NCBI GenBank assembly: GCA_024704765.1
Contig: JAKMXF010000023.1
Span: 24,883-88,882, forward strand
Reading direction: 5' to 3'
Length of the DNA stretch: 64,000 nucleotides
Origin: Oopsacas minuta
Lineage: Eukaryota; Animalia; Porifera
Part shown: one piece after another, positions 1-64,000 of the stretch
How positions within the stretch are numbered: position 1 is the first letter of the stretch
Layout of the letters: each line of letters begins with the position of its first letter
The notes under the pieces: generated by a model
Told to the model about the DNA's origin: nothing
Databases searched by the model: none
What the model saw: only the letters and a program-made list of their open reading frames with translations
Position numbers and translations under genes: made by a program

Positions 1-352
1 ATGCAAACTGCACGTGTACGGACAGCTAGAGTAGCTTCTTTGACCATGATTATTTCTTGTATATGAAAAGTAAGAAAAATTGAACAAGAGAGTATTTTTA
101 GTGTCTATAATTTTCGGAATTTACAGGAATTCTATTATTTCAAATACGTAGAATAAGAATTGGAAGCTAAAACACGATTCAAATAGTTAATTTATGGCTC
201 TATTTAATTTCAAAAAGGTGACATCAATTTCTTAACACCCTGTATTGGGAGCTGGGCTCGTACAGGATCTTTAGAGGTTGTCATATTTTAAAGGTGCTGC
301 TTTTAGTTTACCTGTACTTGGTTATTTATGAAATTCGAAACATGGGATATAG

Positions 353-1270
353 CAGTGGTTTTCAACCTTTTTTCAATCCTGGAACCTCTTAACATATTGC
401 GGCAACCTGCGGAACCTTACCCTCTCTATCTTCTTTCACTCATACATTTTCCATAAAGAAACCATTATAACAAATCATGTATTAATGCTATTACTTAATT
501 AATTCTAATACTCTTTCCCATGTGAAACTTGGGCCTGGTGATATTTGCATATCTTTTATTCTTGCCTGATTGTCGATAAACACTCTCTTCCTCAACAGAC
601 ATAAGTCGTTCTCTTTTGTATTTTTATTGTTGTCATAGCAGAGAATCTTAGTTCACAAATATGTGTTGTCGAAAATAGTAGCATTTATTACTATGTTAGG
701 GTATTCATTTTCAATGGTGATCCAAAATGAATGGAGAAATACACCTGAATGTTTTAACTTCAATATCCTATCATGAAAAATTTCCGTTAATTCTTCTTCT
801 TCTCTAAGGTAGAACTGTCCTACGCTTTGTTTTACAAGTGACATCAACCCTATAATGATCCGGTCATAGAGGGTGCACCATCGGTGCAAACCCCTACACA
901 TGTATCCCATGACAAATTCCAAGATTCCAGATAAGAAGTTAAAGTTTCGACGATGTCTTGTCCTTTTGTTGTTTTTGGCAGTTCTTTACACCAACAAAAT
1001 TGTTCAATTATTGCCCCATCGTCTATGAAACGAATGAAAGCTAGAAGCTATCCTTTCCCACTGATATCTGTAGATTCATCCGCTTGAATTGCGAACTCAC
1101 AACAATTCAATTTATCGATGACATTTGCATCAATATGATTTGACATGTCGCTAATTTTCCTACTGATAATATTATCAGAAAGTTTTTGCAATTCTCAATT
1201 ATATAATAGAATTGAGATTTTGATAGATTTAGCCTGAACAATGTCAAGTTGTCAACCATCGTTTGCATAT
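353..1270 (-). mobile_element. Internally deleted hAT (Buster/Charlie/ZBED5-like) transposon remnant
   Basis: Terminus CAGTGGTTTTCAACC at 353. Minus-strand fragments read LSDNIISRKISDMS, FAIQADESTDISG, CVGVCTDGAPSMTG and EEELTEIFHDRILKLK..FWITIENEYP, which are Buster-type catalytic and dimerisation motifs. Frameshifts and stops present. Confidence 0.8.
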
Positions 1271-1878
1271 GCAAATATTCGCTGCATAGCTAGGGTTAGT
1301 ATTGTACATTTTGTGATCTTGGAAAATCTTTCCCGGTTAGTGTATAAGCATAAAGTATAGAAACCCTACTATGAACTCTTACAAATATCCGTTCTACAGC
1401 TAGGCAGGGTATATACATGTTATGCAAGATGATTTGGTTATAACATTATAGTATCAAAACTGGGTAATTACTCACTATTGTATATGGCTAACAGCGCCCC
1501 CATACCACTGCTGGTTATGTTTTGTATTTGAATAACAACCCGCGTTTTGACAGATCCTGGATCCGCCCCTGAAAGTATAGTCGGCACAGCAAAAATGTTG
1601 TTTTGTATCTAATTTGGAACTCATCTCTTAATTTTGTAAGATTCAGGATAAAACTTTTTGTCCCAAATTCTGTAAAAAATTAGCATGTACATACTTGTAT
1701 TTGGGGATTTCAAATAGAATTGTTAATTATATTAACACTTAGAAGGAATATTCACAAATGGTCGATTCAGATCTTGAAATTTTTACTTATAAAAGTATAG
1801 ATATAAAAATAATATAAATGTAGAGATATAGAAATGAATTAGAAATTTAGAATAGATTCGAATTTTCAGAGATACTTT

Positions 1879-4800
1879 TCAGGTGAATTTAGTTTGTATC
1901 TGACAGATCTGAGTATTCAGATTCAATATAGAATCTCTCAAACAAGGAATTTGAGAATCTACCAATTCTGTCATTTGTGAGTTTGTTGGAGATATTTGAA
2001 CTGTTATTATGAAAGATAGAGTGTCAAGATGGTAGTATTGTCTGTTCAGCATGTCCTGGTGAGTAATATACTTTGGCTGTCCTAACCCGTTATTCCTAGT
2101 GTATTTAGGTCTTTGAAAGAGTTCAGAATTAATTTCCATTTTCTCCTTACTCACTTCAATACGCTTGACATAGTTTGAATTCTTGAATAGATTATTCTTC
2201 AAACTGAAAGTAGCTTTGTACATTAATGGCCATTTAATCCTATCATCCCATTCCCCCTGCATTACGTGTATATACACTCCTATATACTTTATACTAGTAC
2301 TCACTGTATACCAGTTTATACGAGCCTGTAGTTTGTAAAGACCTACGTAGAATGGATCGCTATAACTCTCCTCTCTTGAAATCATCCTCTTTTTCACTCC
2401 ATTTACTCTCCAGTATAAATTCTTAATAGATGGAGTCTTCAAGAAAGAGAGAGCTGTTGTTAAATCTTGTTTCATCTTCAAATTCTCTCTTTCTAGATTA
2501 TCAATTTTATCAGTTTGTATTTCCTGTATCTTTTCCATTTCTTCTATTCTAACTCTGAAATATTCTTGAGTTAACCTAGAATGAATGTGAGAATATTCCC
2601 TCTCGTGGTGTTCCATTTCTCTCCTCTCTAACCTAACCTCACATCCATACCGCATGTATATACATACTACTTCCTGTAGCATACATTCAGTAGCAAGATG
2701 CTTTGATATATCCCGTCTTATAATATATCCATCTGGTTGTGTGTCACAAGCATTAGGACACTCTACATGACAGTCATCGCACTCCTCAATGTGCATATCC
2801 ATATCTATAGCTCTGATCTCTATGTAACAATACTTACATGTTACTAGTCTGATAGGACATGTATGTAGCAGATGATCTTGTAGATATCTCCTCTCTACTC
2901 TGTAACCTCCTGTGTGTGTTCCCTCGCTATTATCTATATCATCACAGTTGTTAGGACATGGTATATGGAGTAGAGGACATTCTATTATGTGTTCTACCAG
3001 CTGCAGGAGTATGCCTGTCCAGGTACAGGCATCTACTGGACATATGACCTATACAATAAGAGGGTAATAAGTAGTGCAACTGGGATCATTTCAACCAAAT
3101 TAATAAACACTGATTAGACTTTGGAATCAAGAGGTTAAATTCATTTGAAATTGTTGCCAAAAAGTGTAAAGTATGATTAACATACTTCGCTTCCAATCGT
3201 GGGATTTCGCTGGTAGATCGTCCATATTTATAAACCTGACCACATAGCTTTTAAAATAATACAGCAGATGTGTAGTCGTGTTAAAAAGCTAATGCAAATG
3301 ATGGCATATAGTTATAAACCTGACAGCAGTGGATTATACAGGAATTTTTGAGCCTGTACTTTTTTCTTACGGGTACCCACGATAATATATTAACCTCTAC
3401 TACGAATTTGAGTCTCACTATCAGAATTTCGTGACCTTCGTGGCTGCTTAACTTGCACTTTTAGGTGCCCGCCAAACATCTAGAGATAATAAACCCTTGC
3501 CTGAAGGGTAACGGAAGTTTCCTCGCTGGAAATTTAGTATTCGAGTATCCTTTTTAGAGAGCAGATATGCATATAATTAATGTAGTATAGTTTGGTATGG
3601 AATCTGTAGAGAATTAAAACTCAAAATGATAAGCACTGCCACTTAGGGCTTATATCCCGGTTCACATAATCTGGAACAAGCAATTGTATACGCTCATCTC
3701 GTTCTTCTGACTTTTTATTGCATGCTATCATACTACAGTGCAACCTCTATAAGTGGGGTCTCGATAAATGAGGAACCTCTATAAGCGGGGAGTGGGGTAT
3801 GGGGGATACTATAGAGATAATTATGCTTCACAATTGAAATTACTTCTAAAAATTGGGAAATCTACGGGAATTTTTCTAATTTAGTGCTGAATTTGGAAAG
3901 AACACTTATTTCTAGTTATAGCTATGATGAATTCAAATATTTGGGTTTTTGTGAAGAAAATTTCTTACAAATGTGTATATTCAACCAACAACCTTAGGGC
4001 ACATTACAATAATCAAATATCATTGAAATATCAGTAGTTAGAGGGAGTGGTATACATATTAAACTCAAAGTCTCTGGTTAAGGATATTTACGTATAAATG
4101 GGGAATAGGCTCTCGTGTCAAGAATGTAAATAGCTATGTGTTTAACAAGGAAGTAAATAGAATTCAATGAAAGTAGACTAATTATAACGAACATGCTGAA
4201 TCCGATTTTCACACTTTTGCATTAATCATATGTAAATTTATTGTTGTTTATGATTATAAAGTAAACAAATAGTTGAAATCTTAAAATATACGTAGAGACT
4301 TGCTCTAAACGGCTACAAAGGGTGTTGATCTTACAAAATACTTCAATAATATATATGCCATATAAGTACATTAGTGAATTACATTGTTCTAAATATATCT
4401 ATATTATAATACTCAAAGGGGCCATCAATTTGGAGAATAATGGATATCTCGAGGCGTAATGCGCCGAGTTCATCGCGAAGCGACGAGCCAAAGGCTCGTC
4501 TATATTATTAAATCTCAATGATTGTCTATTTATCCGTTGTCAAGGAAGGGATTGACGGTATGCAATGTTGAAATTGTCACATAACTATGTATTTATCGTG
4601 TTTATTAAGGAAGTAAATAGAATTCAATGAAACTTCACTAAATATATGGAACATGCTCAATCCGATTTTCACACTTTTGGCTTATTGTTGTTTTTATGAA
4701 TATAAAGTAAACAAATTAGCCAATTTATGGTTTACCACTTTTTTGTGTAAGTAATATTATACATAATTGGAATCATGACTAAGATATAAGTGGGCGAAAC

Positions 4801-5173
4801 TTCCAGGACAATTTCCGGGAAATTTCCAGGACAACTGCCTGACTGGTGAGTATAGTAGCTTTAAGAGTACCTGTTTCTCACTCACAACTTCTCGTGTGTG
4901 TAGAGGTATCTGTAGCTGTACTGGCTGTATTGTATTTTGAGGAAGACACACATAACATCTTAACTGCTGTCTACCCTCTATCTCCAATAAACTAGCTTCT
5001 CTGAGAATTCCTCTGCATACACTACACAGGAGTAATTTCTCTTCAGAAGCTGTCAGATCAGTGTCACACAACTCTACTCTCCAGCCTCTATATCTACCAT
5101 CTAGCTTAACGAGCAAGAGACAAGCTGATATTCCGGACAAAGGCTCAGTAACAGAGATGTCCTGCGGTTCCAT
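1879..5173 (-). CDS. TRAF-family protein, about 490 aa (degenerate RING, TRAF zinc fingers, coiled coil, MATH domain); exons 5173-4871 and 3048-1879
   Basis: Exon 1 ends EKQ|GTACTC at 4871. Acceptor TTGTATAG|GTC at 3049/3048, phase 0, open frame to the stop at 1879. Motifs: CSVC..CYVC, several CP..C/H..C fingers, MATH WRVNGV..YSDPFYVGLYK..WDDRIKWP. Confidence 0.88.
3651..3725 (-). mobile_element. Short MULE-like transposase C-terminal fragment (intronic)
   Basis: Reads KKSEERDERIQLLVPDY; visibly homologous to 63832-63905. Confidence 0.45.
4080..4500 (+). mobile_element. Non-autonomous Helitron-like repeat (family A), 3-prime part
   Basis: Shares family core motifs (GCTGAATCCGATTTTCACACTTT; ATAAAGTAAACAAAT; GCTCTAAACGGCTAC) and ends in hairpin GACGAGCC-AAA-GGCTCGTC. 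Confidence 0.65.
4499..4735 (+). mobile_element. Helitron-like repeat (family A), 5-prime part, head-to-tail with previous copy
   Basis: Starts TCTATATTATTAAATCTCAAT, followed by the family core. Confidence 0.6.
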
Positions 5174-6795
5174 TATAGTGTAAATGCAAAACTAAATAGG
5201 TTGTACAAACAAAAGGTTACTGGCGGTACCCAGCAACGGGCATGGGTTCAAGTCTGAAATGTCAACTCAAATATTTTACATGCAATGTATTATTACAAAA
5301 TTTTCCAGCTGACTGACTGGTAGTACAGCTCGGGGTTATTTGTTTGTGTTCTTTTCATGGGGACGTGCGTCTCCCCTGGCCACCGTATAGATACCGCACT
5401 GCACCAGACTCATACTTTTGTGCAATTACAGTTGTAATCAATACATTTCAAATACAATTAGTTTTCAATACACACACAAATTATTGGCGCAATGAGAAGA
5501 ACTTATACGAGAAAGTATAATATGATTAAGGGTATCTTCTAGAAGAGCAACTGAAGAAACACTGAATTTTCTTGAATTGGAAACAGAATTATACTTAAGG
5601 TGCACGCGAGCTGATGGGACAGTGATTATGTGAGTATATTTTGACGATAAATACGCTGGGGACTTACGTCCTATTCCGTAGAAATATACACTGAAGAGAA
5701 TTATAGCAAAACTGAGTTCTAATTTCTCTATATTTCATTAGTAATTCTACTAATGTCCCAGCACTAGTGCAGTTAATTAGTGCAGCCAATTAGCATGGAA
5801 ATCTCGCATCTCATCTATTTCTACAAAAGGGTTCATGCATATCGAATTGTCCAAGAATAAAAGTCTACATTTTTAGCTAGGTTTGGTCATGGTTGCGCTC
5901 AAGTATGCTCAAAATGGTCACAGAAGATTAAATTGGCCAGAAATGAATTTAAAATTTGGCCATAGGACACTCAGGTGGAGAGACCCTGATTAATATAAAA
6001 TATCGAGAAACTTCTGACTTGGCGAATCTATATGTTCAACGGTTTGTACCTCCAAAACGTGTGCAAAGATGTTCACTCTCAATGCAAATTCTCTGACGGA
6101 TTTCCACGGCTCTAAATCTAAAATCTCACTCTTTGATGGCATGTTGAGCCTCCAGGTTTGCATCTATGTGTTAGACATTAAGTAGAATTGAAGACAACAT
6201 TGTTATAGGAAATCTTGCTGAATATAATTAATGAAATTTGAAAGTTCTGGATAAATTATGCCTTGTTTAGGGAACAAGCAGGGACTTGTCCTTCTGGGCT
6301 GCTGAATTGGCACTCTTAAGTGTCTGCCTATCACCTAAATACAGCCAGAAATAGCTATTCAACATTTGAACGGAATTGTTATGTTGTCTCTTAAAGAAAT
6401 GCAAAAAATACAATTCTTAAAGTAAGATTTTGGTAATCAGTATGTTGTGATTAATGAATTAAATATATGATTACACTAGTATAGTGAGATAATCCTTCAT
6501 CAGGTTCATTAGTAACCGAACAAGTTGATTATTACCCAGTTACCTGGATATTGTTTGAAATGTGAGTAATTGTGATTGTTACAACAAAACCTGTAAAATT
6601 TGCCAATTATATTTCTGGATAGAGGACTTGAATTCCCTGCAAAATGGATAATTCCATGATCCATTGGAACTTTCTAGAGAGGTCCAACCAAGGGCATAGA
6701 CAGAGTGGAGCCAACTAATATTTACTAAAGTCAGGTTCATTTATGGTATTCAAGCGACCAACAATTACATTATTAAATAATATACTATATTTCTA

Positions 6796-7136
6796 TCTAT
6801 AGTATTAAATCTCAATTTGGGTTTGTGTGTATGTCACACTCCCATATACAAAAGAAATCGTTTTAGTTCATAAAGTACAAAACCAAATAAAACACAACAA
6901 AATAACAACAAAACAACATTGTACTGGGGTAATCGAGTATTCTGATTCCGAATATTATGTTGTAAACAACATTTTGTGAATATTTGTTTACTTTGAGTTC
7001 ACATAGTAAACAAATTGCTGAAATATTCATTAATATTCAATTTTGCAATTCTATACTTTGCTAAATTCGAGGCACGAAGTGCCGAGTCTCTTGCGAACTC
7101 GCAAGCCGGACAGCAGAAGCAAGCGAAACGGCTCGT
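6796..7136 (+). mobile_element. Non-autonomous Helitron-like repeat (family B)
   Basis: A|TCTATAGTATTAAATCTCAATTTG..GTGTGTATGTCACACTCCCATATA start, homologous to 37287-37595. GC-rich 3-prime end. Confidence 0.6.
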
Positions 7137-7793
7137 GATTTATTATTTACGGTTTACTTAGACGTCAGCTAGCCGAAAATATCGGCTAAACTCTCACAGT
7201 ATGTACGTATGTATATAGTATATTTCTCCTTTATCAGTTAACATATATATTATCTACATTATTATAGGAAATAAACGTGGTGTTCTTCAAATCGCGTTAA
7301 TTTCCTATAATAATGTGATAGTTATTCATAAGATTGTATTCTAATTACAATATAAGTCACAAAATAAACCACCAGTTAAAACTCATTTGCCCATTCATTT
7401 AATTCCATTTTTACTATTGCATGTGATTCCCACGGTCCTTTATGTATATCATGCGGTAATACGACAGATCTGATTCGCCTTAAATTACACTGATATACAG
7501 CATTTTTGATGATCTTCTTTCTCTATTATTTTTGTATACTGTAGATATTTATTGGGAATAATTATGTATTTTTTTTCATTTTCAAGGGTACTAAAAGTAA
7601 GAAATTTCTATTTTAGTTATTTCGGTCTTTTAATTGACTACATGGTCAAATATTTCTAAATTCAATTCTATACATCACCTTTATCCAATTTATTTGGTTT
7701 TAATTGCTTATATGATGTAAATTGCCTCTAATAGTAGTTATAATCTGTTTTATTGCACTCGACATTTAGTTTATCTTGTTCATTTTATTGTTT

Positions 7794-8340
7794 ATGGCTT
7801 TCCGGTTTGTAAAATTCTCCTGAAAAGTTTTGTCGTATTTGTGGGAGGTATACTACAACTGACCAACGGCAAATATCACAAAGGCTATAGAACGCTGTTA
7901 TTTCGCATATTTTGGATGCCATCTTGGGGATTAAGATAAGCCGTGGGCTCCACACAATGCCTGTAAGACATGCGTTGAGAACTTACGCTTGTGGTATGCT
8001 GGGAAGAGAAAGAAAATGCCGTTTGCGGTTCCAATGATATGGAGAGAACCATTGTGTCATCTTTCGGATTGTTATTTCTGTATGACGAAAATCGATGGTA
8101 TCACAAAAAAGAATAAATCCAGTATTGCGTACCCAGACGTACCGTCCGCCATTAGGCCAGTTCCACATTCAGAGGACCTATCTGTACCAGTTCCATTGGA
8201 AATATTGGACATTAGCAGTGATAATGATAGTAGTGGAGATTCTGATGAGTACATACTCCCACCAGATGATAATTCTCCTCAGCTTTTTGATCAAGATAAT
8301 CTTGACGACCTAATAAGAGTTCTCAATTTTACCAAATCGT
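7794..8340 (+). pseudogene. Chapaev(3)-type transposase N-terminal (Chapa zinc finger) fragment
   Basis: Reassembled frames give FCRICGR..D*DKPWAPHNACKTC..PMIWREPLCHLSDCYFC..YPDVPSAIRPVPH, matching the C-R-x-C-G / D-x4-H / CxxC / W..H..CxxC Chapa pattern. Frameshifts and a stop; truncated at the microsatellite. Confidence 0.75.
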
Positions 8341-8342
8341 CT

Positions 8343-8913
<571 letters not shown>

Positions 8914-9297
8914 GTTTGTTCGTCGCTAAGGAAGCTGAAATGGAATGTGGAATTCGTATTTGCAAAAATGTTTGTATCTATTATATCTATGGTGTTAATC
9001 AGGAAAATATACAAATTTCATAAAACTTGAATAAAGGTTAGCGAATATAGTGAATCCGAATCACACTTATGGATTTGTCAGATACAAATTTAAGTTGTTT
9101 TATATGAATATAAAGTAAACAAAAAGTAAACAAATTTCAAAATTATCCTAGAAATGTGGTTTCAACGGTTATTGTGGGGTAATCGGGTACGCTGTTTCCG
9201 AATACCACACAAACTAATAGTCAAAGCGAGGGCCAAAGGCCGAGTACGGACACGAAGTGTTAGAATCCGCGTAACGCAAGCAAGCGTAGCGCGCTAG
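8914..9297 (+). mobile_element. Helitron-like repeat body and 3-prime end following the microsatellite
   Basis: Family motifs (GAATCCGAATCACACTTATGG; GAATATAAAGTAAACAA; GGGGTAATCG) and terminus GCGTAGCGCG-CTAG|T. Confidence 0.65.
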
Positions 9298-11131
9298 TGA
9301 TAGTTAATATTAGTATGATTTATTAGGTAATAAACATGCATGTATGTTTAATTTCATATATTTATCGCATATTGGTGCAATCTTCCAACCATAAAATTAC
9401 AAATTCTAGGCCTGTTGTGAATACATACTTAACTCATTCATAAACATTCCCTTCAAATTGTTCGATTCCAACTATTTTTATTTAATCATCAAAAACTTTT
9501 TACAATTTTGTATATTAGTGTTATCAATTGTTCTGCGAACGCCAAATATTGTTGTTATTTTGATCAAATCTGACAGAGTCCTCAACTGAGTGAGATTGTA
9601 ACCTTTAGTCTCCTCAGCAAAAACGTTATCTGCAATTTCACTATCCTCGATCTTCACTACTGGTAAATTGAGGAAACTTAGATACATAAGTTTCATTATC
9701 ATCATATTGATAATTCTCGAATGATACAATCACGGTATTTTATGAACCTTATACAGCAGCAGAGCTAAGAATCAATCCATAAACTGCTTGATGGTAAGAT
9801 GGCTATTCAGTAACACAAAATGATTTACCCAGAACAATTAGATAATGAAGGCATAATTTCCAAATCTTGTCAGTCAAATAATATTACAAATAACATGTTG
9901 GTATTACCTAATCTTACTCTTCAGTAATAAATTTTTGCATTTCTGAGCTATATTATCATCGGATGATATTTTTGTGGAATTGTATGAATTCTAAAGATCT
10001 TGATATATTATTTCGATTGATTAAACCTTCTCAGAATTTCTACGATGGACATTTCAATTTCCTAATCCTTATCGCCAAAGTTCTTATAATCAGAACCCAC
10101 TATACTACTATACTACTATACTCTTAATCATTCACAGATTAGTAATCTTAATCATCTTATTAATCTCACTATACACAAACTAGCTATTACGTAATTCTTA
10201 CTGAAACAGCTTAGCTATATTCTAGGGAAATTTCAAATTATCACGAAATCTCTCAAATTTAGAATGTTTATTGGTTAGATTTAGAAAAGTGTTTTCGCTC
10301 TGCTGTTCACACCTTTAGAGATTAGGTGTGAACAGCAGAGCGACGGAAACGGTCCTTCCTCCGACACGAAGCATTTGTTAGTAGCGAGTTTTCCAATTAA
10401 TAAGAAATATACATTAACCATTGAATGAATTAGATACTGTGATCTAGCTAGGTAGATCCGTAGAATTCTTTCAATCACAGATACAACTCAATATGCCAAA
10501 TGTCCTGATGTTATCAATTTGACCAATACAAACTCATTATGAAATATTACGTCATCGATAAAATCTAAAATTTCCAATATTTTTAGATATTCATAATGCT
10601 CGTTATACAGAGTGCATAATTTCTAATCAATACTACCAGAAAATGTGACAATTTTAAACGTATAAAAGGGGATAATACGCGTACGCGTATCTCGATTTGG
10701 TTGCGAAATAGGTTAAAATGAAGTGCGAAAATTTGGTCTTCCTTCTTGTTACGAAGGTAACACAATTAGTTAACTGAATCATTTAATCATTGAATATGGA
10801 TTAGATAGGGGAAATTTGGGTTATTAGAGTCAAGTATCCACAAGCAAAGTAAGTCATAGTCATAACCAAGTTCATCTGTAGAGAATGAGGCCAAGTATAT
10901 ACATGACACCCAGCTGGATGATTATCCTCGCCCACCAGCATTTCCGCTATCCGCTATCCACCCCTGATTATTAAACACACATACCAATTACTTACCCAGT
11001 ACCCAGTAGTCTAGCACATTTACTTTTTGCTTAATAGTAAATACAATAATTCTACGATCTACAAACTAATAACTACTCTAATATCTACAGATTCTACACT
11101 AACGTAGCTATCTCCTATAAACTAGTAAATA

Positions 11132-13243
11132 TCAAAAGAAATCAATCTTCTTAAGATAACTGCCAACAGAAGACCAAACACCTTCTTTGGTCTGCTTTTC
11201 TTCTCTAATCTTTATCTTATATGCTTCAAACGGGTCAAATCCTTCCTCGGTAACCTTGGCTAGATTATCCACCTTCATCTTAACATCATTAAGGTGTACG
11301 ATCCGATCTTCCCACCCAGGTTCAGGATTAGCTTTCTCAGATTCTATTAGAATGCGGATGTATTCACCAGTGGAGAGTGGATTCGGTTTAAGAGCTATCT
11401 CATTTAGTTTGTTAATGCTCTTGCGCAATACTTCCGTTATGCAAACTACTTTTATCTGTACTGCTTCAAATTCGTCTACCATCTCATCGACTATCTGTGT
11501 GGCAGATTTCACCTTACCACTTGCATCTAGGTATCTCATTTTGAGATCCTCAGATGTTTTCTTAACCTCCCTACGTTCTGTTGTAAAATAATATCGCATA
11601 TTCTTGTGTTGAGTCCAACTACACCTATTATAGCAAACTGTACACTTGGCGTTGTCTCTTCCGCCCCCATCCATAGCAGCACAGCCATGTTTCTCATCAT
11701 CTGCAATAGGACACGGATAATGACACGTAAAATTACACGTCAGACAAATAGTCACGTAGGTATTTTGAGGAAGATCATGTTTAACCATTGTGTCTTCATT
11801 TACTATGTAAGTAAAATCTTTATTACGAGCAAGATCGGATTTATGTTGCTCCACCACTGCAACTTCTCTCTTCAGTTGCTCCAACTTATTTAATCCAAGC
11901 TGTATTTCGGACTGTAAACCCACAATTTGCGTTTCAATTCTTTCCCTCTCTTCAAGAACTGACTTAGTTTGGATTAATGATTTAGGTTGGATCTTTGAAA
12001 AATGACTGAAAAACTTTTCAAAACTTCTCATCCCCATCTGCCAGAACATGGAAGCGAATTCATCTTCTGTTGTATTATCATCGAAAATTACCGAATTATT
12101 GAATTTGAAGAATTCCTGAAAAGGCATACGAGCTTCATTAATGCCATTCAAGACCTGAGGCGCTTTACCATCTGCGAATGTTAGTAAAAGATATATAATC
12201 CCTCCAATATCTTTCCCAAATAATGCCAGAATTTGATCAAATACGTATTTTTGAGTGAAGGTAAGTCGAGGAAGTGATGATTGAGCTATAAACCCCACAG
12301 CATCAATGTGATCTATTCCCTGAGCCCCTGGAATAGTGAAGAAGTTGTGGATCTGTTTTGTAATCTCTGCATCTCTCTGGATACCCCTAGTATCTCCGAA
12401 ACCTGGTGTATCAATGATTGTTAATGTGTGATTAATTTTAAATCCCTTTCGATGGTGAATAGTGTAAGCAGTTATCCATGAAGTTGGACTATGTGCCTGA
12501 CTCCTACCTCCATCGCCATCCTCTGTCTCAGTGACCAATTTGAACCTGAACTCGTCAGTATACTTAACTCCAAACAAATAGTTGATCATACTATTGATGA
12601 GAGTAGTTTTTCCAGAGCCAGTAGCTCCCAGTATCATTATCACTTTTTCATTCTTCACATATGATCCAGTTTTTGATTTCCCAAATTCAAACTTTTTAAT
12701 CTGAGTAGTTGCACTGTAAGATGTCTGATTTAATTTGAGTTTGTAGATCTTAACGGTTGGTAATTGTGCACACATTTGTGATTGTTTTATGATTTCTGCT
12801 TTTAACCTGTTATTGATATTTTCGATATTTTCATGCTCGATTTCTTCCTTTGTTTTAGTGTAAACAATTGAACTTAGCTTAGATGTGATAGAAGAAAATC
12901 CTGGTAAAGTCCACCCGGTTTTCTTCGTGTCTGCTTTGGAATTCCTGTCAATAGCAGAAGATTTTACAGGCTTGATTTCCTCTTCATTTACAGATTCTAC
13001 TTGTTGGTCATTTTCAACCTGAGAGGAATATGTAGTTGTTGCGATATTAGGTTGTGGAAGTGTCCGATTGACAGGTGTTAATGGATCTTGTTGTTGTTGC
13101 TGTTGTTGTTGAGTATTTTGGGCTCCCGTGGTTCTCTCATTTCGATTCGACTGCGAAATTAAGTCTCTTTGAATTTTGATAATATAGGAGAGCAAAAAGA
13201 TGAAACAAATAGTTATCAGTAGAGAGAACAGTTCTAGAAGCAT
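11132..13243 (-). CDS. Septin/AIG1-like (TRAFAC) P-loop GTPase with N-terminal hydrophobic anchor, Cys-rich and coiled-coil C-terminus, 703 aa
   Basis: Single long ORF with G1 GATGSGKT, G3 IIDTPGFGDTRG and G4-like LTFAD. N-terminal LLELFSLLITICFIFLLSYII. CxxC..TCH.PC..C..M..C..C..C.W..H cluster. Confidence 0.9.
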   Translation of the reverse strand: MLLELFSLLITICFIFLLSYIIKIQRDLISQSNRNERTTGAQNTQQQQQQQQDPLTPVNRTLPQPNIATTTYSSQVENDQQVESVNEEEIKPVKSSAIDRNSKADTKKTGWTLPGFSSITSKLSSIVYTKTKEEIEHENIENINNRLKAEIIKQSQMCAQLPTVKIYKLKLNQTSYSATTQIKKFEFGKSKTGSYVKNEKVIMILGATGSGKTTLINSMINYLFGVKYTDEFRFKLVTETEDGDGGRSQAHSPTSWITAYTIHHRKGFKINHTLTIIDTPGFGDTRGIQRDAEITKQIHNFFTIPGAQGIDHIDAVGFIAQSSLPRLTFTQKYVFDQILALFGKDIGGIIYLLLTFADGKAPQVLNGINEARMPFQEFFKFNNSVIFDDNTTEDEFASMFWQMGMRSFEKFFSHFSKIQPKSLIQTKSVLEERERIETQIVGLQSEIQLGLNKLEQLKREVAVVEQHKSDLARNKDFTYIVNEDTMVKHDLPQNTYVTICLTCNFTCHYPCPIADDEKHGCAAMDGGGRDNAKCTVCYNRCSWTQHKNMRYYFTTERREVKKTSEDLKMRYLDASGKVKSATQIVDEMVDEFEAVQIKVVCITEVLRKSINKLNEIALKPNPLSTGEYIRILIESEKANPEPGWEDRIVHLNDVKMKVDNLAKVTEEGFDPFEAYKIKIREEKQTKEGVWSSVGSYLKKIDFF

Positions 13244-13681
13244 GGTAACCAGATATTAGTTCATAACATATAGATATGAAACTTGTATTTATAGTAAATA
13301 TTGTATTTTCTAATCTTCTGTTTTGTAACAAGAAGTTGTACATTATCTAAACTGATAACATCAGTTCCAATTTCAAACCAATAATTCAAAGTTTCACACA
13401 ATGACTAACTCATCTTCTGATTCACGATTTCTTCGTGTGTGGTAGCAAATACACTCCAATATCCTATGTATATTACGTCAATCGCACTGAGCCTAGCCGA
13501 CTAATTCTTGCCATGCAACAAAGATGATAATACCTTTCATGTCATATCATCAGATCACTTTTCAAAAGGGAGGCTGTCACCAAATCAGTCTGAACAATTC
13601 TACCATCTTAGGGAACAAATATTGTGTTGCTTACAATTTCCAATCGTCTTTTGTCTGCAATATATTCAAATTTACAAAGTG

Positions 13682-14953
13682 TCTATATTATTAAAATCAA
13701 TATTGTTAAATCTTAAAGATTGTCTGTCTGTTTCAGGCCCGGCGGAGTAGGGGCGGCTGGGCCGCCTGAGCCACCCCACTTTTTATGTGGATCTTTCATA
13801 TATTTCAAAGTACTCAGCGCATGCACTGAAATTCAATTAATGTCATAAGCCTTTAGTATAATAGATACAAATTTGTAAGTAATTACTAGTAAATTCAGCC
13901 ATTTTTTGGATTGTTATATAATTATTAGTTATCAGTTTGTGTTGAGATTTTATGTTCTATTAGCACCACAGAATTTGATGTTTGTAATAATGTACTCTCT
14001 CTGAGAGCGTTCTACTCGGTTCCAACTCAGATAACATCTCAGTATACATTTGGTATAATTCGAGACATCACTTCAAATAATTCAGAGACATTTGTGCAGT
14101 AGTTTAGGGTTGCAACTATTGGAGGTTAAATGTACTAAGCTCCCTAATGCAGCAACCCACTACCTCATTCTTTCGAATAGATCCCCTGATGACCAATATC
14201 CCGTTATCAAAGATGAAATACCCCTCGAATGGGATGCATATTGTCGCAAGATCTCCTTTTCTTACCACTTATCGCCTATAAAGATTTTATCAATAATTCG
14301 TTGTGATATTAATAGTATAGTTACTATAATTGTTGGTGATATTGTTTTGATTTATAGTTATGTATCTCAACTTTGATTTGCATTGAGAAGAAATGTAGTC
14401 TCTAGGGGAGTAGTTCTCAAACTTTAAGACTCCATTTCATAATCAAAATGTATATTTGAGGGGTTCTCGATCCCCTCAAATTCACGTATCAACTCTGCGA
14501 TCATCACAATTCAATGCCGCCCCAACTCTCGCGCAAGCTTCTGACGAGCTTAGTCTGTTTGTTTGTTTGTTTGTTCATGGCAGGGAAGTATTTACGGTAT
14601 GAAATATTGAAATTGTCGCATAACTATGTATTTCTCGTGTTTATCAATGAAGTAAATAGAATTCAAAAACTTTCTCAAAATATATCGACCATGCTGAATC
14701 CGATTTTCACACTTATGGATTAATCATATGTACATTTATTGTTGTTTTTATGAATATAAAGTAAACAATTTCAAATTGAGGTAGAATCATACTTTCAAAG
14801 ACTATCCTGGGGTATTTGAGTATGCTGAGTCCGAATATTGTAAACAACATTAATATTATTTAATCTCAATTGTTGTTGTCTGTTTGTTTGTTCATAGAAT
14901 ACTTCGAGGAATAATGCGCCGAGTTCATCGCAAAGCGACGAGCCTTTGGCTCA
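13682..14953 (+). mobile_element. Helitron-like family A copy interrupted by a hAT-type insertion
   Basis: TCTATATTATTAAA start, short TCTG/TTTG tract, family core at 14570-14850, end GACGAGCCTTTGGCTC. Confidence 0.6.
13734..14552. mobile_element. Non-autonomous hAT-type element nested in the Helitron microsatellite
   Basis: 8-bp direct repeat GTCTGTTT at 13726-13733 and 14553-14560. Left end CAGGCCCGGCGG; degenerate inverted right end. Confidence 0.6.
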
Positions 14954-15198
14954 GTTAATCATATTTTTCGTTATCTTGGTCGTGGGTACAAGTACTTATC
15001 TCCTTCAGGAGAACTTTCAATTGCAGTTGTTACAGTATGTCCTTATGTATGGTTAATACCACTTAATTATCTGTTAAAGTAATTAATAATTCATAAAGTA
15101 GAATGAATGATTAATTACTGTGGGATATAGAAACTCTACTTAGAGTCGTTTTAATAGTTTATAAATACTGGATATACTCTATAAGCTATACTATGTAT

Positions 15199-15362
15199 AA
15201 TAGAGGTGTTCAAACGTTACGTAACGCTACAAGGGGTAGGGGTGATATGCCAGGTGTGACAGCGCCATCCTTTTTGTATAACAAAACGGTCCAAAAACGT
15301 GACACAGGGAGGGGGTGTCAATATTTATGGAAATCGCGTTACGTAACGTTTCTACGGCCCAT
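15199..15362. mobile_element. MITE
   Basis: Subterminal inverted AAACGTTACGTAACG at both ends, G-rich interior. Confidence 0.4.
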
Positions 15363-16939
15363 ATATAACAATAAGAATAAAAGAGCACCCAAAGGGTTCT
15401 ACCTGTGGACACGAAGTGTTCGCGAGCCGCGTAGCGCAAGAAAGTGAAACTTGTTGTTCTAAATAATTATACATATCTGAATTGGTAACCATTCATGTAT
15501 ATATGATTTCATTTTTAACGTATAGGAAAATTCAATAAATTCTTTAATGAATATCAAAATATGACATCTTCAAAATTGTTAGTTGATTTCATTTGCAAAA
15601 TTCCTGGATATTCTAGTAATTCTCTAGGCATCCAAGTTTTACATCAAAATAACAACAATTTATCAAAGAAATAACCCAATTCCTTGATATTGTATGATGT
15701 AAGATCCCGGGATAATCCAGGGATCCTTAATTCACTATATACAACTTTGGGAAGCTCCCCTGTATTCGTATACATGGAAGAGTTTTAGATTAAAATATTA
15801 GAAATATTGTTTCAAAAGATGGTTAATATATCTAGTTTGTTCCAAACCAGTGTTCTTATATCCGGCACAAATTATCTAAGTTGATTAATACGTCTTGAAA
15901 TGCAACGGACTATTACAAAGATCTTAATTATGTAACAGGAGGAAGCTAGACTCGTAGGAATTTGTCTATCGAGTAGAGAGATTCAAACATGTGCGCCTAC
16001 ATAACTTTGCCCACTAAACACAATGCACCTCTCTACCAGTGTTGATTTATGCTTTCTTGACAAATGATACAATAATGCAGTAACGCAAAGCATGTTAAAA
16101 TACTAATCAGGAAACTATCATAAGCTATACGTAACTACCACGTATTACATAGAACAGAAAAATTTCAAAAGTTAACCAAGAAATTGATTTTGCACCAAAT
16201 ATTCAAAAGAAATTACAAATGCTGTCAAAGTTGCACTTGTCAAAGACAAAGTAGCCTCCATGGAGAGTTTGCCGCTATACATAGAAGGCTTAAGGAGGTC
16301 GATAGTTATTCAAATCACGCTACGTTACTGTATTTGTGTGTAGTTAAGCAGGATTAACCGTAAAGTAATTCATTATCAAACATTTTTCCGAAGAAACTAA
16401 AAGTAACTAAAAAGATAAAATCCTATAAATATGAATGAAAGGGGAAATAGCAATTCTATTAATTACAGGTTGTATAGCAATTCATACTTGTCTCTATCTC
16501 TAAGAGTTTAAGACTCACTAGCTAAGAACTTGAGAATTTCCTCAATAGATACTCTTTCATCAGGATTGTTGTATTTCTCTTTGAAGCGATTCATTTCTTT
16601 TGTGCTCAATAAAGTACTTCTTAGTAGGAGTCTCATAGAGCGAATTGAAATTTTATGCTTGAATAGTATGCCTCCAACTTTCAAATTCATGGAATTATCT
16701 GATTGTACGTAAAAAACCTTTGCCATCTTCTTGTGGAATTCTGGATTGAACTTACTTATCGTAGTGTTACTTCCTTTATCTATTTGTTGTATCTGATCTT
16801 TAAGCTCCTTGATAACAGTATTCTGGATAAATTCTATCCCTCCGATAGCTTTCCTAACAGATAAACACATTTCACTAATTCTATCCCTACAGGTATTTTC
16901 AGGAGTATCGTTTGTAATCCAAGTCCATTTGTTATTAAC

Positions 16940-17569
16940 AGGCTTGCCGTGAATGAGAAAAATCCCATCCATATCCATATCCATATCCATGTCATTTTTG
17001 CGTGGATATCCAACAACCAGGATATCCATGGATATTTCAAAGGCCTAGAACATCTTGTCTATAACGGCCATTCAAGGCTAGTAGTGACTATTGTGTACAG
17101 GTAACCGCTATGTAGATGTAGATTACTAATGAAAATCTATTCATATACTAAACGTTATACTGAAGCTCTAGATATTATGTAAACTGTCATTCATAAACTC
17201 TTCGATATCACTATCGTCTTCAAATGACAGGGGCATGGGCTCATTGTTGATGACCATCGCAACTTCCTTTGGCTCAATTACAATTCCCAGCTTCTTGATT
17301 ATTGTGATATACATTTTCTGGTATCTGATGTATACTAATCTCTTCATGACCGCCGGTGACATTCTCTTTCTCGTTTTTGAAAGTAGGTTGCCGGCCTGGC
17401 TGAACAACCTCTCCACGGCTGCAGAAGACATTGATGCCGAGAAAATTATCTTTGCACAGGTGCCAGATGTATTAAGACACTTTACCGCCAAAACTGAGTT
17501 GGATCCTTCATTGGTACCCGGGTGTCTCTGAATTCTTGGAGCACTATACCAAGGGTAGTAGCCTTTGGC
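16940..17569 (-). mobile_element. 3-prime portion of a hAT element with C-terminal dimerisation domain
   Basis: SSAAVERLFSQAGNLLSKTRKRMS motif (ORF 17168-17491), GATATCCAT subterminal repeats, end CAGGCTTGCCGTG near 16940. Truncated at the N at 17570. Confidence 0.75.
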
Positions 17570-17570
17570 N

Positions 17571-17700
17571 CATGTAAAGAAATTATGCTCCTTACCATTG
17601 TCGAATAATACAGTTCAGAGACGAATTTCAGACATGTCAAATGACAGAAGCAAGCAAGTCATAGCAGAAATTAAAAATACTCCTTTTGGCTTTTCTTTGA
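17571..17700 (+). mobile_element. Buster-type hAT transposase fragment
   Basis: LPLSNNTVQRRISDMS..KQVIAEIK motif. Confidence 0.7.
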
Positions 17701-17768
17701 TTAATTCATACTTTCACTATAAATTTTCATTTTCTATGATGTTACAAAAATATTACTAAATCGTATAT

Positions 17769-18493
17769 CTAAAGCTGCTGCTGTTGATCTTTTTCTAAAA
17801 GTCTCTGCTTTTTATGACGATAATACTCCCTCTGCTCTTCAATCAGCTGTAGTTGAGCCGAGAATACTTCCATCTGTTTAAGGAGCACTTCTCGTTGCAG
17901 AGGAAGTAAATCAGAGACCGATGTTGGCTGTTCGATGCTCCTCTTACGCCTACGCCTTCCCTCTGGACGACTGTTAACAACAGTAACTTCTGGTCCCTCA
18001 AACACTGGCGTTACTTCTCTGCTTTCGCTAATCTCGGTCTGTGAAGGCAATGCTGTTGGGGCTTGAAACATATCAACACTACCACATATTCCAGTGAACG
18101 CTGGCGTACTTGAGAACATCTGTGATACTCTCTCCGTCACAGATGTGGATAATTCCCTATCGGAGCTTAGGATCCGGATGTCTTCATCCTTCATTTCATC
18201 AGCTTCATTTGGCCCTCTTCCTGTTCTCCTCGCTTCCCTTCGACTGGAATCTACACGGGCTTTTTCGGAACCTTATAGATTGTTGCACTTCTTTTTTACA
18301 TCTTTCACATCTCGGTTGTTGCCATGGATGGAATTGATTTTCCTCATAACGTTGTTCCAAAGCCTCGTCTTTTTTTATTTATCTCCGCGCACTGACCAGC
18401 AGTACCTCTCAATATAGCTCCAGCATCCTGGATTGCCTCAATGAGTGTATACTCCTCCTCCTTTGCCCAATTTACTTTGCGACCTTTGTCCAT
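17769..18493 (-). pseudogene. Myb/SANT-like DNA-binding accessory gene of a PIF/Harbinger element
   Basis: MDKGRKVNWAKEEEYTLIE..W..V..KINS..R....KKKCNNL followed by a C-terminal coiled coil. One frameshift in an A-run (near 18370) and one in-frame TAA. Confidence 0.75.
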
Positions 18494-18799
18494 ACTCTTG
18501 CTTTGGAATATCAATAACCCTCACCAATTTATAGTTTCATAATGCAATAACTAGCTCCCAATTCAAGTGCGATACTTGACACATCTCACAAGTAAATATC
18601 CCAACTTCAAAGACCAACATCCTACTTAGATGTTTCAAAACTACAAATTCCATGTACCTTATAATCATTAACTGTGCAAAATGTTACATATCTACATCAT
18701 AACATATATGATATGTGAATTTAGTTGTTGAAATCTTGAATAGAAAATTGATCCCTTCCAAATCCGTGAATCGTGAACAGACCCAGGAAAACGTGCCAA

Positions 18800-19370
18800 T
18801 ACATCACTAAACATTCCATCTGGTTGGCAAATAGCTTGGACGTTAATTGAGTGGTAAAAATGCCGATTTATATAATCTGCTTCATTTTCCGAGGGTCTTT
18901 GGATTCGTATGTGTGTTCCGTCAATTAATCCTACTACGCCTGGAAAGTGAGCAATCTCATAAAACTTGTTTTTCACTTCTACCCTCTTGAGACCAGCAGG
19001 CAAACTAACAAACTGATGGTAGATAGCTTGCAAACCCAGAGAAACATCTCGGATATAACGAGAGGCAGAAGCTTGGCTTACGTTTATCCCATCTCCACAA
19101 ATTATCTGGAAGGTTCCAGAAGCGAAAATTGAAGTGCCGCATAAACTTGCAAGTGAGGGGAAGCAGCATAAGAACGCTCGGTGAAATTCAAATAGTTAGT
19201 TATCAACTCTGTGATCTTAGATATTGAAACTCTAGAGAAACGGAAACGTCGAATAAGTTCCATACCATCATAACAATCAGGGGATCATTGAGATCCCTGA
19301 AAACTCGTTGACGTGCCATTGAGGAAGAGGTTTCTTCTTCTGCGAGAAATAGTGGAATCATCTGTGCCAT
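18800..19370 (-). pseudogene. PIF/Harbinger (HARBI1-like) transposase, 5-prime half
   Basis: RRFRFSR, LQFFASGTFQ, FPGVVGLIDGTHIRIQRP, HSINVQAIC, PGSVHDSRIW. 1-bp frameshift near 19280; third catalytic residue region missing. Confidence 0.88.
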
Positions 19371-19935
19371 TTGTTTATATTAAAATACTTGAATATTTAT
19401 ATACTATATTTGATCATAAATTGTATTTATCAAAACAGTCATTAGTGTAACTTGGAATGTAGGATTCAGAATTATATTATTTAACATCACGTACAAAGTA
19501 ATGCATTCCTTAGTAACACATATGTTATATCATAAACGTTCGACACCATATTTAGTAATATGCAAAAGGTGTGAAATATGATAAATCTGTGAATTCGATA
19601 CTATCAGGCTCTGAAAACTTAAAATCGGACTCTACGCACCCGATCACCCCTGACAACATGTTAAAACCTAATCTCTAGCATGTTTGATGTTTTTGAATTT
19701 TATATAGAAAGGTGTGAACAACGACTGGTGGGTTTTTTTCTAGAGAGTATTGGTCACCAGAAAAAAACAATTTAGTATTGTCACAAGGCGCGGATCTGAT
19801 CTCCTGCATCGGCCAATATTTGGCGAAATACTGACAATATAAGTTGATGATTAGAAAACTTATCCAAATTGAATTCTAAGAAATAACAACGTAAAATTCT
19901 GAACTATATAGCTAGATTAGCTTCGCTTAAAATAA

Positions 19936-21303
19936 CTACAAATACAAGCCTAAACTAAAAATAGAATAGTAAAATAAATTAAAATTAAGTATTATATTCT
20001 CTGCCATCATCCTCATCCCGTAATGATAATTTTGCTTCAATTTTCTGAAAACATAGAAACAAATTGCAGAGGCTGATAGGCAGAGTGACAGCGAAGTTAT
20101 TGAAAGAAAGAAAAGAAATCTAGCTACACATATGAGGATAATCAGAAAGATCGGGATTAAGATACACAAAGAAGATAGAACTTGTGTTACCCTATTCTTC
20201 TCTTCTTTCATCTTCCTGGCATATAGTTCTGCTGGACCACCAATGAACTCTTTATTATGACGTCTCTCTCTCATCATATTACATTGTGATAAGATACTCT
20301 CTTCAAGATCATGTCCAGATGTTGTATCAGACATCCAAATGTATCTATCTCCAGCCTTTTTCACTAGTTCGCTAATACCCACGTTTCCTTCAATGGATCT
20401 CATCACCTCTTCACGAAAATCTTTTGATTTCCTTCTGAATGAGAATAGTATGCTCGTGTAGTCCCACCAATAGTGCTCTGTTTGATGATCCATTCGATAG
20501 TACTGAGAATATGGAAGGTCTGTTATCATTTCCTTCATGTTTGTACTGAATATTTCATTTTGACTGACCAATAATAATATGAGAGTAATGCCTTCTCCAT
20601 GATGGTCATGACTGCCAACCAATTTTCTTATTTTCTCATCAACATCAGGTTCTTGTATTCCCTGGAATAAATCAAGATCTGGATAACAATAGAACTTCAG
20701 TCGTACATGCTCCAATTCTATTACATTATCTTCGTTAGTAATTTGGAGTTTTTCTAGAACTTCTGAAGACTTCACCATATTGTTCCCGTGAATCAATATT
20801 GTGTAAGATGGTTTGGAGATTTGGTAAATTCCATATAGAATTCTATTAACGTAGGTTTGTTCTAGTAGAGTTGAGTTTACACAGATAAAACGATGATTGA
20901 CACTGTTGAGTAGAAATTTCCATGAATCGAATTCTTCACATTTTTGTCTCAATATTTGTCCCAGTATTCCTTCATCAAGAGTTTGACTGATTTCGTCTGC
21001 ATGAGTGAATACAATCATTGCATTACGGAAAAAGTTCAGAGATGAAAGGGCAAGGCTGTTGGCCTGATCCTTTAGCCAATTTAACCAATTCACCGCGGGC
21101 ACTCTCAAAGTTATGGGAACAACAATAAGAACTATCGTGTGTTGAGATCTGTTTTGGAGAAACTTCGTCAATATATTTGTAGCATTCTTTACCTCAATAC
21201 CTTCCAAACATTCCACCCATATTCCTCCCTGTTTTAACATTATCTGTAGAGCAGCCATCCCACTGTTGTTATCCCCAATCAGTAAGAATTTGCTGGTATT
21301 CAT
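19936..21303 (-). CDS. GIMAP/AIG1-like protein with two degenerate GTPase domains and C-terminal transmembrane segment, 455 aa
   Basis: LLIGDNNSGM (degenerate G1), IVLIVV..MIVFTHADEI..LLNSVNHRFICVNS. Second domain LILLLVS..TSILFS..ELVKKAGDRY. Hydrophobic tail. A possible splice acceptor lies just upstream of the ATG. Confidence 0.75.
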   Translation of the reverse strand: MNTSKFLLIGDNNSGMAALQIMLKQGGIWVECLEGIEVKNATNILTKFLQNRSQHTIVLIVVPITLRVPAVNWLNWLKDQANSLALSSLNFFRNAMIVFTHADEISQTLDEGILGQILRQKCEEFDSWKFLLNSVNHRFICVNSTLLEQTYVNRILYGIYQISKPSYTILIHGNNMVKSSEVLEKLQITNEDNVIELEHVRLKFYCYPDLDLFQGIQEPDVDEKIRKLVGSHDHHGEGITLILLLVSQNEIFSTNMKEMITDLPYSQYYRMDHQTEHYWWDYTSILFSFRRKSKDFREEVMRSIEGNVGISELVKKAGDRYIWMSDTTSGHDLEESILSQCNMMRERRHNKEFIGGPAELYARKMKEEKNRVTQVLSSLCILIPIFLIILICVARFLFFLSITSLSLCLSASAICFYVFRKLKQNYHYGMRMMAENIILNFNLFYYSIFSLGLYL

Positions 21304-21882
21304 GCTACATACAATAAATAAATGGATTATTAAGCAGAAAAGTATACGAGAAATCTCTCAGATTTATTGTGAAAATTACAGCTAATTTTGAATCCAATTT
21401 AAATATTCAACTATTACAGATTATCAGTGAGTCTCACGGTTATTCACTGAAAGAAAAGTAGAATTTTAACCAAATTTTGTTTCTTCACTTTACATTTGAT
21501 GCTAAATTGACAAATCTCACACATTTTGGGAAGAAATCTCACGACTTGATGAGACACCAGATTGCATCTATCAAATGTATTCTCACGATAAACCAAATAT
21601 AGTAGAACTAGAATTTGAGTGACGCACCAAGTCATATGCGAGTTTTGAATATGCAAGGCACTACTCTAACAAAGGAAATTCTAGGAAATTAACAAATCTA
21701 ATCGGTAAAGTAGTCAATGGTCTCTTCTCATGGACCTTACATAGAGCTTACAGCGCTCTTATAACTCCAATTTTATAGATAGACACGGATTTATAAATAG
21801 CTCGAACACAACATAAATAACAATTGACAAGTAATAGTAAAGAATTAATTAAATAACACAGCTGCCGAACAGGTATCACTAA

Positions 21883-23199
21883 CTACATATAATCAAAATT
21901 ATGTAAATTTAAGTAATGAAATGTATTTATGTATGTAAAATGACATAAAGAAACCTTCACTTTGTATCGTCTGCAACAGTATAGTTCTAGTAGTCCAATA
22001 GCACTACACGCCAAAATCAAAGTTATGAAATAAAATTTTTGTTTTCTAAAAATATATTTACTTAGATATGATGCTACATTAATTAGTCTAATTATAGCAT
22101 TATTCCCTACGTTTCTATTGTGTATTGCTCTTATATTAACATCTCTTCCTCCAATAAACTCTGTGTGAAGGTTCTTTTCCTTTATCTTTTGAAATTCTAT
22201 CAATAATGCATTTAATAAATCTGTGTTGGATTGAGGAAGATAGATCTTCCTTCCCCCTGCTTTTCTAATTATCTTTTCGATTCCAATATTACCTTCAATA
22301 GAGAGTCTTATCATCTCCTCAGGGTTAGGACGTCCATTCGTATCGAATACAATTACAGCTCTGCTCCAAAAATACTCACTACATTCATTTCTCAACCCAA
22401 GTAGATTTGGTATATCTGTAATTAGATTAAACATTGATTCACTAAAAATACTATTCAAGCTAATCAGGATTAAGAATACTGATACTCCAGTTCCGATCTG
22501 GTCTTGCTGTCCAATTAATCGGGCAAGTTCTGGTGTGGGGACAGTTTGTGAGATTTCATTAAAGAGATTGAGGTCTGGCGGGCGATGAATGGAAATACGA
22601 TAAGGAATATTTCGAGTATTTTCTTCAGATACATCAAGCTGGAACTTGTCACTCTCAATGTTATTATTTCCATAACAAAGCACTCTCAAAACAGGTTTAG
22701 AAAGTTGCAGGAATTCATCTACCACTCTATCTCTATTCTCCTGTGTCATACTAGTAGAATTAATGAACTTAAACCTCCTATCAACTAGGGATAAGATCTC
22801 TCCAAATTCTCTATCCACCAGCTGCTGTTTATCAACTCCAGGAGCCAACATATCAGTATACGTAAACGCAACTAAACAATTTCCAAACAAGGAATATGAG
22901 CTTTCAGCTAGAAACTCAGACAATTCTTTCAATCTACCTAACTCGTTAATAAACTCTATACCTTTAGTGATATCAATAACAACAATGAAACAAGTACTTG
23001 TTCCTGATCTTAAAACATTCAAAGAAAAATCTCCATTTTGTGAAGAAATTTCAAAGATTCTCAAACAAGAATTTAACAATCTCACTTCTCTGCCATTACA
23101 ATCTATTCTTGAGTCTACTTGTCCGATTATAATATCTTGTAGATTTTGCTTACCACTGTCTATACCCCCAACTAATATCAGGTTTCTATCTACCTGCAT
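21883..23199 (-). CDS. Tandem paralogue: double AIG1-like domain protein with C-terminal TM helix, about 438 aa
   Basis: LILVGGIDSGK, FIVVIDI..LVAFTYTDML..LSLVDRRFKFINS. Shares PDL.LF, SIEGN.GI..I.KAG.R and EFIGG motifs with 19936-21303. The ATG overlaps an acceptor-like TGCAG|GTA, so an upstream exon is possible. Confidence 0.75.
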   Translation of the reverse strand: MQVDRNLILVGGIDSGKQNLQDIIIGQVDSRIDCNGREVRLLNSCLRIFEISSQNGDFSLNVLRSGTSTCFIVVIDITKGIEFINELGRLKELSEFLAESSYSLFGNCLVAFTYTDMLAPGVDKQQLVDREFGEILSLVDRRFKFINSTSMTQENRDRVVDEFLQLSKPVLRVLCYGNNNIESDKFQLDVSEENTRNIPYRISIHRPPDLNLFNEISQTVPTPELARLIGQQDQIGTGVSVFLILISLNSIFSESMFNLITDIPNLLGLRNECSEYFWSRAVIVFDTNGRPNPEEMIRLSIEGNIGIEKIIRKAGGRKIYLPQSNTDLLNALLIEFQKIKEKNLHTEFIGGRDVNIRAIHNRNVGNNAIIRLINVASYLSKYIFRKQKFYFITLILACSAIGLLELYCCRRYKVKVSLCHFTYINTFHYLNLHNFDYM

Positions 23200-25748
23200 A
23201 CAGACTAGACTAATATAGTAATTCTGGTATTGATACCTCTGTGCAATAAATCTAAACTAATAGCAAATGTATTGAAAATATACAGAATAATTAGAAATAA
23301 TATAAGTATAAGGAAATACTGGACAGATGGAGGATATCTCCTCAGTGGGAAGATTTATTGAAATTGACCAATTTATGCTATATGAATGTAATAAATATCG
23401 GTATGGATTGGAAGGTGTCAATTGGGAAAATAGAGAATCCCTCGAGGGCCAAAGCGATGAACAAAATGCTCATCTAACATGACATATGATAGCATAGAAA
23501 GTTGTAAAGAGCGTCGCAAAAATAAAACTGTCAAGGCCCAAACAAAATTGATAAAACCTACGCATTCAAAAGTGTATGTTTCTTATTAGTAAATGGGAAT
23601 AATCCAAGTTTTCTACTGCAAAATTTGAATATTACTAATAAGGAGATTTCCTGTTTGTTCAGTTTGATGTGTTCAAGAAAACTAACAGAAATAAATCAAT
23701 TGAATGTTAACACGAATTTATATCCGATTATAATAATTGGAAACAGCCGCTGCTGGGGGAGTTCCGAACTCCAATTCATTTACACCCTACCCTGTATTCC
23801 AACAGAATCAAGATATCTACCGTCTGTAAGTATACATTTTGAGAGAATTGGCATCTAATTGTGTGATGTATACTTTCCTAAAACTACGTAATACAATACT
23901 ATATGGTTAGTACATAGCTCAATTAATAGAAATAATAAAATATTTTGTTATTAATAACTTCATTAAAATATTATAAATAAATAATATTTCTCTCTAAAAG
24001 TATAAAATACCAAATGTACATATTCTAATTAAGAGCTTGTATAGCTGATCAGAATAATAACAGAGTTCAGGTAGTCTCTGGATTGGAGAATTAATAAAAG
24101 ATTCTAAGATAAGAGAGAATATTTCCAAAGTTGAAAAGTGTGAGTTTGACTAATGTAGACAAGTTGTTAAAAGTTATAACTCCTGAAGTGAAGGAAGAAA
24201 AGAAAATATAGCTAAACACCAAAGTTTCTAGCATTACTACAATTACTGTAGAGTTAGATTCTTCAATACAAACATCGAGTCAAGTAGCTTGCTCTTCTCA
24301 AGTCAAGATATTCTCTAATGAAGGGAATTGAAAACTCACTTCGAAAGGAAATTAAGCTTAAATACTTGTTTACGCATAAATCCTATTTACTAAGGTTTCA
24401 TTGCCCCCTGTACCGTGCATGTCTATAATTAGCATAATAATTGAAATGTCTCAAACTCAAATAGACGACTTACAAAATTTACTTACTCTCGCTAAGCACA
24501 ACCGGAATCGGGAGGCCTTAGAGAAGATTCTCGAATAAGTCGTGAGGAGGTCGCACGTCGCTTTGCGAGACAACAACGTTTAGCGAGGCGGCGACAAAGG
24601 CGACTTTCTTTGCTGCCCTGTCCACGAGTGAAGAGAGTCAAGGCCAATGACCTACGAGTCAGTTGGGCAAATACAGGTAGATATATTCCGCACAATGCCC
24701 ATTTGATGAGTATGCGTTGGATTATTTCCGTAGTGAGAGAGACCAGCGCAGATTCTGGGAGGCTTAGCTTGGCTTTCTTTGGGCTTTTTTTAAGCCCCTG
24801 GAAACGATGACAGTCTGAGGCTTATATACAGCCGTTAGGACAATCTGATCCGGCGGGCTAAGTTGCAAAATGCGAGTTGTTGAAACGTCATGATGATGTC
24901 ATAATTCATACCCTTTTATTGTTCCTGGAAGTTAAAAATACGTCACTATACTGGGGGAGGCACATTTAGTATCATTGTAGCGAGTATTCGCCCATTTCGG
25001 GAAAATATACTGCCAAAAAAACCTCGAAAATATTGGTAATAATCCGAAAAAGCCCAGAGCCTATGTACAATGCATTGTATATGATACTTCCATAGAGAAT
25101 ATACATATACAATCAATAAGAATGTGTGCATACTATAGAAAACAAGTAATTTCTACGACTTGGATTGTATAACAATTTGCTATTGCTTTACCTAAAAACA
25201 ATATAAACGATAAAGAAGTTATTTTTAGCTCTTATTGTCTATCCTAGCAACGCTACTGTAAACATAATATTCTATGCCAAGTATTATAAGGACGATTTGA
25301 CTGGCTCCTCTGTATTCCCATCCCATGTAAATAGTGCAGGGCCGGATTTACCCTGGAGTGGCCCGAAGGCTGGACTATACAAGTAGCCCGAAACATGCTC
25401 GACATTGGTGGGTCGAAAATATTGTAAAAGAAGATACTTCTTTAGCGAATTACAAAATCTAAAATATTTTGATAAAATCAAATTTTTCCAAATTTCTAGA
25501 TTTCCCAGTTATGCAGCACCGTTAATATATCTAGTTTATACCAAACTGGTGTCCTTATATCCCGCACAAATTATCTAAGTTGATTAATACGTCTTTCAAT
25601 GAAGACAAATTACGTATTATACGCTCAATCTACTATTTTTGGTGACGTAACTTCTATGAGGCAGATTCTGCTATAGATAGTTTGCATGAAAACAGTAGTT
25701 CTTTAATTGTTAATGAGAAATCTCAGCACAATTAACCAAATGATATAA

Positions 25749-26446
25749 TCTATATATAAATAAAACAAAGTGTATGTATGTGTGTCCACGCGTTTTCTCA
25801 GAGATGCCTGGACCGATTCGAACCAAAATTTGTGTGCCGACTAAGTAGTACTCAACCTTCCAAATAAGAAATATTTTTCGAATTGAACCATTTTTGGACA
25901 AGATATGTGAATTTTCACACCTCGCCCATATAAATCAATGCATTTTCGGAGGAATCTGATTGGTCAACGTTGGCCAGTCAGATTCCTTCCTTCGTATATT
26001 ATGAATATGTCTGGGAATTTGGTTCAATCAGATTCTACCAATTACAATAGTTACTATTCACAGTTTATTGATCCCGTGGAGTAATGTGGAGAAAGTGATA
26101 CCCAACTTTCTCCGCATTACTCCACGGCCCTTCACAAAGCCTTCCACAGGAACTATCTTAAAAGGCTAATAAAGTACTTTAGTATAAATAGTACTAATAC
26201 CTCACCTAAAATAAATAACTGCACTTGAAGAATTGACTTAATGTAATGTTGTAGCATCACATTACAAACACTTAAACAAATGCCGCATAGCAATGTAATA
26301 GGTTTTTTGATTGTTCACTAAGAGCTGATACATGTGACCGCGTAGCATTCGCAAACGCCAAAAGAGAATCATGAGGGCCGAAGGCCCGAAAAAGCATTCC
26401 ACAAGAACTAGCAGAAAAGCCGCCCAGAGGGCGGCGTTGCGGCTAG
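25749..26446 (+). mobile_element. Complete non-autonomous Helitron (698 bp)
   Basis: A|TCTATATATAAATAAAA start, 3-prime hairpin GCCGCCC-AGA-GGGCGGC (26419-26435), CTAG|T end, no TSD. Confidence 0.8.
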
Positions 26447-26915
26447 TACTTGATAATAATGTGATATATACAAGTCTAACAATGTCAAAATCTCATATTT
26501 CGTTGTCATCCTAGACGTATAGTGCGTTAAAATAGATCACGTATAACTTATTATACGTTTAATACGGATTTTACAACCAAGCAAATTACATGTAGAGTAT
26601 ATGCAAACCGTATTCCAGTATGATATCGGGAAAAAAAATCAATGGAGTATAATACAAAAGATCGGTAAATCGAGCTAGGGTTCTTATAGCCGGCATCTAT
26701 ATGAACATTTATTCAGGGTAGAGTTGGATACAATTAGGTCTTTTGAACACTTCCAAATATATCATAACCATTTGGCTCTGTTCGGATTATCGAGGGTGTA
26801 CTGTCAGTACTGTACCAGATATATCATTTATTTACACACAAATAAATTCGTATAAATTACAGAAAATAAAATATTAGTAATATTATATTCCAAAAATAGT
26901 TACAAATATCATCAA

Positions 26916-28262
26916 TCAATGACAATTACATATTCCATTATGAATAAATATACTAAGAATAGCAGCTAATGTTATTCCAAAAGAATCAGCTACGCTTACA
27001 ACTCCCATAGAGAACTCTACACGGCTCTTATCTATCTCGTTATTAACACGGTAGAAAGCATTAGCGTATGTTCCTCCACCTAGCAACCCCTCGAATAGCA
27101 CCACAATACACGTTATGAGGATGAAAGGAATAAACTGGAATACAGCCTCACAGTATAGCAACACGAAGTTACAAACCTGTAGGAAAGACATAGCCCATAA
27201 GAACCTAACTCTAAATAAACTAGTACTGGACCGAGACACGAATACTCCTAACTGGTAAAGCATCTGATACAATCTGTATTGCACGTTCTGATTAAAGCAA
27301 GTATTATTGTAGTATAGCAACTCATATAATCCCTGATTAATCATATACTCAAACAGATATACGATAAATAAAGGAAGCATATAGCGTATGAGTTTACGGA
27401 TGAATAGGAAACGGATTAGAAATTGTATAAACTCAGGCCTGTGTTTAGGACTAGTTGCTTGTTCTATTTCATCTGTTTTTACCGGTATATTAGTAGAGCT
27501 AGTCATTGCGACAGAGTTTGTATCGTCAATTTGTTCAGTAGTATCATCGTGGTGTAATAACTGATCCTCACTCTCAGATCTATTCAGCCTACTCCTCCTG
27601 TATATTTCTGAGTTAGGAAGTTTAAGTAATAATATCTGAGGCATGTACAGACAGCCCCAGAATGTTACTGCCATGACACAAGGCACAGCTAATACAAAGT
27701 ATATGACAGTACGAGGAGGTATGAAGGAAGAGAACAAGAGGTAGTACACAGAAGCTATTATACCAGATGCACCTGTCCCGCTAGACCAGGCTACTACAGC
27801 AGTAGGTCCATAGAATGTACACAGACTCAGAAACGTTATTTCTCCTAGACCTGCTTCAATGCTAGCAAATACTACACCAGTTAGTATTAATGGTAAATCA
27901 GAGGCTGTTCCGAGTATAATCAAACTAATAATATTTGATAGAACACAAAAAGCAACTCGCAAATGATAAGATATATAATCAAGACACCAAGGTAGTGTCA
28001 TCTTAAGTATTAGAGTAGGTAGTATGCCAGCAAATAGGATAACACCTGTACCTACTTCATTACACTCCCTTCCTCTAGTATCATTACTACACACAGTGGA
28101 TTTGTTAGGTAGAGTAGAGTTATTACTAATGTCTAGCAGGTCGTATGCAGCACTTATTATCACTACATAGCTGAAGTTAGTACATACACCTAATATCCAG
28201 AATCCGAATATTGTGAAGCCTCGTACTCTGTTGATTTGTTTGTTGGTTGGTTCATGCTTCAT
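26916..28262 (-). CDS. CLN3: Battenin / CLN3 lysosomal membrane protein, 448 aa, single exon
   Basis: FWILGVCTNFSYVVIISAAYDLL, AGLGEITFL, WSSGTGASG, FIVYLFEYMINQG, YQLGVFVSRSS, EGLLGGGTYAN, DSFGI motifs. Confidence 0.95.
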   Translation of the reverse strand: MKHEPTNKQINRVRGFTIFGFWILGVCTNFSYVVIISAAYDLLDISNNSTLPNKSTVCSNDTRGRECNEVGTGVILFAGILPTLILKMTLPWCLDYISYHLRVAFCVLSNIISLIILGTASDLPLILTGVVFASIEAGLGEITFLSLCTFYGPTAVVAWSSGTGASGIIASVYYLLFSSFIPPRTVIYFVLAVPCVMAVTFWGCLYMPQILLLKLPNSEIYRRSRLNRSESEDQLLHHDDTTEQIDDTNSVAMTSSTNIPVKTDEIEQATSPKHRPEFIQFLIRFLFIRKLIRYMLPLFIVYLFEYMINQGLYELLYYNNTCFNQNVQYRLYQMLYQLGVFVSRSSTSLFRVRFLWAMSFLQVCNFVLLYCEAVFQFIPFILITCIVVLFEGLLGGGTYANAFYRVNNEIDKSRVEFSMGVVSVADSFGITLAAILSIFIHNGICNCH

Positions 28263-28421
28263 ATAAATCGTATTGCTGTTATGAGGGATTAATTAAAAGA
28301 GTGTATTTCTAGGATACTAATCTAAGGAAATAAGAATCGAATGCAAGGTTAAATCTGTTATATAGAATACTCCACGAGCTTGTAAATATTAATGGAAGGA
28401 ATTTTTAAAATGCAAAGTGTT

Positions 28422-28782
28422 CAGAGTTGGAACCAATTCCGTTTTCTCGGGTCGGGTTGGGTCGGGTTCGAAGTTGATCAGTTCGAACTTTGTGTGTAAT
28501 TTTAAATTCAACGGTTTAAATCTATTTTTGAAAGATTATAATGAAATTGCCTCAAAAGGACATTTACGGCAGTGGTTCTCAACCTGGGTCCGCGGACACC
28601 ATAAAATGAACTAAAGAGGTCCGCGGGAGAAACAAGGTTGAGAATCAATGATTTACGGGATAGATATTACTAAAGCATAATATTAAAAGAACAAATTTTC
28701 CTTTCTACACTTATTTACACTTCAGGTTCAGTCGGGTTCGGGTCCGGTCGGGTTCTGAAAAGTGGACCCGATTCCAAATCTG
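28422..28782. mobile_element. hAT-type MITE with GGGTC subterminal repeats
   Basis: Ends CAGAGTTGGAACC and GATTCCAAATCTG; degenerate 8-bp TSD AAAGTGTT / AAAGGGAT. Confidence 0.6.
28570..28650. mobile_element. 81-bp hAT (Charlie-like) MITE nested in the previous element
   Basis: TIR CAGTGGTTCTCAACCT / AGGTTGAGAATCAATG; perfect TSD ATTTACGG. Confidence 0.8.
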
Positions 28783-29750
28783 AAAGGGATGGCGTAGAAT
28801 TAAACCTATATACCTAAGGACAATGTATTTCGAAAATGGATATTTCCCAAGAACAATTCGGGAATGGAATTCTCTCCCTTATCTATTCTATCAATAGTTC
28901 TCCCGACGAGTTTCGAACTTGGCTATCAAATCAGTTCACTAACATTTCGTAATTAATAAACTTGAAACGTATTATTTTCTTCATTGTTCATTGTTCCTGT
29001 TTTGTTATATGTTTCTTTCAAATAGCAATCAGCTTCTTTATAAGATAGCGGGCTATTAAGCATTCAAACATTTAGATAATAATGTACTATGGATGGAATA
29101 TATGCGGGTTTTTCCGCACATACGTCACTTGTTTACCGCGGCATTAGCGGGGGTCCTAGCTACGCCACATATAATGAAAGATTATTGGAGGTCAAGAAGT
29201 TGTCCCTCCTTAACCTATTACAATATACGCTATGGTTACCAAAATTTGGCTTGCAGGGTCGCTCCAGCGGGCTGTTTACTTAAGGTTATTTGTGCAAAAG
29301 ATATTACAGTTACATTGAGATGCAGCAAATTGCTAACTAGCTCGTGTTGTAAATCTTACAATTACCAACATCTTATATAGAATAACGAAGAAGCTAATCT
29401 ATTAGTAAACAAATAAGAGCATGTTTCGAAGAGAACACTCCTCAAAATGGAATGAGTTCCAATAACCTTCCGTTTCCTTATGCATAAATGCACTCAATTA
29501 AATCTCTGGCATCATCATAGAATACTACCCAATAGACAGATGGAAAAGTCACAAAATAATATAGAAATCCGTTAATCCGTAAACCATAGAGAGGCCCGCC
29601 GATACTCCCAACGTCAGGGATCTGTAACTACGTAACTGCCCTCTGACAAGTCTTCTAGTTGTAATATCAACAGTTCTACTGTACGCATATTCAAATATAG
29701 AAAAATGCATTTACTAATGAAAATACAGTAATCACATGCAGTGAAAAATG

Positions 29751-32700
29751 CTAAGCGAATTCGTAGCTGTCACAAGCAATAGCAGCAATAATCTTACACT
29801 TCATAGTATCATAGTCTCTGTAACAAGGCATTTGTATAGACCGACTACATGTAGCTGCTGTCGGGAGGGGAGCTTCCATGCCTCCTACCTGAGTTGCATG
29901 AATATTTAATACCATACTGTCCCCGGATAATAGAGCTGAACCTGTACCGAAGTATAGGAACTGTTGTCTCTGACTATTAGTCATCTTACGAATAAGCTTG
30001 AAGAAGTTTTTCACGAAACTTGCCTTCTCCGCTTCTGATGAGGATGGATTGAATGAAATATTTGTCTGTTGCTTTAGTCTAGTGTAAGATACAGTTGTAT
30101 TACCACCTGATAACAACAGCTGTAGATCTTCAGCTGTCAATCCTTGTGTGAGATCAGGTGGTATTATCATTCTAAACCCTGTCTTCATCTCCTCCAGCTC
30201 TTGCTTAACACTACCAATCATAAGATACATAGAATATAGACGTACATACTCACGTATATTATCAGGTGTAACAGGTATGGATTTACCACCTGGCTTTATT
30301 TCACATATTGTTCCATTCACTGTTGCATCAAAGTTAAGCATATAAATGCTCTGGAACACTTCATGTGTCATTTCCTCTTCCTGGCAGTGTACGATCATTC
30401 TACGTAGGCCCTCGTATAAGTCTGCATTATAGAATCCAACGTCATGCCAGGATATCTGTCTGTCTAGCAAGTATTTGAGTACGTGACGAGATAGGACCAG
30501 AGGAATGGCTTGTTTGGAGTAAAGACACATACCGAAGAACTTCCCAATTGCCTGAAGAGAGCATTGCATGTAAATAATTAATAAGACAATTCAAATACTA
30601 TATTAAATGAGTCATAAGCAGTCTCTCTCTCTATATTCAGTGAAATCTAGTTATAAGGAAGTGTTCGGGACCTCTGTTCCATTGCGATAATTATACATAT
30701 GCTCAATTTTAGCTGTAAGGAGAAAATCAATATCTTTCAAGTTACAGTAGAGCCTCGGTCATTCGAACAGCTGGAAGACATTTAGTTGTGAAAATTGTTC
30801 AAATTTCATCTCAGAATGGAGCTTTAGACTACTGTAATATGCCTCTATATAGGAAATAATATAGATATGCAGGAGAGGGCTGCACTTGCACTCAAACAAA
30901 TAATGAGCGCTTTACTAAAATCTTGTGGGAAACACTCTTAGTAAGGATCACGTTTACAACCGGGTTTGCAGTATAATGAAATATTTTACAGTCGTATGCG
31001 ACAAAAACGATGTAAAGAGTTACAGTGAGCCTCGTTAATAAGAACAAATACGAATTTCCAGATAAGACGAACAGATATATACACAAAATCAGGTCCCTAT
31101 ATGTTTAATAAATTGGTGTTACTACGGTTAATACGAACTCCGGATTAAGCGAACAAATTCAGAACGTCTGTTTCTATTCGCATTAACGAGGTTCCATTGT
31201 ATATGATCAATTGATCACGTATTTATAGGTTCAACAGTCTCCAAACAACCTATACTATACAAATAACTTATACATAGCTCAGCTATACTATAGTACAGTT
31301 TTTGTGTATTAGCTTTTCTATGTTCGAGGGAAGGTCATTTGTTAGGCCTAATGAAAGTCACCTTTTTGGAATGAGGGTATGGGGTTATATATTACAAAAA
31401 ACTGTACTATACTATAGTTGAGCTATATATAAGGAATCTGTAAACTATATTCAAAATGCCAAACATTCAATTCAAGGATAGACAATAAATATCGGTTAAA
31501 ACTCTCTGATAAGATAGAAGGGAAATTTCCCAATACAATAAATATCGGTTAAAAATTTCTAAAATAGAAAATTTATCAAAATATCCGAAATAAATAATTG
31601 AAAATTTCAATATTTTCGATAGAATTTCGGAATGTAGGATATTTCGATATTTTCAAAACCGATACTTCGGTGCCAAACATTGCATTAATTATTACTTACT
31701 CTATAATAAGTTAGCCTTTCTATCTGCAATGCATTATCAGAGGCCAGCAGAGTAGGAGTAGGAGCATAAAAGGTAGCTTGTTCAGGAATCTTACCAGGTT
31801 CATGAAATAAACTCTCCGTGTCAAGAGGTAATTTCTCGTCAGATTTAAGAGCATTAGCAAGTGCTGTATAGAATCCAGCAATCACACCGGCTCCACCACC
31901 TTGCTCTCCTTCAAATGTAACATTAAAGAATCCTGAGGGAGTAAAAGCGAGAGAATATATCTTGCTAAGACTATCCTTCAATAGTTCACTTCTATTAACC
32001 GTCAATTGCATAGAACTATAACCAGACATTGATTGCGTTATATTCATCCTTTCAATAAGATTATAGAAGCGAGCTTTCTTACCAACGAAACCAGCACGAG
32101 CTATCAGGAAGTTATCCGGTTCATTAGATGGGCCTGTACCTACGAATACGTCTACAAATGCTTTTATTACATTCTTCCATCTATTTATTAACTCCTGTGT
32201 ATTCAGTTGACATATAGAGAGGGATGGATTAGCTTGTAACTGTGTGTAGGATAACACATTAAGGTTGTTAGTTGGTTTATTAGGAGATGATATTACGTGT
32301 GTGGGAGTAGTAGGAACACTGAATAAAATTGTATTAGAAGCCTCAGGCTTGAGGAGGTGAGGTTTCTCTGCTAGCGGAATGTCTATTTTGAGAGGAATCT
32401 TAAAGTTAGGCTCTGCTATTTGTTGTTGTTTGTGTTTAGACACGATAAGAGAGGGCTGACGTAAGAAGAAGTTAGAATCAGTCTTTGGAGTATTAGACAC
32501 AGGAGTGGCAGTAGGAGTATGTAACGTAATATGAGTGCATTTTTCCCAATTACTAGCGAAGTATATGTGTGCATCTAATATGAATGCTACATGCTCATAG
32601 GATTGTATATCAATTACAGGCAACAAGTTACTAGATTCTCCAGTATGAAGACATAGCAGATAGTTAGTGTAATCACCGAATTTAGTTAGAGGTGTGTAAT

Positions 32701-35700
32701 TATTCGCATCTCTGGTGGATAGATTATTCAGATCACCGGGAGGTAGAGTATGTGTGTAACGAGAATCAAGTTTGAATCTCTTCCCCTGCTCTAACTGATT
32801 CTCAGCTAAATCCAGCAGTCTAGCTGCCCATTGGAATGCGGGCTCAACAAGTTCAGGTAGATTACTTAACATACGGGATTGTGTAGTTGCTGGTAAGCTC
32901 ACATTAGGAAGGTCTGTGTAGAGATCATTAGAATCAGAGTCATCAGGTAATGGAAGTAATAATTTGAGAGCTGCTTTCATGATCCGTGAGAATGTTCTGG
33001 CTAGGATTATACCTCCATTGAGGGTATTTAGGGGACTTTGGATCTGAGGTTGCTGGAACAATCCGGGAATATTCTGTGGTTGATAACCAGTAAGAGTATT
33101 CTCTAGTCCATCTACTAACCATGAGATACGAGATCCACCAGAATTATAGGGACGATTTGTTGTCTGTTGCATTACACCAACTGTTTGATTATATTCTTCT
33201 TCATCATTAGACTCCTCATATTCATCTCTTTCTGCTACATCAGTTGTTACTGCAGGTTGATAAGTTATATCTTCATCCTCATCGGCAGAATCTGAACCAG
33301 AGCTAGCTATATCAATGAAATCATCGGGTCCCCAATGGTCACTACGCTCTCTCTTTTCTTTTGTTCTAACCTCCAGCTTTTTAACAGCTAGTTCAGAGAA
33401 TGGGAGTTTTAACCCAGTCTGTGGGAGTGAAGGTAGTTCTAAAGAAGTAGTGGCTATCACCTGGACATGCTGATGATGAAATATTTGCCTTATTGTTGAA
33501 GATTGTGGTTGATTATTGATTTGAAATGCCTTCTGCTGTTGTTCAGTGAAATTGATAGTTTGATAATGTTTCAGATTTCCTGTAATGATAGGCCAGCACA
33601 ATCCCTGAGCAGCTATAAATAGCTCCTGCACTGATAAAGAATTGAAAGCTCGTAACACACTGAATACTCTATCTCTTATAGTACTCATATTAATTTGTGT
33701 ATTAGATGTAGAGGAGCCTTGTACATTATCTAACAGTTTGTCTGATACAATAGCTTTAGTGTATAGTCTTACTAAAGACTGTACAAACTTCTTAACAACA
33801 GTAATTACGTATTTGTCCTCTTCTTCAAGGGTTAGGCCTACTTTTGAGTTTGTAAACATCTGTAGAAGCAAATCAGGTTGTATCTGCTCTATCTTAGACA
33901 TTATGACCTGTAGTATTGTTTTCAATACAGAGCTAGTAGAGTTAAGGATTAGCGATAAAGTAAAAGAGTCTCTCTGTGAGAAACTGGAATCTTCAGGAGG
34001 TCTGGAATTCAAAATAGCTGTAGATAGTATAGTCCATGAATTGGCTAAAATGTACAGAATAGACTCAATCTCTACAGAAATCATATCAACATGTTCTGTA
34101 GCTACTTCACTGGCATCATTGTCAGTAGTAACTTGTGTAGTGAGATTGAATAGATTTTGAGGTTGCTGTAGAGACCTTAACATACCTATAGGTTGCATGC
34201 CTACAGGTTGCATACCTATAGGTTGCATGCCCATAGGTTGCATACCAAAGCCTTGAAATTGTTGCTGGACAATGCTCTGTTGGATTTTAGGCTCAGCCAA
34301 GGCGGTTTTTCCAAAAGTAAACTTGTAAGTTGTATCACTGATATGATGCATATCTTCTAGGTAAGCTACTAACAAACGATCACATAGAATAGATGATAGA
34401 ATATCCTCTTGACCCGCTTGTTGTTGTGGTGATAATACTTCAATCAATCTCTTCACAAGAGAAACACGTGATAACTCAGTCTGTATTTTATCATCTGGTC
34501 GTGTGGTGTAGGACTGCACCATATCAACATTCCAACTAGCATGGAATAATTCCTGACCATAATATTGCTGTACATTTATTACAAAGTTATATTGTGACAA
34601 GCGAAGACCAGATATTTGGTTAGATTGCAGATCGCAAATAGCGTCTCTCATCTCCCTGACATCAGAAAAGGCTACTAAGAATTCAATAGAATTACTTACT
34701 GAAGCGAAAGACGGATACTTATTATCTACCTCACATAGATATTTAAACTGGGAAATGGAATTCCGTAATGATGGTTGCGATAGGACAGTTTCCTTCGTTA
34801 TTGGGTTCTCCTCACGAATATTAGCCTCACATCTGTAAGCAGATGGGTACCGATTCTGTATATACGAAAGTAATGATCGGGGAGATATTTCTGTAGTTTG
34901 AAAACCTGAATTAGGCAGCTGTATCAATAACGTTTTCAGACCAAATTCACAATAAGGTAACGCTGAGTTGAATAGAAGAACTTGTATAGGAAGTAATTCA
35001 TCATCTCCTGACTGAGCTATAGCATCCTCGTACAGATGAGATTGCTGACGTAATGAAGCAGGATTACTTGGCATATTATCTATGTAATCTAGTAGCATAG
35101 TAGCTGATGCAAGATCTTGGTTCTTAAGAGCTAGCATGAATGGAGTGTAGCCTGATACATCTCTCTGACAAAGTAGATGATGTATGACGTCAGTTAGTGC
35201 TGGAAGAGATAAGAAGTAGTTGAGTATATTTGTTAAGGATGGTTGTAGAAAAGATTCCGTGTTTTCTGAGTACCTTTTCCAACGAATTTCTTCAAAACTG
35301 TTCGTAAAGTAAGATTTATCAAATTTTATGCAATCTGGTGTATCTTTTAGTTTTCCAGAAACCTTTTGTGATGTATTTCTGTAGAAATTCGAATGAATAC
35401 AAGTGTGTAGAATATTTTTGTTCCCGCAAGATTTTCCCAGGAAAAAAGTAGATTCTTCCAAAGTCAGATAATTTCTCTCAGATTGAGTTTCAGATAATTC
35501 CGGTGAAATTTTAGGTCTTTTAACCTGTTCATATTCCCCACTAGGAGGTGTTATAGACTTGTGTATATACTTTTCAGTTAGTTCCTTAACTAATTCTAAA
35601 TTATCATCCTCAATAGCTCTAATCATTGTCTTATCCTTACCCACACACAGTAGCACAATATACTCATCACTCTTGATGAGTAGTCTACTCATAGAGATAG

Positions 35701-38700
35701 ACTCAAATGCAGTGGGTACATGACAGAACGGAGGGACTAATCTGTAGAAGGATTGTATAGGTCTAATATAACCGTGAGAGTCCAGGAGAATCTGAGTATT
35801 AGAGCAAGACGATGCTACGAATTTAGCAGAGGGTAATTTGGTTGCTAGGAGACCAGATATGGCAGCTGGAATGCTCTCTTCATCACAAGTAGCATTGTTC
35901 CAATTTAATTTATTTTTAACTGATCCAGAAAATACTCTAGGAGTAGATTGCTTGTTATTGGAGAGAGCTGAATCGAGTAAGAATATTTTATTATCACACA
36001 ATCTCTCTAGCAGGAGGAAGGGGCCGTCTATGTGGCTAGTTAGAGAAATACATCTAAAAGAAAATATATAATTAGAGCTGAATAAAATATTTGAAGAATA
36101 AATTCTGAGACTGTAGGATTACGATGTGCGTGGTTTTACCTTTCGTCATATCAGTGATGGTAAAATGGGACGTATTTCCCTTATTAATAATGTTTCTAAA
36201 TGAATGTATATTATTTGATTTGTTTGTTTGATTATTATAATTTACATCAAAAGGAGTATTTGTTTGATAATTTCGTACGAATATTCGCATATTCTGCGAT
36301 ATTCGTTTGAACTGGCTATCCCTAAATAATTGAACACAACACTAACCTGAATCCTGTAATAACTCCAGATCCTACTAGTCTCTCTTCAGGATCTAACAAG
36401 CATGTAGGTAGTATCTGTACTAGGCCCTGAGGAGTGTTAACAGACTCTTTATCCTCTAAACTGATATCAACTCTATCTTTGCTTCTATTTACTACTTGTA
36501 GCTTGTCAAGAGGGAATACTTTAATACATCCTGAGGCAAATTCACTTGACTCTGTATTCTAGAATAATTCGATAAACTATATATATTAATACAATGCCTA
36601 GAGCCTCTGACTGGAGCGGAGAGGCCCGAAAATAAGCACATAGTACCCAAATATTGTGATATCTGATTATTCAATGAAATATAGATTTGTGGAGGCTCCT
36701 TGGGGCGTAGGGCCAGGCCGAATGGCCCTCCTGACCCCCTCTCAGAGGACCTGGTAAAACTCATAAATGACATAATGAAGTCCGTATTTGGATTTTCACA
36801 CTTTTGAGATGTCATATGCTTGTTTTGAAAATGCAGTAAATAATACACAAAAACTTCCACTTGGTTTTATACTTTAAAGAGGAATAAATAAATTACTGGG
36901 TTCATCTAATGTTATGCAAGTACAGTGAATCTCACATGGAGGATTATTGTGATGACTATAGCAGTAGATTATTACAGGGAGAGTTTTGAGTTTGCAAAAA
37001 TTTTCCAAAATTTCATCTCAACAGGAAACTTTATATTCCTTCAATACTGTGTCAGTCCTTTCCAAACAGGCTGGAACTAAGTATGCCTTCGGGTGATGTA
37101 ATTATCATTTTTGAGTCTATTTCACTCATTTTAGGTTAAAATATAAATGTCATTACGTACAGGGTTTTAGATAACCAAGATCAACACCTGTGCCCAAAAT
37201 CTCACACAGGAACAGGTGAATATGCAAGGATACTTCCTAGACCCCCGTACCTAATTTTGAAATGATATACAGCCCCGTGCTAGTAATCTATATGATTAAA
37301 TCTCAATTTGTGTGTGCATGCGTCTGTCACGCTCCCATATAGAAAGCAGACAGGTTTAGTCCATAAATTCCAGAACCAAATATTATACAACATTATACTG
37401 GCGTAATGGAGTATGCTGAGCCCGTAAATGGTATTGTAAACAACATATTGTGAATATTTGGTTACTTTTGGGGATATAATTAAGCAGATTTTAAGATTGT
37501 GGTAGTATCATGTTTGCTACGGTTAAGATTATGAGTTTATGCATTCGAGGGCTGTAGTATTAATACCGTGTAGCGTGAGCAAGCGAAGCGCGTAGTATAA
37601 TATAATATCATATAGCAGGGCAGCATACGTATATGTCATGTTATTACCTGTGCAGTGTTGATGACTGCTAAACCATTATCCACAGCAATAACACGACCCA
37701 GAACCACATGATCTTCTAAACTAACAGTTTTACTCAATTCCCATCTAACCTCTTTCCCTTCACCACTCAGTAGCTTAACTTGTATGTAATCAGAGTTTGT
37801 ATCTAAGGTTACCATTGTAGCAAGGATAGGATGGTAGGGTGTAGTTAGGTTAAGTAGTAGACATCCTGGGGTACAAGGTGAGGAGCTATTTAGAGACACA
37901 AATGAATTTACACTGATTGGTTCAGAGCTTTGTGATCTAGAGGATGACTTCTGTTTCTTATCAGTAGGCAGTAGACCCCACCAGAATACACGTCCCGATT
38001 TAGAGAGCAGATAGGAGGCTGTCTCTGAGACAGAGAGAGATATAATCGTGTCGCCTGATGGGAGTCTAACAGAGAGGAGAGGATGAGATAGAGTAGTTAT
38101 CAGATTACTACCGGATGTATTATCTGTATAACGTGTTATACTAGTGTCATAGAATGTAGCTACCTTCCCTGATAGAGTAGCAATAGAGACACGGAGTCTA
38201 GCAGCTGACAGACATATTATCTCTTCCCCTGTCAGCTGGAGATCAGCTGATTTAGGGTGAAGTGATACTTCTGTCTCTTCTAGTGACCAGCTATACAACT
38301 GTCCTTTGCTAACCAATATTATCTCTGACGTCACTATAGCCATACAAGTGAATACTTGATCGATTGGAGTCCATTCAACTTCTGAAAATAGTAACATATC
38401 ATTCAGCCTCAGTCCGTTAATATCTCTTAGATTAGAATCACTAGTCTCTACTGGCATAACTGGGTTTATACTCTCAGTAGTCAGTATAGGGGGAGCCAAT
38501 TGATTAGATATATTCTGTGGATTAATGGTTGGTAGTAAATGTGGGTGGAAGACAGATGTTTGTATTGGTGGAGGGAACTGAATAGCAGTAGTCTCTACTT
38601 GTTGTGAAGTAACATCTGTTTGTGGGTGTAGAGAGGAAGAGGAAGGAAATTCGTTAGTTACTTCCAACTTTATACGACCTGCTCGTCCTTGCTTGGTTAG

Positions 38701-38949
38701 GAGAGCAATACAGTTAGAACTAATCATACATTGTTGTAACTCACTAGCAGATACAGTATTATTATCAGAGTTATCCTCCGATATAGAAATAGCGGGAGGA
38801 GAGGGAGATGAGATAGGGATGGAGAGTTGTGATGGATTATTCTCTGTTAGAGATAGTACTAGTCTGTTTTGGAAGGCTACTAAGCTCTCTCCTGACTGGA
38901 CTGGTAGTAAGTGAAGAAATGGAGAAGTAGAATTGTATACATTCGACAT
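29751..38949 (-). CDS. UBR5: UBR5/EDD/hyperplastic-discs-like HECT E3 ubiquitin ligase, about 2222 aa; exons 38949-37648, 36558-36347, 36053-31700, 30551-29751
   Basis: All three introns are GT-AG with matching phases (0, 2, 0). UBR5-like blocks: KVATFYD, GRVFWWGLLP, NILHTCI, GYTPFMLA, LPVIDIQSYEHVA, IPLAEKPHLLKP, RW..F. HECT VTFEGEQGGGAGV and C-terminal LPTAATC with the catalytic Cys. Confidence 0.88.
31267..31433. mobile_element. MITE with about 38-bp imperfect terminal inverted repeats (UBR5 intron 3)
   Basis: CTTATACATAGCTCAGCTATACTATAGTACAGTTTTTG and its near-perfect reverse complement at 31395-31433. Confidence 0.6.
37287..37595 (+). mobile_element. Non-autonomous Helitron-like repeat (family B) in UBR5 intron 1
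   Basis: A|TCTATATGATTAAATCTCAATTTG start and GCGAAGCGC-GTAG|T end; homologous to 6796-7136. Confidence 0.6.
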
Positions 38950-39516
38950 TATAATGAAGCTAACAATAATTTGGGATTTGTAATTTAGAAAGGAACGAAC
39001 ACGTGTACAAGAAGAAAGTTTAATTAAATGTTTCCTGCTCGGGCGCTCATTTAGCCTTAGAAATCACCGAATATTGTAGAATGACGCAGGCGAGACACAC
39101 CGGTCTGGCTAATTTCCTGTAAAATATCCATAGGATTATTATAATTGTGAGTATCAAGTTCTGCTATACCTATTTTGAATTACTTGTAACATTAGAGTAA
39201 AAATAAATAGACCAGTTGGTATTTAATCACTAGGTGTTTACGTATAGAAATGTGCCCCAATGTCCTACACATGACCAGTAATATTATCGGAGGTACGACT
39301 CTGCCGGACCACGAGCCCGTAACTACACTATTAGCCACTGAAAGATATCTCAGTATCACATTCAATTACTATCTGGAAATTTGTGAGTACATATTAATCA
39401 TATGATATATTGAAAATAAAATATATGATTATACGTAACACTAAACACAATTATTACAAGAGAAGATATAGTTCTGTTCTAAAAGAGTAAATAACAAATA
39501 TTATGAAAATATACAT

Positions 39517-41248
39517 TTATAACGCTGGTAACAATTCCATTTTAATTTGAAGAGTTATGCTGTCTTTTTTACAATATTTAGCTTCTAATATTTCAGTTTT
39601 TTAAATGAATAAAATTCCCATATCGCTATCATTTCTCAGCTCAGTAGGTCTCTCGAAGCTACTAGGATATTTCTTTAAATATTCCTTAGTTACTTTCAGA
39701 TTGTGTTTATAATTATTATTACTGTTAATGCGATTAAGTAGAATTAACGTACATTTGTATCTGATAGGCCAGTGTAGTTTATAATCATAAGCGCCTTTCA
39801 TAATAAAAATGGAAACATATACTGTATTTTCATTCCACCGATTCCATTGAATTTTCCCCTGACACTTGTATAAACCTACATAGAATGGATCACTGTAAAT
39901 ATCCTCTTGGTTTTCTATCTTCTGTTCAACACCTTTAATCTTCCATTCCAATTGTCCTGGAGGTAGAGATAGAGGTGCATAAGAATAGAGTATTTCCTTA
40001 ATTGATTTCAGTTCTGAATCCTTTTTAGTATTATCTTGCTTTTGTTTCTGATTGAATCTAATTACCAGCAGTATAGCTATACTCATGATAACTAGTGCAA
40101 AAAATATCCATATAGTCCTGCTTCTAGTAGTATCAATTCCATTCAAAGAGCTTGTTGTTCCAAATTCCTTCTTATCCATTTGGTTACTCAGCTGTTCGTT
40201 GCCAGTTCTCAGCTGATTGTTCACGCACTAATTTCTGGTGACTTATCGTATTCTGAGTTATATGTGTTCCAGGTCTTTTATCAGTATTCCAATTGTGTCA
40301 CAAACAACTTCCTTGTAAGGATATGAATAGACTGTTTATGCGTTTGTATAGACTGTATGACTGACTGTATAGACTGTTCGAGTGTCTGTACAGATAGTTC
40401 GTTCTGGTGTATCCTGTCTCTCTCCATAAGTAGGAGAGGGATTAGAATAGCCATACCCGTGATAACTAATGCTAACAAAATCCATATACTCCTGTTAGTA
40501 TTCGTATTACTCCTAAGCAAATTGGTTTGTATGTTTCTTGTTTCAAATTCGTTCTTATTCATTTTGTCACTCAGCTGTTTGTTCTCAGTTCTCAGCTGTT
40601 CGTTACCAATTCTCAGCTGATTCAATTCATGTACCAATAATTCCTGGTGACTAATCATATTCTGAGTTATATGTGTGTTCAGGTCCTTTCTTGCTATTTC
40701 AATTGTCTCACAACCTACTTCCTTATAAGGACATGTAACAACACCATCTGGATTGTCCAGACAAATTCTAGCGTGTTCGTTTGTTCTGTTAGCTTGTACT
40801 TCTTTTCTACAGTACTCGCACCTTTGATTACGGAAGGGACACTTTTTCTGGTGGTCCAATGTGTCACATTTTTGTAACACTTCTCCACATCCTTTCTGAC
40901 ATTCTATTTTCACTTTAACACAACCACTTATGTGTTCCACAATATTATCCAGCTTTCCTAACCAATCACAACCTCGTATTGATAGAGGACATCTGCATTT
41001 CAGTTCCCTTACAAACCCGTCTACTCTCCCATCAACTTCCCCGCCTTTACCCTATGTACAATTTGTACAGAATGTCTTGCCTTCAGACATTTGTGGTTTA
41101 ATGCTAATTCCATCACATTTTGAGCATATTAATAATTTCTCAATATTCTCAGGGACCTGTTCCTTGAGTAGGTCTGTTCGATACCCCTCATACTCACGTA
41201 GATGAGAGCAGTTATAGAGTCTGGTGTTACAGGTTCTCTCTCTGCCAT
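39517..41248 (-). pseudogene. Transmembrane TRAF-like gene, left copy (RING-like, Zn fingers, 2 TM-containing modules, MATH), disabled
   Basis: Collinear with the right copy and with the TRAF MATH at 1879-2420. Lesions: 13-bp deletion near 41185, TAG at 41054-41052, two 1-bp deletions near 40325 and 40270, in-frame TAA at 39603-39601. The frame resumes KTEILEAKYCKKDSITLQI to the stop at 39517. Confidence 0.85.
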
Positions 41249-42770
41249 GTACCCACTTGTTTACTTGTTAGTTAGTTATTACTTATCAGATAATTCAGTT
41301 CTTATGAGCATACGTTATAGTGTATCTGATATTTGAGAAGTTTATTAATAGAATAACTGTGCAGTAATTCAATAGCTATTACATAGGAGAGTAATTTCAA
41401 TAGTCTTATGAATTTATGACAGCTTGTGTACATGAAATGCTCAGCAAAGGTGTGATATATGATTAAACTCATGAAAAACATAATTATGTGTATATTCCTA
41501 GCATGCATTCTCCACCTATCAAACGGTGTTATAATATAAGTACAGTAATCATAATATACGATTGTCTACTGAAACTTCAAAATGTCCTATTTGAGATAGT
41601 TCAACTCGTCAGCTGCATTTTCGCTTTTATGAGCTAATCAATTAGAATTATAGTTTTTCGAGTTATTTACTAAATCGTATCACACAATGACAAAATCTAA
41701 ACAAATCATAAATTCATAAGTAACTATTGAAATGAATATCCGTATAATGAGTGTTGGATGCTCTTTAGGAACGGGAGGAGACCTGTTATACCCATTTCTA
41801 TAATAGTAGTAGTAAACACAACTTCCCTAGCACGAACTAATGGAGGGCATTTGATTAGGAACTATCCCCCAAGCATGAAGATAGGGATTCATATACTATA
41901 CTTATGGATTAGATCTCTGAACACGACACCTCTGGTTCTATCAACAAATATGTAACACCTGTATAGTGTATATAATTACTTGTATATATGAAGAAATATT
42001 ATATATCAAAGAATATCCTTACTGTTGTTTATTTTCTTATTCATACCGTAGAACAATCCCATATATTATTATGTACTCACTTCTTCCTTAATATCAAGTG
42101 ATCTGAGGATATAATACATTTGTAATTTTAACGTTACTGAGATATATTAGGTAATATGGATGACACATGTTTTGTCAATATCCATTTATTACTCCATAGT
42201 CACTAAAGTTATTATCAAATCACCCCAACCAATATGCACTACATACCAAACTTCTCATACCCTTGTAATATATTTTCTTACGATATTATTGTGTCATCTT
42301 TGATAATAACCAAAATATGAGTAAATTCACAATAGAGTCACACGGGTTAGAGCTATCGTATCAAATTGTATTACAAGGGAATGGGAAGTTTGGTATTTAG
42401 TGCAGATTGGCTGGAGTGATTTGATAATAACTCTAGTGACTATCGAGTAATAAATGGATTGAACAAATATGTGTCATTCATGGTATCCAACATAACTAAG
42501 TGCCGTGACAACTTTATCATTACAAAATTTCTATATTTAGTATGAAACATCTATAAATTACCTGCTGTTAATTTTGGAATCGGAGTCACAATAGTTTTCG
42601 ATTAACACAGCTTGAAATGGCAAATGTTTGACAACATTTTCCCTATTTGGAAATCCGATGACGTCATTTCGGGCTGACATAAGTTTGATGATATAGCTAG
42701 TATCAATTATTAACTTTCAATAATACATGAGCCAAGGGCTCGTCGCTTCGCGATTAACTCGGTACATTGC
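39654..42770. repeat. Left arm of inverted segmental duplication (A 39654-42091, B 42086-42770)
   Basis: Reverse-complement match to 45595-48443 (A) and 48445-49129 (B), including near-identical promoter and non-coding sequence. Confidence 0.92.
42150..42487. mobile_element. Palindromic MITE with long (about 110 bp) imperfect TIRs; second copy near 48730-49065
   Basis: 42163-42268 is the reverse complement of 42369-42476 with scattered mismatches. Confidence 0.6.
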
Positions 42771-42890
42771 ACCTCGAGATATCCATTATTCTTCAAATTG
42801 ACGGCCCTTTTGAGTATTATAATATATATATTTAGAACAATGTAATTCACTAATATACGTATATGGCATATATTATTGAATAATTGTCTC
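42728..42890 (-). mobile_element. Helitron-like family A 3-prime fragment
   Basis: Reverse complement matches 4340-4500, ending GCGAAGCGACGAGCC..GGCTC. Confidence 0.65.
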
Positions 42891-43838
42891 ATATATTCTA
42901 ATATATCCATGAGAATTGTAACGAATCAATTCAAAATCTCTACTCATTCCTAACCCGAGTTCTTCAAAAATCATTTGATGAGATAAATTAAAATTTTTGT
43001 AATATCGTATTCGTGAACTTCCGAGATACCAAACTCCAAACTTTACAAATATCTTATTTGAGAAATCTCTCCCAATCAGCAAATTACCAAAAGGGTCGAA
43101 ACAAAGAGACAAATTCATATTGGCTGGAATGAATTGTTTGTTAAAGATCACACTTTGAATAAGCTCTCTATTAGCTAATGAATAGCGAAGAATGGTAACT
43201 TTTGATCTGCAATTTTGACTTGGACTATCTTCAGTACTAACAACAACCATCTTGTCTTCTTGGATTTGGATGGCAATAGGATGATACCCTGGTGTCTGAT
43301 ATGCACTGAATTCGCCAATATACTGCAAATCATGTGAGTATACATATATCTGAGGCTTATTAGAATAATACAGATAAATATTATCATCTTTATCACAGTC
43401 CATAGAATATCCCGATCCCTTTCCTGATAGACTTATATGCTTCACATTGTAATCATTGGATCGAGCTAGCATGTCTACTCTATAATTGTCATACACTACA
43501 AGAAACATATCATTTGATAGAAATTGTATCCTAGGATAGTAATGAGATATAGTAGAAGGAATAGAATAACGAGTTATAAGCTCTCCGTCGACAGTGTATA
43601 TAGTGTACATGATTACCTGAGGAAGATAGCAATATTCGCGAGAGCAAATAGCAATTAGGGATTCTGTTGAATGAAGGCAAAATGCTACAATATTAGTTGA
43701 AATACGAAATTCCCTAATCGTGCTATTGGTAAAATCATAAATTTCTTTGCTTTCATTAATAGGTTTATACTTCTTAGTTTTCTGTCTCTTAGCAGTTTCC
43801 TCTTCGGCTGTTTTGTCAATTGATCCACGTTTACTCAT
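42873..43838 (-). CDS. Uncharacterised 321-aa protein, probable degenerate NHL-type beta-propeller with basic N-terminus
   Basis: Long ATG-initiated ORF. DCDKDDNIYLYYSNKPQIYVYS and LCFDPFGNLLIG resemble NHL blades; KRQKTKKYK is NLS-like. Confidence 0.6.
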   Translation of the reverse strand: MSKRGSIDKTAEEETAKRQKTKKYKPINESKEIYDFTNSTIREFRISTNIVAFCLHSTESLIAICSREYCYLPQVIMYTIYTVDGELITRYSIPSTISHYYPRIQFLSNDMFLVVYDNYRVDMLARSNDYNVKHISLSGKGSGYSMDCDKDDNIYLYYSNKPQIYVYSHDLQYIGEFSAYQTPGYHPIAIQIQEDKMVVVSTEDSPSQNCRSKVTILRYSLANRELIQSVIFNKQFIPANMNLSLCFDPFGNLLIGRDFSNKIFVKFGVWYLGSSRIRYYKNFNLSHQMIFEELGLGMSRDFELIRYNSHGYIRIYETIIQ

Positions 43839-44255
43839 TTGAGTGTTATTATGTTATGTATAGTAATAGCTAACTTATTAATACAAGATTCGGTAAATAC
43901 AATCTGTGCCGACAGCGGTCTATACAGGCAGCCCTCGCCGTTCACGGGGGTTACGTTCTTGAGAAATGTTGCGAACCGCAAGACGTTAGTTCAAATGATA
44001 ATAGTGGTGTTCCTAAAATAACAAACAATAATGCTAGAAAATATGATTGGAATGTGTAATAATTATCAGTTTTAACAAGATTAATAGTATTCTAATATTA
44101 CTTGTCATTCGACAAAATTCTGACTATTTGAATAATAGAATATTTACTTGTTTCCCTCTCCTGACTCTCGTAGCAGAGTATAGCTGGAATTCTATTGTAT
44201 GTAATCTAGCTTACTGGCTACAAATTCAATATCCTTTAATTGAATGTATTACATA

Positions 44256-45568
44256 CCAGGTTGTCCAAAAAGTTCGCGGAATTGCAAATATATTTTATTT
44301 ATCAATGATTCATACTCAACTAATTATTGTTCATAGTTTTCAATAAATTCACCTTTAACCTCGATACATTTCTTCCATTTTGATGGGAGTTTATTTATTC
44401 CTGTGGTGAAGGATTTTTCAGGGGTACCTTGAAACCATGAATTTACAGCGGACCTAAGGTGCTCAAAATCGCTGAAACGTTTACCTCTAAGTGGTCTTTT
44501 CATTTCTGAAAAAAGCCAGTAGTCGCTGGGCGCTAGATCTGGGCTGTATGGGGGATGTGGGAGTAATTCGAATCCTAAATGTTGAATTTCATCCAAAGTT
44601 CGCCTGCTGGTATGGGCTGGAGCATTATCATGCTGAAGCAAAACATGAGAACTCAACTTGCCACGCCTCTTAGACTTGATAGCTTCGCGCAATTTCTTCA
44701 GAACTTGAACATAGTATTCAGTATTTATTGTTACTTTGTTAGGTAACCAATCAATAATGATTATTCCCTTTGTGTCCCAAAAAACTGTTGCCATCCGTTT
44801 ACCTGCTGATGCGACGGCTCTGGGTCTAATAGGAGTTGATTCATGCCTACGCTTCCATTGACTCGTCTGTAAACTTGTCTTAGGCTCATAAAAATGTAAC
44901 CAAGTCTCGTCCCCTGTGACTAAACGATCAAAGAACCTTGGCTCCTTCTTAGAAATCCGTAAGAGCTGGCGACAAACACGAACCCTTTCAATCCTTTGAG
45001 ATTCAGATAACAATTTGGGAACCCAACGAGAAAGAACTCTCGACATTCCCAATTGTTCAGTTAGAATCTTATCAAGTATTGATTTTGACATCCCCAATTC
45101 TTCCTCTAACTGCCGCAGAGTCACACGTCTATCTTTATCAAGAATGTTTGATATAATTTTGTTATTTTCTTGGTTGGAACATGTTTTCGGACGACCAGGT
45201 CTTGGGTTATCATCAACAGTTGAATGCCCATCATTAAATCTGTCAATCCATTTGTAAACCATCAATTTACCAGGGCATCTACTACCATAAACCTTTTCCA
45301 TCTCGTAGAGAATCTCGCTTCCACTTTTATTTTGTTTCCAGAGAAACCAAATGATATATCGTTTCCCATCTTCTGAGTTTTCCATTTTAGAAAAAAATAC
45401 GACAATCGTAAATGATGCTAAAGAATACCTAAACCAAACTTTTTGATTACAAAAGTTAGGATAATTGAGATAAGGAATATTAGAATTAATCGAAACAATA
45501 GGGTAATTGATAGAGTGTATATAACACAAACTAGGGATAAAATTCCGCGAACTTTTTGGACAACCTAG
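44256..45568 (-). mobile_element. Full-length mariner transposon (1313 bp)
   Basis: 28-bp TIRs C(C/T)AGGTTGTCCAAAAAGTTCGCGGAATT with one mismatch, TA TSD on both sides, intact transposase ORF. Confidence 0.96.
44324..45385 (-). CDS. Mariner transposase, DD34D, 353 aa (from MENSEDG)
   Basis: Two HTH regions, WVPKLL, DETW, HDNA, YSPDLAPSD with 34 residues between the last two Asp. No stops. Confidence 0.95.
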   Translation of the reverse strand: MENSEDGKRYIIWFLWKQNKSGSEILYEMEKVYGSRCPGKLMVYKWIDRFNDGHSTVDDNPRPGRPKTCSNQENNKIISNILDKDRRVTLRQLEEELGMSKSILDKILTEQLGMSRVLSRWVPKLLSESQRIERVRVCRQLLRISKKEPRFFDRLVTGDETWLHFYEPKTSLQTSQWKRRHESTPIRPRAVASAGKRMATVFWDTKGIIIIDWLPNKVTINTEYYVQVLKKLREAIKSKRRGKLSSHVLLQHDNAPAHTSRRTLDEIQHLGFELLPHPPYSPDLAPSDYWLFSEMKRPLRGKRFSDFEHLRSAVNSWFQGTPEKSFTTGINKLPSKWKKCIEVKGEFIENYEQ

Positions 45569-46438
45569 TACATTTTGAAATAATTGTATTGTATTTAAGG
45601 AAGAAGTGAGTACATAATAATGTATGGGATTGTTCTACGGTATGAAATAAGGAAACAAACAACAGTAAGGATATTCTTTGATATATAATATTTCTTCATA
45701 TATACAAGTAATTATATACACTATACAGGTGTTACATATTTGTTGATAGAACCAGAGGTGTCGTGTTCAGAGATCTAATCCATAAGTATGGTATATGAAT
45801 CCCTATCTTCATGCTTGGGGGATAGTTCCTAATCAAATGCCCTCCATTAGTTCGTGCTAGGGAAGTTGTGTTTACTGCTACTATTATAGAAATGGGTATA
45901 ACAGGTCTCCTCCCGTTCCTAAAGAGCATCCAACACTCATTATACGGATATTCATTTCAATAGTTTGTTATGAATTTATGATTTGTTTAGATTTTGTCAT
46001 TGTGTGATACGATTTAGTAAATAACTCGAAAAACTATAATTCTAATTGATTAGCTCATAAAAGCGAAAATGCAGCTGACGAGTTGAACTATCTCAAATAG
46101 GACATTTTGAAGTTTCAGTAGACAATCGTATATTATGATTACTGTACTTATATTATAACACCTTTTGATAGGTGGAGAATGCATGCTAGGAATATACACA
46201 TAATTATGTTTTTCATGAGTTTAATCATATATCACACCTTTGCTGAGCATTTCATGTACACAAGCTGTCATAAATTCATAAGACTATTGAATTTACTCTC
46301 CTATGTAATAGCTATTGAATTACTGCACAGTTATTCTATTAATAAACTTCTCAAATATCAGATACACTATAACATATGCTCATAAGAACTGAATTATCTG
46401 ATAAGTAATAACTAACTAACAAGTAAACAAGTGGGTAC

Positions 46439-48443
46439 ATGGCAGAGAGAGAACTTGTAACACCAGACTCTATAACTACTCTCATCTACGTGAGTAAGAG
46501 GGGAGAGACAGGAGGGTATCGAACAGACCTACTCAAGGAACAGGTCCCTGAGAATATTAAGAAATTATTAATATGCTCAAAATGTGATGGAATTAGCATT
46601 AAACCACAAATGTCTGAAGGCAAGACATTCTGTACAAATTGTACATAGGGTAAAGGCGGGGAAGTTGATGGGAGAGTAGACGGGTTTGTAAGGGAACTGA
46701 AATGCAGATGTCCTCTATCAATACGAGGTTGTGATTGGTTAGGAAAGCTGGATAATATTGAGGAACACATGAATGGTTGTGTTAAAGTGAGAATAAAATG
46801 TCAGAAAGGATGTGGAGAAGTGTTACAAAAATGTGACACATTGGACCACCAGAAAAAGTGTCCCTTCCGAAATCAAAGGTGCGAGTACTGTAGAAAAGAA
46901 GTACAAGCTAACAGAACAAACGAACACGCTAGAATTTGTCTGGACAATCCAGATGGTGTTGTTACATGTCCTTATAAGGAAGTAGGTTGTGAGACAATTG
47001 AAATAGCAAGAAAGGACCTGAATAGACATATAACTCAGAATATGATTAGTCACCAGGAATTATTGGTACATGAATTGAATCAGCTGAGAATTGGTAACGA
47101 ACAGCTGAGAACTGAGAACAAACAGCTGAGTGACAAAATGAATAAGAACGAATTTGAAACAAGAAGCAAACAAACCAATTTGTATAGAAGTGATACAAAT
47201 ACTAACAGGAGGATATGGATTTTGTTAGCACTAGTTATCACGGGTATGGCTATTCTAATCCCTCTCCTACTTATGGAGAGAGACAGGATAAAACAGAATG
47301 AATTATCTATACAGACACACGAACAGTCTATACAGTCACATGAACAGTCTATACAGTCAACAGTACAGTCTATACAGTCACATGAACAGTCTATACAGTC
47401 ACATGAACAGTCTATACAGTCAACAGTACAGTCTATACAGTCACATGAACAGTCTATACAGTCACATGAACAGTCTATACAGTCAACAGTACAGTCTATA
47501 CAGTCAACAGTACAGTCTATACAGTCACATGAACAGTCTATACAGTCACATGAACAGTCTATACAGTCACATGAACAGTCTATACAGTCACATGAACAGT
47601 CTATACAGGCAGATGAACAGTCTATACAGTCAAATGAACAGTCTATACAGTCAAATGAACAGTCTATTACATATCCTTACAAGGAAGTTGGTTGTGACAC
47701 AATTGGAATACTGAGAAAAGACATGGAAACATATATAACTCAGAATACGAAAAGTCACCAGAAGTTAATGCGTGAATTCAATCAGCTGAGAACTGGCAAC
47801 GAACAGCTGAGAAGTGAGAACAAAGAGCTGAGTGACAAAATGAATAAGAACGAATTTGAAACAAGAAACATACAAACCAATTTGCTTAGGAGTAATACGA
47901 ATACTAACAGGAGTATATGGATTTTGTTAGCACTAGTTATCACGGGTATGGCTATTCTAATCCCTCTCCTACTTATGGAGAGAGACAGGATAAAACAGAA
48001 TCAACTATCTATACAGACACTCGAACAGTCTATAAAGTCAACCATACAGTCTATACAGACACATAAACAGTCTATTACATATCCTTACAAGGAAGTTGTT
48101 TGTGACACAATTGGAATACTGAGAAAAGACCTGGAAACACATATACCTCAGAATACGATAAGTCGCCAGAAGTTAACGCGTGAATTCAATCAGCTGAGAA
48201 CTGGAATGAACAGCTGAGAAGTGAGAACATACAGCTGAGTAACTCTTTGAATGGAATTCATACTACTAGAAGTGAGACTACATGGATATTATTAGCACTA
48301 GTTATCATGTGTATAACTGCGCTGCTGAGTAAGGCTATAGGAATGTATTTGGGTCATACTTAATCACATTAACAGTAATGATAAGTATCAATACACTAAT
48401 AAAGTAACTAAGGAATATTTGGAGAAATATCCCAATAGCTTCG
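46439..48443 (+). pseudogene. Transmembrane TRAF-like gene, right copy (in-frame TAG at 46646-46648; 482-aa ORF 46769-48217; MATH mostly deleted and truncated)
   Basis: RING-like CSKC..CTNC, TRAF Zn fingers, three tandem modules with IWILLALVITGMAILIPLLL-type helices, frameshift near 48205, residual MATH KVTKEYLEKYPNSF fused to a repeat. Confidence 0.8.
47315..47668 (+). repeat. Coding 21-bp minisatellite, 17 units encoding SHEQSIQ/STVQSIQ heptads
   Basis: Units TCACATGAACAGTCTATACAG and TCAACAGTACAGTCTATACAG counted directly. Confidence 0.95.
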
Positions 48444-49805
48444 CGCAATGCACCGAGTTAATCGCGAAGCGACGAGCCTTTGGCTCATGTATTATTGAAA
48501 GTTAATAATTGATACTAGCTATATCATCAAACTTATGTCAGCCCGAAATGACGTCATCGGATTTCCAAATAGGGAAAATGTTGTCAAACATTTGCCATTT
48601 CAAGCTGTGTTAATCGAAAACTATTGTGACTCCGATTCCAAAATTAACAACAGGTAATTTATAGATGTTTCATACTAAATATAGAAATTTTGTAATGATA
48701 AAGTTGTCACGGCACTTAGTTATGTTAGATACCATGAATGACACATATTTGTTCAATCCATTTATTACTCGATAGTCACTAGAGTTATTATCAAATCACT
48801 CCAGCCAATCTGCACTAAATACCAAACTTCCCATTCCCTTGTAATACAATTTGATACGATAGCTCTAACCCGTGTGACTCTATTGTGAATTTACTCATAT
48901 TTTGGTTATTATCAAAGATGACACAATAATATCGTAAGAAAATATATTACAAGGGTATGAGAAGTTTGGTATGTAGAACATATTGGTTGGGGTGATTTGA
49001 TAATAACTTTAGTGACTATGGAGTAATAAATGGATATTGACAAAACATGTGTCATCCATATTACCTAATATATCTCAGTAACGTTAAAATTACAAATGTA
49101 TTATATCCTCAGATCACTTGATATTAAGGTTCTAAATTCTTAACTCAATTCTATATGAGTAATTCAATTACGGTAACTAGTTGATCATATTTTCACACCT
49201 TTTTGCTTATATTAATGATGCTAGAGATTTCATTTCAACTGTTAGCCAGGGTAATCGAGTATGAAGATTCCATTTTGTAATTTTCAAATCTATATCTACA
49301 TATTTATCATTACAGGTATCCTTCGCCGTTCCCCGGGGTTACGTTCCAGTAAATTTGAACGACAAATTCGGGAAAGGCGAGACTATAGCTATACGAGGAT
49401 AGTGGAGTTACGTTCCTAGATTTCAGGAGTACACACAAACAGTGCAAATAAACACAATCAGAATCAATAAAATAATAGAAAATAGTTATGAGTTAAATTT
49501 TTTTGTTTCTTTACAAATTGAATTGGAAAATCAAGACTTCTAATACTTGGCCGTAGACAAAGCATAGTAGATCCTGTTTCTTGAAATATACCTTCTTATT
49601 CTTAATAAAATAGAAATCTATCTCCCCTGTAAGTATATGTCTTGTGCATATGTGTATTGAATTCTGAACAATACACTAGCTAATAATGTGGATTGTCCCA
49701 ATACTCATTGCAACAAGTAACAAACTCGTGATCAAGATTGACTCTAACAGGCATACAATAATATATAAATAAAAAACTATAATATTGTGTACATTATCTG
49801 ACTTA

Positions 49806-51479
49806 ATGGAAGAATATGAACAACTCCAGCCGAGAAAATGGTATAAAAAACTGCTCTCCTATTGGATAGTCTCTGAGTTTTTAACGATAAACAAGCTAGC
49901 TTGGCCTTGTGCAATCACTTCATTCGGCAGTCAATTGCTACCAGTCATAAGTCTGTTCTTCACTGGCCATATTGGAGAGGGAGTGTACCTAGACGGAGCA
50001 GCACTAGCACTTTCATTTTCAAACATTTCATGTAAATCCATAATGATAGGATTGAGCTCAGGAATGGATACTCTCTGTTCTCAGGCTTACGGCGCAAAGA
50101 ACTACCCTCTCGTTGGCTTATACTTCCAACGTGCTCTACTCATTGGCCTGGTTACAAGTATTCCTATTATAGCTGTGTGTTTGAATGCAGAACCAATTTT
50201 GATAATAATACACCAGGATCCACAAGTTGCAGCAATCGCAGGCAAATATCTAAAGATATTTTGTATAGCTAATCCAGCTATTACAATATACTTTATGGCG
50301 AGAAAGTACATACAAACACAACGTGTAGTATATCCATGTCTAATACTGAATATTATCGGTAATCTAGTCAATGTAGCATGCCATTATCTATTCATAATCA
50401 AACTAAAATTCGGTGTAGAGGGGGCTGCTATTTCAATAGTAATCGGTTACTGGTCCTTTGCTTGCCTCTACATGGGATATATCCGTTGTTCCTCTCTGTA
50501 CAGGTCCTCTTGGCAGGGTTGGAGAGTGGATGCTCTGAAGGGCTGGCTACACTACTGCAAGTTCGGAGTTCCAGGCTTAATAATGCTATGTCTGGAAAGG
50601 TGGACGTTTGAGATTGGGTTTCTGATTGTAGGGGCTACTAGTGTTGATCCTAAAATACAGTTGGGAATATTCTCAGTGATGTTAAGTGTGAGTGGGCAAT
50701 TATTTACGATTCCCGTTGGATTTGGCATAGCTACAACTGTCCGTGTTGGAAATCTTTTAGGAGCAAATAATCCATCTTTAGCTCGTAAATCATCCTATTT
50801 AAGTCTGTGTATTATTGTGGTGATAGGAATGCATTTCTCAGTAGCAGTATTGCTACTGAGATCTTATCTACCACAGATATTCACAAAAGATGATTGTATT
50901 ATTGCAGGGGCCAGTAGCTCATTGTTTATCACTGCCATTTACCAAAACTTTGATGGTTTAAAATTAACAGGAGGAGCTGTTTTAAAAGGATGCGGCCGTC
51001 AGAAGATTGGATCGATTACAAATCTACTTGTCTATCAATTTTTCGCGGTTCCTCTCTCTATCTGTTTGTGTGTGGTAGCGAAAATGGAAGCGATGGGTTA
51101 TTGGATAGGAATGGCATTAGCTATCATTTTACAGTCATTAATATTCCTAATCATTGTTCTTTGCACTAACTGGAGAAAAGTAGCAGATAAAGCTCAGATA
51201 AACGCAGGCATTAAACCTGCAGACAGAAAATTGCATGACAACACAGGTTATGAATCATTGAGTCACTTAACTGCAAGGTATAATGTTAAGGCGCAAGGAA
51301 AGAGAAGAATATTCAGGTTATCTGGGAATACAAGCAAGATATTAATGATTGCTACCTTCATTGCCTTATTCGCATTAGGTTTTGGATTCTCTTTCTACAA
51401 TTATGACAGCACAGTTCCTGTACCTCTCAAATATAATAATTCCTCCCACAATATTACTAAGGCAATCTGTCAATATTGA
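49806..51479 (+). CDS. MATE family (SLC47-like) multidrug/toxin extrusion transporter, 557 aa, single exon
   Basis: GLSSGMDTLCSQAYGAKNY, CLERWTFE, RVGNLLGANNP, GAVLKGCGRQKIG; extra C-terminal TM helix. First ATG at 49806. Confidence 0.93.
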   Translation: MEEYEQLQPRKWYKKLLSYWIVSEFLTINKLAWPCAITSFGSQLLPVISLFFTGHIGEGVYLDGAALALSFSNISCKSIMIGLSSGMDTLCSQAYGAKNYPLVGLYFQRALLIGLVTSIPIIAVCLNAEPILIIIHQDPQVAAIAGKYLKIFCIANPAITIYFMARKYIQTQRVVYPCLILNIIGNLVNVACHYLFIIKLKFGVEGAAISIVIGYWSFACLYMGYIRCSSLYRSSWQGWRVDALKGWLHYCKFGVPGLIMLCLERWTFEIGFLIVGATSVDPKIQLGIFSVMLSVSGQLFTIPVGFGIATTVRVGNLLGANNPSLARKSSYLSLCIIVVIGMHFSVAVLLLRSYLPQIFTKDDCIIAGASSSLFITAIYQNFDGLKLTGGAVLKGCGRQKIGSITNLLVYQFFAVPLSICLCVVAKMEAMGYWIGMALAIILQSLIFLIIVLCTNWRKVADKAQINAGIKPADRKLHDNTGYESLSHLTARYNVKAQGKRRIFRLSGNTSKILMIATFIALFALGFGFSFYNYDSTVPVPLKYNNSSHNITKAICQY

Positions 51480-52564
51480 ATTTTGTTATTCATTAATTCC
51501 TAGAGTACTAATCTCAATAGTAGAGATTCATAATTTGAGCTATTAATACTGATAATATTCGGTTGCCGCCGAGTACAGCGGCGGATCGATCCAAGATATT
51601 TTTGATTAATCATATTTTCACACCTTTTGGTGAACATTTCAAAATTATCCTAGAGATTAGCTTCAATTTGTTAAGTAGGGGTAAACAGGGACGGAGAATT
51701 CGATTCTAACCTTTTAAATATCTAACAAGATTAGTAAAATACAATTTTATCTTTCTTTGCTAAAGTGGATATTTAGTAGAATATTATAGTTTCAATAATC
51801 CAATAAAATATATTTGGCAAATTTAAGTCGGCACAGACGGTGATTGAGATTTGTCAATTTGATATTTCTGGGTTAATATGTACTCAAAATAAGAAATTGA
51901 AATTTCAAAGGTCTGCTCGTGTATGTATTACAGAGGTTCTACTGTATAGCACTATTAACTACGTATCAGTGTTGCAGCGGTCCGGGAATTTCATGGACCA
52001 TACCGATAGCATAAACCTGGTCAATTCGTGTACAGCCACTCTAAAGTTTTTGACAAGTTTTAGCGGAAGATAAGCTTCGATACATGTCCGATAAAGCGGG
52101 ACATTTGTATATTGGCTCAGCACTAAATGGTTGCTATCTGTATAGTATATATGTAATTATTTATAAATAATTCATATTTCTATAAAATTGAAAAATTGAA
52201 TTAATAAAGTAATATTTCGACAATTTGTTTACTTTATACTCATAAAAACAACAAAGAATTTACATAAGAGAAACTTGAAAATGGCGAAATTCGGATTCAG
52301 CACACTTTGATATTCACCTATAGCCGTTGAGAGCAAGTCCCTAAGTATATACTAAGATTTCAAATATTTGTTTACTTTATACTCATAAAAACAACAATAT
52401 ATTTATATATGAGAAACTTGAAAATGCGTAATTCGGATTCAGCACACTCTGTTATCCCATAGTAGCCGAAAGAGTAAGTCTTAATAATATAGAAGATAGA
52501 TTCCAGCACCCATACAGCACTACTAACAAAGGATTGCAAGCTTTGCTAGACTAAGGAAATCCTA

Positions 52565-52999
52565 AATCTTTATTATAGAATCTCAATTGTTGTTTGTTGT
52601 TTGTCTGTCCGTTGTCAAGGAAAGGATTTACGGTATGCAATTTTCAAATTGTTGAATAACCATGTATTTATCGTGTATATCAAAGTAAATAGAATTCAAT
52701 CAAACTTAACTAAATATATCGAACATGCTGAATCCGATTTTCAAACTTTTGAGTTAATCATATGTAAATTGATAGTTGTTTTATGAATATACGTAAAGTA
52801 AACAAATTATCCAAATTTCAAAATATACGCAGAGGCTTGCTCTAAACGGCTACTCAGGGGCAATCAAGTATCCTGAATCCTGATTTCATATCTCTGTTAT
52901 GCTAATTCATTATTCTTTATGACATAATGAAATGATCTAAATACAATTTGCCTAATAGGGCCCATGGAGGCCGTCAATTTGAAGGAGCCAAAGGCTCGT
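52565..52999 (+). mobile_element. Near full-length Helitron-like family A copy
   Basis: ATCTCAATTGTTGTTTG..GTCTGTCCGTTGTCAAGG start, family core, GAGCCAAAGGCTC end. Confidence 0.6.
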
Positions 53000-53056
53000 T
53001 CAATATATAGGAATGAATTTAATAAAACAAATTGACTAACAACCGATTAATATATA

Positions 53057-56000
53057 TTATGTGACAACCCGCTTTAATTCCTTTCCTTTAAGGAGAGATG
53101 CTACAGGAGCTATCTTCATTAAATCTACAACAGTCAGGCCCTGCTTCTCTCCACCGATAACAAACACGTATGGATTATCAGGTGAGAACTCAGCACAGTA
53201 GAGTTTACCTTGAGCAGGGCTACATGAGTGAAGACACTTCACACCTCCTCCAGACACATCCCACACATTATAAGACTTGTCAACAGATGTGGATACCAGT
53301 AGGCCAGGTAGGAATGTACTTAAAGCTATATCAGTAACAGGCTTCGCATGAGCAGCTATCTTATACAATATCTCACCTGTATCACTGCTAATACAGATTA
53401 CATGACCAGACTCTGTACAAGCTATAACACGTATGGGGTCTAAATGATCCCAGATAACCTTCTCTATCTCACTGTTAAGACTAACAGCAGAGATTAGCTT
53501 ATCCTCTGTCGTACAGTCAAATATACGGACACATCCATCTACACAGCCTGTTAGTAATTGGGAGGTATTGTATGGATGCCAAGCTATGCTCTGTACTACA
53601 TCAGGATGTAGGAGAGTTTCAATACACACTACATTCTTAATATCCCAAATACGAACTGTTCTATCAGCTGATCCGCTAGCTAACAGATGAGGTGTGGCTT
53701 TATTCCAGGATAGACACAACACAGGTTTATTGTGTCTGTTCTTTGATAGTTTCTTCTTAGACTTACCCTTCCGCATACCTAACACAATATAAGGCTCAAT
53801 GCTGTCTACTAGGTCTAAGTCCCATAGTTCTATCTCAGGTTCCATAGTACCTACTGCTATAAGAGACACACCCTCAAGTCTAACAAGCTCTATACTCAGA
53901 GGATGAGCGTTAAGCATAACCTCGTGATGACAGTACTGATCTTCTGTAGATTCATTGTATATATGTACTTCTATAACACTATACTCGTCATCAGCACGTC
54001 CTACTAGCACTAGATTATCTGTAGACTCAATAGTAAAGTCCTGACTAGATGTATCACTAATGTTATCTAGAGTTATGTACGGATCCTCTGCAGGAGTTGA
54101 GTAGCAGGTTAATCCCTGCATGCTAGCTCCTGTTAACTGTAAGGCCTGTTCTTCTATGTCATAAGCATCTAGATTGTATATCTGCTCTATGTTATCCGCT
54201 GGTGTAGCTCCTTGTTCTGTAGATATGTCCTCTTCTGTAGGATAAGGCATAATTAAATTTATTCGTCTAATCATGGAAATGTATTAGAGAGGTCCAGACA
54301 GTGCTGTCCACAAATTAGCAAGGATTTTCAGGCCATTACAGTTCACTTGTTATTAGAAATAATCTTTATATAGAAAGTTCACGTATCAGGAAATTATACG
54401 ATTTGCTAATTGGCGAACTCAACTGGAATTGTGTTTGTTAAGTTGTAGAATAAATAGTTTCAGCTCTACAAGGATTCTGTAAAGAATGTTCGGCATTTCA
54501 TTATCCATTTAATCTTAAGAGAAGACTATAACGTGTGATTTTGGGAGGGATATTGAGCGATCGATACACATACCGTATACATATGTATGGTTAATACATT
54601 TCGTTATTATAGAAACTGGGAATTTTTACCCTAATGAAAAGTATTGAATATTTGTAGAAAAATATATCCATGGTAAAGTGCTTCAGAATTCTTTGATGTC
54701 ATTATATAGTCAATCTTTTGCGGAAATTCCAATCATTTATTATCCATGGTCCACCAAAATTCCATTTAATGGCCTTCTGTGGTAATACTGGAGCTGCTAC
54801 AGGGCTTTGGTTAGAAATCTTGGAATTTCGTGGCTCGTGTATTAAGAAATTCTAAAATTCTCGAAATTTGGAAAGAATTCAAAATTTGTACAGTCATTAT
54901 GACGTAATCATTCCATGATGAGTCATCATTTGGTCAAAGTGACGCCATAGGTGTGAATTTTCGTCCAAGACTCGAACTTGCGTCAACCAGACCCAAAAAT
55001 ACCCCTGTATGCCCAAATAAGCCCTGGAGGTCTTCCTGTTTCTTCAATCAATCCTGGACATAGTTACACACAGACACACATGTACATATTACTTGCGTGT
55101 TAATAGTATATTATACAGTGGAGTCTCCGAATAACTGACACGTTGGGGATATGGCTTCTGTCCGTTGTAGAGAATTGTCCGCTCCTCGGAGACTGCTTAA
55201 GTAGTAATTACATGCTTGGTAAATTCAATCCGTACTACGAGGTTTGTCCGTTGCACGGAGTTGTCCGCTTCTCAGAGTGTCTCCACTGTATATATATATA
55301 CGCCTTCTTAGAACCATGTAATCGTTAAGTATTACATCTTTCTGAGCTTAAATTCACTCATAGTTGGAAGTGCTACAGTTACAAGTCTTAGGCTACTTTC
55401 ATTTGTCTATAGTACCAATTACAAACACAAAAACTACCAATAAGCGTCTCCTAATCAAATCCTATAACACCACAGGGCTAGTGACGGTAATAAGAATTCT
55501 GGATAGTTAGTATATATTTCGGCGGCCCTCGGTTCTCGTAATTACGATACTCTACTGTATGAAAATATGAAGAAAGCTGAATAACGATATTCCAGAAAAT
55601 ATGGAGACCAGGTGATTGAGCAGCTTTTGTATTATTGCGTGGTCGAGGCAACGGTATGTTTGGTTAGGTTATGACCCAACCAAATTTTGCTCTTTCCAGA
55701 AAGACTAATAGAAATGTATTTGTGTGTCCCTGCCATTACTGTCATCATGGCTCGAAATCCCTACCAACTCACATCCCGAATCTACGCTCCTGTATTGTGT
55801 CGAAAAAGATAGCAATTAGCCTAGAAATCTCTAAAGAGCTCACAAAGATCAAACTCATCACATCCTTTGAACAACCCTGGATCCTCCCCAGGCTGGCACC
55901 AGTGTATTTTCCAGACGTAAGCAGTACGCCTACAGGCACATAAATATCAGCTAAATATATCACGAAAATTTGCGAGACTCCGATATAGCAATACAATTTG

Positions 56001-56517
56001 TATAATCTACAGCGTAGGCATATGAAAAGAAGTATAATGCAGCCTTAGGCATATGGCACTGAGAGCCTGGAGCTGGATGAATCCCTCTCGACAACATTCA
56101 ATTCGAACTGTTATGGGAAAAAATTGTTCAATTAACGAATATTCGGATTATCGAACTGAATTTATAAAACGCAGTAGACTCCACTCAATACCGGTTGATA
56201 TGGTAAACTGAACCTATTAAGGAGTCTACTTGTATATGTTTCAAGGGAAAAATTGTTAGAACTATCGGTTGTCGACTGTATGCATCACCCTACTTCTACC
56301 TAATCATTACATGACAGAGTAATACATATGAGAGCTATTAGCAGTAATTACCTGCTGGTATAGCAGAGTCTTGTGTATCATCCATAACTTCATCAGTACC
56401 ATCATGTTGCTGCTGCATGAGTTCTTGTATCTGAGTATCATCTAGTTTGATACGATCTGGATTAGACTGAGGCACACCTTTTGGTACCCAACACACTGAT
56501 GAGATTACTGTAGGCAT
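53057..56517 (-). CDS. PWP1: Periodic tryptophan protein 1 (WD40), 447 aa; exons 56517-56352 and 54234-53057
   Basis: Exon 1 (not in the ORF track) reads MPTVISSVCWVPKG, donor CAG|GTAATT, phase 1; matching acceptor CCTACAG|AA. Motifs: YCHHEVML, AVGTMEPEIELWDLD, LLASGSADRTV. Confidence 0.9.
55116..55288. mobile_element. Tc1/mariner (Tigger-like) MITE in the PWP1 intron
   Basis: TA|CAGTGGAG ... CTCCACTG|TA. Confidence 0.7.
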
Positions 56518-57060
56518 TCAATCAGAGAGGAGAGAGCAATTACTGATTATCTATTTTATATTAGTAACTAAGAGATGTGTAGTAACCTAGGACCAGGGAT
56601 TGGTTGAACTCAAAGAATAGAAACTATGTTAGTCAGATTTCAGAGCTGTCTTTGTTTAAAGTGTTAATGTGGAATTATTAACATTTTGTATATTGTATGA
56701 ATATCATATACATGGGTCTATTCGGTTGTGTTACAATTTCTTAATTCAGTTCCCCCCTGAACTAAGGAATTCTCGGATCAGTCAAAACAATATAGAAAAA
56801 ATCTCAAATCAGTCTTAAATTTACCAAATTCATCTTTAGTGGATTATTGAAAATATAATATTCTAGTAAATATCCATTTTAGCGAAGAAAGATAAAATTG
56901 AATTTTACTAATCTTGTTAGATATTTAAAATGTTAAAATCAAATTCTACGTCCCTGTTTACCTCTACTTAACAAGTGGAAGCTAATCTCTAGGATAATTT
57001 TGAAATGTTCACCAAAAGGTGTGAAAATATGATTAACCATATGATAAATCAGTGTATATA

Positions 57061-57247
57061 CAGTAGAACTCGGTTAGCACGTACCCTGGATAAGACGTAC
57101 TTCGGCTTAGTACGTACTAAATTTTATGAACCAAAATTCATTGTTACATAGGATTCTATGTAAATACAACTCGGTTAGTACGTACACTCGGATAGTACGT
57201 ACTTTTTTAGACTTCCCGAGGGGGTACGTCTTATCCGAGTTCTATTG
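57061..57247. mobile_element. Tigger-like MITE
   Basis: TA|CAGTAGAACTCGG ... CCGAGTTCTATTG|TA, with internal GTACGTAC repeats. Confidence 0.75.
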
Positions 57248-57657
57248 TATATATATTTAATAGACTGCTTGACCAATAGAATTACAGTCTGCATCAATAT
57301 AAATACATTACAGTGCTAATTAAAGTATAAACAACTAATTTTATGCATTTATGCTTAATTGTAAAACTCAACAATCTGATTGAGCAAAATATAGAGGTGT
57401 AAAAGATGTGAAAATACACACATTAGAAAATTTTCAAATGTTAGCTGCACAACTACATGTCACTACGAGTATACTTGCCAAATTTGGTGTCTTAATCTCC
57501 AAAAGGTGTGAACAGCTGAGTGAAAACAGTTTATGAAAATATTCAAACAATAATTTTAGTATTAACTAATTTAGTCGGGAAGAAAGACTACAGAATTATT
57601 TCAATATTTGTATTACCTCTTTGATAAGTCTGTGTTCATTAATTATGAATATATTTA

Positions 57658-57941
57658 CCGTATTTCCCCGAATAAGCGCCGGGGTTTCATATGCACGAAA
57701 AAAATAAGCGCCAGGGCGCTTATTCGGGGAAATACGTTAAATCAAATTGTTATACTAGATGACGAAAATTTGTGTGAGGAGGACCAGTATGATCCTTATA
57801 AATGCACTACATAGTTACGTATCTTTTATTTATTACTAACTTCATCATTGTATTATTAGATACTACCTATTGAATTAGGGAAAACTAATTTCTACATCTT
57901 TCCTAAAATAAGCGCCGGGGCGCTTATTCGGGGAAATACGG
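57658..57941. mobile_element. pogo/Tc2-like MITE with an internal duplicated TIR
   Basis: TA|CCGTATTTCCCCGAATAAGCGCC ... GGCGCTTATTCGGGGAAATACGG|TA; extra TIR copy near 57715-57737. Confidence 0.75.
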
Positions 57942-58368
57942 TATATCAATAAAACAGAAATCCAGAGATTTGGAGATAAATATGATGGAAATAGTTAGAG
58001 TTGGTAAGTATGAATCATACACGAATTACCCGAATGGCAGATAACATAGCGGAAACATCTAAGCAGGTTTAAGCTCATTTTTGTGATTTAGTGTTTTAGG
58101 GACTCTTCTATACGCGCTTTCATCAGCATACTATAGCCATGCTGTAATTCCCCACTCCAAACAAGTTAGGAGTGTCTCATAATAATAACCATGAACAACA
58201 ACGGATATTCCGATCCCTATAATATCATAACACAAGCTATATCACACTACAAGATTTCGATAATTAAGAAATACAAACGTTCGAAACTACCACTCTATAA
58301 CAATGGGAAATATACTTTAATCCCTGTTATGTAGAATATAACTAAGCTAATCCAATTAGGTTCTTGAA

Positions 58369-58740
58369 TCAAACTTTCAGAAACTCAGAGAGCTCCTTGA
58401 GAAGAGCTTCTGAAGCCGGAGTCTTCTCGTTCTCACTCATAGAAGCTACCATTATCTTGATATATTCCCTCATTGCGACATCCTTACTCATGTCTCCTAG
58501 AGCATTCCAAGCATCCCATTTAGCTTTACCAGTGAAGTCTAGCATACCAGGACGAGGCATGTCACATTTCCCGATAGTAGCCTGTTTGTAATGAGAGTAA
58601 TACTTTAACTTTAGTTCTTGAGATGGCTGTATAGACCCCTCAGGTGGGAGGGAGCGGATGAAGTCAGCTGCTTTCTGGAAATTAGCGGCGAGGTCTCCTG
58701 CAGTAGCCATTTTATATAAATAATCACTAATTTTAGTCAT
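58369..58740 (-). CDS. Acyl-CoA-binding domain protein (ACBP family); alternative start at 58710
   Basis: KLKYYSHYKQATIG, RPGMLDFTGKAKWDAWN, MSKDVAMREYI. Confidence 0.92.
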   Translation of the reverse strand: MTKISDYLYKMATAGDLAANFQKAADFIRSLPPEGSIQPSQELKLKYYSHYKQATIGKCDMPRPGMLDFTGKAKWDAWNALGDMSKDVAMREYIKIMVASMSENEKTPASEALLKELSEFLKV

Positions 58741-59482
58741 AAAATAATAGCGTCATGTTATCTACTTATTCAGCTTTGTCATGAGAATTTTGGAGCGCTT
58801 GGAAAGTTGTCCTGGGGACCAATATCCAGGGTTGCCGTAGAACGCAATATCAATCCCAATTCCCACAGGATCTCTATGAGAATTCCGGCAACCCTGCCAA
58901 TATCCCATAAAATTTTGAATTTTGGTCCTAGAAATCGCCCTAAACTAAAACTTAAGGTAGAAACGTCTATGTAAGCGGAATCACCCAAGAGTTATTCTGA
59001 CGCTAATATATTAAGGGATATAGACTCTAAAAACACAACATGGCCGACGCTCAATTAAATCGGGCGAAAAAAACTGAATATTTAGCTTCAAAACGTCAGT
59101 AAATCAATCAATAAAATAATAAATCATGAAAGAATACGTCATTAATCTTAGTTGGTAAAATTTAAGGGAATTATAGAACCTAATTGTATCTATGATTCGA
59201 AAATTTTACATACTTCAGTGTAACTAAGTTGTATTATACGTTATACCGGATCTATTTGAACGTATTATAAGTATATTAATCTCGAAATAGGAGATTTTGA
59301 CATTTTTAGACTTGTATAAATCAGATAATTATCAAGTATTATATAATTTGGTTAAATATTAGTTGACTAAGCTTAAAGCTGAGTGTTCTCATTAACAATT
59401 CTATAACTACTAGTTTCATGCAAAACATTTATTTCAGAATTCAGCCTAGTAGAAGTTAGGTCACCAAAATCGTAGGTTGAAG

Positions 59483-59649
59483 CAGGGGTGGCGCCAGGAA
59501 ATCCCCGACAAGGGGGCTTAGGTCCCCAATAGGGTGTCTAAATTTGTGATCTAAATCTTAGAATACTACACTGTTTTACTAAATAGAATTCATATTCTTG
59601 TCAAATTTCTTCCAATTCCTTCCCCGACCCCCCCCTAGCGCCACCCCTG
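59483..59649. mobile_element. hAT-type MITE
   Basis: TIR CAGGGGTGGCGC(C/T)AGG; perfect 8-bp TSD GGTTGAAG. Confidence 0.85.
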
Positions 59650-60143
59650 GGTTGAAGGTATAATACGTATCATGCATAAGAGATAATATATATAGAGAGA
59701 GCTCAGCTCTCCTAGAGCACAGTTATGCCCATATTAGTGCTACATATATTGAAATCACGGAAGTTTGAAGAGTCAAGTTAAGTCATTCAATTTAGGTAAT
59801 CTATAGTCGGAAAAGTTATGCAGGCGTGGGATTCGAACCCGAAGAAACCAAAAAACAAAATACACAGACCCTCATATTATATTATATTGCATTATACTCA
59901 CCATTAACTAATATGGATGAAATCTGAGCTCTGATATAATATTTCTATAAGTAATGTCCTCATTGAGAGGTGTATTAAACAAGTTTTAGTTGAAATGTAA
60001 TTCGCAATATAAAAAAAGTTGTCAGCCCTGTCGTAAATGAATAAGAATCAAATTAAGTGATTTATTTTCTGCTCTAGAAGACAAAAATATAAAAATATGC
60101 ATAAGATAATTAGATAAATAAAAATCTTTAAATAAAAATAGAG

Positions 60144-61424
60144 CTAATTATTGGTATTCTCTTGACAAAGAAAGTCCTTACTCTCTAGATCATATTTATA
60201 GTCGAATAATATGAAATCATTACGGAATATCTCGAATAATCTCTGACGTATATTCTGCGGAATATCACTGAAATACTGGTTACATTTATCACGTGTTGCC
60301 TTCTTTTCAAATTCTTCGAAATACAAACGAGGGTTCGTTGCTTTGTTCTTCTGAACATAATCGACTAACAACTGTGATTCTTCAGAAACATTATCATGCT
60401 CTATCATTATGTCGAAATGAACAGCACATGGGTTACAAATTCTGGATACAGGTTTCCAATGCATGTTCATTTCGTCTACACCCTTTTCATCTACTGTATC
60501 AATCACGTAATTCAAAAACTCAATAAAAGTGATGCCAAATTTATCTTCTGCTGAACTCAAACGGTCTATTTGTTTGAGAATATGTTGCTTCTCTGAATCA
60601 GGCAAATATGTGTATTGTCTTTCAAAGCTCTGCCTGTCGTGAGGATATTTCTTCAAATAATTCGAAATAATAATAGCTTTTGCATAAGTGTTCACAAACC
60701 AAAATTTAGGTGGATCTTGGAATTTGTTACGGTAACCTGAGACAAGACGTTCGAATGGATGTCTGTGTATAAAGAATTTGGTGTAAGTTTGTATGCGACG
60801 TGCTGTTTCTCTTTGCTCTTCGAAATAATTACTCAAACTAATTTTATTCACAAAATCCCTACTCGGAGCTAAATTTGGAACTACCATCTTTGCGAATTGT
60901 TTAGTCCATGTATCTGATGATGCTTTTGGTACAAGGCAATGTATTAATTCAAAATCATCATTGAATTGCATGAAGTTTAGTGCACGAAGCAAAAGTTTAT
61001 AGTTAATTTCCTCTGGAAGCTTTTGGCAGGTCTTATTCACAAATTCAATGCGTTCTAAAAACTTTGGGTAGATTTGTGTAAGAGGATGTACTCCTTTCTT
61101 TATCATAGCATCAACATATTGCTGAGTGAAATGTATTTGTCTGTTAGTATATTCTGTTTCTATCAAAATGTCTCCATCCCAATTATCTCTGTATTCAATC
61201 CAGGAGTCGGATGAAGTATTCAAAATTGTAGGTACATTTACTGAATTATATAATGGAATTTGTTCTTTAAGATATTGCTCTGATGATAAAAATATTATTG
61301 TAAAAATGCCTGTTAGAAGTATCCAGACTAGAATCACGAAAATATAGTTAAACTGTAGTCTTGGGTAATTCATGAAGTTCTGTAGGATATGAATCTCTAA
61401 TACACTACCAGGGAAGTATGACAC
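60144..61424 (-). CDS. Carbohydrate sulfotransferase (Sulfotransfer_2 / CHST8-14-like), type II membrane protein; likely start 61373 or 61424
   Basis: N-terminal TM helix, 5-prime PAPS site CLVPKASSDTW, 3-prime site RHPFERLVSGYRNKF, HWKP..C.PC. Confidence 0.92.
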   Translation of the reverse strand: MSYFPGSVLEIHILQNFMNYPRLQFNYIFVILVWILLTGIFTIIFLSSEQYLKEQIPLYNSVNVPTILNTSSDSWIEYRDNWDGDILIETEYTNRQIHFTQQYVDAMIKKGVHPLTQIYPKFLERIEFVNKTCQKLPEEINYKLLLRALNFMQFNDDFELIHCLVPKASSDTWTKQFAKMVVPNLAPSRDFVNKISLSNYFEEQRETARRIQTYTKFFIHRHPFERLVSGYRNKFQDPPKFWFVNTYAKAIIISNYLKKYPHDRQSFERQYTYLPDSEKQHILKQIDRLSSAEDKFGITFIEFLNYVIDTVDEKGVDEMNMHWKPVSRICNPCAVHFDIMIEHDNVSEESQLLVDYVQKNKATNPRLYFEEFEKKATRDKCNQYFSDIPQNIRQRLFEIFRNDFILFDYKYDLESKDFLCQENTNN

Positions 61425-62119
61425 ATCACTACACAGTGCTCGACAAAATCAAAATTCGTTGGTGGCTATTAGCCACCAGTGTTCCCTCTAACTTTCGGGG
61501 GGCAGAACATCTGACAGGAGTGTTGTCAAAATTCAAGTGGTAAGGTCTCAAAATGATAAAATTCCGGGTAAATACCCCCCGGATTCCTTAGAGGACTACC
61601 ATATTTGAGTGTATAACTCAATATGGAAGGTAAATATTTGGGTGGCCTAAATGGTCTGGGCTTGCCTTCTAACTTACATTACCATCCCATTTATGGCATG
61701 ACAGCCCCATTGACGAATCGTGTAACCCATTGATCAATCGACTGACTAATTGACACATCATCATCATGACCAGTGCTCAAACTGGAATTTGGATGAGATA
61801 AACATGAATAATTCGTAATGTATTCTCGATGTTGTAGAACACTATGGTCGACTTTCAAATTTGAGGTAGGTATATGACATGGTGGATGGGGGGTTGGATC
61901 ACTCGATGGGTCAATGGGTCATAGGATGGGGCATAGGTATTGAGTAACGAATTGTGACGCATGGTCAACTCTGATACGTATACGGAGTCTATGTAGCCGG
62001 TGAAATATGTGTACGGATGCCACCTGACGGTTTGAGACCATATTAGTATAATTTCAATCTTCGATATCAGCAGTTATTTCCAGTAGAGTCGAGAGGGGGA
62101 CCAAATCCCCGTACGGTTG

Positions 62120-62440
62120 GCTGAAGTGAATAGAATTCAATAAAACTTCACTAAATTTATCGAACATAATGAATCCGATTTTCACACTTTTGAGTTAATC
62201 ATATATAAATTTATTGTTGTTTTATGGATATAAAGTAAAAAAATTGGCCAAATCTCAAATTATATATACAGGCTTGCTCTAAACGGCTACACAGGGGTAA
62301 CTACGCTGAATCCGAATTTCGCAAGTTTCTCATATGTAAATTTGTTGTTGTTTTTATGAATATAAAGTGAACAAATTTCTAAATTGTGGTAGAAACATAC
62401 TTTCAATGGTTATACTGGGGTAATCGAATATGCTGAGTCC
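62120..62440 (+). mobile_element. Helitron-like family A internal fragment
   Basis: AATAGAATTCAAT..GAATCCGATTTTCACACTTTTG..GCTCTAAACGGCTAC core. Confidence 0.55.
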
Positions 62441-62882
62441 AAACCGCACTGGTTATTTCGATATATACGTGTTCGATAAAACGGAAGTTGACTGAACTGA
62501 TAATGCTTTAAATATTAATTTAAGAAATGATATAAGACAACAGAAGACCAATATCTAAATTTAGGATCTCAGTACATAGATCATTGATGGATGAAATGTG
62601 TGCAGTATGCCCATTGAATGCAGACACAGTAGAATTGTTTTCGAGGTTGAAGCGATTGCACAATGACCGTACCTCTTCTACACTAAAGTCAACATCCAAA
62701 TTTTGTGGACAATATTTAGGATAAAGAACGTAAATGCCATCGAGAAGCTTCTGGTAAGTATCATGCTTTCGAACAGATCCAGCTGTTTCATAGAATAAGA
62801 CGATCGTTCATTGAATCGAGTAATTTTTCAATTAATGTAAAAATCTTCAGAAATATAGAGCATGAGTTTTGTGATGTCCACC

Positions 62883-63526
62883 CAGGACCGGCGACAGAAT
62901 TTACGGGCCCCTTAGCAAGATTTCTGGCCGGGCCCCTCCATCAACCTAGTTCTGACAAAAATTCAATTTTTGTAATACCTATGACCTTAGACAAAAATAT
63001 ATTGCAACTAGAAACTTATCCTGAAATTTGAGTGAATTTATGTAAGTAATATTGACATTAAGCATGTGAAATAATATAATAAGTAGAATAGATTAGAATA
63101 AATAATGGAATCTCTCAATAAGTTGAGCTTAGCAAAAGCCTCTTCTTGCTTTAGTAGATGCGAATGAATCTATTACTTGATTTATGAACGTAGGACATAG
63201 ACTTTAAATTGAAATATTTGATAATTGAAATAGAGCAATTTCTATAATTCCATATTTATAGTGTTGAAGGAAATAAATGAATAATAAGGTTTCAAACAAT
63301 GGAATAAATTAATAACAACTATTAATGACAGAATCCTTTGTTTGCTAAGTGTTATATTGATAAAAGCAATTATTCTATTAGTGAAACAAAGGAACTTATA
63401 TTGTGATACAAGCCTACATGTACCTACAAGACACAATGAATATCTTAAATCCTAAAGAAACTATCACATGCCGACCCGGGGCCCCTATTTATCCCAAGCT
63501 ACCCCCCCCCCCTGTCGCCGGCCCTG
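62883..63526. mobile_element. Non-autonomous hAT element (644 bp)
   Basis: TIR CAGG(A/G)CCGGCGACAG; perfect 8-bp TSD TGTCCACC. Confidence 0.85.
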
Positions 63527-63788
63527 TGTCCACCCAGTCAAATTCGATGTCTAGCTGATTCCTAAGCGATTTATGCTATTTATTTCTATCCAGTAATTGT
63601 TGGTAAATTTCGCTAGATGAACTTTTGTTTAATTGACCTATTTTTTTCGGATCCCGGAAATTTCGTCCCCGGATTTTCCTCCCCAGGTGATTCAGTATCC
63701 CTTGTTATTCAGGTTATATTCATGCATCTAGAGGATAAATATGGTTTAATTAATTATTGAAATAGGTATGTGAGGAATAATACAGTAG

Positions 63789-64000
63789 TCAAAACTCAAA
63801 ATTGTATGCGATTCCCCTAAGATATGTTGTTATATCCGGGTTCTCATAATCTCCAACAAGTAACTGTATACGCTCATCTCGTTCAATGGACTTTTTGCTG
63901 TGTACTATTGTATCACCAGACTCCCACTTTATCAGTTTGGCCTCTTGTAGTGACTGTTCTCGTTGCAAAGATTTGAACAGCTTTAACACACTAGGGTGGG
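63789..64000 (-). mobile_element. C-terminus of a MULE-like transposase, running off the window edge
   Basis: LFKSLQREQ..ERDERIQLLV.DY..YLRGIAYNF, the typical terminal pattern of animal Mutator-like ORFs as recalled. Confidence 0.55.

Follow-up and report, generated by a model that had tools for sequence, protein, structure and literature searches.

The window, a stretch of 64,000 nucleotides of contig JAKMXF010000023.1 from the sponge Oopsacas minuta (assembly GCA_024704765.1, positions 24,883 to 88,882 of the forward strand), carries two copies of a dead TRAF-like gene, each adjoined by sequence of two repeat families (Table 1). A ~3.5-kb stretch consisting of this gene and two repeat fragments has been duplicated in inverted orientation, a few kilobases away and with its halves swapped. 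In what follows, A stands for the gene block and B for the block of repeat fragments; coordinates are those of the window.

Table 1. Features of the two gene copies, the spacer between them and the adjacent sequence
Feature	Position	Strand	Remarks
A_L, left TRAF-like pseudogene and ~840 bp of upstream DNA	39470-42085	-	Pfam zf-TRAF and MATH matches
CCTTAA, donor A/B border	42086-42091	+	flanked by 6-bp inverted repeat TCACTT...AAGTGA
B_L, internal fragment of ~1-kb foldback repeat (TE1)	42088-42738	+	family extends past both ends in other copies
R2, abundant short repeat	42729-42886	+	>500 first-look candidates, 83-91% identity, spanning 42770
Open reading frame, 321 aa, in spacer	42873-43838	-	small host gene family, no Pfam match
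Young mariner	44256-45568	-	Transposase_1, DDE_3 and HTH_48 matches; TA target duplications at 44254-44255 and 45569-45570
TTAAGG, left end of right copy	45595-45600	+	read directly
A_R, right gene copy	45601-48443	+	first coding stretch intact but for shared TAG 46646-46648
J, novel joint of MATH fragment and R2 head	48443-48445	.	+ strand reads AGCTTCG-C-GCAATGC; unique in assembly
B_R, copy of R2 head and TE1 fragment	48445-49129	-	6 mismatches in 685 bp; terminates in TTAAGG 49124-49129
Satellite monomer (~135-bp satellite)	49181-49310	+	51 bp past right copy
Further repeat after satellite monomer	49311-49524		

The gene was searched open reading frame by open reading frame. The left copy, of which 39654-42085 is the duplicated portion, has a zf-TRAF domain, a coiled coil, a membrane helix and a MATH domain. 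Both copies are pseudogenes, as a premature TAG is common to the two, and the left one has in addition a 13-bp frameshift deletion of its own. In the right copy only the last ~107 bp of the MATH exon are left, the exon being cut at 48443. The outermost ~90 bp of the DNA upstream of the gene (41997-42085) were considered as a possible transposon end and rejected, as they have no further genomic copies; a match of 63-65% at one paralogue locus stops at the same TTAA, and this match is weak and not collinear.

Block B falls short of a complete mobile element: an internal piece of the foldback repeat TE1 is joined to the first ~42 bp of R2 (42729-42770). Since R2 is only partly inside the duplication, the left ‘breakpoint’ 42770 falls within an intact repeat. 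TE1 is a self-inverted element of ~1 kb that is predicted to fold into a long hairpin; it is found at no fewer than 40 loci of the assembly at 68-80% identity, and its alignment and profile begin at TTAATATC. R2 starts with a hairpin, CGAGCC-TTT-GGCTCG. Could B have been inserted twice, independently, as a mobile element such as a TTAA-inserting MITE? The same internal fragment, attached to the same 42 bp of R2, is present in both copies, and other members of the TE1 family are less than 80% identical to them. As the truncation points are identical in both, the two copies of B are not independent insertions.

The spacer contains the 321-aa open reading frame and the mariner, of which there are at least 26 copies in the genome at 92-99% identity. 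Donor and target are 2.8 kb apart; the mariner accounts for 1.3 kb of this spacing, and without it the distance is 1.5 kb. The mariner ends 24 bp from the right copy, whose flanks are thus unique for 24 bp on the mariner side and for 51 bp on the satellite side only.

Two inverted matches define the duplication. In block A, left 40345-42097 pairs with right 47355-45589 (96.8% over 1770 aligned bases), and in block B, left 42086-42770 pairs with right 49129-48445 (99.1%). The order is A-B in the left arm, and in the right copy, once reverse-complemented, B (49129-48445) precedes A (48443-45589), as was proposed in a first-pass annotation of this DNA; the length that it gave for B, 685 bp in either arm, also agrees with the match. 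The permuted inverted structure is real. That annotation had taken the left copy as the parent, and rightly so. In the assembly as given, R2 and the MATH exon each run on without a break in the left copy, whereas the right copy has only cut versions of them, which marks the left copy as the parent.

The junctions can be read to the base. CCTTAA occurs once on the left, at the A/B border, and TTAAGG stands at both ends of the right copy (45595-45600 and 49124-49129), as had been noted before; all three sites were read, and the string they share is exactly 6 bases long, the adjacent bases being different. At the third junction, 48443-48445, a truncated MATH exon is fused to a truncated repeat. 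This earlier description holds, as both families run on elsewhere: in over 40 paralogues the MATH exon goes on as far as about 39470-39511, and the R2 family crosses left 42770 and goes on to about 42886 in hundreds of copies. The parents of the joint are CATTGC-ACCTCGAG in the repeat and TCTCTCGAAGC in the MATH exon, and the joint itself reads CATTGC-G-CGAAGC. The parents have no more than 0-2 bases in common there, and one further base is explained by neither; such a blunt-like joint is typical of end joining. Microhomology therefore amounts to 6 bases at two junctions and 0-2 at the third. The CTCGA that was thought to have closed a circle by microhomology is not at the joint; the CTCGA of the repeat lies 3-7 bases past its breakpoint and is missing from the copy.

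Identity between the arms is uneven. Over left 42091-40606 block A is 98-99% identical, and the divergence of this 5' 1.5 kb (22 substitutions in 1486 bp) is like that of B (6 differences in 685 bp); in the donor the two form one uninterrupted block of 2.2 kb. No clustering of mismatches near the junctions, the mark of error-prone copying, was seen between the two copies. The remainder of A is patchy (82-99%), with a ~305-bp deletion, internal duplications of 702 bp and 408 bp in the right copy, and a 21-bp array that is expanded there (47243-47751). A higher divergence of 48240-48443 had been pointed out in the first-pass annotation, and it is indeed present: over the last 107 bases, identity to the left copy is ~80%, as against 91-93% to other paralogues. 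The last third of the right gene copy is thus a mosaic, in places nearer other paralogues than the left copy. Later gene conversion and repeat slippage probably produced it. A recent template switch to other paralogues was discarded as the source, as no extant donor above 93% identity was found.

How did an inverted copy with swapped halves come about? The donor is the left locus, in which the TRAF-like pseudogene and the DNA upstream of it are followed by the TE1 fragment and the ~42-bp head of R2. Our leading explanation, put forward tentatively and at rather less than an even chance, is a local segmental duplication by DNA repair and not by transposition, in which both ends of a break would have been primed on the one donor CCTTAA and then joined. 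A double-strand break might have occurred at a TTAAGG site 1.5-2.8 kb from the donor. Its two 3' ends, with complementary copies of the 6-mer, could have annealed to the single donor CCTTAA on opposite strands, whereupon one end would copy leftward through the gene and the other rightward through the repeats. Non-homologous end joining of the extended ends would then have given the blunt-like joint. Two-ended priming at one CCTTAA would result in the inversion, the swapped blocks and the 6-mer at both ends in one event, with no circle. A target this near the donor is what local repair predicts, unlike a freely diffusing circle. The donor site is at the foot of the strongly hairpin-forming foldback repeat, where single strands could be exposed. 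We know of no explicit description of a geometry in which both break ends use one donor site. Templated or replicative insertions that reach kilobase size and show microhomology have been described (PMC5120786 and PMC11724301). Two points count against break repair: 2.4 kb of synthesis from a primer of 4-6 bases lies near the upper length limit of documented templated insertions, and a circle opened at CCTTAA would equally give the same sequence. The patchy identity of the 3' third tells against any single-event model, as it needs extra events.

The first-pass annotation had proposed a circular DNA intermediate. The permutation anatomy and the parent that went with this proposal stand, and an A-B-A-B tandem array elsewhere, which it had named as a finding that would speak against a circle, was not found in the 61-Mb assembly; the circle itself is compatible with the data and not required by them. 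A ~3.1-kb circle of left 39654-42770, end-joined at J, would have integrated in Campbell fashion via the 6-base CCTTAA/TTAAGG, inverted and 2.8 kb from its source. Such a course, which we regard as possible though doubtful, would account for the swapped blocks, the one novel fusion joint and the fact that the donor has one opening site while the copy is bordered by two. In the assembly, copies of B at 99% number two and the joint is found once. The scars are like those given for circle-type duplications of cattle and human in PMC7450558, where the fusion has a 1-base insertion or 0-2 shared bases and the insertion point has microhomology. However, a free circle has no reason to re-enter less than 3 kb from its origin in a 61-Mb genome, its supposed closing sequence is missing from the joint, and neither an empty target site (searched in the one assembly with up to 3 mismatches) nor a second insertion was found. 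Nor can one clean 3.1-kb circle of the present left sequence be the whole story, given the uneven identity of the copy. No sequence feature sets the circle apart from break repair; the sequence outcome is identical, and the letters cannot separate the two. An unlikely source is a tandem duplication that included an inverted templated insertion and in which 42771-48444 was later flipped. The ancestral order would have been gene - CCTTAA - Y ... 321-aa open reading frame ... R2 - B (inverted) - TTAAGG - X, where Y is 45571-45594 and X is 49130 onward. A fork would switch at CCTTAA to the inverted B, copy B and the R2 head, and jump back 3.1 kb into the MATH exon, i.e. with two template switches, to give two gene copies in direct tandem with B where they meet, an arrangement like the other tandem arrays of the TRAF-like family; the flip would be due to recombination between the B copies or to a choice of the assembler. 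The two B copies form a 685-bp, 99% inverted repeat with 5.7 kb between them, and flipping 42771-48444 in silico preserves all junction sequences, leaving the A copies direct and 3.5 kb apart and the B copies inverted. Only two new junctions are required, the family does form tandem arrays with a period of ~3 kb (e.g. C19 and C66), and the assembly is probably of the hybrid de Bruijn kind, which has difficulty in orienting inverted repeats of 99% identity (PMC10280926). On the other hand, the additional flip is needed, the joint does not have the microhomology typical of template switching, and upstream DNA resembling Y is in no paralogue. That the foldback repeat originally stood with B beside X was considered and rejected, as there is no positive sign of it: the profile search stops at the TTAA and does not run into X, and a shuffle test gave a z of only ~2-3. 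Satellite-like sequence is found near 3 of 10 TE1 loci, at low identity and in no fixed position, which is a weak hint only.

Might the right copy be an artefact, i.e. path errors through near-identical repeats or a mis-strung haplotype in a hybrid assembly of short and long reads? The genome statistics fit a SPAdes assembly of Illumina and corrected PacBio reads with subsequent scaffolding and gap-filling, and another locus of the TRAF-like family is an 8.1-kb palindrome (99.96%, 464-bp spacer), a form that assemblers can create. Yet the three junctions share 0-6 bases with their partners, far under the k-mer size, so that each must occur in reads. The ~1% difference between the arms, the large indels, the array expansion and the unique joint are beyond a path error, and there is no gap near the region (the single N of the window is at 17570); an artefact is accordingly improbable. 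Very improbable are two unrelated events, with A_R an old resident inverted paralogue, its 5' half homogenised with A_L by gene conversion, and the B copy separately inserted in its MATH exon. The identity mosaic, with its near-identical 5' half and a 3' third as distant from A_L as other paralogues, fits this. Then, however, the same 6 bases would by chance have to be both where the homology of A ends and where the copy of B starts, with odds of about 1 in 1000 given a donor region of a few kb, and B and the 5' half of A are one contiguous donor block of equal divergence. The arms do resemble inverted paralogues homogenised by gene conversion, being inverted with one long ~99% segment and an older rest; they differ in that they are permuted and not collinear, with B at opposite ends of the gene, which is beyond what conversion can produce. 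The TTAA at the junctions brings to mind a TTAA-specific enzyme. A piggyBac-type transposase might have cut at TTAA sites in trans, or integrated a circle of host DNA whose junction mimicked abutted transposon ends, and piggyBac-type transposase genes with open frames are present in the genome. If so, a host gene segment with no transposon of its own would have been mobilised. We consider this highly unlikely. As in a piggyBac insertion, the right copy is flanked by TTAA on both sides and the donor border is a TTAA, a likeness that is unspecific given the 6-base identity; in contrast to piggyBac, the shared string has 6 bases and not 4, there are two copies only, and the content is a host gene and repeat fragments. 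No terminal inverted repeats of the right copy were found beyond a 6-bp subterminal match, which is also found at 1.4% of the TTAA sites of the window.

Duplications of this kind are already known from cattle, tilapia and human, the vasa gene of tilapia reportedly being a further circle-mediated case. Among those described are the cattle KIT translocations of colour-sidedness and the human cSDPs (Chicote et al., 2020, PMC7450558). The sponge locus is like these in that an A-B parent gave a B-A derivative, with a single novel fusion joint showing little or no microhomology or else one inserted base, with microhomology where the copy was inserted, with an opening site found once in the parent and at either end of the copy, with breakpoints in interspersed repeats and with a copy number of two. 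It differs in several respects. The unit is 3.1-3.5 kb as opposed to tens of kilobases to megabases, and the copy is on the same contig, 2.8 kb from its source, where those lie far away or on a different chromosome. The sponge copy is inverted and carries a pseudogene, and its arms can flip, which gives an alternative tandem reading with identical junctions. There is likewise a resemblance to FoSTeS/MMBIR or synthesis-dependent end joining, as the template is nearby, the insert is inverted and has no transposon ends, and 6-base microhomology at two junctions is combined with an end-joined third. Of such events, PMC5120786 describes complex chromosomal insertions and PMC11724301 templated or inverted insertions at breaks. 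The break-templated insertions documented in the latter are, as given there, mostly tens of bp, in contrast to the 0.7 kb and 2.4 kb copied here.

Circular permutation in a finished sequence is no proof of a circular intermediate, since the same letters result from two other, ordinary repair routes. Should a circle have taken part, a duplication route known from cattle, fish and human would have an example in an early-branching animal as well, one that is unusually small and clean, with all junctions readable to the base, and convenient to test by PCR. The duplicated gene was already dead, so a new function is not at stake. The locus is one more sign that copying, inversion and conversion of TRAF/MATH-type genes are frequent in this sponge genome.

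Block A, a TRAF-like pseudogene with its upstream DNA, and block B, a fragment of a foldback repeat joined to the head of a second, abundant short repeat (R2), are present twice, and the second copy is both inverted and permuted. A repeat scan and self-BLAST of 36-53 kb gave two inverted matches: left 40345-42097 against right 47355-45589 (96.8% over 1770 aligned bases), and left 42086-42770 against right 49129-48445 (99.1%, 685 bp in each arm). On the + strand the left copy reads A then B, and the right copy reads the reverse complement of A followed by that of B, i.e. B-A after reverse complementing. A plain inverted copy would have these in the opposite order; thus the block order is truly permuted, and the circular permutation reported in the first-pass annotation is real. 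The same annotation placed a single CCTTAA between A and B on the left and one at both ends of the right copy. The border strings agree: ...CTTCTTCC TTAA TATCAAG... at the left A/B border, ...CTTCTTCC TTAA ATACAAT... at the A end of the right copy and ...TTTAGAACC TTAA TATCAAG... at its B end. CCTTAA is the exact string common to all three and extends no further because the adjoining bases differ on both sides. It recurs in the donor segment at one site only (39996), and the window has 26 sites, both strands counted.

The left edges, 39654 and 42770, fall inside features that are whole on the left and cut on the right. The left locus is therefore the parent in the assembled order, as first proposed, and an independent insertion of B is ruled out. 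In paralogues the MATH exon reaches about 39470-39511, so the right copy was cut within this exon.

Features of the duplication, its spacer and related transposase genes (window positions, or contig and position in the assembly)
Feature	Position	Strand	Remarks
Block A, TRAF-like gene, left copy	39654-42085	minus
Block A, TRAF-like gene, right copy	45601-48443	plus
Rest of R2			spacer
ORF321	42873-43838		spacer; intronless, 321 aa; small host family, no Pfam match
170-bp repeat			spacer
Young mariner	44256-45568		spacer; TA duplications, open transposase frame
piggyBac-type transposase matches	C222:1199209-1200264, C332:278094-279149, C338:55989-57038, C348:56372-57544		no internal stops, open frames 490-539 aa

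Protein searches, run ORF by ORF, each singly, gave block A Pfam matches to zf-TRAF and MATH; a coiled-coil 21-bp array and a membrane helix are also present. The family has more than 40 MATH-exon paralogues (80-88% identity), several in tandem arrays with a period of ~3 kb, for example C19:35549-45216 and C66:2113-5671 (L036). At the unit border of the C66 array, nothing separates the MATH exon end (about 39455) from upstream DNA (about 41979), the junction stopping ~100 bp before the CCTTAA border of the window duplication is reached. A giant palindrome at C166:350292-366957 (L053, L054) carries two TRAF/MATH paralogue copies in arms of 8.1 kb, 99.96% identical and 464 bp apart, and represents either a fold-back duplication of very recent date or an error of assembly. 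The 21-bp (heptad) array, which follows the membrane helix and codes for EQSIQS[HT]-type repeats, has ~24 units in the right copy (47243-47751) versus 3-4 in the left.

Block B is not a whole mobile element. From 42088 to about 42738 it is an internal fragment of the foldback repeat, found at at least 40 loci (68-80% identity), and in other copies the family sequence runs past both B ends. A ten-copy profile of the repeat starts at TTAATATC in both window copies and extends into neither flank. The head of R2 makes up the terminal ~42 bp of B (42729-42770); R2 itself continues unbroken on the left to about 42886 and gave more than 500 first-look candidates (83-91% identity). R2 begins with the hairpin CGAGCC-TTT-GGCTCG; the window has copies at 42729-42886 and 4342-4454, and another, on C222 and in opposite orientation, is ~230 bp upstream of the closest paralogue. 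The foldback family (L003-L012; 42088-42738 and 48479-49127 in the window) is ~1 kb and an almost complete palindrome; the window fragment forms a long hairpin (-174 kcal/mol, computed with RNA parameters), and satellite-like sequence lies within 1.5 kb of three of ten family loci.

At the MATH/R2 joint the right copy reads, in gene sense, ...AATAGCTTCG-C-GCAATGCACCGAG..., where the left MATH exon has ...AGCTTCG-AGAGACC... and the repeat parent ...CTCGAGGT-GCAATG.... With 0-2 bases in common and one base matching neither parent, the joint looks, from its sequence, like end joining and not microhomology-mediated joining. The first-pass annotation had a circle close at CTCGA, which does not hold: in the repeat, CTCGA lies 3-7 bases beyond the duplicated part, and the joint it predicts is CATTGCACCTCGAAGC, whereas the actual joint is CATTGCGCGAAGC. 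Of the microhomology claimed for both junctions, that at CCTTAA stands but that at the B/A joint does not. A tandem A-B-A-B array elsewhere in the genome had also been raised as a source of the B-A order, but the assembly contains neither a second joint nor a further 99% copy of B; an empty target site was not found there either.

Similar scars are known. In cattle KIT and in human segmental duplications, the blocks of the copy are likewise in flipped order and meet at one fusion joint that has minimal microhomology or a 1-base insertion; the insertion site shows microhomology, and the breakpoints fall in repeats (PMC7450558). The authors of that report consider that such scars do not allow NHEJ and MMBIR to be told apart. 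The sponge locus has the same signature in block order, joint, insertion site and repeat breakpoints, and is another example of this type, although it is smaller, local, inverted and involves a pseudogene.

How did the right copy form? A circle, a single break, and a tandem duplication with a flip all yield exactly the observed sequence. Break-templated copying is our tentative preference. One break at TTAAGG would leave two 3' ends, each with the 6-mer in the form complementary to the other. Of these, the top-strand one (...TTAAGG-3') would anneal to CCTTAA on the donor + strand and copy leftward, giving Y-TTAAGG-gene in sense (Y is the flank at 45571-45594); the bottom-strand end (...CCTTAA-3') would anneal to the opposite strand at the same donor site and copy rightward through B, and end joining of both extended ends would form the joint. 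The inversion, the permutation and the matching flanking 6-mers would all follow from one event, with no coincidence. The route also fits the blunt joint and the short distance, the target being ~1.5 kb from the donor edge with the mariner discounted. The donor site is at the foot of the foldback repeat, which has strong hairpin formation, and such a hairpin could expose single strands. Somewhat less probable is a circle, with left 39654-42770 end-joined shut and then integrated via the 6-base identity. For a circle that diffuses freely, the chance of re-entering within 3 kb of its source in 61 Mb is ~1 in 10,000, whereas local repair predicts closeness; a circle made and re-used in a single repair event is exempt from this argument. 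A circular intermediate is thus possible but unproven.

The third route, in which a two-switch replication error acts on a flipped ancestral order and the B copies then recombine, or the assembler chooses the orientation, is unlikely. The B copies do constitute a 685-bp, 99% inverted repeat, and flipping 42771-48444 retains all junctions and turns the A copies into a direct tandem pair whose joint contains B, but the foldback profile gives no repeat continuity into X (the flank from 49130 onward) and Y has no paralogue homology. Assembly artefact is more doubtful still: the junction overlaps are far shorter than any k-mer size, and the arms differ in substitutions, indels and the unique joint. 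Caution comes from the probable hybrid SPAdes origin of the assembly, whose statistics (365 pieces, 61 Mb, 36% G+C) agree with those published for Oopsacas minuta (PMC10280926), and from the palindromic TRAF/MATH locus on C166. That two unrelated events were involved is very improbable. Transposition as such was rejected, there being no terminal repeats and only two copies. Cutting by a TTAA-specific enzyme has a low probability, but three features allow for it: TTAA at the borders, the 6-bp inverted repeat on either side of the donor TTAA (1.4% of TTAA sites have one) and the genome's piggyBac-type transposase genes, whose frames are open. Such transposases may be active in Oopsacas minuta; two of the four matches have identical scores.

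Both copies share a TAG (right 46646-46648), 69 codons into the frame, at a position that is GAG in five paralogues; thus the parent was a pseudogene before it was copied. A derived 13-bp frameshift deletion (41183) in the same coding stretch is present in the left copy alone, and most of the MATH domain is missing from the right one. The B arms differ at 6 of 685 positions, and the 5' 1.5 kb of A at 22 of 1486 plus two indels (13-bp and 1-bp), with no clustering near junctions in either. These form one contiguous 2.2-kb donor block (40606-42770) and sit at the two far ends of the right copy. The sequence in between varies in identity (82-99% per 100 bases) and has a deletion of ~305 bp, two internal duplications (702 and 408 bp) and the expanded 21-bp array. 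Other paralogues match as well as the left copy, or better, in several 120-bp windows, among them those of the final 340 bp ahead of the joint, which upholds the early caveat of another donor for this diverged stretch; an extant donor of >93% identity for the mosaic part was not found. Any single-event model has to be supplemented by gene conversion and slippage in the repeats at a later stage. The other possibility is an older event, after which arm-to-arm conversion would have preserved the similarity of the long clean blocks.

The unique sequence around the right copy amounts to only 24 bases on the mariner side and only 51 on the other, where a monomer (49181-49310) of a ~135-bp satellite follows; this satellite forms tandem arrays elsewhere, e.g. 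C144:528077-528625 and C350:113876-114647. ORF321 has three distant paralogous loci (~67% DNA identity), one of them on the window's own contig, a little upstream. The mariner belongs to a family with at least 26 copies at 92-99% identity and has probably been active recently; on C325, a mariner copy and a foldback-repeat copy are ~630 bp apart.
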